Positions 1 through 64,000 of a DNA stretch of 64,000 nt are shown one piece after another. Positions within the stretch are counted from its first letter, which is position 1. The number at the start of each line of letters is the position of its first letter. The stretch lies in the NCBI GenBank assembly GCA_965279035.1, contig OZ257142.1, forward strand, positions 64,001-128,000, given 5' to 3'. The position numbers were made by a program, and so were the translations under genes. Source of the stretch: Bacteroidia bacterium. GTDB taxonomy: Bacteria; Bacteroidota; Bacteroidia; M30B66. The notes beneath the pieces were generated by a model that saw only the letters and a list, made by a program, of their open reading frames with translations, searched no databases and was not told the origin of the DNA.

Positions 1-249
1 CCAAGTTTTATGTTGGTTCAAAATACGATGTTTGGCAGTCTTGGAAAGACGAATGCGCTTAATCAGAACTATGTATCTGTTATAGCACCTAGTAAAGGAT
101 ATTTTGAAAGCGGAATTTTGCTAAATAACCTTGTCACCTATAATACTGGCGGTTATGGTCTAGGAACTTTTTACCGATATGGTGTGTATGCAGATAAAGA
201 TTGGAAGAAAAATATTACCCTTAAAATCAGCTTATCGATTTTACTTTAA
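1..249 (+). CDS. C-terminal end of a probable outer-membrane beta-barrel protein (DUF5686-like), 5' truncated by window edge
   Basis: Open frame from the window start; amphipathic beta-strand pattern GYFESGILLNN...GLGTFYRYG...LKISLSILL. Confidence 0.5.
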   Translation, partial: PSFMLVQNTMFGSLGKTNALNQNYVSVIAPSKGYFESGILLNNLVTYNTGGYGLGTFYRYGVYADKDWKKNITLKISLSILL

Positions 250-250
250 T

Positions 251-718
251 TCAATCTTTCCTTAGTTGATCTTGCTCTGTACGAACCCGATTTAAGGCAT
301 CTTCCACATGGCGAGTTGCATCAAAAACACTCGCAATTACTTCTACAATAATTCCTTTTTTATCGATTACGAATGTAATTCTACCATGAACAAATCCCAA
401 TGTTTTTGAGATGCTGTAGAGTATTCGTAAGTCGCCTTCGTCACTTAATAGTGGAAACGGAAGTTCGTTTTTAGCAGCAAAGTGCGCATGCGAAATAACA
501 CCATCGGCACTCACACCAATCACTTCTGTATCGAGCGATTGGAAATGATCATAATGATCGCGAAAGCAACATGCTTCAAGTGTACAAACGGGGGAGAAGT
601 CCTTTGGATAAAAGAATAGGACTACATTTTTCTTTCCTTTGTAGTCGCTTAATCGAATAGCCCTTTCGTTTTGATCGGGCATTTCAAAATCGGGTGCAAT
701 CTCGCCAGCTTTAAGCAT
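251..718 (-). CDS. bcp: Peroxiredoxin, BCP/PrxQ family
   Basis: LFFYPKDFSPVCTLEAC (PxxxS/TxxC peroxidatic motif); likely start MLKAGEIAPDF at 718. Confidence 0.85.
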   Translation of the reverse strand: MLKAGEIAPDFEMPDQNERAIRLSDYKGKKNVVLFFYPKDFSPVCTLEACCFRDHYDHFQSLDTEVIGVSADGVISHAHFAAKNELPFPLLSDEGDLRILYSISKTLGFVHGRITFVIDKKGIIVEVIASVFDATRHVEDALNRVRTEQDQLRKD

Positions 719-803
719 TGAAAGTGTTTGCACAAATAAACTGTAAAAAAAATGAATGGTGAAGCAGGATACGATGAAGTTTTTCCACACGTTTGTTGAT
801 AGT

Positions 804-2153
804 ATGAAAAATCGCCTGGTTTTATTCCTGATTTTCTGTTTAAATCTTATTTATTCTATTTCATTAATTGCCCAAACTCCTGAAGCAGAGCCTCGTCAAC
901 TCGATTTCGGTACTGTGAATGAAGCCAGTTATTTGAAATCCTACCTTGTAATAAAAAACACTGGAAACAAAGCATTGGTCTTATTACGTGCTGATGCGCC
1001 TAAAGAATTTAGCATTTCGGCTGGAAGAAAAATAATTCCTGCAGGCGATACTGTTCATCTTTCGTTTACAATCAGCCCAACAAAAGCTGGACGTTTTGCT
1101 GCAAAAATAAATTTATACCATAATGGAAGTCCCGACCCTTATGTGATAAATGTAAAGGGCGATCTTAAAAAGCTACTGTCAAAAGACTTAGCAGCCTGTG
1201 TCAATTTTGATCCGAAAATGGGATATGCATCAACAGGAGCCACAATTCCTCTGATAGCAAAACACACAAGTCGGTTCCTCGATGCGCGTACAGGTAAAAT
1301 TATTCCTGAGGCAAGCATTTTATATGTTTCCCAATTGAGTCGCGAGAAATCAGAACGCCATACCACAACCGGTGAATTGATTAGTTCTGTGCCCATTGGT
1401 CCGTATGCATTAGTTGTTTCAGCACCGGGATATGAAACCTTGATGGCAGAAAAATACATTTCGATGAGTGGTGGAACGGAGACCTATCAACTTTCTCCGA
1501 TAAAAATTGTTGAACCCGTATTGAAAGATACATTGGTTGAAAAAACACCAATTCCTGAAATTGTTTCTACCGAAAACAAAGTGCTCGACGAACGAATTTA
1601 CAAGCCCAATAATGTTGTGTTTCTCATTGATGTTTCTGGATCGATGAAAGAACCAGATAAACTTCCCTTGTTGAAACGTTCTATTGCTACTTTATTAGAA
1701 CCCATTCGTCCGATTGATAAAATCACTATTGTTACTTATGGAACCGAAGCTCGTATTGCTGTTCCAACGGTAAATGGCACACAGAAAAAAAAGGTAATGG
1801 ATGTGGTTGACACCTTAAATGCAGGTGGTGTAACAGCAGGCAGCAAAGGTTTGCAAATGGCGTATGATTTAGCGAATGAACATTTTATTGAAGGAGGAAA
1901 TAATCAAATCATTTTAGCAACAGATGGTGCTTTTAGAGTAAGTGGAAAAGATCGCAAAATGATTAAATCATCCTCCGAAAATGGAACTAAAAAATTGATT
2001 CTTTCAGTGATTGCATTTGGAGATAAGGAAGATGCGATTGGGATGTTGGATAGTTTATCAAAACTCGGTGGAGGCAGTATGATTGAAGTAAAGAATTCAT
2101 CGCAAGCTGAGGGTGCATTGTTGGAAGAAATTAAACAACGTTCGAAAAAATAA
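804..2153 (+). CDS. Secreted protein with Ig-like (DUF1573-like) domain and C-terminal VWA domain
   Basis: Signal peptide MKNRLVLFLIF; MIDAS motif FLIDVSGSM; ILATDG; start placed at ATG 804. Confidence 0.75.
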   Translation: MKNRLVLFLIFCLNLIYSISLIAQTPEAEPRQLDFGTVNEASYLKSYLVIKNTGNKALVLLRADAPKEFSISAGRKIIPAGDTVHLSFTISPTKAGRFAAKINLYHNGSPDPYVINVKGDLKKLLSKDLAACVNFDPKMGYASTGATIPLIAKHTSRFLDARTGKIIPEASILYVSQLSREKSERHTTTGELISSVPIGPYALVVSAPGYETLMAEKYISMSGGTETYQLSPIKIVEPVLKDTLVEKTPIPEIVSTENKVLDERIYKPNNVVFLIDVSGSMKEPDKLPLLKRSIATLLEPIRPIDKITIVTYGTEARIAVPTVNGTQKKKVMDVVDTLNAGGVTAGSKGLQMAYDLANEHFIEGGNNQIILATDGAFRVSGKDRKMIKSSSENGTKKLILSVIAFGDKEDAIGMLDSLSKLGGGSMIEVKNSSQAEGALLEEIKQRSKK

Positions 2154-2189
2154 TTCATTCGATTTAGTATGAATTCCATGAATTAAACC

Positions 2190-2768
2190 ATGAAAAGTAG
2201 ATTCTTAATACTGTTCTGTTTCGTCATTTTTTATGCATGTAGCCAACGTAAACTAAGGGATGTGCGCAAGCTAAACTGGTACGAAATTGTTACTGAAGCA
2301 CAAGGGAAAACCATTCGGGTTATCATTCCTACGAATGAGTTTGAAAAATGGAAGTTGAGTTTTGCTGAGGTAGAAAAAGAATTGAAAGAACATGTAAATA
2401 TTCAGATCCAATTGGAGCCGATTTCGAATGAACTTTTGTTGGATTCATTAAGAAAAACGAATGCGTCTCTTATTCTCATTCGTGGAAAGCAGCTTGAACA
2501 AGCATTAAGAGAAAATTTTTTGATGGGCCCTTTCGATCGATTATTACCAATCGCTAAAAAGATAGATACGGATGCGGATGTGTTTAGAAAATCGGAAGGA
2601 GTTTCTTCGCAAGGATTTGCTGTTCCTATTGAAAACAATCTCTTAGTTTCATTGCCAAAAGCATTTTTTGCTATTCCTAATAATGCCACATCACAGGCAG
2701 CTGCTTTATTAATTCTGGAATCAATGCTTGAAAAAGAAATGGAATTGGATTCGATGTCGATTCAGTAA
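2190..2768 (+). CDS. Hypothetical lipoprotein, weak resemblance to the N-terminus of YnjB-type solute-binding proteins
   Basis: Lipobox-like FYAC; WYEIVTEAQGKTI segment. Confidence 0.45.
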   Translation: MKSRFLILFCFVIFYACSQRKLRDVRKLNWYEIVTEAQGKTIRVIIPTNEFEKWKLSFAEVEKELKEHVNIQIQLEPISNELLLDSLRKTNASLILIRGKQLEQALRENFLMGPFDRLLPIAKKIDTDADVFRKSEGVSSQGFAVPIENNLLVSLPKAFFAIPNNATSQAAALLILESMLEKEMELDSMSIQ

Positions 2769-2799
2769 AAATTTAACTACTTCAATTTATTTCATAAAA

Positions 2800-2828
2800 A
2801 AATCCTCCTCTTTTGAAGAGGAGGATTT
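2800..2828. terminator. Bidirectional intrinsic terminator between convergent genes
   Basis: aaatcctcctctt-ttg-aagaggaggattt inverted repeat flanked by A/T tracts. Confidence 0.8.
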
Positions 2829-2850
2829 AAATTATGATTGCTGATTCGAT

Positions 2851-3654
2851 TTATTTTTCGAGAGCTAATGGATTTGCCAGATTTGAATATCCTTTTAAAT
2901 CCATTTTGATAGAACCCACGAGAACCTCTGCTTGTAAACGAACTGGAATTCGATTTAAATCATCGCTTACCCAAAGTGTTAGATCGTCTTCTTCTTTAAA
3001 CACACGTCCTTGTTGAATAAGTGGATGGATTTTGATGCAACGAATTTTTCCAGCTCGGGTATGTATAGTTTCTCGTCCGATGAGTTTGATTTTCATAGGG
3101 AAAACTTCTTCATCGAAAAATGTTTGGATTGTAATGATATCGCCCATTTTAACTCCATCTAGATTCATATTTCGGGCGTAATAAAATGCTGATAAAATAT
3201 CGTGTGTTGATGAAGGCACGGTAAATACTTTTCCGGGTGTGCTTCTTCCAGCATCAGAACCTTCGCGTTTAACGTTTACTGTCTTAAGAGTTTGATTGAA
3301 TTTATAATCTTGATTGATAATAAAACCGCCTTCATCAACGCGTCGAAGAAATAATTGAGGAAGCAATGTTTCTTCATCTATAAAAGAATCATATCGATCG
3401 CGAACTCGATAAAACCATTCAAAGGCACTTCTCGAATTTCCTGTTCCTACAAGATGAAATGTATTGGTTTTATTAAATTTTAAACTGTCTTGCGTGATGG
3501 TTACTGTTGCATCGCCGGCATCAACAAGCCCGTAATGAACTCGGTATGACAGCACTTCACCGCGTTTAAAAGCCCTGTTTGCTGGAGCTTTGATTGCTTG
3601 GGCAGAAACAGGGCCGATGAAAAAAATGCTTAGAAAAAACAGACTGCTTTTCAT
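2851..3654 (-). CDS. DUF3108 family secreted protein
   Basis: Signal peptide; AFKRGEVLSYRVHYG and LWVSDDLNRIPVRL motifs typical of Bacteroidota DUF3108. Confidence 0.75.
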   Translation of the reverse strand: MKSSLFFLSIFFIGPVSAQAIKAPANRAFKRGEVLSYRVHYGLVDAGDATVTITQDSLKFNKTNTFHLVGTGNSRSAFEWFYRVRDRYDSFIDEETLLPQLFLRRVDEGGFIINQDYKFNQTLKTVNVKREGSDAGRSTPGKVFTVPSSTHDILSAFYYARNMNLDGVKMGDIITIQTFFDEEVFPMKIKLIGRETIHTRAGKIRCIKIHPLIQQGRVFKEEDDLTLWVSDDLNRIPVRLQAEVLVGSIKMDLKGYSNLANPLALEK

Positions 3655-3699
3655 AGGATGAATTTCTTGTCTGCCTTTCAAACGCTATGCCACCCGATT

Positions 3700-4422
3700 T
3701 TATTGGGTTTTAAGCAAGTGTGAAGAAAATTCTTTTTCAAAAGCAGACAGAAATACCGCTTTCACTTTATCCAATTGAATTGAATTATCGGGTGATTCTT
3801 TTTCCAAACTTGTAACAGCTTTATCATCAATGCCACAGGGAATAATGTGATTGAAAAAAGAGAGATCATTGTTCACATTGAGTGCAATTCCATGCATCGT
3901 AATCCAGCGACTACATTTCACACCCATCGCGCAGATTTTACGAGCATTTATTTTATCTGCATCAATCCAAACACCTGTAAATCCAGGATAGCGACCTGCT
4001 TCAACTCCAAAAACGGATAACGTTTGTATGACGGTTTCTTCTAATTTTCTCAAATAGAGATGAATATCAGTGAAGAAATTTTCGAGATCGAGCAATGGAT
4101 AAACAACCAATTGTCCTGGTCCATGATGCGTAATATCACCACCACGGTTTATCTTATAAAAGGACGCATTAATTTTTTTTAGTTCTTCTTCTGAAAGCAA
4201 TAGATTTTCTTCTTTGCCGCTTTTACCTAAGGTATAAACGGGCGGATGCTCACAAAGAATAATATAATTAGGGACTGAGATGGGAAGTATCGAATCACGA
4301 TTTTCTTTTTTCAGTGCCTGTAATTCAGCAAACATTTTTTCCTGAAAATCCCAAGCTTCTTGATATCCAATGAGACCAAGGTCGATGACAGAAACGGCGC
4401 GATTAGGCTGTGAATAGGTCAT
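3700..4422 (-). CDS. lipB: Lipoyl(octanoyl) transferase
   Basis: CEHPPVYTLG, RGGDITHHGPGQLVVYP, KICAMG, HGIALN, IIPCGI. Confidence 0.95.
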   Translation of the reverse strand: MTYSQPNRAVSVIDLGLIGYQEAWDFQEKMFAELQALKKENRDSILPISVPNYIILCEHPPVYTLGKSGKEENLLLSEEELKKINASFYKINRGGDITHHGPGQLVVYPLLDLENFFTDIHLYLRKLEETVIQTLSVFGVEAGRYPGFTGVWIDADKINARKICAMGVKCSRWITMHGIALNVNNDLSFFNHIIPCGIDDKAVTSLEKESPDNSIQLDKVKAVFLSAFEKEFSSHLLKTQ

Positions 4423-5402
4423 TGAAGATTCGACAATTCACTTTTTAATCGATTGATGACGTTAATTTCAATTGCATCTACATTGCGTTCAACGGAGGCA
4501 AACCAGCTAATCCAATCTCCAAGATTTATCCACCAAATCATACGTTGCAAAGGACTTTCGCCTTTTGATCGCAACTCGATTGTTTTACCTGCAAGGTTGT
4601 ATATGATGCTTTTGCATATATCGATACGTTTAGCTGTGCGATAGTATTCATCGTCGTTGCGCAAGAATATGGCAGCAATTTTTGGAGCCTTATCTACCCA
4701 GCCAACCAATTCGTTATGATTCATTTCGGGAACTACCTGATGCCAGCAAAGCATTTTTGCGTTTTCGTTCAGTTGTTGGCGAAAACGTATAGCAACACCT
4801 TCGTATCCAACACTTGTATATATGACTGGAAGGCTGTATGAAATAGCTCGTGCAATGGATTCGGCTTCATGCTGAATGGCTTGTTCATTCTTTTCGATGA
4901 GGTCGATTCCGAGTGAAATTTCAGCTAAGAGACCGGAAGCAATTTCGTAATGTTCTAAAATACCACAAAGTTGAGTGAGAGACAAACCCAAACAAGCACG
5001 AGGTGGATTTCCACCTGGAATTACAATCGCATCTAGTTGATGATTTTTAGCTTGCTGTAAAACTTCGCCTCCCGATGTAACACATACAATCATAGCTTTC
5101 TGTGCGATTGCGGCTTGCATAGCTTGTAATGTTTCTTCGGTATTTCCTGAATAGGAAGAAATAATAACAAGTGTTTCTGGACCAACCCAAGCAGGAATTG
5201 AATAATCTTTTGATACCTGAACTGGAATGGAAGATTGAGGAGCGCATAATTCAGCAACAATACTTCCGCCGATTCCGGAACCACCTAAACCACTTATTAA
5301 AACAGAACTTGCTTTTCGTGGAAGTGGTTTTAATTGTTGTGTTCTAAAGATGTTTAATGCGTCACGAACTTGTTGAGGAAATCCGGCAATGAGGTCTTTC
5401 AT
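4419..5402 (-). CDS. Bifunctional phosphoglucose/phosphomannose isomerase (SIS domain)
   Basis: GLGGSGIGG, SSYSGNTEET, QLNENAK, PEMNHNE motifs. Confidence 0.9.
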   Translation of the reverse strand: MKDLIAGFPQQVRDALNIFRTQQLKPLPRKASSVLISGLGGSGIGGSIVAELCAPQSSIPVQVSKDYSIPAWVGPETLVIISSYSGNTEETLQAMQAAIAQKAMIVCVTSGGEVLQQAKNHQLDAIVIPGGNPPRACLGLSLTQLCGILEHYEIASGLLAEISLGIDLIEKNEQAIQHEAESIARAISYSLPVIYTSVGYEGVAIRFRQQLNENAKMLCWHQVVPEMNHNELVGWVDKAPKIAAIFLRNDDEYYRTAKRIDICKSIIYNLAGKTIELRSKGESPLQRMIWWINLGDWISWFASVERNVDAIEINVINRLKSELSNLQ

Positions 5403-5645
5403 TCTTAAAAATTATCGGGAGGCTAAAATACGTGGTATTTGAGAATTGCTATCTGAAAATGCTTACAGAATTCTCAGATACCGATTTGTTTCAATTTAAA
5501 ACCAGAAAAAAGACTCTAAGCTAGAACCGATTAGATGAAATTAATGTGCTGATACTCTTTCTGTTGAGATTAAATTAATCTATGTGTTGTAACCAAATAA
5601 CGTGTTTAAGACACTTATATGCAAACGCTCTAAAAACCATAAATT

Positions 5646-5978
5646 ATGAAAACGATTCTTTCTCTCCTTGTAATAAGCTTTTTCAGTTTGTCAAACGTTC
5701 AAGCTGGTTCAAACGACGATAAAAAAACCAATCGTCTAAAAAAAGAAGTTCGAAAAGAATTGAGTCAATTGTTTAATCAACACAGTCAAGATCGACCAAC
5801 ACATAAAGGATCTGTCATCGCACTAGTGAAAGTAGATTCTGAAGGCAAAGGTTCGGTTTTAGAAATGGATTCCGAAGACAATCAACTTCAATCATATGTA
5901 AAGAAGCAAGTTGAAAGTCGAAATTTCCAAAACTTAAAAAATGAAACCATTCGATTAGTGGTTGATTTCAGAAATTAA
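5646..5978 (+). CDS. Small secreted hypothetical protein
   Basis: Signal peptide MKTILSLLVISFFSLSNVQA; followed by a terminator. Confidence 0.7.
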   Translation: MKTILSLLVISFFSLSNVQAGSNDDKKTNRLKKEVRKELSQLFNQHSQDRPTHKGSVIALVKVDSEGKGSVLEMDSEDNQLQSYVKKQVESRNFQNLKNETIRLVVDFRN

Positions 5979-6006
5979 ATACTCTCGTTCTTTATAAATC
6001 CACGTC

Positions 6007-6039
6007 AAAGCCATCCTCCAAAAGAGGGTGGCTTTTTTT
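6007..6039 (+). terminator. Intrinsic terminator
   Basis: aaagccatcctc-caaaa-gagggtggcttt followed by a T tract. Confidence 0.8.
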
Positions 6040-6139
6040 GTTTTGATTAATAGAGTAATGTGAAATTGAATTCCAGCAGCCTGATTTACAGGCACATTTA
6101 AATTGATAGGAATATATTTTTCTGTGTAGGTTCTTTTCC

Positions 6140-6147
6140 TACTTTTG
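6140..6147 (+). promoter_or_regulatory. Bacteroidota -7 promoter element (TAnnTTTG) for the atp operon
   Basis: TACTTTTG 26 nt upstream of the atpB ATG. Confidence 0.6.
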
Positions 6148-6173
6148 CACCGCGATTAAAGACCTCTTCTTTC

Positions 6174-7406
6174 ATGGCTAGAAGCTACAGTAATTCTTTC
6201 CTCTTTTCCCTGCTTTGTTCATCATTGACTTTGGTGTTTTCTCTGTCATTTCAGCCATTGGCTGCTAATTCAGAAGAACATGAAACTTCAGCCCAAGTTG
6301 CCGATTCAGGCATGATTCACCAGCATTCAATTGCTGTTGGAGAAAGTAGTATGGCAGAAGCTGAGCATCATGTAGAAACTGAGCATGCTCAAACACACGC
6401 CTTTGACCCTGGTCATATGATAACTGAGCATATCAGTGATGCGCATGATTGGCATTTATGGGGACATACTCATGTTCCACTTCCAGTAATTCTATACACA
6501 GATAAAGGACTAGAGGTTTTTTCTTCTGCTAATTTCCGTAGTCATGGTGAACATGGTTTGAATGACTATACAGGAAAACACTACACATATCGTTTAGTTG
6601 ACGAAGAAGTACAAGTTTTGAATGCTGATGGGGTTATTGATGAAGCTGCGACAGCAGGTATTTTAGATATATCCATTACGAAGAATGTACTTACCATGTT
6701 CATCGTTTTCGGATTGATGTTGTTCTTGTTTATTTCTGTAGCAGGTGCATATAAAAAACGTCAAGGTCAAGCACCAAAAGGTTTACAAAGTTTTATTGAG
6801 CCTATCATCATGTTTGTTCGTGATGATTTAGCTAAACCGAGTATTGGGAAGAAGTACGAGAAGTTTATGCCGTATTTGCTTACAGTATTCTTCTTCATTT
6901 GGATTGCTAATCTATTAGGTTTGATTCCTGTTTTACCAGGTGGTGCAAACATGACGGGTAACATTGCCATTACATTAACATTGGCAGTATTTAGTTTCAT
7001 CATTACTACCATTAATGGAAACAAACATTACTGGGGACACATCTTTGCGATGCCAGGTGTTCCTGTTTGGGTATTGTTTCTTTTAACACCAATTGAAATT
7101 TTAGGTGTATTCCTTCGTCCTTTTGTATTGATGATCCGACTTTTCGCGAACATCACTGCAGGACATATTATCGCATTGGCATTCTTCAGTTTGATTTTCA
7201 TCTTCGGTAAAGGAGGAGAATCGGTTGGAGCAGGTGTTGGTGTTGGTGTAGCAAGCTGGCTATTCACCGTATTTATGATGTTCCTTGAGTTGTTAGTTGC
7301 TTTCCTTCAGGCTTATGTATTTACGCTGCTTTCGGCTATCTACTTTGGTTCTGCTGTGGAAGAAACTCATCATCACGATGAACACGAATTGGAACACGCT
7401 CATTAA
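6174..7406 (+). CDS. atpB: ATP synthase F0 subunit a, with long His-rich N-terminal extension
   Basis: LRPFVLMIRLFANITAGH, LQAYVFTLLSAIY. Confidence 0.95.
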   Translation: MARSYSNSFLFSLLCSSLTLVFSLSFQPLAANSEEHETSAQVADSGMIHQHSIAVGESSMAEAEHHVETEHAQTHAFDPGHMITEHISDAHDWHLWGHTHVPLPVILYTDKGLEVFSSANFRSHGEHGLNDYTGKHYTYRLVDEEVQVLNADGVIDEAATAGILDISITKNVLTMFIVFGLMLFLFISVAGAYKKRQGQAPKGLQSFIEPIIMFVRDDLAKPSIGKKYEKFMPYLLTVFFFIWIANLLGLIPVLPGGANMTGNIAITLTLAVFSFIITTINGNKHYWGHIFAMPGVPVWVLFLLTPIEILGVFLRPFVLMIRLFANITAGHIIALAFFSLIFIFGKGGESVGAGVGVGVASWLFTVFMMFLELLVAFLQAYVFTLLSAIYFGSAVEETHHHDEHELEHAH

Positions 7407-7441
7407 TTCTTGAATTTTTCTAATCCTTATATCTCAATTTT

Positions 7442-7693
7442 ATGAACGCAATTCTTTTGGAAGCTGGAAACCTAGGACTTGGTTACGGTGTTGCGGCTCT
7501 TGGTGCTGGTGTTGCAGCTCTTGGTGCTGGTGTTGGTATTGGCCGCATTGGTGGTAGCGCATTGGAATCAATCGCTCGTCAGCCAGAGGCTGCAGGTGAT
7601 ATCCGTGCTAACATGATTCTTACAGCTGCTCTTGTTGAAGGTGCTGCCTTCTTCGCGATGGTTGTTGGTCTACTTGTGACTTTCAAAGCATAA
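7442..7693 (+). CDS. atpE: ATP synthase F0 subunit c
   Basis: GAGVGIG, ARQPEA, conserved Glu in ALVEG. Confidence 0.95.
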   Translation: MNAILLEAGNLGLGYGVAALGAGVAALGAGVGIGRIGGSALESIARQPEAAGDIRANMILTAALVEGAAFFAMVVGLLVTFKA

Positions 7694-7709
7694 GTAGTTT
7701 CAGAAAATT

Positions 7710-7746
7710 AACCTGTCGGAAGCGGTTGGCTATCTGACAGGTTTTT
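7710..7746 (+). terminator. Hairpin plus U tract between atpE and atpF (attenuator or mRNA stabiliser)
   Basis: aacctgtcgga...tctgacaggtt followed by ttt. Confidence 0.55.
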
Positions 7747-7773
7747 CAAAACGAAATTCAAAACACACGATAT

Positions 7774-8268
7774 ATGAAATTAGTCACCCCCGATTTTGGT
7801 TTGGTCATTTGGATGACCTTGACCTTTTTGACGGTGCTTTTTCTCTTGAGTAAATTCGCTTGGAAGCCGATTCTTAAAATGATCAGCGAACGCGAAAAAA
7901 CCATCGAAGATGCTTTACTCAGCGCTGAAAAGGCAAAACAAGAAATGGCTCGCTTAACTGCTAACAACGAAGCATTATTACGTGAAGCTCGTTCGGAGCG
8001 TGATGCGATGTTGAAAGAAGCGCGCGATACAAAAGATCAAATAATTAATGAAGCACGTTCAAGAGCAACAGTTGAAGCTGAACGCTTAATTGCAATTGCT
8101 CGTGAATCAATCAATAATGAGAAAATGGCTGCTGTTACCGAATTGAAAAATCAGGTTGCACAACTTTCTCTTCAAGTGGCTGAAAAGCTGGTAAAACAGC
8201 AATTATCAACTGATGAGAAACAGAAAGAGCTTGCCAATACCTTGATCTCAGAACTGAAATTGAACTGA
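7774..8268 (+). CDS. atpF: ATP synthase F0 subunit b
   Basis: N-terminal TM helix, KFAWKPIL, coiled coil; operon position. Confidence 0.95.
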   Translation: MKLVTPDFGLVIWMTLTFLTVLFLLSKFAWKPILKMISEREKTIEDALLSAEKAKQEMARLTANNEALLREARSERDAMLKEARDTKDQIINEARSRATVEAERLIAIARESINNEKMAAVTELKNQVAQLSLQVAEKLVKQQLSTDEKQKELANTLISELKLN

Positions 8269-8275
8269 TCGAACC

Positions 8276-8836
8276 ATGCAGGACTCGAAAGCAGGCATAC
8301 GATACGCGAAGTCTCTCTTCCATTTAGCGCAAGAACGCAATGAAATTGAGGCTGTAAGTGCTGATATGGCACTAATCGACAAGACCATTCACGAAAACCC
8401 GGAACTTCGTTCGATGCTAAAAAGCCCGATTATCAAGTCGGACAAAAAAGCTTCGATCATGCGTGCAATATTCACTGCACATATTGGAACGACTACCGCT
8501 GCATTTCTTGAACTTATCATCAAGAAGCGTCGTGAAATGTTTATGGATTCGATTGCCCGTCAGTTTGTAATCCTTCATTTGGAAAACAACGGAATTGAAG
8601 AAGCTGTTTTAACCACTGCATTTAAAGTGGATGATAGTTTCCGTCAACGTATATTGGATTTGGTGATTAAGCATTCTAAGAACGACAAAGTTGTTTTGGA
8701 AGAGCGCATCGATCCAAGCATCATCGGAGGATTTGTTCTCCGTTTTGGTGACAACCAAATAGACACTAGCGTGGAGCGTGACATTGAGTTGTTGCGCCGC
8801 GAATTTGAAAAGAACCTTTACGTAAAAGAGTATTGA
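8276..8836 (+). CDS. atpH: ATP synthase F1 subunit delta
   Basis: [17 protein letters not shown]; operon position. Confidence 0.95.
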
Positions 8837-8873
8837 AAACCGTGGCGAAAGTCACACCCTCATAACACGAACA

Positions 8874-10457
8874 ATGGCTGAAATCAAACCCGCAGAAGTA
8901 TCTGCCATCCTGAAACAACAGCTGTCTGGTTTTACCACCGACGTGCAACTCGAAGAAGTGGGAACTGTTCTCCAAGTAGGAGACGGTATTGCCCGCATCT
9001 ACGGTCTTAACAATGTTCAAGCAGGAGAGCTTGTTGAATTCCCTAGCGGACTTCAAGGCATCGTATTGAACTTAGAAGAAGATAACGTAGGAGCTGTATT
9101 GCTGGGTAGTTCCAACAACATTAAAGAAGGAGACGTTGTAAAACGTACTCGCCGTATTGCTTCCATCAATGTTGGTGAAGGCATGCTTGGTCGCGTAGTA
9201 AATACACTAGGTGAACCAATCGACGGGAAAGGACCAATCAAAGGCGAACTTCTTGAAATGCCTCTAGAGCGCAAAGCTCCTGGGGTAATTTATCGTCAGC
9301 CGGTTACTGAACCACTTCAAACAGGTATCAAAGCGATTGATGCGATGATTCCAATTGGACGTGGTCAGCGTGAGTTGGTTATCGGTGACCGTCAGACTGG
9401 TAAAACAGCTGTGTGTATCGATACCATCATCAACCAAAAAGAATTCTACGAAGCAGGTGAGCCAGTATTCTGTATTTATGTTGCGATTGGACAAAAAGGT
9501 TCGACCGTTGCGAACATTGTGAAAACATTGGAAGAAAACGGCGCGATGGCATACACCGTGATCGTTTCTGCAACAGCTTCTGATCCTGCTCCAATGCAAT
9601 TCTACGCTCCATTTGCAGGTGTTGCAATTGGTGAGTACTTCCGCGATACAGGTCGTCCGGCATTGATCATTTACGATGATCTTTCTAAACAAGCTGTAGC
9701 TTACCGTGAGGTTTCTCTTCTACTTCGTCGTCCACCAGGACGTGAGGCATATCCAGGAGACGTATTCTACCTTCACAGTCGCTTACTTGAGCGTGCTGCA
9801 AAAATCAATGCTTCCGATTCTATCGCGCAGCAAATGAATGACCTTCCTCCTTCTCTTCAAGGAAAAGTAAAAGGTGGTGGTTCATTAACAGCACTTCCAA
9901 TTATCGAAACCCAAGCGGGTGACGTTTCTGCATACATCCCAACGAACGTAATTTCTATTACCGACGGACAGATTTTCTTGGAGTCGAACTTGTTTAATGC
10001 AGGTGTTCGTCCGGCAATTAACGTAGGTATTTCGGTATCACGTGTTGGAGGTAATGCGCAGATTAAGTCGATGAAGAAAGTGGCTGGTACCTTGAAACTT
10101 GACCAAGCGCAGTTCCGCGAATTGGAAGCGTTTGCTAAGTTCGGTTCTGACCTCGATGCAGCTACTAAATCTGTATTGGATAAAGGTTCCCGTAACGTGG
10201 AAATCTTGAAACAACCTCAGTACACTCCATTTAAAGTAGAAGAGCAAGTTGCGATCATTTTCGCTGGAGTAAAAGGACTTCTTCGTCCAGTTCCAGTGAA
10301 TAAAGTTCGTGAGTTTGAAACTGACTACTTAGCTATATTGAACACGCAGCATAAAGATGTATTAAATGCATTGAAAGCTGGGAAATTCGATGATAGCTTA
10401 ACAGATGTATTGACTAAAGTAGCCAACGATTTGGCAGCTCGTTATACCAAGAATTAA
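8874..10457 (+). CDS. atpA: ATP synthase F1 subunit alpha
   Basis: GDRQTGKT Walker [23 protein letters not shown]. Confidence 0.99.
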
Positions 10458-10475
10458 TCATTCAAAACCGGTCCG

Positions 10476-11363
10476 ATGGCCAATCTTAAAGAAGTCCGTA
10501 ACCGGATTGTTTCGGTAACTTCCACGATGCAGATTACGAGTGCCATGAAAATGGTATCGGCTGCAAAGTTACGCCGGGCGCAAGATGCTATTGTGCAGAT
10601 GCGTCCGTATGCGGAGAAGCTGAAAGATATCCTGGGTAACCTCAGCGGAAGTGTTGACGCAAGTGAAGGCGGCGCATATTCTGTTGAGCGTGATCCGAAA
10701 AAAGTTCTGATCATTTTGATCACGTCGAATCGTGGTTTGGCTGGAGCATTTAATACGAACGTATTGAAGATTGCTCGTCAGTTGATCACCGGTAAATATG
10801 CTGCTCAATTTGCTGCAGGAAACGTATCGTTTCTATGTATCGGAAAGAAAGCAAGCGATTACGTAACACGTAATAAATTCAACTTATATAGTTCGCACAA
10901 CGAATTATTCGAACGTTTAACATTCGATCGTGTATCGCCTGTTGCACAACGTGTAATGGATGCATTTGAGAATAAAGAATTTGATCGTGTTGAATTGGCT
11001 TATAATCGTTTCCGTAATGCAGCGGTTCAAGTTCCTACAGAAGAGCAATATTTACCTGTTGTTCGCACAGAGGATGCTGGAACTAACAAAAAGAACGCAG
11101 CTATCGATTATATTTTCGAGCCAGATAAAGCGACTATTGTTAACGAGTTGATTCCGAAATCGTTGAAGATTCAAATCTATAAAGCCATCCTCGACTCACA
11201 CGCAGCTGAGCATGGTGCACGTATGACGGCGATGAACAAAGCAACTGACAACGCACGTGATTTGATCAAAGAATTGAAATTGAGCTACAACAAAGCACGT
11301 CAAGCGGCTATTACCAACGAAATCTTGGAGATTGTTGGTGGAGCAGAAGCGCTGAACGGCTAA
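10476..11363 (+). CDS. atpG: ATP synthase F1 subunit gamma
   Basis: ITSAMKMVSAAK, NKARQAAITNEILEI. Confidence 0.98.
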   Translation: MANLKEVRNRIVSVTSTMQITSAMKMVSAAKLRRAQDAIVQMRPYAEKLKDILGNLSGSVDASEGGAYSVERDPKKVLIILITSNRGLAGAFNTNVLKIARQLITGKYAAQFAAGNVSFLCIGKKASDYVTRNKFNLYSSHNELFERLTFDRVSPVAQRVMDAFENKEFDRVELAYNRFRNAAVQVPTEEQYLPVVRTEDAGTNKKNAAIDYIFEPDKATIVNELIPKSLKIQIYKAILDSHAAEHGARMTAMNKATDNARDLIKELKLSYNKARQAAITNEILEIVGGAEALNG

Positions 11364-11386
11364 GCATCAATCAAAACTAAATTGAG

Positions 11387-11419
11387 AACGCATCTTCTGA
11401 AAAGGGGATGCGTTTTTTT
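11387..11419 (+). terminator. Intrinsic terminator of the atp operon
   Basis: aacgcatcttc...ggggatgcgtt followed by a T tract. Confidence 0.75.
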
Positions 11420-11894
11420 ATTGGGGTTTTAGCTTTTGAATTCGGGTTAAATATTCTAAGTCTATTTGGTCTTTGCTACGATTTGTTGCTTTCTTGGCAA
11501 TTATCAAATGATTGAGATGAAGAAATCTAACGTGAAGTTCATCATTGAACTCAATAATTGAGGCGCTTTTATAACACTCATCGAAAGTCGAGTCTTCCAA
11601 TCCAAGAATTTGAGTCATAAAGTCTATTTCGATTCCGGCTGCATAGAAGCTAGTCCAGCCGGGAATGAATTGCATTGTTTCAATCTCTTCAAAATCTCCG
11701 TATCCTAGTTGAAAGAAAGCACTTCTCAAATTCTTTCGATTTATGAGCGTATCCTCTATCCAAACATCTAAGTCGTCGGTGCTGCGATTATATCCATGAA
11801 ATCTGACTGCTACCCCACCGACCAAAATATATCGAACATTGAAATGATTGAGAGTGCTCCAGAAATCCAAAAGCCCTTGATCCATCGCATCCAT
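11418..11894 (-). CDS. Minimal nucleotidyltransferase-fold protein (DUF6036-like), candidate toxin-antitoxin component
   Basis: YILVGGVAVRFHG, RSTDDLD, K...RSKDQIDLE motifs. Confidence 0.75.
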   Translation of the reverse strand: MDAMDQGLLDFWSTLNHFNVRYILVGGVAVRFHGYNRSTDDLDVWIEDTLINRKNLRSAFFQLGYGDFEEIETMQFIPGWTSFYAAGIEIDFMTQILGLEDSTFDECYKSASIIEFNDELHVRFLHLNHLIIAKKATNRSKDQIDLEYLTRIQKLKPQ

Positions 11895-11901
11895 AGCCCT
11901 G

Positions 11902-12111
11902 TTACTTTTTAATAAGAGCTTTCTTAAACATACGCTCTCTCCGAATCATTTGTGTAAATAACATAAGCTTTTCTAAGGGCGGGCGATTCATATCACGGAG
12001 TAGGCGATCATCTTCTGATTCATGAACAAATCCTGCACGCTTTGAGTTATCAGGATTGTAGGGAACCTGAAAATCATTTGCCTGATTGCTTGATGTTGGA
12101 TCGTCGAACAT
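11902..12111 (-). CDS. Small hypothetical protein co-transcribed with the nucleotidyltransferase
   Basis: 69-aa ORF from ATG 12111, ending 7 nt before the NTase start. Confidence 0.6.
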   Translation of the reverse strand: MFDDPTSSNQANDFQVPYNPDNSKRAGFVHESEDDRLLRDMNRPPLEKLMLFTQMIRRERMFKKALIKK

Positions 12112-12200
12112 GATGGTACAAATTACGAAATAATATGTACTTAAACGAATTAGTGGGTTTCTCATTAGAAGAGAAATCGAACTAGATTAGAAAAAGCACG

Positions 12201-12258
12201 TTGACCTCACCCCTTACCTTCTCTGCCTCATAGTGCTCCCTTTGGGAAGGAGAGGGGA
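12201..12258 (+). repeat. Degenerate intergenic copy of the palindromic repeat found in leuS
   Basis: ttgacctcacccctta-ccttctct-[24-nt expanded loop]-ggagagggga matches tgacctcacccctag-cccctctcc-gcg-ggagagggg at 16101. Confidence 0.75.
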
Positions 12259-12337
12259 AGGATTCTCTGATGATTTTTTGAATGCGACGAATAAACTTTA
12301 TATCGTAGTGTTAACTAAATATTCATTCTTAGAAAAA

Positions 12338-12403
12338 GCGGCAACGATTGAGTGGATTGCCCGGACGAAGGAGGACAAGGAGCGAAAGCGTGTTCGTCCG
12401 CCC
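12338..12403 (-). ncRNA. Flavo-1-like structured element (divergent variant) just downstream of truB
   Basis: Minus strand GGGCGG-ACGAA...TTCGT-CCGGGCAATCCACTCAATCGTTGCCGC; same terminal architecture as the 47179-47272 element. Confidence 0.4.
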
Positions 12404-12409
12404 AAAAAA

Positions 12410-13114
12410 CTATACTTCTGTTGTTCGGATTTCGGCTGTAAACTGCTCTATTGTCTGAGCATTTTCTATATCATGTGGGCCAATAGCCGTGCGGCAAAGT
12501 TTGGATAGATATGCACCTGATTGGAGCGCTAGTCCAAAGTCGCGGGCGAGAGATCGGATATAGGTTCCTTTGGTACATTCTACCCGGAAATCGACTTCGG
12601 GTAAGGCAATTCGGGTGATTTCGAATGCGGTGATTTCGATGCTGGAAGTTTTCATCTTCACATCTTTCCCAGCGCGAGCTAATTCATAAGCACGTTCGCC
12701 ATCGATTTTCTTTGCAGAGAAAACTGGAGGTTCTTGGTCGTGTATGCCGATGAAGTTTTTTGCTACTTCATGGATCATTTCCTCCGTAATGTGGGATGTG
12801 GGAAAATGTTGATCTACTTCCTTTTCTAAATCGAAGGAAACGGTAGTCCCGCCGAGCGTAAACGTGCCAGTATATGTTTTAGGTAAGCCCTGAAATGTGT
12901 CGATTTGCTTGGTGAATTTGCCGGTGCAAATTAGCATCAAGCCAGTAGCCAATGGATCGAGTGTGCCAGCATGTCCAACTTTTATCGACATCCGTTTTAG
13001 CTTATAATGCTTTTCGATGGCAAAACGAACTTTATTAACGAGGTCGAAAGAAGTCCAGCCGAGTGGTTTATCGAAAAGAAGAAGTTTCCCAGCGTGGAAA
13101 GGGGATTCGCTCAT
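12410..13114 (-). CDS. truB: tRNA pseudouridine(55) synthase
   Basis: [37 protein letters not shown]; start ATG 13114 overlaps the uppP stop. Confidence 0.95.
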
Positions 13115-13902
13115 ACAACAGAAAGATTGACTCCTGCAGCGAGCAGAATTAGAATGATAGCGCCCACTACAATGCGATACCAACCAAAAAGACGAAATCC
13201 GTGTTTAGTTAGGAACCCGATAAAGAAGCGGATAGCCAATAAAGCAACGATGAATGCTACCACATTCCCGAAAAGAAGAATGCTCAAATTATCGGTTATG
13301 ACAGTTGGATCGCCTTTGAGGAAAACCTTGAGCAGTTTATATCCGGATGCTGCAGCCATGGTAGGAACTGCAAGGAAAAAAGAAAATTCTGCGGCTGTTT
13401 TACGCGAAAGTCCTTGAGTCATTCCTCCAATGATAGTTGCCGCCGAACGCGAAACCCCTGGAATTAGAGCAATACACTGGAAAAGCCCAATAAATAATGC
13501 TGATTGATTGGTGACTTGTGTAGGTGAATCTTCGGTTTTAAACCAGTTATCGACGAACAGTAAAGCAACACCACCAATTAAAAGGGTGATTCCTACAACT
13601 AATGGACTTTCGAGCATGAAATCGATGGCATCACCTGCCAATAATCCAATGATTGCAGCGGGGAAAAATGCGATTCCTAGTTTGATGTAAAAAGGAATGT
13701 CTTGAAGAAAACGTTTCCAATAAAGAAGGAGAACCGAGAGAATGGCTCCAAACTGAATGTTTACGGTAAAGAGCTTCACGAATTCGTCGGAATCCATGCC
13801 GAGCAAAGCCTGAGTAATGACCATGTGACCAGTAGAGGACACGGGTAAAAACTCAGTTAGTCCTTCCACCACCGCGATGATGAAGGCTTCCAGAATAGTC
13901 AT
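13111..13902 (-). CDS. uppP: Undecaprenyl-diphosphate phosphatase
   Basis: [34 protein letters not shown]. Confidence 0.95.
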
Positions 13903-13908
13903 CCGGAA

Positions 13909-14154
13909 TTAGTTTTTGGGTTTGTAGAGAATAGCGAACACTTCGATTGCAAAACCAATCAGAACTACGATTGGTGCAACAGTGATACGTTGTGTATTAA
14001 AAATTTCGGGGTTAAAGACATTAGGATCTTTAGAACCTCCGCCAACCATGAGCAGGAAACCAACGAGAATTACTAGAATTCCTGCAAGCATGATTTTATA
14101 ATTCATCGGGCTGAATGCAAACCCTTTCTGATTGTTGTCTTTTTCGGTGCTCAT
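13909..14154 (-). CDS. DUF3098 family membrane protein
   Basis: NYKIMLAG...GGGS.DP..FNPEIF...RITVAP; conserved ftsX-DUF3098-uppP-truB order. Confidence 0.85.
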   Translation of the reverse strand: MSTEKDNNQKGFAFSPMNYKIMLAGILVILVGFLLMVGGGSKDPNVFNPEIFNTQRITVAPIVVLIGFAIEVFAILYKPKN

Positions 14155-14163
14155 CTGTAAGGC

Positions 14164-15039
14164 TTAATACAGTGAATCTGTTTTGAGATGCAAGTATTTT
14201 CGGACTGCAAAGAAAGTACAAATCCACGACAATCCGATACCTCCCAAAAGTATCCCTCCGGCTAAAATACCAAGTAAGTTAAAGTCGCGCAGAGGCTTGA
14301 GTTCAGGGATTTGTTGTTCTCCTAAATACAGCATTCCTGCTAATAAGTGAATGGCTAAAATTCCACCAGCAAAACCTTGAATGAAACTAGCTCGAAGAAA
14401 TGGTCCACGAATAAATCCTCGAGTGGCGCCAACAAGCTGCATGGTTCGAATGAGCAGTCGCTTGGAGTATATGGAAAGTCGGATAGTATTGTTAATTAGC
14501 GTTACCGCGATAAATGTTAGAATAGCTGAGAAAGCCAAGAAGAACCAACTCAATTTGCGCATATTATCGATGATTTGGTTGATTAGATTTCTAGGATAAT
14601 CAACCTGAGCAACAAGCGGATTTGTCAGCCATTCTTTTTCAATCTTTTGGAAATCACTTTCGTTCGTGAAATTCACTTTAAATCGCACATCGATTGAAGC
14701 AGGAAGCGGATTGTATCCAAGGAAATCGACAAATTCTTCCCCCAAATCTTTCTGAAATTCATCTGCAGCTTGAGCACGCGTGATAAAGGTGGTCGATTTT
14801 ACGTATGGTTGTGTATCAAGCTCTTGTTTGAATGCAAGGATTTGAGCATCGTCAACTGAATCGCGAAAGAAAACCGAAACCTGAAACGATTCCCGTGTGG
14901 TGTCGGAAAGTTTTTTGGCATCGACGAGGAGTAGTCCGAGCAAACCGAGCATGAACAATACCATGGCGATGCTCACCACAGAAGTGATGTAAGAGGCGCG
15001 AATTCGACGGCGGTTGAACTGATTTTCGTTACTGGACAT
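14164..15039 (-). CDS. ftsX: Cell division permease FtsX
   Basis: LGYNPLPASI, INNTIRLSIYSKRLLIRTMQLVGAT. Confidence 0.9.
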   Translation of the reverse strand: MSSNENQFNRRRIRASYITSVVSIAMVLFMLGLLGLLLVDAKKLSDTTRESFQVSVFFRDSVDDAQILAFKQELDTQPYVKSTTFITRAQAADEFQKDLGEEFVDFLGYNPLPASIDVRFKVNFTNESDFQKIEKEWLTNPLVAQVDYPRNLINQIIDNMRKLSWFFLAFSAILTFIAVTLINNTIRLSIYSKRLLIRTMQLVGATRGFIRGPFLRASFIQGFAGGILAIHLLAGMLYLGEQQIPELKPLRDFNLLGILAGGILLGGIGLSWICTFFAVRKYLHLKTDSLY

Positions 15040-15219
15040 GAACTTGGAAACAAAGGCCAAATATACAGATGCAAAAGGCGAACTGAATGGGTGTTTTGGT
15101 CATCTTTCAACAGGATGATGAACAGAAAATGTGGACAAGTGTGAGGAATTGAACTTGTAACAAAGATTCGCCTGTGCTTTTGTAACTTCGCCGCTTCATT
15201 AAAATACCCCGATTCCCTG

Positions 15220-18200
15220 ATGGAGCCGAATTTCCGCGCGATTGAAAAAAAGTGGCAACAAACCTGGAAAGATGAGAAGCGTTATAAGACGAACATCGAT
15301 CTTTCTAAGCCCAAGTATTATGTGCTCGATATGTTTCCTTACCCATCGGGTGCTGGATTACATGTTGGACATCCGCTCGGATATATCGCATCAGATATCG
15401 TTTCGCGTTACAAGCGTCTGAAAGGATTTAATGTATTGCACCCTATGGGCTTTGATGCCTTTGGTTTACCTGCTGAGCAGTATGCTATTCAAACAGGTCG
15501 ACACCCAGCCGATACGACTGCCGAAAACATTGCTCGCTATAAAGAACAGCTAGGAAACATTGGCTTTTGTTACGATTGGGACAGAGAAGTTATTACTTCA
15601 GATCCAAGCTATCACAAATGGACACAATGGATTTTTCTTCAATTGTTTGGATGTTGGTTCAATTTAGAAAGCCAGAAAGCAGAAGACATTTCCAAGCTTG
15701 AAGCATTGTTTGCCAAAGGAGGAAGTGCTGCTGCAAAAGGAGCTTGCGGAGAACATGCCCCATTTAGTGCTGCAGAATGGAATGCCATGAACGAAGCTGA
15801 TAAGCGTGGAATTTTAATGCAGTATCGTTTGGCTTACCAAGATTTTAGCACCGTGAACTGGTGTGAAGCTTTGGGAACTGTATTGGCAAATGATGAAGTG
15901 AAAGATGGCTTGAGTGAACGTGGCGGACATCCCGTTGAAAAACGTCGGATGCGTCAATGGTTTTTACGCATTACAGCCTATGCTGAACGATTACTCAACG
16001 ATTTGGAGACACTCGAGTGGACCGATTCGATGAAGGAAATGCAGCGTAACTGGATTGGGAAATCGGAAGGAGCAAGTATTCGTTTTGAAGTTGCATCCGA
16101 TGACCTCACCCCTAGCCCCTCTCCGCGGGAGAGGGGGATGGATTCCGGTGTTGTTTCAGAGCCCGGGGTTGAATACCATCATGCAAACTCAAGTCAATGG
16201 AAACTTTTAATTCCACGTGCTAAGGAGATGAGGTCGAATATGACTGAATCTGAAAAAGCACTTTGGGAAGCACTTAGGAATTCTGCGATTGGATTGAAAT
16301 TCAGAAGGCAACATATTATTGATCAATTCATTGTTGATTTTGTTTGTCTTTCAAAAATGCTCGTTGTTGAAATTGATGGTAAAATTCATGACAATCAGAA
16401 GGAGTATGATGAAGGTAGAACAGCTGAATTAAATCGTTTAGGATTTGAAGTGATTCGTTTTGAAAATGAGGAGCTTGCAGAAAATCTTAGTGTTGTAGTT
16501 GATAAAATAAAATCAATCTGCGAATCTCGCCCTACAAGTACAATTGGAAATGACGCAATTTCAGTTGTAGAAGAATCTCAAGAAGAATACACTGCATCTC
16601 TCCCCTCTCCCCGAGGAGAGGGGTCGGGGGTGAGGTCAACAATGACCGATAAAACCAAAGTATCCCAAAATAAAAACGCAATTGATAGCAATCTCGAAAA
16701 TTCTCTCCCCTCTCCTCGAGGAGAGGGGCCGGGGCTGAGGTCAAAACACATTATTGAAGTCTTCACCACTCGTCCCGATACTATTTTTGGTGTTAGCTTT
16801 TTAACCCTTGCGCCCGAGCATGAATTGGTGTCGGTAATTACTACTGACGCGCAACGCGATGCTGTAAATGCCTATGTTGAAGTAGCTAAAAATAGAAGTG
16901 AACGTGAACGCATGGCTGATGTAAAACGCATCAGCGGGGAATTCACCGGAGCGTATGTTCTTCATCCATTTACAGGAGCTAAAATTCCGGTTTGGGTGGG
17001 CGATTATGTGTTGGCAGGATATGGAACCGGAGCGGTGATGGCTGTTCCTGCTGGCGATCAACGCGACTGGGATTTTGCAAAACATTTCAACCTTCCTATT
17101 CCTGTAATAAACGAAGGCGTTGATATTTCGGAAGCTGCTAATCCTACCAAGGAAGCAAAGATGATAAATTCTGATTTCCTCAATGGATTAACTGGATACG
17201 AAGCCTTGAAGAAAGCCATTGCTATTATTGAGGAACGAGGATTTGGAAAAGGAAAAGTGAATTATCGCTTGCGAGATGCTGGATTTAGTCGCCAACGCTA
17301 TTGGGGAGAGCCTTTCCCTATTGTGTATCGCGATGGTGTTGCTTATCCGCTTGCTGAAAACGAATTGCCTTTGGAATTGCCTGTGATGGCCGATTTCAAA
17401 CCGACTGGACAGCCCGAAAGTCCTTTGACCAAAGTGCCAGAATGGGTGAATGTACCGTCTGGAACACGTGAAACGGATACTATGCCGGGTTATGCAGGTT
17501 CTTCTTGGTATTTCTTGCGTTATATGGATCCGCAAAACAACACACGTTTTGTAGGAAGAGAAGCGGAAGAATATTGGCAAGATGTGGATTTATACATTGG
17601 CGGAACAGAGCATGCTGTTGGACATTTATTGTATGCACGTTTCTGGCAAAAATTCTTGTTTGATCGTGGGGAAGTGAGTAAAAACGAGCCATTCCGCAAA
17701 TTGATTAATCAAGGGATGATTTTGGGGCGTTCGAATTTTGTTTATCAGATAGTAGGTACATCCAAGTTCATTTCGAAAGATATGCTCGACGAATTCAAGG
17801 ATGAAAAAATCCTGCAAACGCACGTGGATGTGAACATAGTGCAGAATGATTTATTGAACCTCAACTCATTTAAAGCTTGGCGAGATGAAAATGCTCAAGC
17901 TGAATTTGTCTTGAATGCAGAAGGCAATTATGTGTGCGGTGTCGAGGTCGAGAAAATGTCGAAGTCGAAGTACAATGTGGTAAATCCTGACGATATCATC
18001 AATGATTACGGTGCGGATACCTTGCGATTATATGAGATGTTTTTGGGACCATTGGAGCAATTCAAACCATGGAATACCAATGGAATTGAAGGTGTTTATC
18101 GCTTCTTGAAAAAGTTGTGGAATTTGTACTTCGATGTGAATGGGCAGGTGAAACTAAGTGATGAAGCGCCAACAGAATCGGAGTTGCGCACCCTACATAA

Positions 18201-18636
18201 AACCATTCGTAAAGTAGAAGAAGACATTGAAAAATTCTCCTTCAATACTTCGGTGAGTGTGTTTATGATTTGTGTAAATGAACTAAGCGAACAAAAGTGT
18301 CGCAAACGCTCGATCCTTAAGGATTTAAGTATCATTATCGCACCCTATGCTCCTCACATGGCTGAAGAGTTATGGCAAGCTTGCGGTGGAGCTGGATCGG
18401 TTGTAGATGCTCAATTTCCGAAATGGAATGAGAGTTTCATCAAAGAAAGCTCGATCGCTTATCCAGTTGCATTCAATGGAAAAGTACGTTACCAAATTCA
18501 GGTAGCTGCCGATATGCCACAGGCTGAAGTACAAGCCTTAGCTTTAAGTCACGAAGATGCGGCTAAATGGTTACCTGAAGGCGGACCTAAGAAAGTGATA
18601 GTTGTTCCAGGAAGAATGGTAAACGTGGTGATTTAA
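15220..18636 (+). CDS. leuS: Leucine--tRNA ligase carrying an in-frame ~214-aa endonuclease/repeat insertion
   Basis: [14 protein letters not shown] (HIGH), FTTRPDT and GTGAVMAVP editing motifs, KMSKS; 1138 aa, or 924 aa without the insert. Confidence 0.97.
16101..16137 (+). repeat. Palindromic repeat copy R1 (translated [12 protein letters not shown])
   Basis: tgacctcacccctag-cccctctcc-gcg-ggagagggg; perfect 9-bp stem. Confidence 0.9.
16201..16521 (+). other. DUF559 / Vsr-like PD-(D/E)xK endonuclease domain within LeuRS
   Basis: [13 protein letters not shown]...[15 protein letters not shown]...[10 protein letters not shown]...DEGRT..L...GFEVIRF.N. Confidence 0.9.
16597..16639 (-). repeat. 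Palindromic repeat copy R2, inverted relative to R1 (translated [14 protein letters not shown])
   Basis: tctctcccctctcc-ccga-ggagagggg-tcgggggtgaggtcaa. Confidence 0.9.
16702..16744 (-). repeat. Palindromic repeat copy R3, direct repeat of R2 (translated [14 protein letters not shown])
   Basis: tctctcccctctcc-tcga-ggagagggg-ccggggctgaggtcaa; 40/43 identical to R2 and 105 nt downstream. Confidence 0.9.
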
Positions 18637-18638
18637 AC

Positions 18639-21629
18639 TTACCGAACAATCAACTTCTTTTGAACTTTTGAGCCATTGATGAGCGTTGCATCAACTAGAT
18701 ACATTCCGCTCGACAAGGATTGAATGTCGAACTGTTGAAGCACATTTGTATCGCCCGATTTACGAAGAAGCACTCTTCCAGAGATATCGCTGATTCGGAT
18801 TTCCTTCGCTTTCGATGGCAATAAAACACGAACACTTGTTGCAGCTGGATTAGGATAGATTTCTAATTCAGCTGTTTCATTTTGTGGTATAGTTAAAACA
18901 ATATCTTCAGCTATGGTATTCAGCGTGGTATTGGTTACAACCGGCTCGTTGAAATCGAAATATATGAGTGCTGTATTTTGGAATTCCGTTCCCGGATTGG
19001 TCGCATTTGCTTGGCGTTTCACTCTAAATGCAATCCAACCATGTGATTCGGGTTCATTGCTAAGCGAATCTGCCAAATTGATGTTAGGGAAAACGAAACG
19101 AATGAGATTGCCTTGACGGATTTCGGTTTGGTACGAATGACTAGCTGCCATCACCTGAAGCGAATTCAAATCGAAAAGAGAAGAAAGCGTGTCTTCCACG
19201 TAAATATTATCGGCGGGAGCGGTTCCTGTGTTTTGAAATTCAATAAGGAACTGAAAATCTTCTACCGCTGCACTTATCAACCCTTGCTCCCCTTGCCCTG
19301 CTGGATTCACATTTTTACGATTCGGATCGAAACTTCCAATTACCATACAATTCATATCGAAATGATTATTGTCGGAATCATCATCTTGAAGTAGTGGAAT
19401 GATTTCTCCATAAGAATGTAAAGCGTGTCCAACATATCCTGGATCTGGAGGCAAATCAACCCAAGTTCTGAAATAAGCGCTCTGTCCTGGATTGAGATCT
19501 ACTTGCCAAGTACAGGTATCACCATTTATTCCTAAGATAGTTACTTCATCCTCCGTTCCAGAGTAATGCCCTTCTGCACCATCAATCCACAAAGTATCAC
19601 TTATGACATGACGATAAATGAAACTGATAGGTAGATTCCCAACATTCTGAACGATGGATGGAACATAACTCGTATGTCCTGGAACTAATTGAGCACATCC
19701 GCCAAATACAATAGCAGCATCGTACACAGGAGCAGTAATCGTATCTCCGAAATTAATTCCGTTAATGATTTGGTTGAATGCTGTTGGGTTGACTAAAAGA
19801 GTATCCTCACAGAGTGTTCCCATCAAAGGATGATTAAAGCTGCTTTGATAAATATGTTGTGGACCAGGAGGAATACGTAACGTGTAATTCCCTATTGAAT
19901 CAGTCAATGCCATTCGATCAAATTCAGGAGAATAAACCATGACTGAAGAAACGGTAAGCTCATTGGTGTCCAACAAGCAATCTGCGTCAGCATCAAAGAA
20001 AACGGTACCATTTATCACAGCACAGCTATCGAAATTATTGATAATCGAAGGATAAAAAACTGTGCAATGTTGGTCGTTATCGTAAACACGTAAATTAAAA
20101 TTCTGTGCTGGAGAATTAAAAACACCTGTTGAAGTATCTGATACGCCTGCAATTCCCCAGTCGTAATGCAAAGAATCCAATCCTGGGAAACTGTAAATTG
20201 CAAATCCATCATCCTCTCCTGGGCAACTTACATCGCGCATTTGAACAATAGGAATGGATTGCCCTAGTGTATTTGTAGTAGGTAATAAGCGAGGAATCAC
20301 ATGCAATGTGTCTCTGAAATTGCACCCTGAAATAGTCATGGAATGCACTTCATAATCGCCGTATTGCGAAATGGTATAAGGTCCAGAACCATTAAAAACT
20401 TGATTATTTGCTAGGTTGGTCCATTCGGATAATTGAATTGGATAATTGGTTTGATTTTCGGGGTCGAGTGTTAGCGGATCGCCACAATAGAGGAACGTAT
20501 CAGCAGGAATTACAAAATTAACGTCTTGAACAGGATAGAAATAGCTGATAGAATCGACACAGGTACCTATTGTTCCTGCAAGACTAATGGTTGTGCTATG
20601 TTGAGGAATGTAATTGAAAAAATACGAAGTATCACTTTGTAGAACACCATCTACATACCAACGATAGTCGTCAAAACCAGTTGTTGAGTAGCAAGAAATA
20701 GGTGTTGTTGGATGACAATAGGGTGTTGTTGGCGGCTCGGGCAATACGAGGTAAATAGGGTTTTCGCAATTCGGGTCGTAAATGGCGAAATTATCGAATA
20801 GATAGCGCGATTGAAAAGTCACATCATGTGTTCCTGAATAATGAATGGAATCGAGCGGACTAAAACTTCCAACCATCAACCATTCTTCTCCATGTCCAAT
20901 AATATCTTGTTCAACAGTAAGTCCTGTATCTGAAATAATTTGTCCGACAGGAGTGACAGAAGTGGGTGTAATGGTATCAACAGGAACATTGGTATAAGAA
21001 CCTGCCCAATTAGGAGGATTAGGACTTAAATAAACACCTAATTGATCTTGCCAAACATTGGCTGTTGTTAGTTCTCCACTTGGATGAGCTGCAGCAACAG
21101 TGTAGCGTAAATGATAGGTTTTTCCATGCATTAGTGGGCGCGCCAATTTCACATACATGTATTCACGCAAATCATTGTGAGAAGTATTGCCGTAGGTAGT
21201 TTTAAGAATTAGTGCTCCGCTTATCACCACTCCATGAATGGCCGCATACGAAGTATTTACAGTAGAACCTACTAAAGGAACATTGCAACGCCAAGAGGCG
21301 GTATGTCCAAAATCAACATAAGCTTCGTAATTCCAACCGCTTGGTTGAGTAATTTGTGCTTGTCCAGTTGACCAACCGGAGCCAAAGTTTCCAAACGTAT
21401 GATATGAACTGGCGGAACAAGTTGGATTAGAACCGGAAAAGATAAAACCATTCAAATTTCCACTTGGAACTAAATTATAAGGACCATTAAATGACCAGCC
21501 TGCATTGGTTCCACTCTGTGCACCAGTTGGACTAATGGTTATATCGTCGTTGTAGTTTACTTGGGCTCGAAGTGTTCCAATACAAACAAAAAGAATCCAA
21601 ATAATATTTTTAACTGCTTTCATTTTCAA
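18639..21629 (-). CDS. Large T9SS type A sorting-domain protein
   Basis: Signal peptide; SFDPNRK, FQNTGTAPA and IYFDFNEPV module; CTD IYPNPA...SSGMYLV...KKLIVR. Confidence 0.85.
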   Translation of the reverse strand: MKMKAVKNIIWILFVCIGTLRAQVNYNDDITISPTGAQSGTNAGWSFNGPYNLVPSGNLNGFIFSGSNPTCSASSYHTFGNFGSGWSTGQAQITQPSGWNYEAYVDFGHTASWRCNVPLVGSTVNTSYAAIHGVVISGALILKTTYGNTSHNDLREYMYVKLARPLMHGKTYHLRYTVAAAHPSGELTTANVWQDQLGVYLSPNPPNWAGSYTNVPVDTITPTSVTPVGQIISDTGLTVEQDIIGHGEEWLMVGSFSPLDSIHYSGTHDVTFQSRYLFDNFAIYDPNCENPIYLVLPEPPTTPYCHPTTPISCYSTTGFDDYRWYVDGVLQSDTSYFFNYIPQHSTTISLAGTIGTCVDSISYFYPVQDVNFVIPADTFLYCGDPLTLDPENQTNYPIQLSEWTNLANNQVFNGSGPYTISQYGDYEVHSMTISGCNFRDTLHVIPRLLPTTNTLGQSIPIVQMRDVSCPGEDDGFAIYSFPGLDSLHYDWGIAGVSDTSTGVFNSPAQNFNLRVYDNDQHCTVFYPSIINNFDSCAVINGTVFFDADADCLLDTNELTVSSVMVYSPEFDRMALTDSIGNYTLRIPPGPQHIYQSSFNHPLMGTLCEDTLLVNPTAFNQIINGINFGDTITAPVYDAAIVFGGCAQLVPGHTSYVPSIVQNVGNLPISFIYRHVISDTLWIDGAEGHYSGTEDEVTILGINGDTCTWQVDLNPGQSAYFRTWVDLPPDPGYVGHALHSYGEIIPLLQDDDSDNNHFDMNCMVIGSFDPNRKNVNPAGQGEQGLISAAVEDFQFLIEFQNTGTAPADNIYVEDTLSSLFDLNSLQVMAASHSYQTEIRQGNLIRFVFPNINLADSLSNEPESHGWIAFRVKRQANATNPGTEFQNTALIYFDFNEPVVTNTTLNTIAEDIVLTIPQNETAELEIYPNPAATSVRVLLPSKAKEIRISDISGRVLLRKSGDTNVLQQFDIQSLSSGMYLVDATLINGSKVQKKLIVR

Positions 21630-21703
21630 ATATATCGTTAAAATTTTTAAATCTCCAACGTGAGTTTATTAAAATACATCCTCACTAAGTGAATCAGATT
21701 GAA

Positions 21704-22549
21704 TTATTGATTATTGACAATTAATTTCTGACGACTAGTTTTTCCATCATTTCCAATAAATGTAGCGATGTAAATTCCATTGACTTGATCAGAAATATCG
21801 ACTAAAGAAATGCGTTGTCCAGCCTGCTGTTTTATCGATTGAATTGTTCGTCCAGAGATATCTGCAACTTGTAAAATTCCAGCCGAGTTTGGAAGATAGA
21901 TATTAAATCGTCCTTGCGAAGGGTTTGGATATACTGGTATTTCAGATCGTTCCAAATCTAATGTTGATGCTGTTCCTTGCAAGGCAAGTTGATCGACAGT
22001 ATATGTAGAATTAAGAGAAACTGAAATGTCGGCAAATGAAATAAGAATGCGAGCTGTATCTGGGATTGAACCATTTGCAAAAGCTATTGGATATGAAAAA
22101 TAAGTATATTCAGATAATGGCTCTGTCAATTGAATAACAGATCCTCCAATGATATCACTTGAATCTCCCGCAACATTCCATAAATTAATTGCTGATAGAA
22201 TTTGAACCGTATCTTGATCAGGATTGTTTTTATGCCAACCAGAAAAGTAATACGGCTTTTCGGTTAATGGAATAGTAATTTGCATAAAACTACCGTAAGG
22301 ATCGCCAAAAGCAGCAGGAGGAATAATTAAACTTGCAGCAAAACTACCCATATGAGCATCTGTCGATTTAATAATATTGGGAGGATCACTAAAGATTGCT
22401 TGCAATGCATTACTTGTGAACCAGTTTGAAGGTTGCTCATATTCTCCTGATAGAACTTCCCAATTTTCAAAATCCTCCGACCAAATTGTTTGTGCTGGAG
22501 CATTAAAAACGATCATTAAAAGCAGAATAGATATAGCTATATTTTTCAT
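21704..22549 (-). CDS. T9SS type A sorting-domain protein with a putative carbohydrate-binding-like domain
   Basis: Signal peptide; DFENW...PSNW; CTD VYPNPS...NGIY...QKLIV. Confidence 0.8.
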   Translation of the reverse strand: MKNIAISILLLMIVFNAPAQTIWSEDFENWEVLSGEYEQPSNWFTSNALQAIFSDPPNIIKSTDAHMGSFAASLIIPPAAFGDPYGSFMQITIPLTEKPYYFSGWHKNNPDQDTVQILSAINLWNVAGDSSDIIGGSVIQLTEPLSEYTYFSYPIAFANGSIPDTARILISFADISVSLNSTYTVDQLALQGTASTLDLERSEIPVYPNPSQGRFNIYLPNSAGILQVADISGRTIQSIKQQAGQRISLVDISDQVNGIYIATFIGNDGKTSRQKLIVNNQ

Positions 22550-22579
22550 TATGAAGCATTTTGACAAAACTAAAGAATT

Positions 22580-23755
22580 TTATTTTGGATTTTCCAATCC
22601 ACCAGTAAAGAGAATAGCACCCGTTTGTTTATCACGAATAAGGAACAGAAAAGGTCGATCGGCTCTGAATTGTGGAATTTCGATATGATGCCTTTCTATG
22701 CTAGATTCAGTTACCATCATTACAACAGTAACCGCCGCTGCTTCAGTTCCCTTTTCATTTACTTCAACAAATGCTTTTTGAATTATTCGGCTGATTTCTA
22801 ATGGTGTTTTGTCTTTGGTCATCTTAGAAAAATCGGCACGATTAAATGGCGCATTCATTCCCATCTGCATCAATACATCTTTAAGTTCGTAAGAAGTTTC
22901 GAGTTTGAATTTTGGTAGCCAGAGCTCAACTTCCTGACTTTTTAAAGACCGCATGTTTTTAACTAGTTCTTTCGAATCTATCTCCTTTAACAATTGCTTT
23001 AACGAACTTCCTCTTTTAGGTAATAGAACAATCATGCTTAAATCATCGCCAGAATATGGAAGTTCAATGGCTTGATAACCGTCAAATTGAGCATACTTAA
23101 AATCATCTTTCGCATACATTAAACTGCACGCTGAAGTGCTTTTGTTGCTTTGATAAAATTGGGCAACCTGTGTATTCTCCTTATCAAAGGTTTTCACCCA
23201 ATCACCTTTGAAATAAATGGCGTTCGTTAAAATCAACTTTACTAAAGGAGTTATATCACCGGGTTCGAGCACTTTGGGGATTTTTCCATTGGTGTTTTTG
23301 GATGCCCAATCGTTAATGGGTTTTTCACTCGTTAATGGATAAACTTCAGCATTATAATATTTCTTCGTTATGGCTAAATAATCTGGATGAAGCTTCAAAC
23401 GATTCCATAAGGCATTTGCTACTGCTAATTTGACTTTCCCCTTTGCATTGATTTCAGCCATTCGTTTGCTCATCATTAAAAAGCCCTCATGAGTTAAGCC
23501 TTTTGGATAATGCATCACCTTTTCCATTTCAGAAGCAGTTAGTCCGCTCGCTCCTGCATAGGTCATGGCAAGAGCTGCGCTTAAACTATAAGGAGAGCAA
23601 AAAAGATTAGCTCCAGGTTTATACAGCTGTTGAGTTAATTCAAGGCTGTGACGATTGAGAGCTGAAACGAGCTGCTCTTGCGCCGATTGAATGGATGATT
23701 GAGCAAAGCTGGTTATGGTCAGCATGAGTGCCGACAGAAAAGAAAACGCTTTCAT
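22580..23755 (-). CDS. Secreted serpin (serine protease inhibitor)
   Basis: FCSPYSLSAALAMTYAGA, NAIYFKGDW, hinge EKGTEAAA, FRADRPFLF; signal peptide from ATG 23755. Confidence 0.92.
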   Translation of the reverse strand: MKAFSFLSALMLTITSFAQSSIQSAQEQLVSALNRHSLELTQQLYKPGANLFCSPYSLSAALAMTYAGASGLTASEMEKVMHYPKGLTHEGFLMMSKRMAEINAKGKVKLAVANALWNRLKLHPDYLAITKKYYNAEVYPLTSEKPINDWASKNTNGKIPKVLEPGDITPLVKLILTNAIYFKGDWVKTFDKENTQVAQFYQSNKSTSACSLMYAKDDFKYAQFDGYQAIELPYSGDDLSMIVLLPKRGSSLKQLLKEIDSKELVKNMRSLKSQEVELWLPKFKLETSYELKDVLMQMGMNAPFNRADFSKMTKDKTPLEISRIIQKAFVEVNEKGTEAAAVTVVMMVTESSIERHHIEIPQFRADRPFLFLIRDKQTGAILFTGGLENPK

Positions 23756-23843
23756 TATGGGAGGATTTTTTTGCCTTATGCGAATTGGAAATAGAAGTTC
23801 AAACATGTCCAAAAAGATTTCAGATAATCGGTAATTTGCGAGC

Positions 23844-24497
23844 ATGTTGGAATCAGCTACTAAACATACAGTTGCTATTGCAGATGACCATGCACTATTT
23901 GCAGATGGAATAGCATCCATGCTTTCGACACTTCCCAATGTTCAAATTAATGAACGATTTAGCGACGGAAAGCAGCTATGCGATTGGTTACGACACAATC
24001 GTGTTGATTTGGTTTTGATGGATTTTCAAATGCCTGTAATGGATGGCTTACAAGCGATGAAAGTTATTCAAGAAACACATCCCGAAATAAAGGTGCTTAT
24101 GTTGAGCATGCACGGAAATCCTTTATTGGTGCAAGAAGCAATGAAGTTAGGTGCGAGAGGATTTTTGATGAAATCGGCTGATAAAGAAGAGTTCCAATTA
24201 GCTGTGCAGAAAATATTAGCTGGTGGAAAGTATTTTTCAAGTGAATTGATGGAGAAGATACTTTCTAAACATTCTACTGAATCATCCAACCCAGGAGAAA
24301 CGCAACTTACAGAACGAGAAATTGAAATTGTTCGAGAAGTTGCAGCAGGATTATCGAGTCAGGAAATTGCTGATAAGCTATTCATAAGTGTTAGAACGGT
24401 TGAAACGCACCGTAAGAATATCATGAGCAAGCTCGATGTGAAGAATATGGCAGGTTTGGTGCGATTTGCCTTAGTAAACGGACTTATCTCGAATTAA
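23844..24497 (+). CDS. NarL/LuxR-family response regulator
   Basis: IADDH, LMDFQMPVMDG receiver; LTEREIEI...SVRTVETHRKNIMSKL HTH. Confidence 0.93.
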   Translation: MLESATKHTVAIADDHALFADGIASMLSTLPNVQINERFSDGKQLCDWLRHNRVDLVLMDFQMPVMDGLQAMKVIQETHPEIKVLMLSMHGNPLLVQEAMKLGARGFLMKSADKEEFQLAVQKILAGGKYFSSELMEKILSKHSTESSNPGETQLTEREIEIVREVAAGLSSQEIADKLFISVRTVETHRKNIMSKLDVKNMAGLVRFALVNGLISN

Positions 24498-26364
24498 ACG
24501 GAACTTTTACTGTACATAGCAATCCTCCTTCTGGAGCAGTTTCCCAACGTAGTTCACCCGAAATACTTTCAATTCGACTTTGAATATTTCGCATTCCCAT
24601 TCCACCCGATGAGCTCAATTCTAGGCCTTTCCCGTTATCCTCGGCAACGAGTAAAACATGCTCTTTTGTACGATAAAGCTGAAGACTGAATTTAGTCATA
24701 CCGGAATGCTTAATCGCATTGGCAATTAATTCTTGAGCTACCCGAAAAAGGGCAATTTCAACTTCTTCGGAAAGTCGCGCTTCTAGAGCAAACGATTCAA
24801 ATTCTCCATCGATTGAAGTACCCGAAAAACTACGTTCACACAATTCTTGAAGAGCTGCTTTCAAGCCCATTCGTTGCAATGTTACAGGCATCAACAAATG
24901 AGAAATATTTCTTGCTTCATCCAATGTTTCAGATAAAATTGCGAGCGATTCTCCAGAAGCATTTTCGTGTTGTTGCAATCTAATTTTTAAGGCACTCAGT
25001 TTCTGTCCGAGACTATCGTGCATTTCTTTTCCAATGCGTTTTCTTTCTTCTTCCTGAGCAAATAATATAGCCCGCAAACCTTCCTGTTGTTGCTTACTTC
25101 TTTCCTCAGATAATCGAATTTGCTGAATCAAGCGCATCCTTCTTGACCAAACATAGCTTGCTCCTAATCCAACAAGTATGAGCAAACTCAAGATGAAAAT
25201 AGTCTTGCGTGATGAAGAAACCGCTTCCTCACTAACCTCCAACTCTAAGGAACGAATGGCCTGCAACTGTTTTAATTCTTTGAGTTCTGCTTCTTTTTGC
25301 GTGGTTTGATAAAGTGCATCCCATTGAGCAGATCGGTCGGCCAAATCTGATTGAAAAATCTCTTGTTGTAACAGGGCTTCTTTCGACCGATAAGTTGCGG
25401 CTTCTTTGTAATTCCCAGTTTTTTCGAACGCATCCGCCAGGTTACGATAAGCGCGCATCAACTCTGGACGATCATTAATTCGCAGACAAATGGTTGAAAC
25501 CTGCTTGGCTAATTGAATGGCTTCGTGTAGCTGGTTTTCTTTAATGAGCACATTAGCCAAGTTATTCATGATAAGCACACAAGAAGCACTATCCTGCACC
25601 TGACTTACTAATTGAAACGCCATCCGGTGAGCATTTTCAGCTTCTTTGAGTTTTCCTAAAGTGGATAATAATCCGCCATAATTATCTAAGGTGCTAGCAA
25701 GGTTTATTGTGTCTTGTTCTGAACGCGCTATATCGAGCGCTCGCAGGTAGGCTTTTTCGGCAGAAGGATATTTTTGAGAGAGTTCGAATGCTGCAGCAAG
25801 TATGTTCAAGGTTCGGCCAACAAAGGTGTTGAGCCCTAGTTTTGTATAGAGTTTTACACTTCGTTCAAGATAGGGAATTGCTTCATTTGAACGTCCCATA
25901 TCGTTAAACAACATTCCAATATTTTGTGACACACGCGCTTGGATGCGTTCACTTTTCAAACTATCCGCCAGGTGCATGGCTTTCATAAAAGCAGGCAAAG
26001 CCATGGAATAAAGTCCCTGCTTGCGATAAATTAACCCGAAGTTGTTGTGAATATTGGCAATTCCGGGAATAAAATGCGCTTTTTGGTAATAGACCAATGC
26101 GGTGTCGTAATAATGTCCCGACAGGTTGAAATTTCCTTGATCATCGTAAATCGCCCCAAAAAGGGAGTAAACCGAACCAATGTAGCGTGAAAACGTGTCT
26201 TTCTTAGCCAGCTGCATGGCTTGATGTGCTATCCTTTCAGCTGTTTGAGGATCGTTGAATTTGATTCGCATGGTTGAGTCGACCAGCTTACGAACTTGAA
26301 GTGTATCGTTTGCCCTGAGCGAATGAAATGTGAAAAGAAAAGCTAGCGTTAGCAGTCGAATCAT
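24484..26364 (-). CDS. TPR-repeat sensor histidine kinase (HisKA_3 type)
   Basis: Extracytoplasmic TPRs, a TM helix, EEERKRIGKEMHDSLGQ, ELIANAIKHS, EDNGKG, GMGMRNI. Confidence 0.92.
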   Translation of the reverse strand: MIRLLTLAFLFTFHSLRANDTLQVRKLVDSTMRIKFNDPQTAERIAHQAMQLAKKDTFSRYIGSVYSLFGAIYDDQGNFNLSGHYYDTALVYYQKAHFIPGIANIHNNFGLIYRKQGLYSMALPAFMKAMHLADSLKSERIQARVSQNIGMLFNDMGRSNEAIPYLERSVKLYTKLGLNTFVGRTLNILAAAFELSQKYPSAEKAYLRALDIARSEQDTINLASTLDNYGGLLSTLGKLKEAENAHRMAFQLVSQVQDSASCVLIMNNLANVLIKENQLHEAIQLAKQVSTICLRINDRPELMRAYRNLADAFEKTGNYKEAATYRSKEALLQQEIFQSDLADRSAQWDALYQTTQKEAELKELKQLQAIRSLELEVSEEAVSSSRKTIFILSLLILVGLGASYVWSRRMRLIQQIRLSEERSKQQQEGLRAILFAQEEERKRIGKEMHDSLGQKLSALKIRLQQHENASGESLAILSETLDEARNISHLLMPVTLQRMGLKAALQELCERSFSGTSIDGEFESFALEARLSEEVEIALFRVAQELIANAIKHSGMTKFSLQLYRTKEHVLLVAEDNGKGLELSSSGGMGMRNIQSRIESISGELRWETAPEGGLLCTVKVPFNSR

Positions 26365-26428
26365 GAAGTATTATGAGCAGGACTAAATTGAGAAAAATGC
26401 TCTGATGAAAAACGATATTGCTTCTGAA

Positions 26429-26467
26429 TACGTGAAAATACGTAGACGAAACACGCAATCACAGGTA
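26429..26467. promoter_or_regulatory. Candidate tandem 7-2-7 NarL-type operator boxes
   Basis: TACGTGA-AA-ATACGTA (26429-26444) and CACGCAA-TC-ACAGGTA (26452-26467). Confidence 0.35.
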
Positions 26468-26608
26468 GAAATAGGAATTCGTACTGGGTGAATTTTGCAT
26501 TAACGGACTCATCGATTCAAATTCATCACATCAGCCGCCTTCGTGAGCCAGCCTGCTGTCCGTTCAGTCTGAAAAGTTCACGTTGGCGGTTTGTAAAACA
26601 AACGGACA

Positions 26609-27598
26609 ATGAAAAAATTAGTATCAGTAATCTTCCTTGGATTGATTTCATTGGGGATGCAAGCACAAGACAATATCAACGAATGGGTTGATGGGAAAAA
26701 GCTTTGGGTTGGATGTATAGAAAAGCCTAAACCTAAAATTTACAAACTCGATTTACGGGATGATGGAGGAGGAATTTTGCCTTATTATCCTGCACTTAAG
26801 ATTAAAAAACTTGCATTGATTAGTTTTTATGTAGCCGATGAAGAATTTACAACGAATCGAAGAAAATCGGTTTACAGCTACAATGTGGGAAATTATCGTG
26901 TTACTGAAACGCAACGTAAATCGGATGTTTATAGCACTGATGCAGGTTTTGTGAGAAAGCTAACACAATCGATGTATGATATTTATGTGACTTCTGCCAA
27001 AGAAGAATTGAAGAAAAACGGTCTTGAGCTTTTGGAATTGAATGAGTTATTTGCTCAAAATCCAGAAGCGGAGCAGATTTACAAGAACTTCAATCCAGAC
27101 GTTTCAGGCATTGGGAAAAGTCTGGCGGATTTTGGATCCTTTTTAACCGAAAGTGCCAGCGATTATAAAGATGGAAACATTGCCAGCGTGGATGGATATC
27201 GCATCTTTCCTACCGACTATTTTGATGATTATAAATGCAAACAATCCTTTGGAGTTCTAGCTAAGCAATTAGGAGTTGATGCTGTTGTAGTGAGTTTAGT
27301 AACGATTACGAATGAAAAGGGAAAATCGGTAAGTGTGAAGAGTGCTGGCAGTTTTGTTTTTGGTCCGAACCCAGTTGCAAAGCAGGATAAAAAATATGTT
27401 GGATTAGCAGGTGCAGGATATAATGAAGGATTCTTGTATTGGGGAATTCAGTTTAAACATCCCGATGGCGTTCCATTTTTGAAGATGAAAAAGGGAGAAA
27501 TTACGTCCTTTAGTTTGGATGGATTTGATCGACTGATAGATTTATCACTTAATGCAAGCTTAGGAAAGATTTGGGAAAGCTCTCAAATGAAAAAATAG
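26609..27598 (+). CDS. Secreted hypothetical protein
   Basis: Signal peptide MKKLVSVIFLGLISLGMQA; 329-aa ORF followed by a terminator. Confidence 0.8.
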   Translation: MKKLVSVIFLGLISLGMQAQDNINEWVDGKKLWVGCIEKPKPKIYKLDLRDDGGGILPYYPALKIKKLALISFYVADEEFTTNRRKSVYSYNVGNYRVTETQRKSDVYSTDAGFVRKLTQSMYDIYVTSAKEELKKNGLELLELNELFAQNPEAEQIYKNFNPDVSGIGKSLADFGSFLTESASDYKDGNIASVDGYRIFPTDYFDDYKCKQSFGVLAKQLGVDAVVVSLVTITNEKGKSVSVKSAGSFVFGPNPVAKQDKKYVGLAGAGYNEGFLYWGIQFKHPDGVPFLKMKKGEITSFSLDGFDRLIDLSLNASLGKIWESSQMKK

Positions 27599-27602
27599 CA
27601 AT

Positions 27603-27636
27603 AAAAAAGGGCAGTACCGATAAGTGCTGCCCTTTT
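27603..27636. terminator. Intrinsic terminator, probably bidirectional
   Basis: aaaagggcagtac-cgataa-gtgctgccctttt. Confidence 0.8.
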
Positions 27637-27879
27637 CAAACATTTTAATCAATTTAACCATTTTGTTAGGATCAAACCTAGCTTGAATTGCACATCGGTG
27701 ATATGCCTAAAATCAATTGAAACTTGATGCTATGTTAGCATTTTGAGAGCCGCTTTCATTAGGATTGAGTTCTCTCTCTGTTGAAGGATTTGCTGGATAA
27801 TGAGTTTAATATCCGTTTATTCCTAATGTTAACGAAGTCATGATAGCATTCTCTAATAAGGAACAAGATGTTTAAGCTT

Positions 27880-30282
27880 TTACTTTCCTCGAACGACTTT
27901 TTTTCTACACGAATCAATTTGCAAAACATACACTCCTGCCGCGAAAGCACTAAAATCGATTATTTGAGTTGATGTATTTCCTAATTGTGAACGAATTAAT
28001 GCTCCATTGGAAGCAAAAACTTGAATCAAGTATTCTGATACAGGATACTTAAAACTAACGAAATCGGTTGTTGGATTAGGAGAGATAATTAAATCGTCAC
28101 AAGTAAAAACTGAGGGTTTATATGTCTTACAATTTGTTGTATCCCGACAACCATTTAAGGTAATAATTGCAGCAAATTGACCTTCTCCAGATGGGAAATA
28201 AGAGGCAGAATCGGCACTTAATATTGGAGCATTATTACTGCAATTTATCCATTGAATAGTTTCAAAAGATCCAAATGCAAAAATTGATGAATCAGCTGTT
28301 AATACTGTGGCTGATGGTGCTTCAAAATTGACATTTATGGTAAGTAAACTATCACATCCTTTTGAATTTGTTAATGTTTGAATGTACTCGCCACCTTCAT
28401 TGTATGTAATAGAATTAATCGTTACAGGAATACACGTATTAACATCAACGGTAGCAGAACTTGAGTTAATTCTTGTGAAATTAATGGTAAGTAAACTGTC
28501 GCAACCAACCGAACTAATAAGTGATTGATTGTAAAGTCCGCTTGAATTGAAGGTTTGGTTGTTTATAACAAGAGGATCGCAGCTTTGAATGATTAATTCT
28601 GCAGAAACAGCTTGACTTAACTGGAGATCAAGCCGGGAAACGCTATCACAACCGAATTCTGTTTGGAAGAATTCAAAATAACTACCTGATTCGGAGTATT
28701 CCTGTCCATTCCATACATAGCTGGAATCACAGTGGGTAACTGTTTCCTTTTCGATCACAAGAGGACAGTTTCCATATTTTGCCATATAACCACATGTACT
28801 TCCAGTACCATTGCTGAATATGGTATAATCAGGTGAAGCAGGACTAAAGTTTGCTTCACTTGGGGTATATCCAACGCAGTAAATAGTGTTGTTATCAGAA
28901 GAAATTGTAATTCCACTGAAATATGCTGGTGAGCCGGGACTATTGACAATTTGTTTCACCCAGCGATGGCCACCTTGCGCATCTAATGACCATAAATAAG
29001 ATGTAAAAGTTGGAAATGCAGAAATTGAATCGATTGCTGCACCAGGATTGAAATCGCATGAACCAGACAAACCTGAAATGTATATATTATTCGATTGATC
29101 TGATTCCAGATTCCAAGACCCATTCACGAATCCAAAGGTATTGGTTGGAACATGGGCAACCCATATAAAATCGCCATTAGAATTATTTTTCGAAACAAAG
29201 TGATTGACCGAAACATTCGGTGTATTACAAGTAATGGTATAGAAAGAAGCTTCATTCATATCTACATCCAAACTGCCATCGAACTGCCCAGCAATTAATA
29301 AATCATCCGAATCATCAACTTGGATTGAATTCACAATATAACCTGTTTGAGAATCTAATTTTTTAGCCCAAATCAAGTTGCCACTTGAATTCAACTTAAC
29401 TATAACCGCGAAATAGCTTGCGTTTGTAGCTGTTTTCACAAGATCATAAATCGAACTGCCCGGATCAGCATCTATGGATTGACCAGAAGAACAAATGGAC
29501 GCATATAAATTTCCGTTACTATCATAACTCACATCGGTGCAAAAATCCTCTTCAGGTGTTCCGAAAACATGAAATGAGAGCAGATTGCCCGTTGAAGAAA
29601 ATTCAGCAACAAATCCATCATTTGCTCCTTGAGTCACATATGTTGAATCAGTTAAAATAAATGAATTCAAAAAGGATCCGCAGATTGCGACATTCCCATT
29701 TGGACTGATTGAAGTGTTATAAATTGTTCTTACGCCTAATCCATCCAATTGTCTAACCCAAACAGGTATTCCAGAAGTGTCGTATTTTGCTAATAAAATG
29801 CTGCTATTCCCTATACCTGAAAGGGTTGAGATGCTTGAATCTTGAAAATTGCTACCATGAAAAGTTGCCGTTGAACCAAACACATCGGAAACATATAAAT
29901 GACCTGAGCCATCGTATTCGATTTCTCCTCCAGAACTAAATATCGTTGAACCATTAGGCCCTAAATAGGAAATATTATTGGCCCAAATTAAATTACCGAT
30001 GGAGTTTGTTTTAGTTAAGATAAGGTCAGTCTGTCCAGGATAAAGAAAACTAACATTTACTGGGTTGAAAAAGCAATCATAATTAAAGTTTGACGAACCT
30101 AATCCAGTTGAATACAAATTGTTGTTTTCATCGCTTTTGCAACTATTTACTAATTGGATATTATTTCCTGTAATTTCATTAACCCACTGGCATTCGGGCG
30201 CCTGTGCTATTGCCAATTTGAACGTCATCAACAGACTTGCAAATAACAAATATAGGGTTTTGAAGTTTCTGCACATATTCAT
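27880..30282 (-). CDS. T9SS type A sorting-domain protein with SBBP-like beta-propeller repeats and three Cys-containing GCDS modules
   Basis: Repeated D..GN.Y..G / K.NS.GN.IW units; three C...GCDS repeats; CTD ISPNPT...AAGVYVL. Confidence 0.8.
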   Translation of the reverse strand: MNMCRNFKTLYLLFASLLMTFKLAIAQAPECQWVNEITGNNIQLVNSCKSDENNNLYSTGLGSSNFNYDCFFNPVNVSFLYPGQTDLILTKTNSIGNLIWANNISYLGPNGSTIFSSGGEIEYDGSGHLYVSDVFGSTATFHGSNFQDSSISTLSGIGNSSILLAKYDTSGIPVWVRQLDGLGVRTIYNTSISPNGNVAICGSFLNSFILTDSTYVTQGANDGFVAEFSSTGNLLSFHVFGTPEEDFCTDVSYDSNGNLYASICSSGQSIDADPGSSIYDLVKTATNASYFAVIVKLNSSGNLIWAKKLDSQTGYIVNSIQVDDSDDLLIAGQFDGSLDVDMNEASFYTITCNTPNVSVNHFVSKNNSNGDFIWVAHVPTNTFGFVNGSWNLESDQSNNIYISGLSGSCDFNPGAAIDSISAFPTFTSYLWSLDAQGGHRWVKQIVNSPGSPAYFSGITISSDNNTIYCVGYTPSEANFSPASPDYTIFSNGTGSTCGYMAKYGNCPLVIEKETVTHCDSSYVWNGQEYSESGSYFEFFQTEFGCDSVSRLDLQLSQAVSAELIIQSCDPLVINNQTFNSSGLYNQSLISSVGCDSLLTINFTRINSSSATVDVNTCIPVTINSITYNEGGEYIQTLTNSKGCDSLLTINVNFEAPSATVLTADSSIFAFGSFETIQWINCSNNAPILSADSASYFPSGEGQFAAIITLNGCRDTTNCKTYKPSVFTCDDLIISPNPTTDFVSFKYPVSEYLIQVFASNGALIRSQLGNTSTQIIDFSAFAAGVYVLQIDSCRKKVVRGK

Positions 30283-30427
30283 GCACTCAATATAGATATT
30301 AATCTGAATTAAAGTATCGAATTAGTTCAAGTTCTTCTATTATACTACAAGTGAAGTCAATTCAATTTATGCATTTTTTGACACTTGATTAATGTTGAAC
30401 AATCTTGACAACCAACTTCATACAATG

Positions 30428-30473
30428 AAAAGCAGACTCTTGAATGATGTTTAAATCAATCAAGAATCTGCTT
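30428..30473 (-). terminator. Probable terminator downstream of fumC
   Basis: aagcagactcttga...tcaagaatctgctt inverted repeat. Confidence 0.55.
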
Positions 30474-30582
30474 AATGGGTATAAAACGTTTTGCTTTAAT
30501 TACTCGAAGCTGTTCGTTTGTTATTACACAAACAACCTGAGTTTTTTTGCTTAAGTTAAATATCAAGTTTAAAATATCCGGT

Positions 30583-31968
30583 TTACACCATTTTCTTAGG
30601 ATCAACCCAAGCAGTGAATTGCTCATCGGTAAGCAATCCTAATTCAATGGAAACTTGACGTAACGTTTTACCTTGTTTATGAGCCGTTTTCGCAATCTTA
30701 GCCGCGTTTTCGTAGCCAATATGCGTGTTTAAAGCAGTCACCAACATGAGAGAATTCTCTAAATGTTGTTGGATTTGCGGAAGGTTTGGTTCAATTCCCA
30801 CAGCACATTTATCGTTAAACGAAACACATGCATCACCAAGCAAACGAGCACTTTGCAAAACGTTTGCAGCGATGAGTGGTTTGAATACATTCAATTCGAA
30901 GTGGCCAGTAGCTCCACCTATAGAAGTAGCTACATCATTGCCCATCACCTGAGCACAAACCATAGTAAGCGCTTCGGGTTGTGTTGGGTTTACTTTCCCT
31001 GGCATGATAGAAGATCCTGGCTCGTTGTCAGGAATGATGATTTCACCAATTCCCGAACGCGGACCAGAGCTGAGCATACGCACATCATTCGCTACTTTCA
31101 TCAAGGCAACAGCAGCACGTTTCAAAGCACCTGACAATTCCACCATCGCATCGTGAGCAGCCAATGCTTCGAATTTGTTAGGCGCCGTAACGAAAGGATA
31201 ACCGGTAGATTCAGCGATTTTCTGTGCTACCAACACATCGTATCCTTTTGGAGTATTCAAGCCTGTTCCTACAGCCGTTCCACCTAAAGCCAATTCCTTC
31301 ACCATTTCCAATGCATTCTTAACGGCACGGATTGAATTAGTCAACTGTTGCGCATAACCGCTAAATTCTTGTCCTAAGGTCAATGGTGTAGCATCCATGA
31401 AATGCGTACGTCCAGTTTTTACAATGTCTTTGAAATCATCAGATTTCTTCACCAAAGTATTACGTAGTTTTTCCATCCCCGGAATAGTCACCTCAACCGC
31501 TTGTGTATAAGCTGCAATGTGCATGGCAGTAGGGAAAGTATCGTTACTCGACTGACTTTTATTCACATCGTCGTTCGGGTGAAGTACTTTTTGATCGTCG
31601 GTCAATTGTCCTCCACTTAACACATGTGCGCGGTAAGCAATCACCTCATTCACATTCATGTTACTTTGCGTTCCCGAACCAGTTTGCCAGATAACCAATG
31701 GAAACTGATCATCGAGTTTATGCGCAAGAATCTCATCGCATACTTTTCCGATAAGGTCACATTTATCCGCGCTTAACACACCTAAATCGCGGTTTGCTTG
31801 GGCTGCGGCTTTTTTCAGATGGGCAAAAGCATAAATAATTTCCTTCGGCATACTTGCTTCAGGACCAATTTTGAAATTGTTGCGAGAACGCTCTGTTTGT
31901 GCGCCCCAGTATTTATCAGCAGGAACCTGAACGGCTCCCATCGTGTCGTGTTCGGTACGAAATGACAT
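30583..31968 (-). CDS. fumC: Class II fumarate hydratase
   Basis: [33 protein letters not shown]. Confidence 0.98.
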
Positions 31969-32018
31969 GGTGTTTGAATTAGGATGGTTAAAGCTGTTTC
32001 TTTAAAAAATCAGCGCCG

Positions 32019-32026
32019 CAAAATTA
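32019..32026 (-). promoter_or_regulatory. Bacteroidota -7 element for fumC
   Basis: TAATTTTG on the minus strand. Confidence 0.5.
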
Positions 32027-32138
32027 GAAAAGCCCTATAGAATGACAAGGTTTTCAAGGGACATAAAATCAGCTTATCTTGGTGAACATTTAGGCGAAAG
32101 TTGAATATGAAAAGCGCATTTTCCTAATACCAATTAAA

Positions 32139-33923
32139 ATGAAACAGCTGCTGGTTCTTTTCTTCATTCTACCAACATTCCTATATTCACAGAGTGATGC
32201 AATCATTCTAAGTCAAGAAGGAAGGATTCACGAGCAAAGAAGGGCAACATTGGAAGATTTAGTTCGACAGTCAGATTATATCGCGCTCGTTCAGCTTCCC
32301 AATCAATCGGCCGATTCCTTGCCCGTTTCATTTGATGATTTAGGAACAGGGGTTTACATTATCAGTTTCAAGCCAATTCAGGTATTTAAGCAAACGTTTC
32401 CATTATACAACGAGCATTACGTATTTGAGCATTCTACCAATGAAAAACTTGGAACGGATCTGTATCGACAAGGTGAACGCTGCTATGTGTTTTTGAATAA
32501 CAATGAACCTAAAACCATAGGCGATGCTCCCGATTTGCGCTTACTTCAAAACCAAAGTGGTATTCCTAGTTTGTTGTTAGGTGGATTAATTGCTGAAAAA
32601 GACATCAACGAAAAAGAGCTGAGGCGTTTGTGCGAACCTTCTAAGTTTGTGAAAGCAGCACTAAGAGGCGATACCATTGCGATGAAGCGAATGGCACGAA
32701 AGCATGTGGATTATTTAAATCAGTTTGACGAGCGCTCTCCTGTGCAATCATTCTATGGTTTCCCCAGGTGGATCATGGGAATGAGGGGAATGGATGGTGT
32801 GATGTTGGACAGTTGTTCTGCACACATTGCTATTTGGCCTGGCTGGAGTGATTATTATTATTGGGTGAACACACCTGAAGGAAGAAAAGAGTATCTCCTA
32901 GTCGTTCAACATGGGAAGGTTTTTCCAGTACCATTTAACTATCTCGGCCATGGATATTCGAATAAATGGGTAGTGAAAAATGTATATCGAACCGATAGCG
33001 CTCGGGAACATTTGTTTGAAATCTGTCGACTCGATCGCATGTATCGAAAACAGGATGTGTACAATAATTACATTCGTTTTTACACCGAAGAAGGAAGATT
33101 GAATTGGTCGGTGTACAATGGACCAGCACATTTGGATTCAGAAGGCGATCTAATGCGCGTAAAATTGAAATTGTATAACACAATTGATTCGGCGATGTAC
33201 CTGCGTTGGCCGGGAAAACAAAACTCTGGGAAGAAGGTGATTCAATTTGCCTTGCAACACCAAACCACACGAAAAATATATAGGGAGTTAAGTAATGAAG
33301 TAACTATTATTCATGACGAAACTTTAGGTCCAGAAGACCGATTGGTAATAGCTCAAGATACGCTCTCTGGATGGTTTAGCATGAACGATCCATTCTTAGA
33401 ACATACAGATGCATCAGCAGCACATCGGTTCGAAAAACTTCCGCCAGGTGCTTATAACTTAATGGTGAAATATGATCCTTATCCAGAAGCCGTTGCAGAT
33501 ACTTTGAGCTGGAATCCTTTCTGTGACAGCATTAGCTCAGCAGCCGGATATCCTTTTTGGATTTATGCTGATACCGTTTCTAGAAAATTCACCATTGAAG
33601 CAGAAGTTGTTCAACGCTCGGAGCCATTTGTAAATGCATATGGCCAACATGGTTATACTAGCGGAGTCGTGAAGGTGCTCAATACCAATTATTCCAGAGG
33701 ACCGGCTATTGGTTCACTCATCGCTTGGAAATTACTGGTGAATGTGGATTATGGTTGGACATCGCATTCTCATCCACCTACCACAGTGGACATATTGAGT
33801 ATTGGAAGTAAAGTAGAAATCGACTTAATAGATTCCAATGCTGGAGGAACCATTAAAACAGCATCAGGCACATATCGATTGTATGGAACTCCTGAAGTGT
33901 ATGACTCTATAAGGATCAAGTAA
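32139..33923 (+). CDS. Secreted hypothetical protein
   Basis: 594-aa ORF with signal peptide MKQLLVLFFILPTFLYS; no recognised domain. Confidence 0.75.
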   Translation: MKQLLVLFFILPTFLYSQSDAIILSQEGRIHEQRRATLEDLVRQSDYIALVQLPNQSADSLPVSFDDLGTGVYIISFKPIQVFKQTFPLYNEHYVFEHSTNEKLGTDLYRQGERCYVFLNNNEPKTIGDAPDLRLLQNQSGIPSLLLGGLIAEKDINEKELRRLCEPSKFVKAALRGDTIAMKRMARKHVDYLNQFDERSPVQSFYGFPRWIMGMRGMDGVMLDSCSAHIAIWPGWSDYYYWVNTPEGRKEYLLVVQHGKVFPVPFNYLGHGYSNKWVVKNVYRTDSAREHLFEICRLDRMYRKQDVYNNYIRFYTEEGRLNWSVYNGPAHLDSEGDLMRVKLKLYNTIDSAMYLRWPGKQNSGKKVIQFALQHQTTRKIYRELSNEVTIIHDETLGPEDRLVIAQDTLSGWFSMNDPFLEHTDASAAHRFEKLPPGAYNLMVKYDPYPEAVADTLSWNPFCDSISSAAGYPFWIYADTVSRKFTIEAEVVQRSEPFVNAYGQHGYTSGVVKVLNTNYSRGPAIGSLIAWKLLVNVDYGWTSHSHPPTTVDILSIGSKVEIDLIDSNAGGTIKTASGTYRLYGTPEVYDSIRIK

Positions 33924-33943
33924 CCCCGGACTTCAGTCCGGGG
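33924..33943. repeat. REP-like GC-rich palindrome between convergent genes, may also act as a terminator
   Basis: ccccggac-ttca-gtccgggg. Confidence 0.6.
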
Positions 33944-33951
33944 ATTTTAAA

Positions 33952-35047
33952 TCAATCATGCTTAGCACCAAATTCCATCAAATAAGCTTTGATGAAGGTG
34001 TTCAAATCACCATCCATTACGCCCTGAACATCGGAGGTTTCTTTGTCGGTACGTAAGTCTTTCACAAGTTTATATGGATGGAAAACATAGTTCCGAATTT
34101 GAGAGCCCCACTCGATTTTCTTCTTCGAACCTTCAATCGCATCGGTACTTTCCTGGCGTTTGCGCAATTCCATTTCGTAGAGCTGCGATTTAAGGAGTTG
34201 TAATGCCTTGTCTTTATTCTGAAGCTGCGAACGGCTTTCCTGGTTTTTGATGATGATTCCAGTCGGTTTGTGCGTTAAACGAACAGCGGTTTCAACCTTA
34301 TTTACGTTCTGTCCACCTGCCCCACCTGCACGGAAAGTATCCCATTCGATATCGCCCATGTTGATTTGGATATCGATAGTGTCATCTATCAACGGATAGG
34401 CGTATACAGAGCAAAATGAGGTATGACGACGCGCATTTGAATCGAAGGGAGAAATCCGAACGAGACGATGCACGCCACTTTCTCCTTTTAGGTATCCAAA
34501 CGCAAATTCGCCATCTATTTGGATGGTAGCAGACTTGATTCCTGCCACATCGCCTTCTTGCATGTCGACTTCGCTCACTTTGAATTTATTCTTCTCAGCC
34601 CACATACGATACATACGTAGGAGCATAGAAGCCCAGTCGCAACTTTCTGTTCCACCTGCACCTGAGTTAATGGTGAGGATGCAGCTAAGATTGTCTTCTT
34701 TACCCGAAAGCATGTTTTTGAACTCTAAGTCTTCCAGATCTTCTACAATCAAGGCATACTGTTCGTCGAGTTCGGCTTCAGTGGCACCGCCTTCTTTGTA
34801 GAAGTCCATGAGCACTTTCAAATCCTCTATTCCAGCACCGATTTTTTTCCAGCCATCGGTCCAGACTTTCTTATCGCGAATGGCTTTCAGTTTCTTTTCA
34901 GCAACTGATGGGTCGTCCCAGAAATTGGGAGCGGTAGTTTCGCGTTCTTCAAATTCTAATTCAGAGAGCTTACGATCGACGTCAAAGATGCCTCCTTAGC
35001 GCATCCAGGCGATCATCCAGCGAGGTAATTTGTTCTTGTTGGATCAT
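33952..35047 (-). CDS. prfB: Peptide chain release factor 2, translated via programmed +1 frameshift
   Basis: MIQQEQ...RRHL from ATG 35047 ends at CTT TGA C, then continues in the +1 frame to SPF and GGQ motifs; 364 aa. Confidence 0.97.
34981..34996 (-). other. prfB +1 ribosomal frameshift cassette
   Basis: AGGAGG-CAT-CTT-TGA-C on the minus strand. Confidence 0.95.
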
Positions 35048-35055
35048 AATGGCGG

Positions 35056-35063
35056 CAAAGATA
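35056..35063 (-). promoter_or_regulatory. Bacteroidota -7 element for prfB
   Basis: TATCTTTG 8 nt before the ATG. Confidence 0.6.
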
Positions 35064-35104
35064 ATCGTTCAGAGTTAGGAATTGTGGCAATAGAATGGAA
35101 TGAA

Positions 35105-35986
35105 CTACAATTCTACAAGGTGTTTGATTTTCTCAATAACAGAATTTGCAAATGAGGGCATACTTGAAAAAGCAAACCACTTCTTTCCTAAATCCTTAAG
35201 TGATGCACCAATGTGATACAACTCAATTTGATCGATTAGTATAAACCGATCATGTGCATCTAGAAAACAATGTGCTTCAATTGTTGGATATTGAGCATTG
35301 TATTTTTGAATATCCAGTTCAAATGCAGGTGATATTTTTTTCATTAACAATTGAACTTTCACTCCTTCTTTTCTTTTAGTGAGTAGTTTAAGTACGCTTT
35401 CATCCATGTAATTGTCTATGATGATTATTGACAAATTGGCTCGCTTAATTATCTCACAAACAAAAACATAAGCATCGAATAATTGACCTTCATAAAAGAT
35501 CCCTTTAGAAGGTTTAAGATTTCCAGATTCAAGCGCTTCAAATAATTGATCGAATTTATTGTCTGAAACAATTTGCTTTCGTTCAAGTGCATCAAGGCGC
35601 TGAATCAAACCCATGTTTGAAGTAATCAATTGCCTCAACTGTACAAATGTTTCCATAATTTGAATGCTTACATGAACCGCTATTTCGCTTTTAAGAATTG
35701 CTGAAACCATAGCAACTCCTTGTTCTGTAAATGCAAAAGGCAAAACAGATGAATGCTTCAGATTTTCAAACCGGTCACATTTTGTGACCAGTTCAAGCAC
35801 CTCATTATTAGTGAGTTGAAATCGGAAAGTCGAAGGGAAGCGATTGAGATTTCGTTTAACTGCTTGATTAAGAACTTTGGTTTCTACACCATAAAGAGTG
35901 GCTAGGTCACGATCAACTATAACCTGAATCCCACGAATGGTAAATATTCGATATTGAATATCCTGTTGACTAATGCTAATTTCCAT
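35105..35986 (-). CDS. ORF6N domain DNA-binding protein
   Basis: IFTIRGIQVIVDRDLATLYGVETKVLNQAVKRN..RFP, FTEQGVAM; C-terminal HDRFILID...YHIGASLKDLGKKWF. Confidence 0.88.
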   Translation of the reverse strand: MEISISQQDIQYRIFTIRGIQVIVDRDLATLYGVETKVLNQAVKRNLNRFPSTFRFQLTNNEVLELVTKCDRFENLKHSSVLPFAFTEQGVAMVSAILKSEIAVHVSIQIMETFVQLRQLITSNMGLIQRLDALERKQIVSDNKFDQLFEALESGNLKPSKGIFYEGQLFDAYVFVCEIIKRANLSIIIIDNYMDESVLKLLTKRKEGVKVQLLMKKISPAFELDIQKYNAQYPTIEAHCFLDAHDRFILIDQIELYHIGASLKDLGKKWFAFSSMPSFANSVIEKIKHLVEL

Positions 35987-36050
35987 AATAACATAATGAT
36001 AAAGTTTAAACTAGATAATGGATAAAATTAATGGAATCAATCTAAAAAAC

Positions 36051-36082
36051 AAAAACCCGCTCAAGCAATGCAGGAGCGGGTT
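36051..36082 (-). terminator. lepA terminator
   Basis: aacccgctc...gagcgggtt with an A tract on the left. Confidence 0.75.
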
Positions 36083-36104
36083 CTCAAGAATATGTATTAT
36101 GCTA

Positions 36105-37892
36105 TTAATCCAGTTTTAGCACCGCCATAAATGCCGATTGTGGCACCTCAACAGAGCCTACTTGGCGCATACGTTTCTTACCTTCTTTTTGCTTTTCGAG
36201 GAGCTTACGTTTACGAGAAATATCACCACCATAACACTTCGCGGTTACGTCTTTACGCATAGCTTTTACTGTTTCGCGGGCAATAACTTTCGCTCCTATA
36301 GATGCCTGAATGGCAATTTCGAATTGTTGTTTCGGGATGAGTTCTTTCAACTTCTCGCAAATCTTCTTCCCGAAATCATAGGCATTGTCGCGGTGAATAA
36401 GCGATGACAAAGCATCCACAGGCTCACCATTCAACATCAAATCGAGTTTAATCAATTTCGATTCTCGGTAATCGATTGGATGATAATCGAACGAAGCGTA
36501 ACCTCGAGAAAGCGATTTTAGTTTGTCGTAGAAATCAAATACGATTTCTCCCATTGGCATTTCGAAAACCAACTCTACTCGGTCTGTAGTGAGGTAATTT
36601 TGGTTGACCAACATGCCTCGTTTTTGAATACACAAAGTCATGATTGCCCCTGTGTATTCCGATTTTGTAATCACCTGAGCACGAATGTACGGCTCTTCGA
36701 TTCGGTCGAGTTTGCTTGGGTCGGGAAGGTCGGTTGGGTTGTTTACCACCAATTCTTCTCCGTTGGTTTTATATGCCTTGTACGATACGTTTGGAACCGT
36801 CGTAATAACGGTCATGTTAAACTCACGTTCGAGGCGTTCTTGGATAATCTCCATGTGAAGCATACCAAGGAAACCGCAACGAAATCCAAATCCTAATGCT
36901 GCAGATGATTCTGGTTCAAATGTGAGCGAAGCATCGTTGAGCTGCAGCTTCTCCATCGAATAGCGCAACTCTTCGTAATCTTCCGTATCGACAGGGAAAA
37001 TACCCGCAAATACCATGGGTTTCACATCTTCGAACCCTTTGATTTGCTCAGCACATGGACGATCAACATGCGTAATTGTATCGCCCACTTTTACTTCACG
37101 CGCTTCTTTGATTCCAGAAATGAGGTAACCTACATCGCCCGCTTTTACTTCATTGCGCGGTTCGGGCTTTAAACGGAGCAAGCCAATTTCATCGGCAAAA
37201 TACTCGCTGCCAGTTGACATGAACTTTACTTTATCCCCTTTTTTAATCGAACCATTAATCACGCGGAAGTATGCGTAAATACCACGAAACGAATTAAAAA
37301 CCGAATCAAAAATTAGTGCTTGTAATGGTCCATCGGGATCGCCTTTAGGAGCAGGAACGCGGTCAACAATTGCTTTTAGAATATCATGAACACCCATTCC
37401 AGTTTTACCAGAAGCAGCTAAAATATCTTCCCGTTTACAACCTATAAGCTCCACAATTTGGTCTTTCACTTCTTCGGGCATTGCACCGGGAAGGTCCATT
37501 TTATTCAACACGGGAATAATTTCCAAATCGTGCTCCAGTGCTAAATACAGATTACTAATGGTTTGGGCTTGAATACCTTGAGCAGCATCAACAATAAGCA
37601 AAGCTCCTTCACAAGCTGCAATAGAACGCGAAACTTCGTAAGAGAAATCGACGTGTCCTGGAGTGTCAATTAAGTTTAAAATGTACTTCTCCCCATTAAG
37701 TTCATACTCCATTTTAATGGCTTTACTCTTAATGGTGATTCCACGCTCACGCTCCAAATCCATATCATCGAGCACTTGTGCTTGAGATTCGCGCTTGGTA
37801 ATGGTATTGGTATATTCGAGCAGACGATCGGCCAGGGTTGATTTTCCGTGGTCGATGTGAGCGATAATGCAAAAGTTACGGATGTTTTTCAT
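36105..37892 (-). CDS. lepA: Translation elongation factor 4
   Basis: [34 protein letters not shown]; start at ATG 37892, preceded by TATCTTTG (37900-37907). Confidence 0.98.
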
Positions 37893-38118
37893 CGGGGCGC
37901 AAAGATAGACAAAACCAAAGTCGAAATAAGCAATCCCCAATAGCCCGTTAAATGAGCCTTACCCTTGCTTTCTTTCTCATTGTTCAGCGGCAACCAATTG
38001 TGTAACAACTTACTTGCGTTGGGATTTTTGTTGCTAATTCAATGGATTGATAACCGTCGGATTCATTAATGTACTTTTGAAACAATTGAAAAACACATTT
38101 TCACAATCCTATTCATTT

Positions 38119-39282
38119 GTGACGCTATTTCGTTTGTTACTAGTTGCCTATTTATGGCTTGCTTGTTTTAAGGACTCCTATGCACAAACAGGAAACGGAG
38201 CTCTTTATGGACTCAAGCGCGTTGGAAGTGAATTTTATTTAGCTACTTTAAATCTAACTTCTGGAACAGGCGATGTGATTTCAACTACACCGCTAGCTTC
38301 GACAGTATCCAATGCCTGGGGTACGGTTAATACGGCACGTAATTCTTACTTTTTTTCATCGTCTGGTCAACTTCTCGAAATCGACTTAACGACCGGATCC
38401 ATTCAAAACACCTATCCAGATGGAGACCTCCATTACTTGAAATATAATTGCAATGACAGCACATTATACGGGCTCAAAATAATTGGCAACAAATGGTATT
38501 TAGCACGAATAAATCAAGCAACAGGAATTGTCGAAACCCTATCTAACAGCGCGGTTGCTTCCATTGTGAACAATGCTTGGGGAACGATTCACCCCATTCG
38601 GAATTCGTACTTTTTCTCTTCAGGTGGAAACGTTCTTGAAATTGACCTTGTGTCAGGCGCCATGGTTCATGCTTATCCTGAAGGAGACCTGAATTTTTTG
38701 GATTACAATTGTAGCGATAGCACGCTTTATGGGTTAAAGAGAATAGACGGGCTTTGGTATTTTGCGAAACTCGATTTTGAAGCAGGCAACTCGCAAACGC
38801 TCTCCACTTCTTCAGTGGCTTCAATTGTTGCTAATTTATGGGGAACGGTAAATCAATCGACCAACTCGTATTTTTTCGCCACTATGGGTCAAATTGTTGA
38901 AGTGGATATTAGTTCAGGAAACGTGGTAAACACCTATGCTGAGGGTGATTTTAATTTCCTCGATTATAATTACTGTTGTAGTGTTACCAAAGAAACACCA
39001 ATTACCGATTCTTTGGTTGTTCCAAATGCATTTTCACCAAACAAAGACGAGAAAAATGACTTCTTTCAACTTCAGACGAATCTTGCTCCTTCTTAATTTG
39101 AAATACGCATTCTAAACCGTTGGGGACTGGAAGTGTATAGGTCATCGTCTATTGCATTTATGTGGGACGGAAAAAACAAAGGATTGGATTGCACCGATGG
39201 CACTTATTACTATATACTCCAGTATAAAGACAAAGCGGGAGATTTGAGTACCAAGACCGGATTTTTACAATTGTTGAGATAA
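38119..39282 (+). pseudogene. Beta-propeller protein with a T9SS type B (gliding-motility-associated) CTD interrupted by an in-frame TAA at 39094-39096
   Basis: Three 87-aa repeats; VPNAFSPN.D..ND before the stop and ILNRWG...WDG...GTYYY...GFLQLLR after it, in the same frame. Confidence 0.75.
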
Positions 39283-39318
39283 ATTCAATAGCAGAGGCTG
39301 TTTACTTGGAACATTAAC

Positions 39319-39654
39319 CTAATACAACACGGCCTTTTTCGCATTACTCTTCCAGCCTGCCTGACTTTCATATTCGACAAAGAAGACTTTCAAATCGGCT
39401 TGGCTTTCGTAATTGACAAAGAAGATCTTTTTCTTCGCCTGACTTTCATACTGAGTGAAAAACCATTTGCCATTATTATCACCAGCTTGTGATTCGTACT
39501 TGACTTTATAAACCAGCAAATCGGCTTGTGATTCGTATTTCACTACAAATACCTTGACTTGCGCTTGTGATTCGTAAGCAACTGAAAACACTTTTTGAGC
39601 TTTGACATGTGGCTGAAAACACGCAAAGAGTATGAAAATTAGAAAGTAGCGCAT
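39319..39654 (-). CDS. DUF6150-like small secreted repeat protein
   Basis: Signal peptide; six YESQA repeats. Confidence 0.75.
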   Translation of the reverse strand: MRYFLIFILFACFQPHVKAQKVFSVAYESQAQVKVFVVKYESQADLLVYKVKYESQAGDNNGKWFFTQYESQAKKKIFFVNYESQADLKVFFVEYESQAGWKSNAKKAVLY

Positions 39655-39752
39655 GGATAAATTGAAAGAACGAATGTAAGTAGGAAATAGATACACTCAC
39701 TTATATTTGTATAGAATATATATAATTGACATACAGTGTAATATAGGGTTAT

Positions 39753-39787
39753 TATGAAATTTTGCAATTAAATTGCAAATTTTCATA
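39753..39787. promoter_or_regulatory. Near-perfect 35-bp palindrome (candidate operator) abutting the -7 element TATATTTG (39788-39795) of the AAA ATPase gene
   Basis: tatgaaattttgcaatt-a-aattgcaaattttcata, one mismatch. Confidence 0.55.
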
Positions 39788-39799
39788 TATATTTGTTGA

Positions 39800-40966
39800 A
39801 TGTTTAAAAGACAGCTAGTTACAAAGCTAAATCGATTGGCAATCCAATTCCCTGTTTTGGCCATTACTGGTTCTAGGCAGATAGGAAAAAGTACACTAGC
39901 TCGCATATATGCAGAAGCAGTTGGAAAAGAAATGGTGTTTTATGACTTAGAAAATCCTTCGGACCAATTTGCTCTTGAAAGCCAAACAACTTCTTTACTA
40001 GAAAGTCATTCGAAACAATTGGTGGTCATTGATGAGGTGCAACGATTGAAATCGCTTTTCCCTGTTATCCGGTATTTGGTGGATAAAGATCGCACTCCAC
40101 TTCGATTTTTATTGCTCGGATCAGCTTCACCTGAATTAATTCGAGATAGTTCGGAATCATTAGCTGGAAGAGTCGCATTTGCTGAGCTCAGTGGTTTATT
40201 GCCTGTTGAAGTTGGTATGAATAATTGGGACCGTTTATGGTTTCGAGGAGGATATCCATTGGCTTATTTGCAAGAGGATGATTTCTTGAGAAAAGATTGG
40301 TTAGAGAACTACATCAACACGTATGTCCAGCGAGATTTACCCATGTTGGGAATGCCAGCAGAACCGGGTGTAACGCTTCGATTGATGTTTATGTTGGCTC
40401 ATGTTAACGGACAAATACTCAACATGAGTAACATCGCTCGATCGTTAGGATTGAGTGTAAATACCGTAAAGACCTATTTGTACTTTCTCGAAAATGCGGG
40501 AATTATTCGACTATTGCAACCTTGGTTTGTTAATTCGGGAAAACGATTGGTGAAAAATCCTAAACTCTATTTTCGAGATAGTGGATTGTTGCACTATTTG
40601 TTGGGCATACGAACTCGACAAGATTTGAGTCGTCATCCGGGATGTGGTGCTTCGTTCGAAGGATTCATAATTGAAAAAACGATTTCGGATACACGTTTAA
40701 ATAACCAAGCTTATTTCTATGCTGAGCACAGTGGTGGAGAAATTGACTTGTTATTAGTGGATGGATTGGAGGTGAAACAAACTTTAGAAATAAAGCTGGG
40801 CGGACTTAGTAATTTGCGCAAGCCTGCACGTTTACTTCATAGTAGTTTTATTAGTGCTATGCATATATTGGTAAGTGGTTCGGCTGATAAAGATTTGACT
40901 TTAAATCACGAATTGCAACTCGTAACAGTAGTCAATTATTTTGATAAGATTCTAGCAGATACTTAA
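39800..40966 (+). CDS. AAA+ ATPase with DUF4143 C-terminal domain
   Basis: GSRQIGKST, IDEVQR, LLGSAS, ESLAGR, KNPKLYFRDSGL, EIDLL...LEIK. Confidence 0.88.
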   Translation: MFKRQLVTKLNRLAIQFPVLAITGSRQIGKSTLARIYAEAVGKEMVFYDLENPSDQFALESQTTSLLESHSKQLVVIDEVQRLKSLFPVIRYLVDKDRTPLRFLLLGSASPELIRDSSESLAGRVAFAELSGLLPVEVGMNNWDRLWFRGGYPLAYLQEDDFLRKDWLENYINTYVQRDLPMLGMPAEPGVTLRLMFMLAHVNGQILNMSNIARSLGLSVNTVKTYLYFLENAGIIRLLQPWFVNSGKRLVKNPKLYFRDSGLLHYLLGIRTRQDLSRHPGCGASFEGFIIEKTISDTRLNNQAYFYAEHSGGEIDLLLVDGLEVKQTLEIKLGGLSNLRKPARLLHSSFISAMHILVSGSADKDLTLNHELQLVTVVNYFDKILADT

Positions 40967-40968
40967 TA

Positions 40969-41235
40969 TTAATTTTTCTTGCGTATATACTTGCCCTTAC
41001 GATGATAATAGGATTTTGATTGTTGCTGTCTTTTGAACGCGTTTTTATCGGTGCTTACTGATTTTCGAAAATGCCCCTTCCTAAATTTTCCTGATCGCGT
41101 AATACTTGGTTTTACATACGAAGATTTCCTAGTATGGATTGGTGATGTCTTCCCCATACTAGCTATGATTGCTCCTAGCCCTATACAGATCATTATTAAA
41201 TAAAAAATAAAGTTCCCAATTGCATTTTTTCTCAT
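40969..41235 (-). CDS. Small highly basic hypothetical protein with an N-terminal hydrophobic segment
   Basis: 88-aa ORF; YVKPSITRSGKFRKGHFRK. Confidence 0.55.
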   Translation of the reverse strand: MRKNAIGNFIFYLIMICIGLGAIIASMGKTSPIHTRKSSYVKPSITRSGKFRKGHFRKSVSTDKNAFKRQQQSKSYYHRKGKYIRKKN

Positions 41236-41420
41236 AGAGCAGAAATGATAGTTATTGGGGTTTTTCTAATTCAAAACCTAAATCAAATGACGTGAAATCG
41301 GTACATTCGTCAACCCTAAAAATCAAAATTCAACCAATTTAACAATTTCATTTTATTCAATTCGTAACTGTCAATTATTTACGAAATCTGAATATTAAAT
41401 GGTTATTTTGAATTTAATTT

Positions 41421-42263
41421 ATGCAAACGAATATACTAATAACAGGAGCTTCTGGTTTTTTAGCAAGCGCCTTACATTCATTACTCTCTAAAAATCCAGA
41501 ATTTCGTTTGTATGGTATTAGCCGTCAAAATTCATCGCTCATTAAAGGCTATTCACAAGTATTTAAAACCATTGACGAATTAATTGAATCGGATATAGTT
41601 CTCGAACATATTTATTTTTTATCAGGACATATTCCTTATGGTGCTTATAACCAACCCGATTCTACTTTATTTGAAGCAAATGCAGAGCAGGCTTATAAAT
41701 TGAGCGTGGCATTTCCTAAAGCACGAATTGTTTATGCTTCTAGTATTGCTGTTTATGGAACTCCGTTATCTCTTCCAATTTCAGAAAACAGTCCATTCAA
41801 TAATCCAACACTTTATGGATTATCTAAATTAGCAGGTGAATTAGCAGTGAAAACATCTGCATCCTATGCTATACTTCGTTTTAGCTCACTCATTGGAAAA
41901 GGGATGAAGCCTATTACCATTTTCCCTAAAATGATAGTAGAAGCTAAATCAACGAAGAAAATTCAGGTTTATGGCGATGGCAGCCGGTTGCAGTCCTATT
42001 TGGATGTAAATGATGCTGCTAAAATGTGCTTGTGTGCAATGAATTCAACTGAAAATTTTGTTGCATTAGGAGTTGGAAAAAACTCGCTTCAAAACAAGGA
42101 ATTAGCTGAAATTATTGCTCGCAAAACCAATGCTGAGGTTTCATTTATTGGCTCAGATACAAGTCCATCATTTCAATTTGATGCTTCCTTATCTTGGCAA
42201 TTGCTTAATTTCACACCCGAAATTTCAATTGAAACATCCATCGAACACTTTATAAATTCCTAA
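41421..42263 (+). CDS. NAD-dependent epimerase/dehydratase (extended SDR)
   Basis: ITGASGFLA, ASSIAVYG, YGLSK, YGDGSRLQSY. Confidence 0.88.
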   Translation: MQTNILITGASGFLASALHSLLSKNPEFRLYGISRQNSSLIKGYSQVFKTIDELIESDIVLEHIYFLSGHIPYGAYNQPDSTLFEANAEQAYKLSVAFPKARIVYASSIAVYGTPLSLPISENSPFNNPTLYGLSKLAGELAVKTSASYAILRFSSLIGKGMKPITIFPKMIVEAKSTKKIQVYGDGSRLQSYLDVNDAAKMCLCAMNSTENFVALGVGKNSLQNKELAEIIARKTNAEVSFIGSDTSPSFQFDASLSWQLLNFTPEISIETSIEHFINS

Positions 42264-43229
42264 ATGAAAAGAATTCTTGTAACTGGTATTGGCGGTGTTG
42301 TGGGGCAAGGAATTTTAAGAAATATTCGATCAGCATATCACGATATTTATTTGGTTGGAACCAATGTAACAGCAATATCTTCAGGGAATTTCTATTGCGA
42401 TAAAGTCTTTAAAGTGCCCTTCTCTTATGAAGATTCTTTTAGAACAGAAATACGTAAAATTGTTCTCGATGAGAAAATCGATTTGATTATTCCGAGTACA
42501 GATTATGAATCATATTATTTGGGTTTATATCAGTCGGATTTCTCTTGCCCTGTTGCTTGTTCACCTCCCGAAGTCACTGCAATGTGTCTTGATAAATTTA
42601 AAACCTATCAAGCATTTGTTGAGAAATCAATTCCATTTGCAGGTTCATTAATCCCTGCAGAATATCAAAATCAATTTGATAAAACATTAGTCAAACCAAG
42701 AGAAGGAAGAGGCTCACGCAATATTTTCTATAATCCTGAACATCCCGAAAAATTTGATGAAACTTATGTTGTTCAAGAATTATTAGAAGGTCCTGAAATA
42801 ACTACTACGTTTTATGTAGATAAAAATGGCGCATTGCTAGGTATGATCACCTTTAAACGTGAGCTAGAAATGGGAAATACCACACGATGTGAAGTTGTTT
42901 CAGAATACGACTTAGAATTGGAACCGCTGATTCGAAAAATGATTGCAGCATTTCCCTTCAAAGGTTCCTGCAATGTTCAGTCGATAGTGACATCCAAGGG
43001 AATTATTCCTTTCGAAATTAATTGTAGAATATCAGGTACAAATTCGGTGCGCTCACAATTTGGATTTCCAGATGTGAAATTTACGATTGATGAATTGGTG
43101 TTTGATTTAAATTTAGAAAAGCCCCAAATCACTGAAGGATGCGTGATGCGGATTATTTTAGATGCTGTTTTCCCCAATAAAAAGTTGAGTGAAATAACAA
43201 ACGCTGATCATGATTTCTATATTTATTAA
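42264..43229 (+). CDS. ATP-grasp ligase (PylC/CarB-like)
   Basis: DKFKTY, VKPREGRGSRN, VVQELLEGPE, FEINCRISG. Confidence 0.85.
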   Translation: MKRILVTGIGGVVGQGILRNIRSAYHDIYLVGTNVTAISSGNFYCDKVFKVPFSYEDSFRTEIRKIVLDEKIDLIIPSTDYESYYLGLYQSDFSCPVACSPPEVTAMCLDKFKTYQAFVEKSIPFAGSLIPAEYQNQFDKTLVKPREGRGSRNIFYNPEHPEKFDETYVVQELLEGPEITTTFYVDKNGALLGMITFKRELEMGNTTRCEVVSEYDLELEPLIRKMIAAFPFKGSCNVQSIVTSKGIIPFEINCRISGTNSVRSQFGFPDVKFTIDELVFDLNLEKPQITEGCVMRIILDAVFPNKKLSEITNADHDFYIY

Positions 43230-43232
43230 AAC

Positions 43233-43871
43233 ATGATAAAAGCTGTTTTTTTTGATGTTGCCAATACTCTTCTGCAAAAGCCTGCATTTCTTCTTTCTGT
43301 AGCAAAAGTTCTTGACGAAAATGGAATAAAATGTTCGCTGGAAGAATTGGAATTAAAACATAAAATTGTTTCAGAGATATCTATTTTCCCCGATAAAACC
43401 AGCAAAGATTTTTATCATCAATACAATGCAGATTTCTTTATGTCGCTAGGTATTCTTCCGACAGAGAAATTATTGGATGATGTTTTTAAAGCATGTTCCT
43501 ATTTGCCGTGGATGCCTTTTGAGGACACGGAAATTCTTCAATCGCTTAATTTACCAATGGGAATTCTATCGAATTGGGATGGCTCATTAAAAGATAAATT
43601 AACTCAATATTTTCCTGTTCAATTTCATTGGGTAATTGGTTCTTTTGATTCTGGAATTCGTAAACCCGAACTTGGATTTTATCAACAAGCAATTGATCTA
43701 ACAGGATATCTTCCCGAAGAAATTGTTTATGTTGGTGACTCCATTCGCTTGGATATTCTCCCTGCTAAAAAATTAGGAATGAAAGCCATATTAATTGATA
43801 GAGCTGGTGTTTATCCTTTTTCTGATGTTGAGAGGATTTATAATTTATCTGAAATTACTCGGTATTTATGA
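43233..43871 (+). CDS. HAD-family hydrolase
   Basis: FFDVANTL, LSNWD, RKPE, VGDSIRLD. Confidence 0.88.
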   Translation: MIKAVFFDVANTLLQKPAFLLSVAKVLDENGIKCSLEELELKHKIVSEISIFPDKTSKDFYHQYNADFFMSLGILPTEKLLDDVFKACSYLPWMPFEDTEILQSLNLPMGILSNWDGSLKDKLTQYFPVQFHWVIGSFDSGIRKPELGFYQQAIDLTGYLPEEIVYVGDSIRLDILPAKKLGMKAILIDRAGVYPFSDVERIYNLSEITRYL

Positions 43872-44512
43872 TGCGATTAGCCATTATTGGAGCTGGTGAT
43901 TTAGGTGTTCAAGTTGCTTGGCATGCTTCTCAAACGGGAGAATTTAATGTTTGTGGATTCTTTGATGATGTAAAACAACCAGGTGAAATCGTTGAAGGAA
44001 TTCCAGTTTTAGGTCCATCCAATTCCATTGAAACTTTTTATAAATCGGGGCAATTTGATTGTTTGTTTATCGCCATTGGATATAAACACATGGCATTTCG
44101 CGAACGTTTGTTTGAGCAGTATGTTGGAAAAATCCCTTTTGCTACCATCATTCATCCTTCTGCTATAGTCGATTCATCTGCCATTATTGAAGAAGGTTCA
44201 ATTCTATATTCGGGCTGTGTGATTGATATGAATGCACATGTTGGACGAAATGTTTTGTTGAATGTAGGATGTGTCATTGCCCATCATAGTTCTGTAGGTG
44301 ATCATTGTTTTTTTTCGCCTTCGGTGAGTTTGGCGGGATTTATTCAAGTTGGACCAAAGGTTAATTTAGGAATTGGGACTTTGGTCATTGATAATATTCA
44401 ACTTTGCGAAGGAACTAAAACGGGAGCAGGAGCTGTTGTAATTTCATCAACTACAGAGCCTGGTTTGTATGTGGGAATTCCTGCAAAAAAAATTAAGAAC
44501 CTCGAACCATGA
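43868..44512 (+). CDS. Sugar acetyltransferase, NeuD/PglD/VioB family
   Basis: IIGAG, FFDD, IIHPSA, hexapeptide repeats, VGIPAK. Confidence 0.88.
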   Translation: MMRLAIIGAGDLGVQVAWHASQTGEFNVCGFFDDVKQPGEIVEGIPVLGPSNSIETFYKSGQFDCLFIAIGYKHMAFRERLFEQYVGKIPFATIIHPSAIVDSSAIIEEGSILYSGCVIDMNAHVGRNVLLNVGCVIAHHSSVGDHCFFSPSVSLAGFIQVGPKVNLGIGTLVIDNIQLCEGTKTGAGAVVISSTTEPGLYVGIPAKKIKNLEP

Positions 44513-45456
44513 GCACTATAAAAAAATTATCCCTCGTTGTTCCAGTCTATTTTGAAGAAGATTGTATTGATCAATTTCTGAAAGAAACAGCGTTTGAGCT
44601 CGAAAAACTACATATCGATTATGAGTATGTATTTGTTGATGATGGTAGTAAAGACCGAACCACCGAAATCATTCGAAATTATGCTCAAGAAAATCCTAGA
44701 ATAAAACTGGTTGAGTTCTCCTATAATCATGGAAAACAAGCAGCAGTAACTGCCGGAATTGCATACTCTACTGGAGATTATTTGCTTTATATGGATCCGG
44801 ATTTACAAGATCCGCCCGATGAAATTGTACGCTTTGTTGCCGAAATTGAAAAGGGATATGATCTCGTTTTTGGAATCAGAAAAGAGAAAAAAGATTCCTG
44901 GATTAATACCCAAATGTCGCGCTTGTTTTGGTACACACTTGAACGATTTACAGGTTTAAATATTCCTCCAGGACTTGCCGTAATGCGGATTTTCAACCGA
45001 AAATTTGCCGATCAATTTCTCCTATATGGCGAGAAAAATAGATTTATTGAAGGTATTTTCATGCATATTGGAATGAGGTGGACAACCATAGAAATTCACC
45101 AACGTGAACGCTTTGCCGGTGTTTCGAAATTCAATTTTAAACGTAAAATGCAGCTTGCCTTTAATGCTATTCTCGATTATTCGGAATTGCCTTTAAAAAT
45201 TGCTGTTCGCCTTGGATTTATTCTATCATTAATCGGGTTCTTATCGGTTATAACCATCATTTTCTTAAAGCTGTTTGTTTTTGATTTCCAAGCGGGTTGG
45301 CCTTCGGTTTTCAGCCTGTTTTTGATGGGATTTGGTTTTCAACTTTTCTTTATTGGTATTGCTGCATTGTACGTTGGGAAAATTTACAAAGAGGTTAAAA
45401 ACAGACCTTTGTTTTCGGTGAAACGCTTGACGAATATTGAATCAGATCCGGTTTAA
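44509..45456 (+). CDS. GT2 polyprenyl-phosphate glycosyltransferase (GtrB/ArnC-like)
   Basis: VVPVYFEE, VDDGSKD, NHGKQAA, MDPDLQDPP, two C-terminal TM helices, KIYKEVKNRP. Confidence 0.88.
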   Translation: MSTIKKLSLVVPVYFEEDCIDQFLKETAFELEKLHIDYEYVFVDDGSKDRTTEIIRNYAQENPRIKLVEFSYNHGKQAAVTAGIAYSTGDYLLYMDPDLQDPPDEIVRFVAEIEKGYDLVFGIRKEKKDSWINTQMSRLFWYTLERFTGLNIPPGLAVMRIFNRKFADQFLLYGEKNRFIEGIFMHIGMRWTTIEIHQRERFAGVSKFNFKRKMQLAFNAILDYSELPLKIAVRLGFILSLIGFLSVITIIFLKLFVFDFQAGWPSVFSLFLMGFGFQLFFIGIAALYVGKIYKEVKNRPLFSVKRLTNIESDPV

Positions 45457-45618
45457 ATTCGAGCATTTTGAAAAATGAATTGCCTTTTTTTATTGAACTA
45501 GGTGCTTGAATTCTATTGCTATTTGTTTTCTTACAAAATACCTTAGAACTAAATGCCTTTCGTTTTGAAGGATATACTTAATTTGGCTGCGTTTTTATTG
45601 ATTAACCCAGAATAAGGA

Positions 45619-46767
45619 ATGTCTGCAAATACTGAAATTATCTCTTTTAATAAGCCCTATTTATCGGGGAATGAATTAGACTATATCAAGGAAGCAGTGC
45701 TTTCTAAAAAGATTTCGGGTGATGGAATGTTTACGGGAAAATGTCATTCCTTTTTCCAACAACGTTTTGGTTTTCAGAAAACGCTACTCACCACTTCCTG
45801 CACTGATGCTCTCGAAATGGCTGCTATTCTTTTGAATATTGAGCCGGGTGATGAAGTGATTGCTCCTTCGTATACGTTCGTATCGACAGTGAACGCATTT
45901 ATACTTCGTGGGGCTAAAATCTTTTTTTGTGATAGTTCGGAGCAATCGCCCAATATGGATGAAACGCTTATCGAATCCTTAATTACTCCTCGCACCAAAG
46001 TGATTATTCCTGTGCATTATGCAGGTATTGCTTGTAATATGGATCCGATTCTAGAATTAGCTAAGAAACACGGAATTGCCGTTGTGGAAGATGCTGCTCA
46101 AGCCATTGATTCATACTACAAAGGAAAAGCATTGGGAAGTTTAGGTGCGCTTTCGGCATTTTCGTTTCATGAAACAAAAAACATTATTTCCGGCGAAGGT
46201 GGAATGCTCGTGATTAATGACTCGAAATTCAACGGTCGTGCTGAAATAATTCGTGAAAAAGGAACTAACCGTTCGGCATTTTTTAGGGGCGAAGTGGATA
46301 AGTATAATTGGGTGGATATGGGTTCGTCCTTTTTGCCATCCGACATTATTGCTGCGTTCCTATTTGCTCAGTTAGAAAACTTGGAACTCATTCAAGCAAA
46401 ACGAAAATCAATTTGGGAATTCTATCATCAGTCGTTTAAAACATTGCAAGATGAAGGCAAATTGAAAATGCCTTTTATTCCCGATTATGCTACAAATAAT
46501 GCACACATGTTTTATTTGGAATGCCGAACAATTGAGGAACGTACAGCTTTGATTACTCATTTAAAGAAAGAAGGAATTTATGCTGTATTCCATTATCTTT
46601 CTTTACATAAAAGCGACTTTTACAGAAATCGTCACGATGGGCGTGAGTTAATTTGGTCGGATCATTATTCTGACTGCTTGCTCCGTTTGCCTTTTTATTT
46701 TGAATTATCTGATAGCGATTTAGCTCGTATTTCGAATTCAATCCTTTCTTTTTATAAGCAACACTGA
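45619..46767 (+). CDS. rffA: dTDP-4-amino-4,6-dideoxygalactose transaminase (WecE/RffA)
   Basis: LTTSCTDALEM, EDAAQ, FSFHETKNIISGEGG, REKGTNR, FHYLSLH. Confidence 0.9.
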   Translation: MSANTEIISFNKPYLSGNELDYIKEAVLSKKISGDGMFTGKCHSFFQQRFGFQKTLLTTSCTDALEMAAILLNIEPGDEVIAPSYTFVSTVNAFILRGAKIFFCDSSEQSPNMDETLIESLITPRTKVIIPVHYAGIACNMDPILELAKKHGIAVVEDAAQAIDSYYKGKALGSLGALSAFSFHETKNIISGEGGMLVINDSKFNGRAEIIREKGTNRSAFFRGEVDKYNWVDMGSSFLPSDIIAAFLFAQLENLELIQAKRKSIWEFYHQSFKTLQDEGKLKMPFIPDYATNNAHMFYLECRTIEERTALITHLKKEGIYAVFHYLSLHKSDFYRNRHDGRELIWSDHYSDCLLRLPFYFELSDSDLARISNSILSFYKQH

Positions 46768-46769
46768 TT

Positions 46770-47135
46770 ATGGGTTATCTCTATATTTTTCTCACAATAG
46801 CATTTACCGTTTACGGACAGCTCGTTTTAAAATGGCGAATGAATATGAAAGGACAAATGCCTGAAGCATTGTCGGATAAATTTCAATTCATGTTGCATGC
46901 TTACCTCGATCCTTGGATTATTTCGGGATTTGTGATCGCCTTTATGGCCAGTATAACGTGGTCGATGGCAATGACGAAATTCCAGCTTTCGCAGGCGTAT
47001 CCGTTTATGAGCTTGTCGTTTGTGCTGGTTTTTATACTGAGTGCTTTGTTTTTTAACGAACAAATGACTTCATACAAGATTATTGGAAGCGCGCTGATTG
47101 TATTGGGAATATTTGTCATTGCTCGATCTAAATAA
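46770..47135 (+). CDS. EamA/SMR-like small membrane protein (ArnE/ArnF-like flippase)
   Basis: Four TM helices; GQLVLK, LSQAYPFMSL, FFNE. Confidence 0.8.
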   Translation: MGYLYIFLTIAFTVYGQLVLKWRMNMKGQMPEALSDKFQFMLHAYLDPWIISGFVIAFMASITWSMAMTKFQLSQAYPFMSLSFVLVFILSALFFNEQMTSYKIIGSALIVLGIFVIARSK

Positions 47136-47178
47136 GAAGATTGAGCTTAGATGACATTCTATATTATACAAGAATGCC

Positions 47179-47272
47179 TGCGTGATGGATTGAAAGGGGT
47201 GAAGCGTGCTTGCACCGGAGCGATAGCGCAGCCCTGCAAAGCCAGACCCGAAGCTTGCGTAGGGGCACGCCC
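47179..47272 (-). ncRNA. Flavo-1-like structured RNA/repeat element
   Basis: Minus strand GGGCGTGCCCCT...CGGGTCTGGCT...ATCCATCACGCA resembles the remembered Flavo-1 consensus; terminal GCGTG/CACGC stem. Confidence 0.6.
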
Positions 47273-47279
47273 AAAAAAC

Positions 47280-49316
47280 TTAACGATTCGCTGTTTCTTT
47301 TGCTTTGCTCAAACCTGATTTTAGGAAATTGAGATAGTTCTCTTTGCTCGTGTAACCTACCGGTTCGGCGAGTTGCTTGCCTTCGGGCGAAAGAGCAACG
47401 TATTGTGGCTGCGAGTTCGTATTGAAATTTACTACTTGCATGTTGCTCCATTTATTCCCTACAGTGCGCACGCGTTTACCCGTTTTGCAGCTTGTAAACC
47501 ATTCGGATTCAGGAAGTTTAGCTTTCTCGTCGACATATAATGAAACGAGTACATATTCTTCGCTCATGATTTTTTTCACTTCGGGATCGATCCAAACACC
47601 TTCTTCCATGCGGCGACAATTAACGCATGCCCAACCGGTGAAATCGATGAGTAAAGGCTTGTTTTCCTTGAGAGCACGCGCTTTTGCAACTTCATAATCG
47701 TGTTCGCAAGGAATGCCTTGAGGACAATGATCATCGCCTGTTGTTTCGGTTTTCTTCTCCGATTGAGCGGCATAACTGTAAAACGTTGGAGGTGGAAAAC
47801 CGGAGATGAGTTCGAGACCAGCACCGAAAATTCCGCTGGTAAAATACACTCCACAAGCAAAGAAGAATGTTGCTAAACCGATGCGGAATGCACTGCGTTT
47901 TTTGAGTTTGCTATCGTGTGGAAAACGAATGAAACCTAATAGATACAAGGCTAAACCAAAAGCTAAAACTGCCCAAATAGCTAAGAAAGGCTCACGTTTG
48001 AGAATTCCCCATTGCTCAACTAAATCGGCATTGGAAAGGAATTTCAGCGCCATTCCAAGTTCCAAGAAACCTAGTACGACTTTGACGGAGTTGAGCCATC
48101 CACCACTTTTAGGAAGTGAGTTTAACCAAGCAGGAAAAGCTGCAAAGAGCGCAAAAGGAAGTCCGAGTGCCGAGCCAAATCCGAGCATAACAAACAGAAT
48201 ATTATACGGATCGGGATTGGTTGCTAAGGTTCCGGCGAGGAAAGAACCAAGGATTGGTCCGGTACAGCTAAATGAAACCAAAGCCAATGTGATCGCCATA
48301 AAGAACACACCGATGAAACCGCCCAAGTTGGAAGCGCTATCTGCTTTATTTGCTAAAGAGGAAGGAAGTTGGATTTCGAAATACCCAAAAAAGGAGATGG
48401 AGAATACAACGAAAATGACAAAGAAAACGATGTTCAACACCGCGCTAGTAGCGATTTCGTTGAGTGTGTCGGGTGGAACTTTTGCCACAATAAACGGCAC
48501 TGCCAACAAGGTATAAATAGCCGCAATGGACAATCCATACGTTACAGCCATGATGAGTCCTTTGCGTCGGTTTTGAGCGCTCTTGGTGAAGAAGCTAACT
48601 GTTAGCGGAATCATTGGAAACACACATGGAGTTAGCAATGCCACTAGTCCACCACCGAATCCCAATAAGAAAATAAACCAGTAGCTCTGTGCTTCTGCTG
48701 ATGTTTGTTTGCTGTTAAGTCCCTCGATTACGTAGTCTTTGCAATTATCAGGACCACCCGTTGAAGGACCAACTGTTTGAGTTGTTGCATTGGAATCTCC
48801 CGTTGGAGCAAGTTGTGCTGTACTTGTATCGATCGCAGATGTATTAATAGCCGCTATTTTGCGCCCTTTGATGATGAATGAAAAGGGTTGTTGATCGAAG
48901 GGAATGCAGCCTTGATCGTCGCATGTCATTCCACTTATTTCGCCCGTTACTTTGAAATCCTTGCCGCTTTTGATTCGAATTTCTTGGGTGAACGTGACTT
49001 TCTTATCCTTGAACGTGCTCACATCAACACCAAAAAGATCGTCGTGAACTGTTTCTGGTTTAGGCTCTTTTACTTTTCCAATGGTTGAGAAATCCTTGCT
49101 TTTATTGAATTCAAAAATGGTTGGAAGTGGACCACCTTCAGGTGTGAATTGCGAATACAGATGGTGTCCGCCCGACATGCTTGCGATGAAAGAAAGAACT
49201 TCGGTGCTGTCGTTTGTTCGTTTTTGACTGAACGACCAAGTGATCATTGTCTGAATTTGAGCAGAAGCATTGATCGTAAAAAGGAGAAGAAAGAAGCTGG
49301 TGAGAATTCTTTTCAT
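47280..49316 (-). CDS. dsbD: Thiol:disulfide interchange protein DsbD with thioredoxin domain
   Basis: LTPCVFPMIP, SFSCTGP, DFTGWACVNCR; signal peptide from ATG 49316. Confidence 0.9.
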   Translation of the reverse strand: MKRILTSFFLLLFTINASAQIQTMITWSFSQKRTNDSTEVLSFIASMSGGHHLYSQFTPEGGPLPTIFEFNKSKDFSTIGKVKEPKPETVHDDLFGVDVSTFKDKKVTFTQEIRIKSGKDFKVTGEISGMTCDDQGCIPFDQQPFSFIIKGRKIAAINTSAIDTSTAQLAPTGDSNATTQTVGPSTGGPDNCKDYVIEGLNSKQTSAEAQSYWFIFLLGFGGGLVALLTPCVFPMIPLTVSFFTKSAQNRRKGLIMAVTYGLSIAAIYTLLAVPFIVAKVPPDTLNEIATSAVLNIVFFVIFVVFSISFFGYFEIQLPSSLANKADSASNLGGFIGVFFMAITLALVSFSCTGPILGSFLAGTLATNPDPYNILFVMLGFGSALGLPFALFAAFPAWLNSLPKSGGWLNSVKVVLGFLELGMALKFLSNADLVEQWGILKREPFLAIWAVLAFGLALYLLGFIRFPHDSKLKKRSAFRIGLATFFFACGVYFTSGIFGAGLELISGFPPPTFYSYAAQSEKKTETTGDDHCPQGIPCEHDYEVAKARALKENKPLLIDFTGWACVNCRRMEEGVWIDPEVKKIMSEEYVLVSLYVDEKAKLPESEWFTSCKTGKRVRTVGNKWSNMQVVNFNTNSQPQYVALSPEGKQLAEPVGYTSKENYLNFLKSGLSKAKETANR

Positions 49317-49329
49317 AGGAGATTTTGGT

Positions 49330-50988
49330 TCAGAGAGCAGCATTTTTTTCCTTGCTGCTATTGCTAACAAGTTTATTGGAATTGAGCAACTCGATGGCTT
49401 TGAGAATGGATTTGTCGCGGGAGTTCTGAATGGAATAAAAACCTTCGTTTCCATAGAGAGAACGCCCCATTAAGGCAAGAAGCTGGGTGCGAATTATTTC
49501 GGAAGAACGTGTCATTCCTAACACATCGGCTTTCACGCCATTTTTTGAGACAAAGGCAGCAAAATCGGTTAGAGGATAATTTTGATACGCTTTAGCAAAT
49601 CCATCTGCTGTTTTGAATTTTGCTTTGATTTCGTTGCGGTGACCATCGATGTATTCGAAAGCAAAACGATTGATTAATCCTTTGGCTACAATTTCTGAGA
49701 GAAAGCTGGAATAACCACTCGTATCAATGGGAATGAACACATCGGGCATGATACCACCACCACCGTAAACAACTCTTCCCGAAGGTGTTTTGAATGCAAT
49801 TCCTTTCATGCTTTTCATGGAATCGGAACTAGCCATTTCGCCACGAGCATAACGTTCGCCGAGTTCGTGATAATAGGCGTCTGTTCCTTCTTGATAGGAT
49901 TTTTGAATGCATCTGCCTGTGGGCGTATAATAACGTGCAATAGTTAAACGCATGGCTGAACTATCATCAAAACGCACTTCTTCTTGCACAAGACCTTTAC
50001 CAAAGGAGCGACGACCAACAACCCAACCGCGATCATTATCTTGAACAGCACCAGAAACAATTTCTGAAGCAGAAGCAGAACCTTCATCAATGAGAATGAC
50101 CAATCCACCCGATTCGAATCCACCTTTTGCAGTAGCATCAAAATCTTCGCGTTTGCGGGCTTTTCCTTGTGTGTAGACAATCTTTTTTCCTTTGGGAAGA
50201 AATTCATCACATAAATCAACGGCTGCATTTAAGTATCCACCGGGATTATCACGCAAATCGAGAATGAGTTTTTTCATTCCGTTCATGCTTAATTGATTGA
50301 ATGCTTTGAGGTATTCGTCGTAGGTAGTAGCTGCAAATCGGGTAATTTTGATGTATCCGATTCCAGGAGAAACCATGTAGCTGGCTTCGACTGAGTAAAG
50401 AGGAATTTGTCCGCGGGTGATTGTGTATTGGGTGATTTTATGAAGCGAAGGGCGAAAGATTCCGACTTTCACTTTCGTACCGCGTTTGCCTCGAAGTTTC
50501 TTGATAACATCTTCGTTCTTCACTCCTACTCCGGCGATGCTTTTTCCTTCGATACTGACGATACGATCACCACTTTGGATTCCGAGCTCTTCGGAAGGAC
50601 CGCCCGTAATGGCAGCAACCACCATAATGGTATCGCGTTGAATGTTGAATTCTACACCGATTCCGTCGAAATTTCCTTCGAGTTGCTCGCTAACACCTTG
50701 AAGTTCGGAAGCTGGAATGTAAGCCGAATGGGGATCTAATTGTTGAAGTAAAGAAACGATAGCATCTTCTTCCAATTTTTTGGTGTTGATGGTATCGACA
50801 TATTCTTCGATAATGTAGTTAAGTACGTCGTTGAGTTTATTGTCTTTCCCCTTTAAACTAAAACCCTTTTTGTGATTTCCTACCGTTGAATTTCCAGAGA
50901 GGAAATAGCCAATAAAGACACCAGAAGCAATAGCAGCACCTAATAAAAATGGAAGAAAAATAGTAACGCGTGAGCGGTTGGAATTCAT
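49330..50988 (-). CDS. S41 family carboxy-terminal processing protease
   Basis: LDPHS, PDZ domain, LDLRDNPGG, SASASEI, RSFGKGLVQ. Confidence 0.93.
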   Translation of the reverse strand: MNSNRSRVTIFLPFLLGAAIASGVFIGYFLSGNSTVGNHKKGFSLKGKDNKLNDVLNYIIEEYVDTINTKKLEEDAIVSLLQQLDPHSAYIPASELQGVSEQLEGNFDGIGVEFNIQRDTIMVVAAITGGPSEELGIQSGDRIVSIEGKSIAGVGVKNEDVIKKLRGKRGTKVKVGIFRPSLHKITQYTITRGQIPLYSVEASYMVSPGIGYIKITRFAATTYDEYLKAFNQLSMNGMKKLILDLRDNPGGYLNAAVDLCDEFLPKGKKIVYTQGKARKREDFDATAKGGFESGGLVILIDEGSASASEIVSGAVQDNDRGWVVGRRSFGKGLVQEEVRFDDSSAMRLTIARYYTPTGRCIQKSYQEGTDAYYHELGERYARGEMASSDSMKSMKGIAFKTPSGRVVYGGGGIMPDVFIPIDTSGYSSFLSEIVAKGLINRFAFEYIDGHRNEIKAKFKTADGFAKAYQNYPLTDFAAFVSKNGVKADVLGMTRSSEIIRTQLLALMGRSLYGNEGFYSIQNSRDKSILKAIELLNSNKLVSNSSKEKNAAL

Positions 50989-51046
50989 GGTTTGTATTTC
51001 TGAACTGCTATGAACGTAAAAAGTAGTCGGAATGATTTAAATAACC

Positions 51047-51514
51047 TTACAAAATTTCATAATGATCTACCTCAACGCCGAATTTTCGAAGAAACTCAAC
51101 CCCTTCATCGATGTCCATTCCTTTGTAAACAGCGTAGGAATTTAAGAAAATTACCTTTTTAATTCCAACTGACAGTATGATACGGGCACAGGATAAACAA
51201 GGTGAAAGTGTCACGTACAAGGTGCTTCCATCGAGGTCGGTTTTGTTTTTTGCGGCATATAAGATCGCATTGGCTTCGGCGTGTAATGCGAGGTAGCAGC
51301 TTCCTTTTCTATCACGAGCGCAACCGGTTTCGGGCCATTCTTCATCGCAATTGTGCGTTCCTGCTGGTGGTCCGTTGTAACCAAGGGAAATAATGCGAGT
51401 GTCTTTGGTGAGGACTGCTCCTACTTTTTGTTTCACGCAATGAGAGCGCAAAGCTAAGCTGGAAGCAAGATCCATGTATATCTGGTTGAAAGATGGTACT
51501 GTCTCTTTTTTCAT
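51047..51514 (-). CDS. dCMP deaminase family protein
   Basis: GYNG, HAEANAI, SPCLSC. Confidence 0.92.
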   Translation of the reverse strand: MKKETVPSFNQIYMDLASSLALRSHCVKQKVGAVLTKDTRIISLGYNGPPAGTHNCDEEWPETGCARDRKGSCYLALHAEANAILYAAKNKTDLDGSTLYVTLSPCLSCARIILSVGIKKVIFLNSYAVYKGMDIDEGVEFLRKFGVEVDHYEIL

Positions 51515-51690
51515 TGGAAGCGTAAAATTAACAATTGCCGCGACATGCTTCCTGTGACAGATATCACTGATTGTAGGGAAGGGAATATTTTAACTATTAA
51601 TTTTGAAAAGAAATCAGTTAACAAACGTTATATTCGTCAAACATTCATGTTCAACCATCGTTAAATACACTTATTTATTTAGACAGAGAT

Positions 51691-52002
51691 ATGCCACTAA
51701 AAAGAACAAGAAGTTCTGAAATGAAAGCGAAGAAAGTTCGTCGTATAAAACATTTACTTAGAGCTTCCTCCTCTTCTTTACCAGAAATTCCCGAACATTT
51801 TTCTGAAGCAGAAATTTCTGTTTTAACGATTAGTATGTCTAAACATTCCAAAACACTGGCATTTACTCACAATGTTCCTGTTGTTGTTGCTATTGAAAAT
51901 ACGATTTATAAAATTTATAAGTCCGGCTATCGAAAAAAAATTGGAGTCATTGATGCTTCTAACTCTAATATAAAGATTGCTGAAAAATTTCGACTTGATT
52001 AA
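51691..52002 (+). CDS. Small basic hypothetical protein, candidate antitoxin
   Basis: 103-aa ORF whose stop is 1 nt before the zeta-like ATG. Confidence 0.55.
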   Translation: MPLKRTRSSEMKAKKVRRIKHLLRASSSSLPEIPEHFSEAEISVLTISMSKHSKTLAFTHNVPVVVAIENTIYKIYKSGYRKKIGVIDASNSNIKIAEKFRLD

Positions 52003-52003
52003 A

Positions 52004-52729
52004 ATGACTAAGCGTTTAAGAATTTTTGCCGGTCCAAATGGGTCAGGGAAATCGAGTCTTTACGCTGAGATAAAAAAGGAATATAATAGTGGATCATTTA
52101 TTAATGCTGATTTACTATTTCAATTATTACAAGAAAAAAATCAATTTGATTTTAGTCTATTGGGCATAACAGAAGCAGCTAAATTTTTACAAGAAAGTAA
52201 TTATTTCGAAAGCATTTTAACACAATCGATACTTTATTCGAAGATAAAAGAATTAAGAACTGAAAAGTCTATTCTTTATTTGGACGGATTGGATGCAGAT
52301 AATCAATTTGCATCAGCATTGTCACAATTTATTTTTTTAGAACTTCTTGATTTAGGTTTTTCGTTTTCATACGAAACAGTGATGTCTGATCCACGGAAGA
52401 TTGACTTGTTTAAACTTGCAAAATCAAAAGGGTACAAACTTTACTTATATTTTATTTGCACTGAATCGCCACAAATAAATATTGGAAGAATAGATCAACG
52501 AGTTGCAAGTAGTGGACATGATGTTCCAGATGAGCGTGTTATAAAACGTTACAATCGCGTTTTTGAACATTTAAAAGATGTTGTAAATATCATGGACAGA
52601 GCCTATTTCTTTGATAATAGTGGAATGAAACCAGATCTATTTTGCGAGGTAAATCAAGGTGATTATCAAATAATAAAAGATCAAATTCCGAATTGGTTTA
52701 TTCAAAGGGTTGTTCGAAAATCCAACTAA
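52004..52729 (+). CDS. Zeta-toxin-like P-loop kinase
   Basis: RLRIFAGPNGSGKSS, FINAD, FSYETVMS, RVASSGHDVP, FDNS. Confidence 0.82.
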   Translation: MTKRLRIFAGPNGSGKSSLYAEIKKEYNSGSFINADLLFQLLQEKNQFDFSLLGITEAAKFLQESNYFESILTQSILYSKIKELRTEKSILYLDGLDADNQFASALSQFIFLELLDLGFSFSYETVMSDPRKIDLFKLAKSKGYKLYLYFICTESPQINIGRIDQRVASSGHDVPDERVIKRYNRVFEHLKDVVNIMDRAYFFDNSGMKPDLFCEVNQGDYQIIKDQIPNWFIQRVVRKSN

Positions 52730-52730
52730 A

Positions 52731-53165
52731 TTATTTCGAATAAATCCCCGGAACAACGATCTGCATGAGTGAGCCTGAATTTTCAATACCAAGAAATCCA
52801 AATTGGGCGTATAAGCCATGTGCGTCGCGGGTTGCAAGCATGATTCTACGAAGGCCTTGCAGTTTAGAATGAGTCATGATTTCGTGCATGAGCAGTTTGC
52901 TCAAACCTTTGCCACGATGTTCTTCCAAAATATAAATATCCGCTAGGTAAGCAAACGTTGCATAATCAGAGATCATTCGGGCAAAACCAATTTGCGTTCC
53001 CTGAAAATACACTCCCCAACACAAGGAATTTTCAATGCTTCGTTTTACGATTTCCAGCGGAATATCTTTCGCCCAATAGGATTGAGATAAGAAAGAATGA
53101 ACTGCTTCAGCCTGTAACAATGCTGGCTCATCTGAAATAACATAGTGCTCATGTATGCGTCTCAT
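52731..53165 (-). CDS. GNAT family N-acetyltransferase
   Basis: SYWA, IGFAR, HRGKGL, AHGLYAQFGF. Confidence 0.9.
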   Translation of the reverse strand: MRRIHEHYVISDEPALLQAEAVHSFLSQSYWAKDIPLEIVKRSIENSLCWGVYFQGTQIGFARMISDYATFAYLADIYILEEHRGKGLSKLLMHEIMTHSKLQGLRRIMLATRDAHGLYAQFGFLGIENSGSLMQIVVPGIYSK

Positions 53166-54340
53166 TCCGAATCTGAGGTGCTGGTTTCTTCCTGTGGAAT
53201 GTCTTTACGACGGATGTATTTCAGATTCACTTGTTCGAAATATTCACGCTGTAGCACATTGTTTTCCATGTTGGTGAAATACTCTTGATAGGAAGTTAAT
53301 CTGCCATTTGTATCGTAATTAAAAAGCGTCCCATGTATATCGTTTACTGATTCCAAATGATTGATGGAAATCACTTTCCCATTTGAGTTATAAGCTATCG
53401 AATCGTGAAGGAAATTTGACCAGTCCTTTGACCAATACCAAGCTCCAATGAGTAAAGAATCTTGGTATTCGTATTCCAATAGAAAATTTACTTCTGGACC
53501 ATCAGGCTGATATTGAATTTCCTCGATGAGATCACTTTCTTCTTCATCGGGAAGATAAAAACCTTTCTTCACTTGAGAAATTAAAGAATCAATCAAAGGA
53601 AAAGAATCGTAATTCAGTGTATCCGAAAGGCCAATAATGCGATGGAGTTGAGATTTCGCAGTGTATTCGAATAAAAGAATGGAACGATTAAATGCAGACT
53701 GATACGAACGTTGAGTCATATCGCCAACTACAATTTTTGTCAACTGATTTTGATCGTTGTAGAAATATTCCCAGCAGGAAGAGGTATCTTTTTTTGAAAC
53801 GGTATCTACTCGATAAACACTGCCATAATAAATAGAATCTATCAATTCATTTTTTCCTTTGTGGGCAGAATAAAAATAGGTGTTATAGTATGCGCCACCG
53901 CGGCAATTATAAGATTGCGTAGTGTATTCTTGGCATTGCCACTTTTCTGTTGAGTCGTTGTTATAATAGTTGAATCCTCCCCACATAAATGGGAACATTC
54001 CCCATACAGCATTTTTAGTTGGAGTAAACACCAATCCTTCTAGAGGCCTTACTTCCGGTTCTTGACCATTTTCCCAAAAAACAATTTCTTCTTTATTGTA
54101 TTGTTTTACACGTCTTTTCTCACGCCATTTGGGAAACAGCCCTTTCTGCGGGACAGTACAAATGGTAAAAGTGACCATCATGGGTAAATCAAACGAAACC
54201 CATATAACTCCGTCGCCATCCCATTGTTTCACTTCCACCTGACCATTCTCTGATAATTCTGTACTAATAGCCAATGTTTGCGCAGTGAGGCATGCGAAAG
54301 GAAACGTAAAAACAAGAACAAGTAACAGTTTATTCATCAT
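53162..54340 (-). CDS. Secreted hypothetical protein with YD-like repeats
   Basis: Signal peptide; YNDQNQL, YNSNGKV, YDTNGRL. Confidence 0.65.
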   Translation of the reverse strand: MMNKLLLVLVFTFPFACLTAQTLAISTELSENGQVEVKQWDGDGVIWVSFDLPMMVTFTICTVPQKGLFPKWREKRRVKQYNKEEIVFWENGQEPEVRPLEGLVFTPTKNAVWGMFPFMWGGFNYYNNDSTEKWQCQEYTTQSYNCRGGAYYNTYFYSAHKGKNELIDSIYYGSVYRVDTVSKKDTSSCWEYFYNDQNQLTKIVVGDMTQRSYQSAFNRSILLFEYTAKSQLHRIIGLSDTLNYDSFPLIDSLISQVKKGFYLPDEEESDLIEEIQYQPDGPEVNFLLEYEYQDSLLIGAWYWSKDWSNFLHDSIAYNSNGKVISINHLESVNDIHGTLFNYDTNGRLTSYQEYFTNMENNVLQREYFEQVNLKYIRRKDIPQEETSTSDSE

Positions 54341-54924
54341 TGAAAGATCGTTTCCGCTAATTCATCAAAAGGAAAAACTTTCCCATAGACCTTATCCTGA
54401 ATGGCTTCTGCGCTTATTTGCAGATATAAGGGGCGATCATCAATATAATCTACCTTTATTGTAATGTGCCCATAGAGTTGCTCGAGTTTATCTCCCGAAT
54501 AAAATGCTGGAACAGCCGGACGTAAAATATGACGGTCGATTTGTTCGATATGCCCAGCACGGGAAATTGTTTGTCGATCACTCAAATACAGGTTGTATCC
54601 AATACGCATGATACGATCACGAAAGAAATCCTGTAAATAGGGAAAGAGTGTTTTCCCCATGGAATCGGTAAAATGAAGCAACACATGACGCGAATTTCCC
54701 TCTACAAAAACATGCATGGGAACATCGCCGGTAATATTGAGTTTGTTGAGCGTATAGGATGTATAGAGGTTTTTTAGAATCTCTTCATGTCCACCTTGAC
54801 TCAACCAATTTTTATACTGTTGCTTATGCGAAAATGAACGCACCAACATTTCTTGACGAACTGGTTCCTGCGCTTTGGGTGCAGAAAAAACACGTTTTAC
54901 AAAGAGTGCGAGTTGCTCAAACAT
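54337..54924 (-). CDS. Hypothetical protein
   Basis: 195-aa ORF in an operon downstream of gltA. Confidence 0.7.
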   Translation of the reverse strand: MFEQLALFVKRVFSAPKAQEPVRQEMLVRSFSHKQQYKNWLSQGGHEEILKNLYTSYTLNKLNITGDVPMHVFVEGNSRHVLLHFTDSMGKTLFPYLQDFFRDRIMRIGYNLYLSDRQTISRAGHIEQIDRHILRPAVPAFYSGDKLEQLYGHITIKVDYIDDRPLYLQISAEAIQDKVYGKVFPFDELAETIFQ

Positions 54925-54963
54925 CGATAGAAAACGTTCGTCAGGAAAGTTTAGTGTGTTAAA

Positions 54964-56247
54964 TCAACGGTCGGCAATGTTAACATAATTGCGTTTTACA
55001 GCACCTGTGTATATCTGACGAGGACGAGAAATCGGTTCTTTATTTCCAAGCATTTCCTTCCACTGAGAAATCCATCCCGGCAAGCGACCAAGTGCAAACA
55101 TCACCGTAAACATATCGGTTGGAATTCCCATTGCTCGATAGATGATACCCGAATAGAAATCGACGTTTGGGTACAATTTACGCTCGATAAAATAAGGATC
55201 ACTTAAAGCTGCTTCTTCTAATTGTTTCGCAATATCGAGCATTGGATCGCTTACTCCCAATTTGTTGAGCATTTGATCGCAAGCGTCTTTGATGATACTT
55301 GCACGTGGATCGAAATTCTTGTAAACGCGGTGTCCAAAACCCATCAAACGGAAAGGATCATCCTTGTCTTTGGCTTTATTGATGAATTTTTTCACATCGC
55401 CACCATCGTTACGAATCTGTTCCAACATTTCAATAACTGCCTGGTTTGCTCCACCGTGAAGAGGTCCCCACAAAGCACAAATTCCAGCTGAAATGGATGC
55501 ATACAAATTCGCCTGAGAAGAACCAACCATTCGAACGGTTGAAGTAGAGCAGTTTTGCTCATGATCGGCATGCAGAATAAGTAACTTATCGAGTGCATTC
55601 ACAATCACTGGATCGGGCTCATATTCTTCGGTGGGCATTGCAAACATCATGTGTAGGAAATTCTCTACATAATTGAATGAATTACGCGGATACATCACAG
55701 GATGACCAACAGAATTTTTATATGCCCAGGCCGCAATCGTACTGAATTTGGCTAATAAACGGATAACTGTAAGTTCTATGTCATCTGCATTTCTTCCTGA
55801 TTTTGGTTCGGGATAAAATGTCGATAAAGAGCAAGTAATAGAAGCTACAACACCCATTGGATGGGCTTTTGCCGGATATGCCTCATAAAAACGTTTCATG
55901 TCTTCATGAATAAGCGTATGACGCGTAATGGCATTTGTAAAACGCTCTAATTCTTCTTTTTTAGGCAGTTCTCCATGAATAAGCAAATAAGCAACTTCGA
56001 TAAACGAAGAACGCTCGGCTAATTGTTCGATTGGATAACCGCAGTATCTTAAAATTCCTGCTTCACCATCTAAAAATGTGATGCCGCTGGTTGTTGCACC
56101 TGTATTTTTATAGCCAGAATCCAGCGTGATAAATCCGGAATCAGACCGAAGGTTTTGAATGTCGATGGCTTTCTCGTCTTCTGTTCCAGTAATAACAGGA
56201 AGTTCGAAGGTTTTTCCATCCAAAGTGATTGAAGCAGTTTGACTCAT
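54964..56247 (-). CDS. gltA: Citrate synthase
   Basis: HADHEQNCST, GPLHGGANQ, MGFGHRVY, YPNVDFYSG. Confidence 0.98.
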   Translation of the reverse strand: MSQTASITLDGKTFELPVITGTEDEKAIDIQNLRSDSGFITLDSGYKNTGATTSGITFLDGEAGILRYCGYPIEQLAERSSFIEVAYLLIHGELPKKEELERFTNAITRHTLIHEDMKRFYEAYPAKAHPMGVVASITCSLSTFYPEPKSGRNADDIELTVIRLLAKFSTIAAWAYKNSVGHPVMYPRNSFNYVENFLHMMFAMPTEEYEPDPVIVNALDKLLILHADHEQNCSTSTVRMVGSSQANLYASISAGICALWGPLHGGANQAVIEMLEQIRNDGGDVKKFINKAKDKDDPFRLMGFGHRVYKNFDPRASIIKDACDQMLNKLGVSDPMLDIAKQLEEAALSDPYFIERKLYPNVDFYSGIIYRAMGIPTDMFTVMFALGRLPGWISQWKEMLGNKEPISRPRQIYTGAVKRNYVNIADR

Positions 56248-56338
56248 GGGAATCAGTGTGTTAAATGTGCGCGCAAGTTATGAAAGAGGAAGACAGAACC
56301 TTGGAATTTTAATGAATATTTCGACAAATTAATGCCGC

Positions 56339-57145
56339 TTAAATTCGCTTCGCTTCTGCCTGAACAAAGGTGTAAAAGAAGCAAGCATCTGGATGTAAAT
56401 GGAAAGTAAAAATTGCCTCTTTCGCAGCAAGTCTTTCGGAGGCATTTATTAAACCTTCTGCTTCCATTAAATCACCCACGCTTTCCATCAAATTCCACCA
56501 ATAGTCCATCATCGAGCGCAAGGCTTCGGGTTGTGTTCTATCGCGAAGCATCAAATGGGCTCGTACTTGAATTTTTTCAAATCCAGCATCAAACAACCAA
56601 TTGCGGAGTTTCGCCCCAACATAAGGATCGCCGTTTAGCAATTCCTGACGTTGACAATAGCGCGTCCAATAGGTTTCTATGGCTGAATTGCGTGGATAGA
56701 TATACAGACTATTATTTTGAACTTCTGTAATGTGAATGCTAGCTCCTGGTTTTAATTGCTTTGCAGCATGGTTTATTAAAGTGGCAGGATCGGGCACATG
56801 CTCTAAAACCCAACAAATAAAAGCTGCATCAAAAAGTTGATCTGCTTGCCAATCCTCAAATTCAGAACAAACACATTGAATCTTTTTCCCCAATTCAAGA
56901 TTAGATTTTACCCAGGATTTTATTCTTTCTATTTGATCTGGATTTCGATCGAGACAACAAATTCTTAAATCTGGTGACGTTTCAATTAATACTCTTGTTT
57001 GCGCACCAACACCACAACCAATTTCTAAGAGATTTCCAAATTTAGGGAGTTGAAGATCTTGGTAAATATCAGGAGCCAAAAAGGCTGATTGATCAAGAAG
57101 TCGTTGGAATTCTTTTTCGGTATACCCGTGAAAATAATCGCTCAT
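56339..57145 (-). CDS. Class I SAM-dependent methyltransferase
   Basis: LLEIGCGVG, WVLEHVPDP, LKPG; likely start MSDYFHGY. Confidence 0.88.
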   Translation of the reverse strand: MSDYFHGYTEKEFQRLLDQSAFLAPDIYQDLQLPKFGNLLEIGCGVGAQTRVLIETSPDLRICCLDRNPDQIERIKSWVKSNLELGKKIQCVCSEFEDWQADQLFDAAFICWVLEHVPDPATLINHAAKQLKPGASIHITEVQNNSLYIYPRNSAIETYWTRYCQRQELLNGDPYVGAKLRNWLFDAGFEKIQVRAHLMLRDRTQPEALRSMMDYWWNLMESVGDLMEAEGLINASERLAAKEAIFTFHLHPDACFFYTFVQAEAKRI

Positions 57146-57257
57146 ACAAGAATGAATCTTCAAACATAAGGAATGAATCATTTTGCTTTCAAATAAATTA
57201 TTCAAGGACCGAACATCCTGATTCGCGCTCATGTACTTTTGTCGGCGAATATTTCCT

Positions 57258-58325
57258 ATGGCAAGCCCACAATTCTTCACTTCGATGTTTCGGCCAATGG
57301 CCAAGCTTAGCTTTGTATTTACATTTTTAGTTATTCTCGCAGGTTCGGTTGTGAGAACAACGCAATCGGGAATGGGCTGCCCCGACTGGCCTAAATGCTT
57401 TGGTTATTATATTCCTCCAACTGATCCAAGTCAAGTCGATTTTCATCCTCATCATGCATACACCAAAGGCATGATGGTGATAGTAAATGATACATTATGG
57501 CGTGCAACAAGTCCATTTAAAAGTGGAGAGGTTTTTAGCCGAGAACACTGGGAGAAATATCCGAAACACAATTATGCCAAGTTCTTTGTGCAACATACCT
57601 GGATCGAATACATCAACCGACTTTTAGGTGCATTAATGGGCGTTTTTGTTTTGGGCACCTTTGTTTCCTCCTTTTTCCAGAAGAAACACCGTTCTGCTTT
57701 TATTGGTTTGAGTTTTTCGTTGCTTTTTCTAACAGGATTTCAAGCTTGGTTGGGAGCCTTGGTCGTTGATTCACATTTAGCCCCAGTCAAGATTACAATC
57801 CATATGCTGGCGGCTTTGCTGTTGCTGGCACTCAGTCAATGGATTCTTTATTTAAGCAATCATAAAGAAAGGAAGAACCATGAAGAACAGATTTTAAAAC
57901 CACTCGCCATTTCTGCGTTGATTTTCACTCTCATTCAAGTACTTTTAGGAACGCAGGTGCGCGAGTCAATCGACATTATAGCAAATGAATTGGGACATGA
58001 ACAACGTGAATTATGGGTCGACATGCTTCCTTCGTCCTTTCTTATTCACCGTGCTTTTTCATTGATGGTTTTGGCTCTCAATACCTTTTTGTATTTGAAA
58101 GGAAAGAAATCGGGGGATCCTCAAATTGTGCTTTTCACCACATTGAGTGGGTTTATCGTACTTGCTGAAATAACGGTTGGAATATCACTTTCTCTTTCTG
58201 GAATGCCTGCTTTTTTGCAACCTATTCATTTACTTTTATCTACCCTTTTATTTTCAGCCCAATTTGCTGTGTGGTTGAACCTAAGAAAGAAGAAAACTGT
58301 ATACAAAAAAGCTATTTCCAACTAA
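57258..58325 (+). CDS. ctaA: Heme A synthase, COX15/CtaA family
   Basis: SGMGCPDWPKC, WIEYINRL, conserved His in TM helices; -7 element TACTTTTG at 57234; exact start uncertain. Confidence 0.85.
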   Translation: MASPQFFTSMFRPMAKLSFVFTFLVILAGSVVRTTQSGMGCPDWPKCFGYYIPPTDPSQVDFHPHHAYTKGMMVIVNDTLWRATSPFKSGEVFSREHWEKYPKHNYAKFFVQHTWIEYINRLLGALMGVFVLGTFVSSFFQKKHRSAFIGLSFSLLFLTGFQAWLGALVVDSHLAPVKITIHMLAALLLLALSQWILYLSNHKERKNHEEQILKPLAISALIFTLIQVLLGTQVRESIDIIANELGHEQRELWVDMLPSSFLIHRAFSLMVLALNTFLYLKGKKSGDPQIVLFTTLSGFIVLAEITVGISLSLSGMPAFLQPIHLLLSTLLFSAQFAVWLNLRKKKTVYKKAISN

Positions 58326-58908
58326 GTGTTTGAATGAGGTGTTCAATATCTTCTCGAACAAATTTCGTGACAGGAGCAAGCGAATCGGCATTGGGTTCAG
58401 CATAGAAATACAATGAACCACGTAGAAAATGACTGCTGCTATCGGTCAAATGAAATTGTATTGACGAAGCCGCATTTCCACCAATTTCATAGATAATTCC
58501 ATACACTTTTTTTTCAGGATAGCGAATAAGGTATTCTTCTATCTGGCTTGCTTTTGCAGCATGTTTATAGGCTAGATTTCGTGAATCTTCTAAGTACCTG
58601 TTTGCATCATTTTTTACATCCTTGTAACTAATATGCACAGTTGCGTGCAGTTTAGGAATCACTAAATTTGCCCAGCAACGTTCTCCTTTACGGGTTGTAT
58701 CTACCTGCATTTGGGCATATTTGGGATATTCGAATGTGTATGGGCAATTGCTTAAAAATGGCTGATATTCTTTTGAGGGAAGATCAATTCGGTAATATCC
58801 ACGTGGGCGAGGCATCGTGACTTCCTCTTCTCCACAAGAAGAAAAAAGGAAAGCTGAAATAAGAAATAAACTAGGAAAACAGATTCTTAAAACACGCATA
58901 CGAAACAC
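58312..58908 (-). CDS. gldD: Gliding motility lipoprotein GldD
   Basis: Lipobox FSSC, PRPRGYYRIDLP, GNAASSIQFHLTDS..HFLRGSLYF...PNADSLAP. Confidence 0.9.
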   Translation of the reverse strand: MFRMRVLRICFPSLFLISAFLFSSCGEEEVTMPRPRGYYRIDLPSKEYQPFLSNCPYTFEYPKYAQMQVDTTRKGERCWANLVIPKLHATVHISYKDVKNDANRYLEDSRNLAYKHAAKASQIEEYLIRYPEKKVYGIIYEIGGNAASSIQFHLTDSSSHFLRGSLYFYAEPNADSLAPVTKFVREDIEHLIQTLSWK

Positions 58909-58940
58909 TCAATAATTGGTCGAATATACTGTTTCAACCG

Positions 58941-59327
58941 TTAATGAGCTTGATCATCGGAATAATGTTCTCCCGCTTCGTGATGTCCATGATCATCTCT
59001 TCTGCCCGAAAGAACTGTTAATGTATCAGCAACAACTTCTACCGAATACCGTTTGATTTTATCCTTGTCTTCCCAAGTTCGAGAGCGTAATTTACCTTCT
59101 ATATAAAGTGTTGCACCTTTTCTGACAATCTTCTCAGTAACTTCAGCAAGTCCACGCCATAGAACGATATTATGCCATTCGGTTTGTTCGACTCTGTTGC
59201 CATCTTTTTTATAAATCTCAGTTGTTGCAAGCGGGAAATTTGCAACACGCACCCCATTTTCTAACACTTTAACTTCGGGATCTTTACCAACATTCCCAAT
59301 AAGGATTACTTTATTAACGCCAGCCAT
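58941..59327 (-). CDS. ssb: Single-stranded DNA-binding protein
   Basis: VNKVILIGNVGKDPE, TEWHNIV, YIEGKLRSR. Confidence 0.95.
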   Translation of the reverse strand: MAGVNKVILIGNVGKDPEVKVLENGVRVANFPLATTEIYKKDGNRVEQTEWHNIVLWRGLAEVTEKIVRKGATLYIEGKLRSRTWEDKDKIKRYSVEVVADTLTVLSGRRDDHGHHEAGEHYSDDQAH

Positions 59328-59413
59328 AACGATACAATTAAATGAACTTTAATCAAATATAGTGATTTGATATACCGAATGATAAACGAAAAACAAGGAA
59401 AATTATTCAGCAA

Positions 59414-60478
59414 TTATTTCTTGTCGAGATAGCGAGTAATCAATCGCGGCATTGCAATCAAATGCAAATCCTCCATAGGAAGAATCTTCCTTTGTGGATA
59501 ATCAGATTCGTTCAGTGATTCTACTTGTATATGAATGAAACGTGTGTGTAAATGTTGATGACTCAGGATATGGCGGATTTCGGACGAGATATAAATAATA
59601 CTACCTTGATTCAAACTCAAGTCAGAATGCTTTAAAGTCAATTGATCGATAGAAAGTAAATCCAGCGAAGTAGCTGTTTCAATGAGAGGAAACTGATATA
59701 AGCTTTCCCAAATATCTCCTTCACTTCGTTTTTCGATGAGTGTTTTTCCATGGGAGTCTTTCATAATGAGAAAAGTAAAATACCGATTTCGAATTTTGGT
59801 TTTTTGAGATTTTACAGGAAGTTGAGCGATTAATTTTTCACTGTATGCAATGCATTCTTCACGAAAAATACAGCGATCGCACAATGGATTTGAGGGTTTG
59901 CAAATGGTTGCTCCCAATTCCATCATAGCCTGATTGAAATTTCCAGGATGCTTTTTATCGATGAGTTGTTGTGCGATGAGTTTAAATTCTTTTTGTCCTT
60001 TGATAGAATCGATGGGCGTTTGAATACCAAAAAGGCGCGAAAAAAATCGGTAAACGTTTCCATCTACTACAGCTTGAACCTCACCAAAAGCAATGGAAGA
60101 AATAGCTGCAGCGGTATAAGGACCTATTCCCGGTAGGGAAATTATTTCTTCATATGTTGAAGGAAAAACACCTTTGAAATGATCTCTAATTTTTTTGGCA
60201 GCTGCATGTAGATTCCGAGCTCGGGAATAATAGCCGAGTCCTTGCCAACAATGCATCACTTCGTCTTCAGGTGCATTGGCTAAATCCAATACTGTTGGAA
60301 AATTTTCCAGGAAGGCATAATAATAACGAATTCCTTGATCAACTCGGGTTTGTTGAAGAATCACTTCTGACAGCCAAATAGCATAGGGATCTTTCGTCTC
60401 TCGCCAAGGAAGAGTGCGAAATGATTGTCCATACCAAGCTAAAATTCGTTCTGAAAACTTCCGAATGCTCCTCTCCAT
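59414..60478 (-). CDS. mutY: A/G-specific adenine glycosylase
   Basis: WLSEVILQQT, GLGYYSRARNL, VDGNV, CKPSNPLCDRC Fe-S loop. Confidence 0.95.
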   Translation of the reverse strand: MERSIRKFSERILAWYGQSFRTLPWRETKDPYAIWLSEVILQQTRVDQGIRYYYAFLENFPTVLDLANAPEDEVMHCWQGLGYYSRARNLHAAAKKIRDHFKGVFPSTYEEIISLPGIGPYTAAAISSIAFGEVQAVVDGNVYRFFSRLFGIQTPIDSIKGQKEFKLIAQQLIDKKHPGNFNQAMMELGATICKPSNPLCDRCIFREECIAYSEKLIAQLPVKSQKTKIRNRYFTFLIMKDSHGKTLIEKRSEGDIWESLYQFPLIETATSLDLLSIDQLTLKHSDLSLNQGSIIYISSEIRHILSHQHLHTRFIHIQVESLNESDYPQRKILPMEDLHLIAMPRLITRYLDKK

Positions 60479-60540
60479 TGCAGCAATGATAGGCCTTTCC
60501 AACTTTTCTAAAAAATCTTTTCGTTTGAATTTAAAACTAG

Positions 60541-60548
60541 TATCTTTG
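60541..60548 (+). promoter_or_regulatory. Bacteroidota -7 element for the HU operon
   Basis: TATCTTTG upstream of the HU gene. Confidence 0.55.
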
Positions 60549-60625
60549 CCACCCGTTTTAAAAGGACGTAACATCCACAGTAACAAAAAACTAATCAAAC
60601 ATAAATCTTTAAAATTCAACCAGCC

Positions 60626-60913
60626 ATGACCAAAGCTGAAATTGTTGCAGAAATTGCGGATAAGACAGGAATCGAGAAAGTAACTGTACAGGCTACTGTA
60701 GAAGCCTTTATGAAGTCGGTGAAAACCAATCTTTCTTCTGGTAAAAATGTTTATCTCCGTGGTTTTGGCAGCTTTATAGTGAAAAAACGTGCGACTAAAA
60801 AAGGTCGTAACATTTCAAAAAACACCACAATCGTTATCCCTGAGCATTTTATTCCGTCTTTCAAGCCGGCTAAAACATTCAGTGATAAAGTAAAAAAATC
60901 AGTAAAAGCCTGA
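60626..60913 (+). CDS. HU/IHF family DNA-binding protein
   Basis: MTKAEIV, LRGFGSF, GRNI, PSFKP. Confidence 0.93.
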   Translation: MTKAEIVAEIADKTGIEKVTVQATVEAFMKSVKTNLSSGKNVYLRGFGSFIVKKRATKKGRNISKNTTIVIPEHFIPSFKPAKTFSDKVKKSVKA

Positions 60914-60926
60914 TTTCATCGTCCCG

Positions 60927-61754
60927 ATGACAAGCAAGCAAATCCTCGTTATTTCGGCAAGTCTTCTTGTTGGTGGAGTAGTTTTCATGCTACCACGAGA
61001 AGGATTTCGGAAAGAAGAAGAGCAAACATCGGGATCAGTACCGGTTGCTGATCAACAATTTGAAAAGCAATTAGAAGCCGTTAAAAAAAGCAGTGATGCT
61101 ACGGCACTCGCAAGTATCGAGTTCTTTGAAGGACGACTAGAACAAACAACAGGCAATGGTAAAACTGTCTGGCTCGATTCACTTAGTTCGGTTTGGGATC
61201 GCCAAATGCGACCGGGAATTGCAGCAGAGTATGTTTACCAGAAAGCAAAACTGACAAACACAGGAAACGATTGGCTCAATGCAGGCAAGCGTTTCCTGGG
61301 TTTATCTAGATTTTTTGAAGGCGAAGACAAAGCAGCTGTTTCGCAGCGTGCTCTTGAATGTCTCGAAAAAGCGAATGAACTCATTCCACAAAGCAATGAG
61401 GTGAAAACCCAATTGGGCATCGCTTATGTGAGTGGTAGTCAGGAGCCTATGAAAGGAATTCTCCTATTGCGTGAAGCAGTGAAAGCAGATTCAACCAATC
61501 TGGAAGCACAGCTTAACCTTGGATTCTTTTCTATGCAAAGTGGGCAATATGATAAAGCAGTTTCCCGCTTCCAAAAAGTGCTGTCGATCCAACCAGAATT
61601 AAATGAGGTACGTATTTACCTCAGTGATGCATTCGAGGCTCAAGGCGATTCTAAAGCCGCTTTGAAGGTACTTCAAGACTTAAAAAAATCAAGCAAAGAT
61701 TCATTGCTGCTTACCGAAGCAGATCGACGAATCGAACGAATTCAACAACATTAA
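60927..61754 (+). CDS. Tetratricopeptide repeat protein with N-terminal membrane anchor
   Basis: TPR pattern AQLNLG...GQYDKAVSRFQKVL. Confidence 0.8.
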   Translation: MTSKQILVISASLLVGGVVFMLPREGFRKEEEQTSGSVPVADQQFEKQLEAVKKSSDATALASIEFFEGRLEQTTGNGKTVWLDSLSSVWDRQMRPGIAAEYVYQKAKLTNTGNDWLNAGKRFLGLSRFFEGEDKAAVSQRALECLEKANELIPQSNEVKTQLGIAYVSGSQEPMKGILLLREAVKADSTNLEAQLNLGFFSMQSGQYDKAVSRFQKVLSIQPELNEVRIYLSDAFEAQGDSKAALKVLQDLKKSSKDSLLLTEADRRIERIQQH

Positions 61755-61776
61755 TCACCTTTTAAAAAACATTCCT

Positions 61777-61866
61777 ATGCCAAGCGGTAAGAAAAGAAAA
61801 CGTCATAAAATGGCTACCCACAAACGCAAAAAGCGTTTAAGAAAAAATCGTCATAAGAAGAAATAA
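61777..61866 (+). CDS. Small ribosomal subunit protein bS22-like (AURKAIP1/COX24 domain), 29 aa, absent from the ORF track
   Basis: MPSGKKRKRHKMATHKRKKRLRKNRHKKK. Confidence 0.85.
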   Translation: MPSGKKRKRHKMATHKRKKRLRKNRHKKK

Positions 61867-62044
61867 TCGACTGATGGCTGATTCACTATTGTTTCTAGCA
61901 TTCTTATAAATGCTTGTTCGAAACAATTTGATGCGGCTGCCTGTTTACATTTCAACAATCCGGAATTCAATGAATTAAGGGCCATGCTACATGCTGCCCT
62001 TTTTTGTCATTTGTATATATTAAACCGGATTTATACATGTATTC

Positions 62045-63595
62045 GTGAACAAAGAACTGATCATCAATGCCACTGGCAATGAGATCGTCATTGCACAAAT
62101 GGAAGATCGTCGTCTGATTGAAATTAACCGCGAAAAAAGCAATAACAGCTTTGCCGTTGGGGACATTTATTTAGGACGAGTAAAAAAAGTTATGCCTGGG
62201 CTTAACGCTGCTTTTGTAGACGTTGGGTATGAGAAAGATGCATTTTTGCATTACCTCGATCTTGGGCCACAAGTTCAATCGCTTATTAAATTCATGCGAC
62301 AAGGACTTGCGAATAAACTTCCAGCATCTGCGCTAGCCGATTTCAAAATGGATCCGGATATCCGTAAGGATGGAAAGATTGCCGATGTGCTTCAGAACAA
62401 TAGCCCGATTCTGGTTCAAATTGCCAAGGAACCAATCTCTACCAAAGGTCCGCGTATTAGCTCGGAACTCTCTTTGGCAGGAAGATACCTTGTGCTTGTC
62501 CCTTTTAGTGATAAGATATCCGTATCACAAAAAATCAAAGAATCGGAAGAACGTAATCGTCTCAAACGGCTCATTATGAGCATCCGCCCGAAAGGGTTTG
62601 GTGTAATCATTCGCACCGTTGCTACCAATAAAAAAGTAGCCGAATTGGATCAGGACCTTAACGAACTGATCGAACGCTGGAATCTTCTTGTAGAAAACCT
62701 TCCTAGCGCTCAACCTAAAACCAAAGTACTTGGCGAAATAAAACGTACCTCCGCTTTACTTCGAGATATCCTCAATGATTCCTTTAATAGCATTGTTGTA
62801 GACGATCAAACCATCTTTTCGGAAGTGCGGAATTACATCGCTCACATTGCTCCCGATAAAGAGAAGATTGTCAAACTTCACAAAGGGAAAGAAGATGTTT
62901 TCGAAGCGTATGGTGTTGATCGCCAAATCAAAGCTGCATTTGGACAAAATGTAAGCATGAAAAGTGGCGCTTACTTAATCATCCAGCATACTGAAGCGAT
63001 GCACGTGATTGATGTAAACAGCGGCCACCGTTCACGTTCCGATAACGATCAGGAAACAAATGCCTTCGATTGTAATATGGAAGCGGCAAGTGAAATTGCA
63101 CGTCAGCTCCGTTTGCGCGACATGGGTGGAATTATCGTTATCGATTTTATTGATATGCATTCGCCCAATAACCGCAAAGTGTTGTTCGATAAACTGAAGG
63201 AAGACATGGCTCAGGATCGTGCAAAACACACAATTCTTCCTCCTAGTAAATTTGGGTTAATTCAAATTACTCGTCAACGCGTACGCCCAGAATTGGTTAT
63301 CGAAATTTTGGAGAAGTGTCCAACATGTAATGGTACAGGAGAAGTTCAGCCTTCTATTTTGATTACAGATGAAATCGAAAATAATCTTCGATATATCATC
63401 AAAGAACAAAACGAAAAGTCGGTTCGTTTGTGGGTAAATCCATTTATCGCTGCTTTCTTGAAGCAAGGATTTCCTTCTATCCAAATGAAATGGTGGATGA
63501 AATACAAAACATGGATTCCAGTAAAAGCAAATGCTTCCTATCATTTTTTAGAATATCATTTCCTGAATAAACAGGACGAAGAAATTAAATTGTAA
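62045..63595 (+). CDS. Rne/Rng family ribonuclease
   Basis: S1 domain GDIYLGRV...AAFVD, IDVNSG, LRDMGGIIVIDFIDM, CPTCNG. Confidence 0.95.
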   Translation: MNKELIINATGNEIVIAQMEDRRLIEINREKSNNSFAVGDIYLGRVKKVMPGLNAAFVDVGYEKDAFLHYLDLGPQVQSLIKFMRQGLANKLPASALADFKMDPDIRKDGKIADVLQNNSPILVQIAKEPISTKGPRISSELSLAGRYLVLVPFSDKISVSQKIKESEERNRLKRLIMSIRPKGFGVIIRTVATNKKVAELDQDLNELIERWNLLVENLPSAQPKTKVLGEIKRTSALLRDILNDSFNSIVVDDQTIFSEVRNYIAHIAPDKEKIVKLHKGKEDVFEAYGVDRQIKAAFGQNVSMKSGAYLIIQHTEAMHVIDVNSGHRSRSDNDQETNAFDCNMEAASEIARQLRLRDMGGIIVIDFIDMHSPNNRKVLFDKLKEDMAQDRAKHTILPPSKFGLIQITRQRVRPELVIEILEKCPTCNGTGEVQPSILITDEIENNLRYIIKEQNEKSVRLWVNPFIAAFLKQGFPSIQMKWWMKYKTWIPVKANASYHFLEYHFLNKQDEEIKL

Positions 63596-63610
63596 TACAA
63601 ATTCAATTGA

Positions 63611-63652
63611 GCAGCATTCATACTTTTGTCGTATGGATGCTGCTTTCTTTTT
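63611..63652 (+). terminator. Terminator-like hairpin overlapping the promoter and start codon of the next gene
   Basis: gcagcattcatac-ttttgtc-gtatggatgctgc followed by tttcttttt. Confidence 0.55.
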
Positions 63653-64000
63653 AGATTTATTCGATTACAACGACTGGGCAAATAACCGTGTACTGAACAT
63701 TATTGCTCAAGCGGAAAATGATTCAATTCCAGTTCCTGAAAACGTTTACGAACTCATGAGCCACATTTTAGGTGCTCAGGAAATTTGGATGTATCGATTA
63801 CAAAATCGACTTGGAGGAAAAGAGCTTTTTGCTTTAAAGCCGCTCTCCGAATTGATTGAGATTAACAATCGATCTACGCTTGAATGGAAAAGTCTTATTC
63901 AAGAACATTCGAATGATTTTAGTGATTTCGCTTTACAATATAAAAACATTGAAGGTCAGGCTTTTTCAAACAAACTTCATGAGGTAATTATGCACGTTGT
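63633..64000 (+). CDS. DinB family protein (3' truncated by window edge)
   Basis: MDAAFFLDLFDYNDWANNR...SHILGAQEIWMYRL...EVIMHV. Confidence 0.8.
   Translation, partial: MDAAFFLDLFDYNDWANNRVLNIIAQAENDSIPVPENVYELMSHILGAQEIWMYRLQNRLGGKELFALKPLSELIEINNRSTLEWKSLIQEHSNDFSDFALQYKNIEGQAFSNKLHEVIMHV

What the first reader, a model, noticed from the sequence alone, without database searches (positions are those of the whole stretch)
16101..16744. Palindrome-bracketed DUF559 endonuclease cassette inserted in frame in leucyl-tRNA synthetase
Seen: codons 295-508 of LeuRS are foreign. Removing them leaves [24 protein letters not shown] and a normal-sized 924-aa enzyme. The insert holds a complete DUF559 domain ([17 protein letters not shown]) bounded by GC-rich hairpin repeats in > < < orientation, giving inverted termini tgacctca...tgaggtca. 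There is no HINT domain, no His-Asn end, no transposase and no stop codon. Known: DUF559 is a Vsr-like PD-(D/E)xK fold related to EDxHD homing endonucleases, and the site is the loop just before the Thr-rich motif of the CP1 editing domain. Inference: a splicing-independent selfish element, nuclease plus palindromic ends, that survives in an essential gene as a tolerated loop fusion. Alternatively, the paired ends could loop the cassette out at DNA or RNA level. This is the best candidate for an undescribed system in the window.
Basis: partly seen in the sequence, partly recalled or inferred. Interest (0 to 1): 0.92.

Follow-up and report, generated by a model that had tools for sequence, protein, structure and literature searches.

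The report
Nuclease cassette translated inside LeuRS
The essential leucyl-tRNA synthetase gene carries, read straight through in frame, a 642-base selfish-looking DNA cassette that encodes a small Vsr-like nuclease between structured GC-rich ends, one of a widespread and apparently undescribed family that sits the same way in many housekeeping genes.

Summary
leuS (15220-18636, 1138 aa) contains 214 extra codons (16102-16743): a full DUF559 domain between one inverted and two direct copies of a GC-rich repeat. Close relatives have the same gene without it (924 codons).

It is a discrete cassette. In the window's own family, leuS is filled in 9 genomes, empty in 12 and unclear in 3 of 24. The two states are interleaved on the host tree. 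Similar cassettes sit in frame in MetH, IleRS, IcmF, RecG, Acs and others. In an even sample of 120 Bacteroidia genomes, 13 carry one in leuS.

The ends are hairpins plus a mirror third arm, the geometry of E. coli "TMECO" triplex repeats. The nuclease core is under purifying selection (dN/dS about 0.09). The frame is open in 43 of 44 related cassettes.

Insert and host phylogenies largely agree, so its history is mostly vertical, with frequent loss and short-tract exchange. Active mobility is inferred, not shown.

I found no description in print. This scan has reported the same cassette family before on other genomes.

The parts
15220..18636 (+). leuS, leucyl-tRNA synthetase, 1138 aa including the cassette
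   Evidence: ORF. Pfam finds tRNA-synt_1, the LeuRS editing domain and Anticodon_1.
16072..16098 (+). Host loop codons 285-293 (IRFEVASD side), whose sequence goes with the filled state and not with the species tree
   Evidence: 14 state-linked sites fall in codons 280-299 and nowhere else in comparable density. Loop sequences are shown.
16102..16743 (+). The cassette: 214 in-frame codons absent from empty alleles
16104..16136 (-). Left end motif. Outer pyrimidine arm CCTCACCCC (16104-16112), 3-nt gap, hairpin CCCCTCTCC-GCG-GGAGAGGGG (16116-16136). This is the reverse complement of the right-end type.
   Evidence: It encodes the linker [11 protein letters not shown], which has pLDDT <50 in the model.
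16216..16521 (+). DUF559 (Vsr-like PD-(D/E)xK) nuclease domain, LeuRS aa 333-434
   Evidence: Pfam E 3.8e-35. PDB 3hrl by sequence, E 6e-19. By fold: 3hrl TM 0.88, I-Bth0305I TM 0.69. Core pLDDT 92-97. GC3 is 0.225 against 0.38 in leuS.
16602..16635 (+). Right end motif 1. Hairpin CCCCTCTCC-CCGA-GGAGAGGGG, 3-nt gap, mirror purine arm GGGGTGAGG.
16640..16706 (+). Spacer between the two right-end copies (105-nt period)
   Evidence: A unique 123-nt contig of run X1 bridges it.
16707..16740 (+). Right end motif 2 (tandem second copy, 1 mismatch in the third arm)
16744..16770 (+). Host strand KHIIEVFTT, start of the Thr-rich CP1 motif. The conserved sequence lies directly beside the insertion point.
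   Evidence: The Pfam editing domain starts at aa 509.

Best explanation
The stretch is one copy of a family of selfish nuclease cassettes. Each cassette is a roughly 105-aa DUF559 (Vsr-like) nuclease gene. It is bracketed by a left end (pyrimidine arm + hairpin) and a right end (hairpin + mirror purine arm) in fixed polarity.

The cassette has no start, no stop and no splicing device. It is simply translated as an extra domain of LeuRS. It hangs on disordered Pro/Gly/Ser-rich linkers encoded by its own ends, at a loop that tolerates insertions (shown by comparison and modelling).

In this lineage it has been carried mostly vertically. It is repeatedly lost, either by deletion between its outer arms or by replacement of the loop with an empty-type allele. 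It is probably regained from close relatives by short-tract gene conversion (inferred).

The nuclease is kept intact by selection. I think this is most likely because it makes the break, at the empty allele or at the structured ends, that starts this copying (inferred, not shown).
For: 1. Discrete unit. Empty alleles have a fixed 28-aa loop in 12 of 12 family genomes.

2. Patchy state. In the family, 9 genomes are filled, 12 empty and 3 unclear, of 24. The state needs 11 changes on a 55-row host tree, at least 9 of them forced by well-supported branches. On a 15-row DNA tree, keeping the filled alleles of the window's clade together is rejected (AU p 2e-61 for three rows, 2e-4 for two).

3. 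Flank linkage. The 9 codons beside the cassette follow the filled/empty state, not the tree. Plain deletion therefore cannot make the empty alleles. Exchange is needed.

4. Footprint. G010 (filled) reads FYLSP|cassette|GERF. Its sister G015 reads FYLSP|GERF, which is the two outer arms joined as a palindrome.

5. Selection. The DUF559 core has dN 0.041 and dS 0.442 against L004, and 0.147 and 1.70 against L001. D98, F99 and E109 are invariant, and D111, H115 and D122 are kept in >=90% of 40 leuS inserts. These align with the catalytic residues of I-Bth0305I and Vsr.

6. Ends. Of the leuS cassettes, 41 of 50 have the left type upstream and 38 of 47 the right type downstream. The wrong polarity occurs in 1 of 50 and 0 of 47. 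In 661 kb of other DNA the 18 strand-hits are about ten sites, all inside leuS. The third arm covaries with its own hairpin arm: 0.36 and 0.42 mismatches against 1.15 and 1.03 when permuted, with 0 of 1000 permutations as low.

7. Other hosts. 491 long proteins match the insert. The 120 listed include MetH, IleRS, UvrA and others. In 120 sampled Bacteroidia genomes, 35 of 38 DUF559 hits lying in frames >=600 aa are internal insertions: 13 in LeuRS, 5 in MetH, and others.

8. Insert dS against L004 is 0.38, against 0.62 for the host. The 95% CI of the difference is 0.01-0.46.
Against: - The insert tree inside the family matches the host tree.
- Insert and host identities correlate (r 0.64), and in 0 of 703 pairs is the insert more than 8 points more alike than its host. 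No transfer between distant hosts is visible.
- All 11 strong DUF559 hits in the 24 family genomes are these in-frame copies, at most one per genome. There is no sign of multiplication.
- The loop is a general insertion hotspot: 24 of 94 loci have other extras there. A shared site therefore need not mean site-specific homing.
- The DNA hairpin energy of the ends is not exceptional against shuffles (z -1.2 to -1.6).
- The dS difference is only marginally significant, and the insert has a different base composition.
- No nuclease activity, target or transfer event has been observed.
Confidence: 0.6

Rival explanations
1. Domesticated domain. This would be an old insertion that LeuRS (and the other hosts) now use, for example for nucleic-acid binding or a moonlighting repair role. 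It would be inherited vertically and lost where dispensable.
For: - Insert and host phylogenies agree inside the family and identities correlate.
- Purifying selection is strong.
- The insert is single-copy per genome.
Against: - 12 of 21 readable family genomes do without it.
- The same cassette with the same ends sits in unrelated enzymes and in small free-standing frames.
- The conserved, covarying DNA ends have no role in a protein-level function.
- The flank haplotype pattern needs exchange of alleles.
Confidence: 0.2
2. Inert relic. The cassette was once mobile and is now only a tolerated passenger. It would decay slowly, and its patchiness would come from loss alone.
For: - No recent transfer is visible.
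- Some copies have degraded motifs: L014 and L011 in the alignment.
- Solo end motifs without a nuclease exist at the same loop and at a second leuS site.
Against: - dN/dS of about 0.09 and a conserved catalytic set in >=90% of 40 copies are not what a passenger shows.
- Empty alleles of the window's clade carry naive loop codons that deletion cannot produce.
Confidence: 0.13
3. The cassette is removed before translation or from the DNA of most cells, by pairing of the ends, so that the working enzyme has 924 aa.
For: - The outer arms are complementary.
- One relative has the arms joined with nothing between them.
Against: - The frame is kept open through ends, linkers and domain in 43 of 44 related leuS cassettes. 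The 44th holds N. This is pointless if the stretch is never translated.
- No contig of run X1 joins across it at about 170-fold word depth.
- An RNA-library contig of a relative runs from the leuS flank into the cassette. It comes from contigs only, and DNA carry-over is not excluded.
Confidence: 0.05
4. Assembly artefact at the repeats.
For: Short-read contigs break at the repeats, and the repeat has other copies in the same run (depth 740-1256 against 171).
Against: - Overlapping exact contigs tile the whole stretch, including a unique bridge between the two right repeats.
- 44 independent assemblies show the same architecture at the same site.
Confidence: 0.01

Closest known systems
EDxHD / Vsr-like homing endonucleases (I-Bth0305I; PMC3239194, abstract and sections 17 and 21 read; Dassa et al. 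2009, PMC2677866, abstract only)
   Same: - The nuclease fold is shared (3r3p TM 0.69 by fold, E 0.07 by sequence).
- Conserved residues align with its catalytic Asp196, Asn208, His213 and Asp222.
- Both sit beside highly conserved motifs of essential genes.
- Both have a patchy distribution.
   Different: - I-Bth0305I is a multidomain homodimer of about 266 aa encoded in a group I intron, or between split-intein halves.
- Here there is only the 105-aa core, with no intron and no intein.
- Here the product stays fused inside the host enzyme, and the DNA carries structured ends that homing endonuclease genes do not have.
Rickettsia palindromic elements and other in-frame MITEs (as summarised in PMC10969869, passages read; Ogata et al. 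recalled)
   Same: Both are palindromic selfish DNA inserted in frame in unrelated metabolic genes. Both are read as extra peptide, and the insertion is compatible with the host fold.
   Different: - RPEs are about 150 bp and encode no enzyme.
- This cassette carries its own nuclease.
- Its ends are short triplex-type motifs.
- It is found in Bacteroidia, not Rickettsia.
TMECO / BoxC / PIT intrastrand triplex repeats of E. coli (Holder et al. 2015, PMC4666352; outline, passages and section 12 read)
   Same: - The geometry is identical: 9-nt C-rich arm, 3-6-nt loop, 9-nt G-rich arm, 3-nt loop, 9-nt mirror G-rich arm with T opposite A.
- Both occur as inverted pairs.
- Both are linked with local variability.
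- In E. coli K-12, the stop codon of the DUF559 gene ycjD lies in such a hairpin, and TMECO no. 9 lies 168 nt downstream.
   Different: - The literal TMECO consensus is absent from the window (0 matches). The arms are shifted by one base.
- TMECOs are intergenic and were described without any gene. The word 'endonuclease' occurs 0 times in that paper.
Inteins
   Same: Both are in-frame selfish insertions at conserved sites of essential genes, and inteins often carry a homing nuclease.
   Different: There is no Hint domain and no His-Asn end (the insert ends ...GLRS). Nothing is spliced out.
Rfam whalefall-1 RNA motif (RF01762)
   Same: The consensus hairpin CuCuCC..GGaGaG plus a 3' GGgGuGAGGAC tail aligns to both right ends.
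   Different: Scores of 19.4 and 16.8 bits lie below the gathering score of 37. This is a lead, not a membership.

Membership tests
DUF559 (Pfam PF04480) | Score over Pfam's gathering cut-off | tested here: met
   120.5 bits against a cut-off of 20.6, over profile positions 6-108 of 109.
Vsr-like PD-(D/E)xK nucleases | Vsr-type fold with the acidic/His catalytic set (Vsr D51, H64, H69, D97) | tested here: met
   Fold: 3hrl TM 0.88, 3r3p 0.69, 1vsr 0.42. D98, D111, H115 and D122 of alignment A1 are conserved in >=90% of 40 copies and align to I-Bth0305I D196, N208, H213 and D222. Activity is not testable here.
EDxHD homing endonucleases (I-Bth0305I type) | Multidomain protein with DNA-binding region N-terminal to the nuclease domain | tested here: not met
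   Only the core domain is found. Flanks are low-confidence linkers.
EDxHD homing endonucleases (I-Bth0305I type) | Encoded in a group I intron, an intein, or free-standing between split-intein halves | tested here: not met
   No Rfam family reaches gathering score in 15000-19000. No Hint family. The frame is continuous.
EDxHD homing endonucleases (I-Bth0305I type) | Cleaves the insert-less allele at the insertion site | not testable with these tools
   Needs an enzyme assay.
Inteins | Hint domain, with a C-terminal His-Asn followed by Cys/Ser/Thr | tested here: not met
   No Hint hit. The insert ends GLRS and is followed by K.
Intrastrand triplex motif, TMECO class (Holder 2015) | Geometry: C-rich 9-mer, 3-6 loop, G-rich 9-mer, 3 loop, mirror G-rich 9-mer | tested here: met
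   Three copies with 0-1 mismatch in hairpin and third arm. The third arm covaries with the hairpin arm across 44 and 45 motifs.
Intrastrand triplex motif, TMECO class (Holder 2015) | Literal consensus CCCTCNCCC N3-6 GGGNGAGGG N3 GGGNGAGGG | tested here: not met
   0 matches in the window.
Intrastrand triplex motif, TMECO class (Holder 2015) | Forms a triplex | not testable with these tools
   Only hairpin energies could be computed. They are about -10 kcal/mol and not exceptional against shuffles.
Classical transposon / MITE | Terminal inverted repeats | tested here: met
   TGACCTCACCCC / GGGGCTGAGGTCA at the two borders.
Classical transposon / MITE | Target-site duplication and a transposase | tested here: not met
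   The bases outside the borders (..TCCGAT | AAACAC..) are not repeated. No transposase family was found.
Rickettsia-type in-frame palindromic elements | Short, non-coding-capacity palindrome inserted in frame and read as peptide | tested here: inconclusive
   The in-frame and palindromic-ended criteria are met. The element encodes an enzyme, and no sequence comparison with RPEs was made.
Rfam whalefall-1 (RF01762) | Gathering score of 37 bits | tested here: not met
   19.4 and 16.8 bits.

The most novel reading that the evidence does not exclude
DUF559 nucleases together with their triplex-type hairpin ends form a new class of autonomous mobile element. It would move by structure-specific cutting at those ends, using neither a transposase nor an intron or intein. 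It would survive in essential genes by being translated as a harmless extra domain. The orphan TMECO/BoxC/PIT repeats of enterobacteria, the whalefall-1 motif, and the solo in-frame palindromes in many bacteria would be its nuclease-less derivatives or excision footprints.
Probability: 0.3. Interest if true: 0.92.

Novelty: new variant of a known kind. Interest (0 to 1): 0.8.

Why it matters
If the reading holds, selfish nuclease genes have a third way to live inside essential genes, besides introns and inteins. No splicing is involved. There is only an open frame and flexible linkers supplied by the element's own ends.

It would give a candidate function to DUF559. Half of a 120-genome Bacteroidia sample carries this very common 'unknown' domain.

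It would also give a candidate origin to the GC-rich triplex repeats that have been catalogued in E. coli without an explanation. E. coli K-12 carries a DUF559 gene (ycjD) that runs into such a repeat, so the link can be tested in a laboratory strain.

For annotation, it explains why LeuRS, MetH, IleRS and other enzymes of Bacteroidia come in two or three lengths.

For protein engineers, it maps natural sites where 100-400 extra residues are tolerated.

Tried and rejected
- The window's own genome is not held, so other copies in it could not be counted. Only the raised contig depth on the repeats in run X1 hints at further repeat copies.
- Complex prediction on two copies of the DUF559 core gave no verdict. 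It says nothing either way.
- DNA folding of the ends gives about -10 kcal/mol, but 9 to 25 of 200 shuffles fold as well. Energy alone is therefore no evidence. The case for structure rests on conservation, polarity and covariation.
- The apparent split of leuS in L082 (G011) is void. That locus holds 100 N.
- Small shares of the stretch in sludge and lake metagenome runs were laid for three runs only. They show relatives at 88-95% likeness, not this organism, and no habitat claim is made.
- Joints with sides under 30 letters, or with 'between: not known', were not used.
- The first permutation test of the third arm was biased, because the arm had been picked against its own hairpin. It was replaced.
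- PHROGs gave only three families of unknown function.
- Literature searches gave no paper on such insertions, judged from the listings. The searches were: 'DUF559' (25 papers); Vsr/in-frame/palindromic/housekeeping/mobile; homing endonuclease/in-frame/without splicing; 'ycjD'; LeuRS/Bacteroidetes/insertion/endonuclease/CP1. Subscription journals are not covered.
Full report
**1. Observation**

The window holds one long ORF, 15220..18636 (+), of 1138 aa. Pfam finds the class I synthetase core, the LeuRS editing domain (aa 509-667) and the anticodon-binding domain. Between them lies a full DUF559 domain (aa 333-434, E 3.8e-35). No intein family is listed.

The extra stretch is codons 295-508, nt 16102-16743. 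It is bordered by a GC-rich repeat. One copy is inverted at the left (16101-16143). Two direct copies lie at the right (16597-16639 and 16702-16744, 93% alike). A pattern of hairpin plus third arm matches exactly these three places and nothing else in 64 kb. It has 0 matches in 100 shuffles.

**2. Empty alleles**

A scan of one genome per species gave 79 leuS loci. One of its six search words came from the insert, so that set leans towards carriers. Locus L005 is 96% identical in protein but matches over only 2772 nt. At DNA level, window 12951-16073 and 16751-18636 align to it (92.5% and 90.8%). In between, 677 nt of the window stand against 35 nt.

In the window's own taxonomic family (24 species genomes), leuS is filled in 9, empty in 12 and unreadable in 3. 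The loops were read. Every empty allele has exactly 28 aa from NWIG to FTTR. The window has 28 + 214.

**3. Anatomy**

The left end is an outer pyrimidine arm (CCTCACCCC), a 3-nt gap, and a perfect 9-bp hairpin. The right ends are the same hairpin, a 3-nt gap, and a purine arm (GGGGTGAGG). That purine arm is the mirror image of the hairpin's purine arm, with T opposite A.

An AlphaFold2 model built on 40 leuS inserts gives pLDDT 92-97 for the DUF559 core. It gives <50 for the peptides encoded by the ends (residues 23-42 and 171-228 of the modelled piece). The two host strands are predicted on either side.

The core matches the DUF559 crystal structure 3hrl (TM 0.88). It also matches the catalytic domain of the homing endonuclease I-Bth0305I (TM 0.69) and, more weakly, Vsr. 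By sequence: 3hrl E 6e-19, 3r3p E 0.07.

In the 40-sequence alignment, D98, F99 and E109 are invariant. D111, G112, H115 and D122 are kept in at least 90%. By the alignment these correspond to Asp196, Asn208, His213 and Asp222 of I-Bth0305I. The paper equates those with Vsr Asp51, His64, His69 and Asp97 (PMC3239194 section 17).

The core has GC3 of 0.225 against 0.38 for leuS.

**4. Distribution against the host tree**

On a LeuRS tree without the insert columns (55 rows), the filled/empty state needs 11 changes. At least 9 are forced by well-supported branches.

The window's nearest relatives, L085 and L005, are empty. The next group has one filled (L004) and two empty members. The next branch (L001) is filled.

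A careful DNA tree of 15 rows rejects putting the filled alleles of this clade together (AU p 2e-61 for three rows, 2e-4 for window + L004). I named these groups after seeing the first tree.

The filled alleles share the flank IRFEV(A/T)xx...K(H/R)x. The interleaved empty ones share LKFQLENHSD(L/Q), like empty alleles elsewhere in the family. Sites that follow the state are confined to codons 285-293: 14 sites there, against 13 tree-following sites over the rest of the compared gene. Deletion cannot recreate the naive loop. So alleles of this short segment have been exchanged between lineages at least twice. The direction is not resolved.

One pair shows a different route. G010 reads FYLSP|cassette|GERF. 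Its sister G015 reads FYLSP|GERF. At DNA level that is the two outer arms abutted as a small palindrome. This is either a precise excision footprint or a minimal solo element.

**5. Selection and age**

All values in this section are Nei-Gojobori estimates.

- Between the window and L004, the DUF559 core has dN 0.041 and dS 0.442.
- Against L001 it has dN 0.147 and dS 1.70.
- Host leuS has dN/dS of about 0.04.
- Window to its nearest empty relatives has dS 0.40-0.49, so these are species-level distances.
- Over codons 310-480, insert dS to L004 is 0.38 against 0.62 for the host. The bootstrap 95% CI of the difference is 0.01-0.46.

The last result is suggestive of later exchange, but it is marginal and confounded by composition.

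**6. Wider picture**

*Protein database.* Searching with the insert, but with length limits set by the whole protein, gave 491 proteins of 625-1992 aa at E <= 1e-5. By my count of the Pfam column, the 120 listed comprise:

| Host | Count |
|---|---|
| LeuRS | 94 |
| MetH | 14 |
| UvrA | 5 |
| IleRS | 3 |
| N6-methylase proteins | 3 |
| Epimerase | 1 |

Named carriers include LeuRS of Flavobacterium lacus, Capnocytophaga ochracea and Dysgonomonas alginatilytica. The fetched sequences show the same Pro/Gly-rich flanks, sometimes with two cassettes in one protein.

*Family genomes.* In the 24 family genomes, all 11 strong DUF559 hits lie in frames of 542-1349 aa. Nine are leuS. One is an IcmF-type mutase and one is MetH. 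There is no free-standing copy.

*Class sample.* In an even sample of 120 Bacteroidia genomes, 60 have DUF559, with 141 matches. Of these, 38 lie in frames of 600 aa or more (hand count). Fetching 37 of them, plus the known G022, gave the following:

| Host | Count |
|---|---|
| LeuRS (8 at this site, 5 at a second site after the editing domain) | 13 |
| MetH | 5 |
| HsdR | 3 |
| Acetyl-CoA synthetase | 3 |
| RecG | 2 |
| IcmF-type | 2 |
| SpoIIE-phosphatase sensors | 2 |
| Eco57I-type enzymes | 2 |
| IleRS | 1 |
| iPGM | 1 |
| RecJ | 1 |
| Not internal insertions | 3 |

*DUF559 tree.* On a tree of 108 rows over 107 columns, with many forks unresolved, the window groups with 8 other family leuS copies (support 97). 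Their order matches the host tree. Host-gene labels need 25 changes against 58 when shuffled. UvrA and the two IleRS sites each form their own groups. Second-site leuS copies nest among first-site ones.

*Identities.* Across 703 pairs of leuS carriers, insert identity tracks host identity (r 0.64). It never exceeds host identity by more than 8 points.

The history is therefore mainly vertical, with rare jumps between genes and frequent loss.

**7. The ends as a class**

With a strict 9-nt definition:

| Set | Left type upstream | Right type downstream | Both | Wrong polarity |
|---|---|---|---|---|
| leuS cassettes | 41 of 50 | 38 of 47 | 34 of 47 | 1 of 50 and 0 of 47 |
| In-frame cassettes of the unbiased sample | 19 of 34 | 15 of 34 | 11 of 34 | not tallied here |
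| Small-frame copies | 8 of 22 | 6 of 22 | not tallied here | not tallied here |

The IcmF type shows reversed polarity.

In 661 kb of remaining locus DNA the motif occurs at about ten sites. All are inside leuS, and all are solo copies without a nuclease. Shorter solo motifs sit at the first site in five Crocinitomicaceae-type loci.

The arms differ between lineages, and the third arm changes with them. Own-arm mismatches average 0.36 and 0.42, against 1.15 and 1.03 when arms are permuted. None of 1000 permutations was as low. Related loci are not independent.

The geometry 9 / 3-6 / 9 / 3 / 9 with a mirror purine arm is that of the TMECO triplex motif of E. coli (PMC4666352). The literal consensus is absent here.

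In E. coli K-12, the DUF559 gene ycjD ends inside such a hairpin. TMECO no. 9 lies 168 nt downstream. That paper does not mention a nuclease.

Rfam's whalefall-1 motif aligns to both right ends below threshold.

**8. Reads**

Four runs of one sample hold the stretch.

- In X1, exact contigs tile it and none skips the cassette. Depth on the repeats is 4-7 times that of the flanks, and other contigs carry the repeat.
- A sludge metagenome (X5) holds a filled relative. It also holds a contig that joins the flanks through naive empty-type loop letters.
- An RNA-library contig (X24) of a relative runs from the leuS flank into the cassette.

These are contigs only. They show presence, not amounts, and DNA in the RNA library is not excluded.

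**9. How it most likely works**

*Shown.*
- It is a bounded cassette.
- It is read through in frame: 43 of 44 related cassettes are open, and the 44th holds N.
- It sits at a permissive loop.
- The nuclease is conserved.
- The ends are conserved, polar and covarying.
- The state is patchy, with allele exchange and one footprint.

*Inferred.*
- The nuclease makes the break that lets the cassette be copied into, or cut out of, the loop.
- The ends are what it, or the repair machinery, recognises.
- They also happen to encode flexible linkers in two of three frames.

I put 0.6 on this selfish-cassette reading as a whole. Within it, I cannot choose between homing on the empty allele and end-directed excision/insertion.

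Rivals are a domesticated domain (0.2), an inert relic (0.13), removal before translation (0.05) and an artefact (0.01).

**10. Novelty**

The five literature searches are listed under Tried and rejected. None turned up a description of DUF559 insertions in aaRS or other enzymes, or a link between DUF559 and triplex repeats.

The closest known things are Vsr-like homing endonucleases, Rickettsia palindromic elements and TMECO repeats. This cassette combines features of all three.

Earlier agents of this scan reported the same family on other genomes. I used their paper leads and re-tested them here.

Noticed in passing
L083 (G010), leuS loop: The right end of the cassette is expanded to five tandem units of about 105 nt, each ending in the hairpin-plus-arm motif. 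This gives a 1292-aa LeuRS. The window has two such units with the same 105-nt period but an unrelated spacer.
   Followed up: partly
Loci L025-L079, LeuRS loop between NWIG and FTTR: The loop is a general insertion hotspot. Of 94 loci, 25 have the 28-aa form, 40 have a >=150-aa form and 5 were not matched. The other 24 have 29-149 aa, made of tandem short repeats (for example L072, L075, L057) or short solo CCCCCT/AGGGGG palindromes (L033, L041, L047, L055, L076).
   Followed up: partly
L009, L012, L016, L019, L024, L043, L044, about 2.0-3.3 kb into leuS: Solo end motifs without a nuclease sit in frame at a second leuS site. Other genomes carry a full DUF559 cassette at that site.
   Followed up: partly
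L098 (E. coli K-12, NC_000913.3 1351039-1351827): The stop codon of ycjD (DUF559) lies in a CCCTCTCCC hairpin. About 40 nt of its 3' end are repeated downstream. TMECO no. 9 of Holder et al. follows 168 nt after the stop.
   Followed up: partly
E. coli collection, query L098:1240-2630; L156: 3346 of 5426 E. coli genomes keep the K-12 fabI-ycjD-sapF arrangement. In the listed rows of the rest, the match stops about 40 nt before the TMECO. In an O157:H7 chromosome, a TetR/RND efflux gene cluster lies there.
   Followed up: partly
window 16601-16637 and 16706-16742: Rfam whalefall-1 (RF01762) aligns to both right ends at 19.4 and 16.8 bits, against a gathering score of 37. Its consensus looks like the same hairpin-plus-GGGUGAGG design with a longer spacer.
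   Followed up: partly
L096, L145, L151 (IcmF-type mutase genes): The cassettes in this host carry the end motifs in the opposite polarity relative to the DUF559 reading direction.
   Followed up: no
It is probably a small upstream gene read into its neighbour, not an internal insertion.
   Followed up: no
P0017, P0020, P0024, P0019: Single proteins (MetH, an epimerase, IleRS) carry two DUF559 cassettes at different sites. P0017 carries an additional solo palindrome peptide.
   Followed up: no
Record titles of L001, L003, L032, L033, L057: Several metagenome bins with Bacteroidia-type leuS carry species names that do not fit (Chitinophaga pinensis, Streptomyces griseus, Chryseobacterium gleum). 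Record titles are unreliable for taxonomy here.
   Followed up: no
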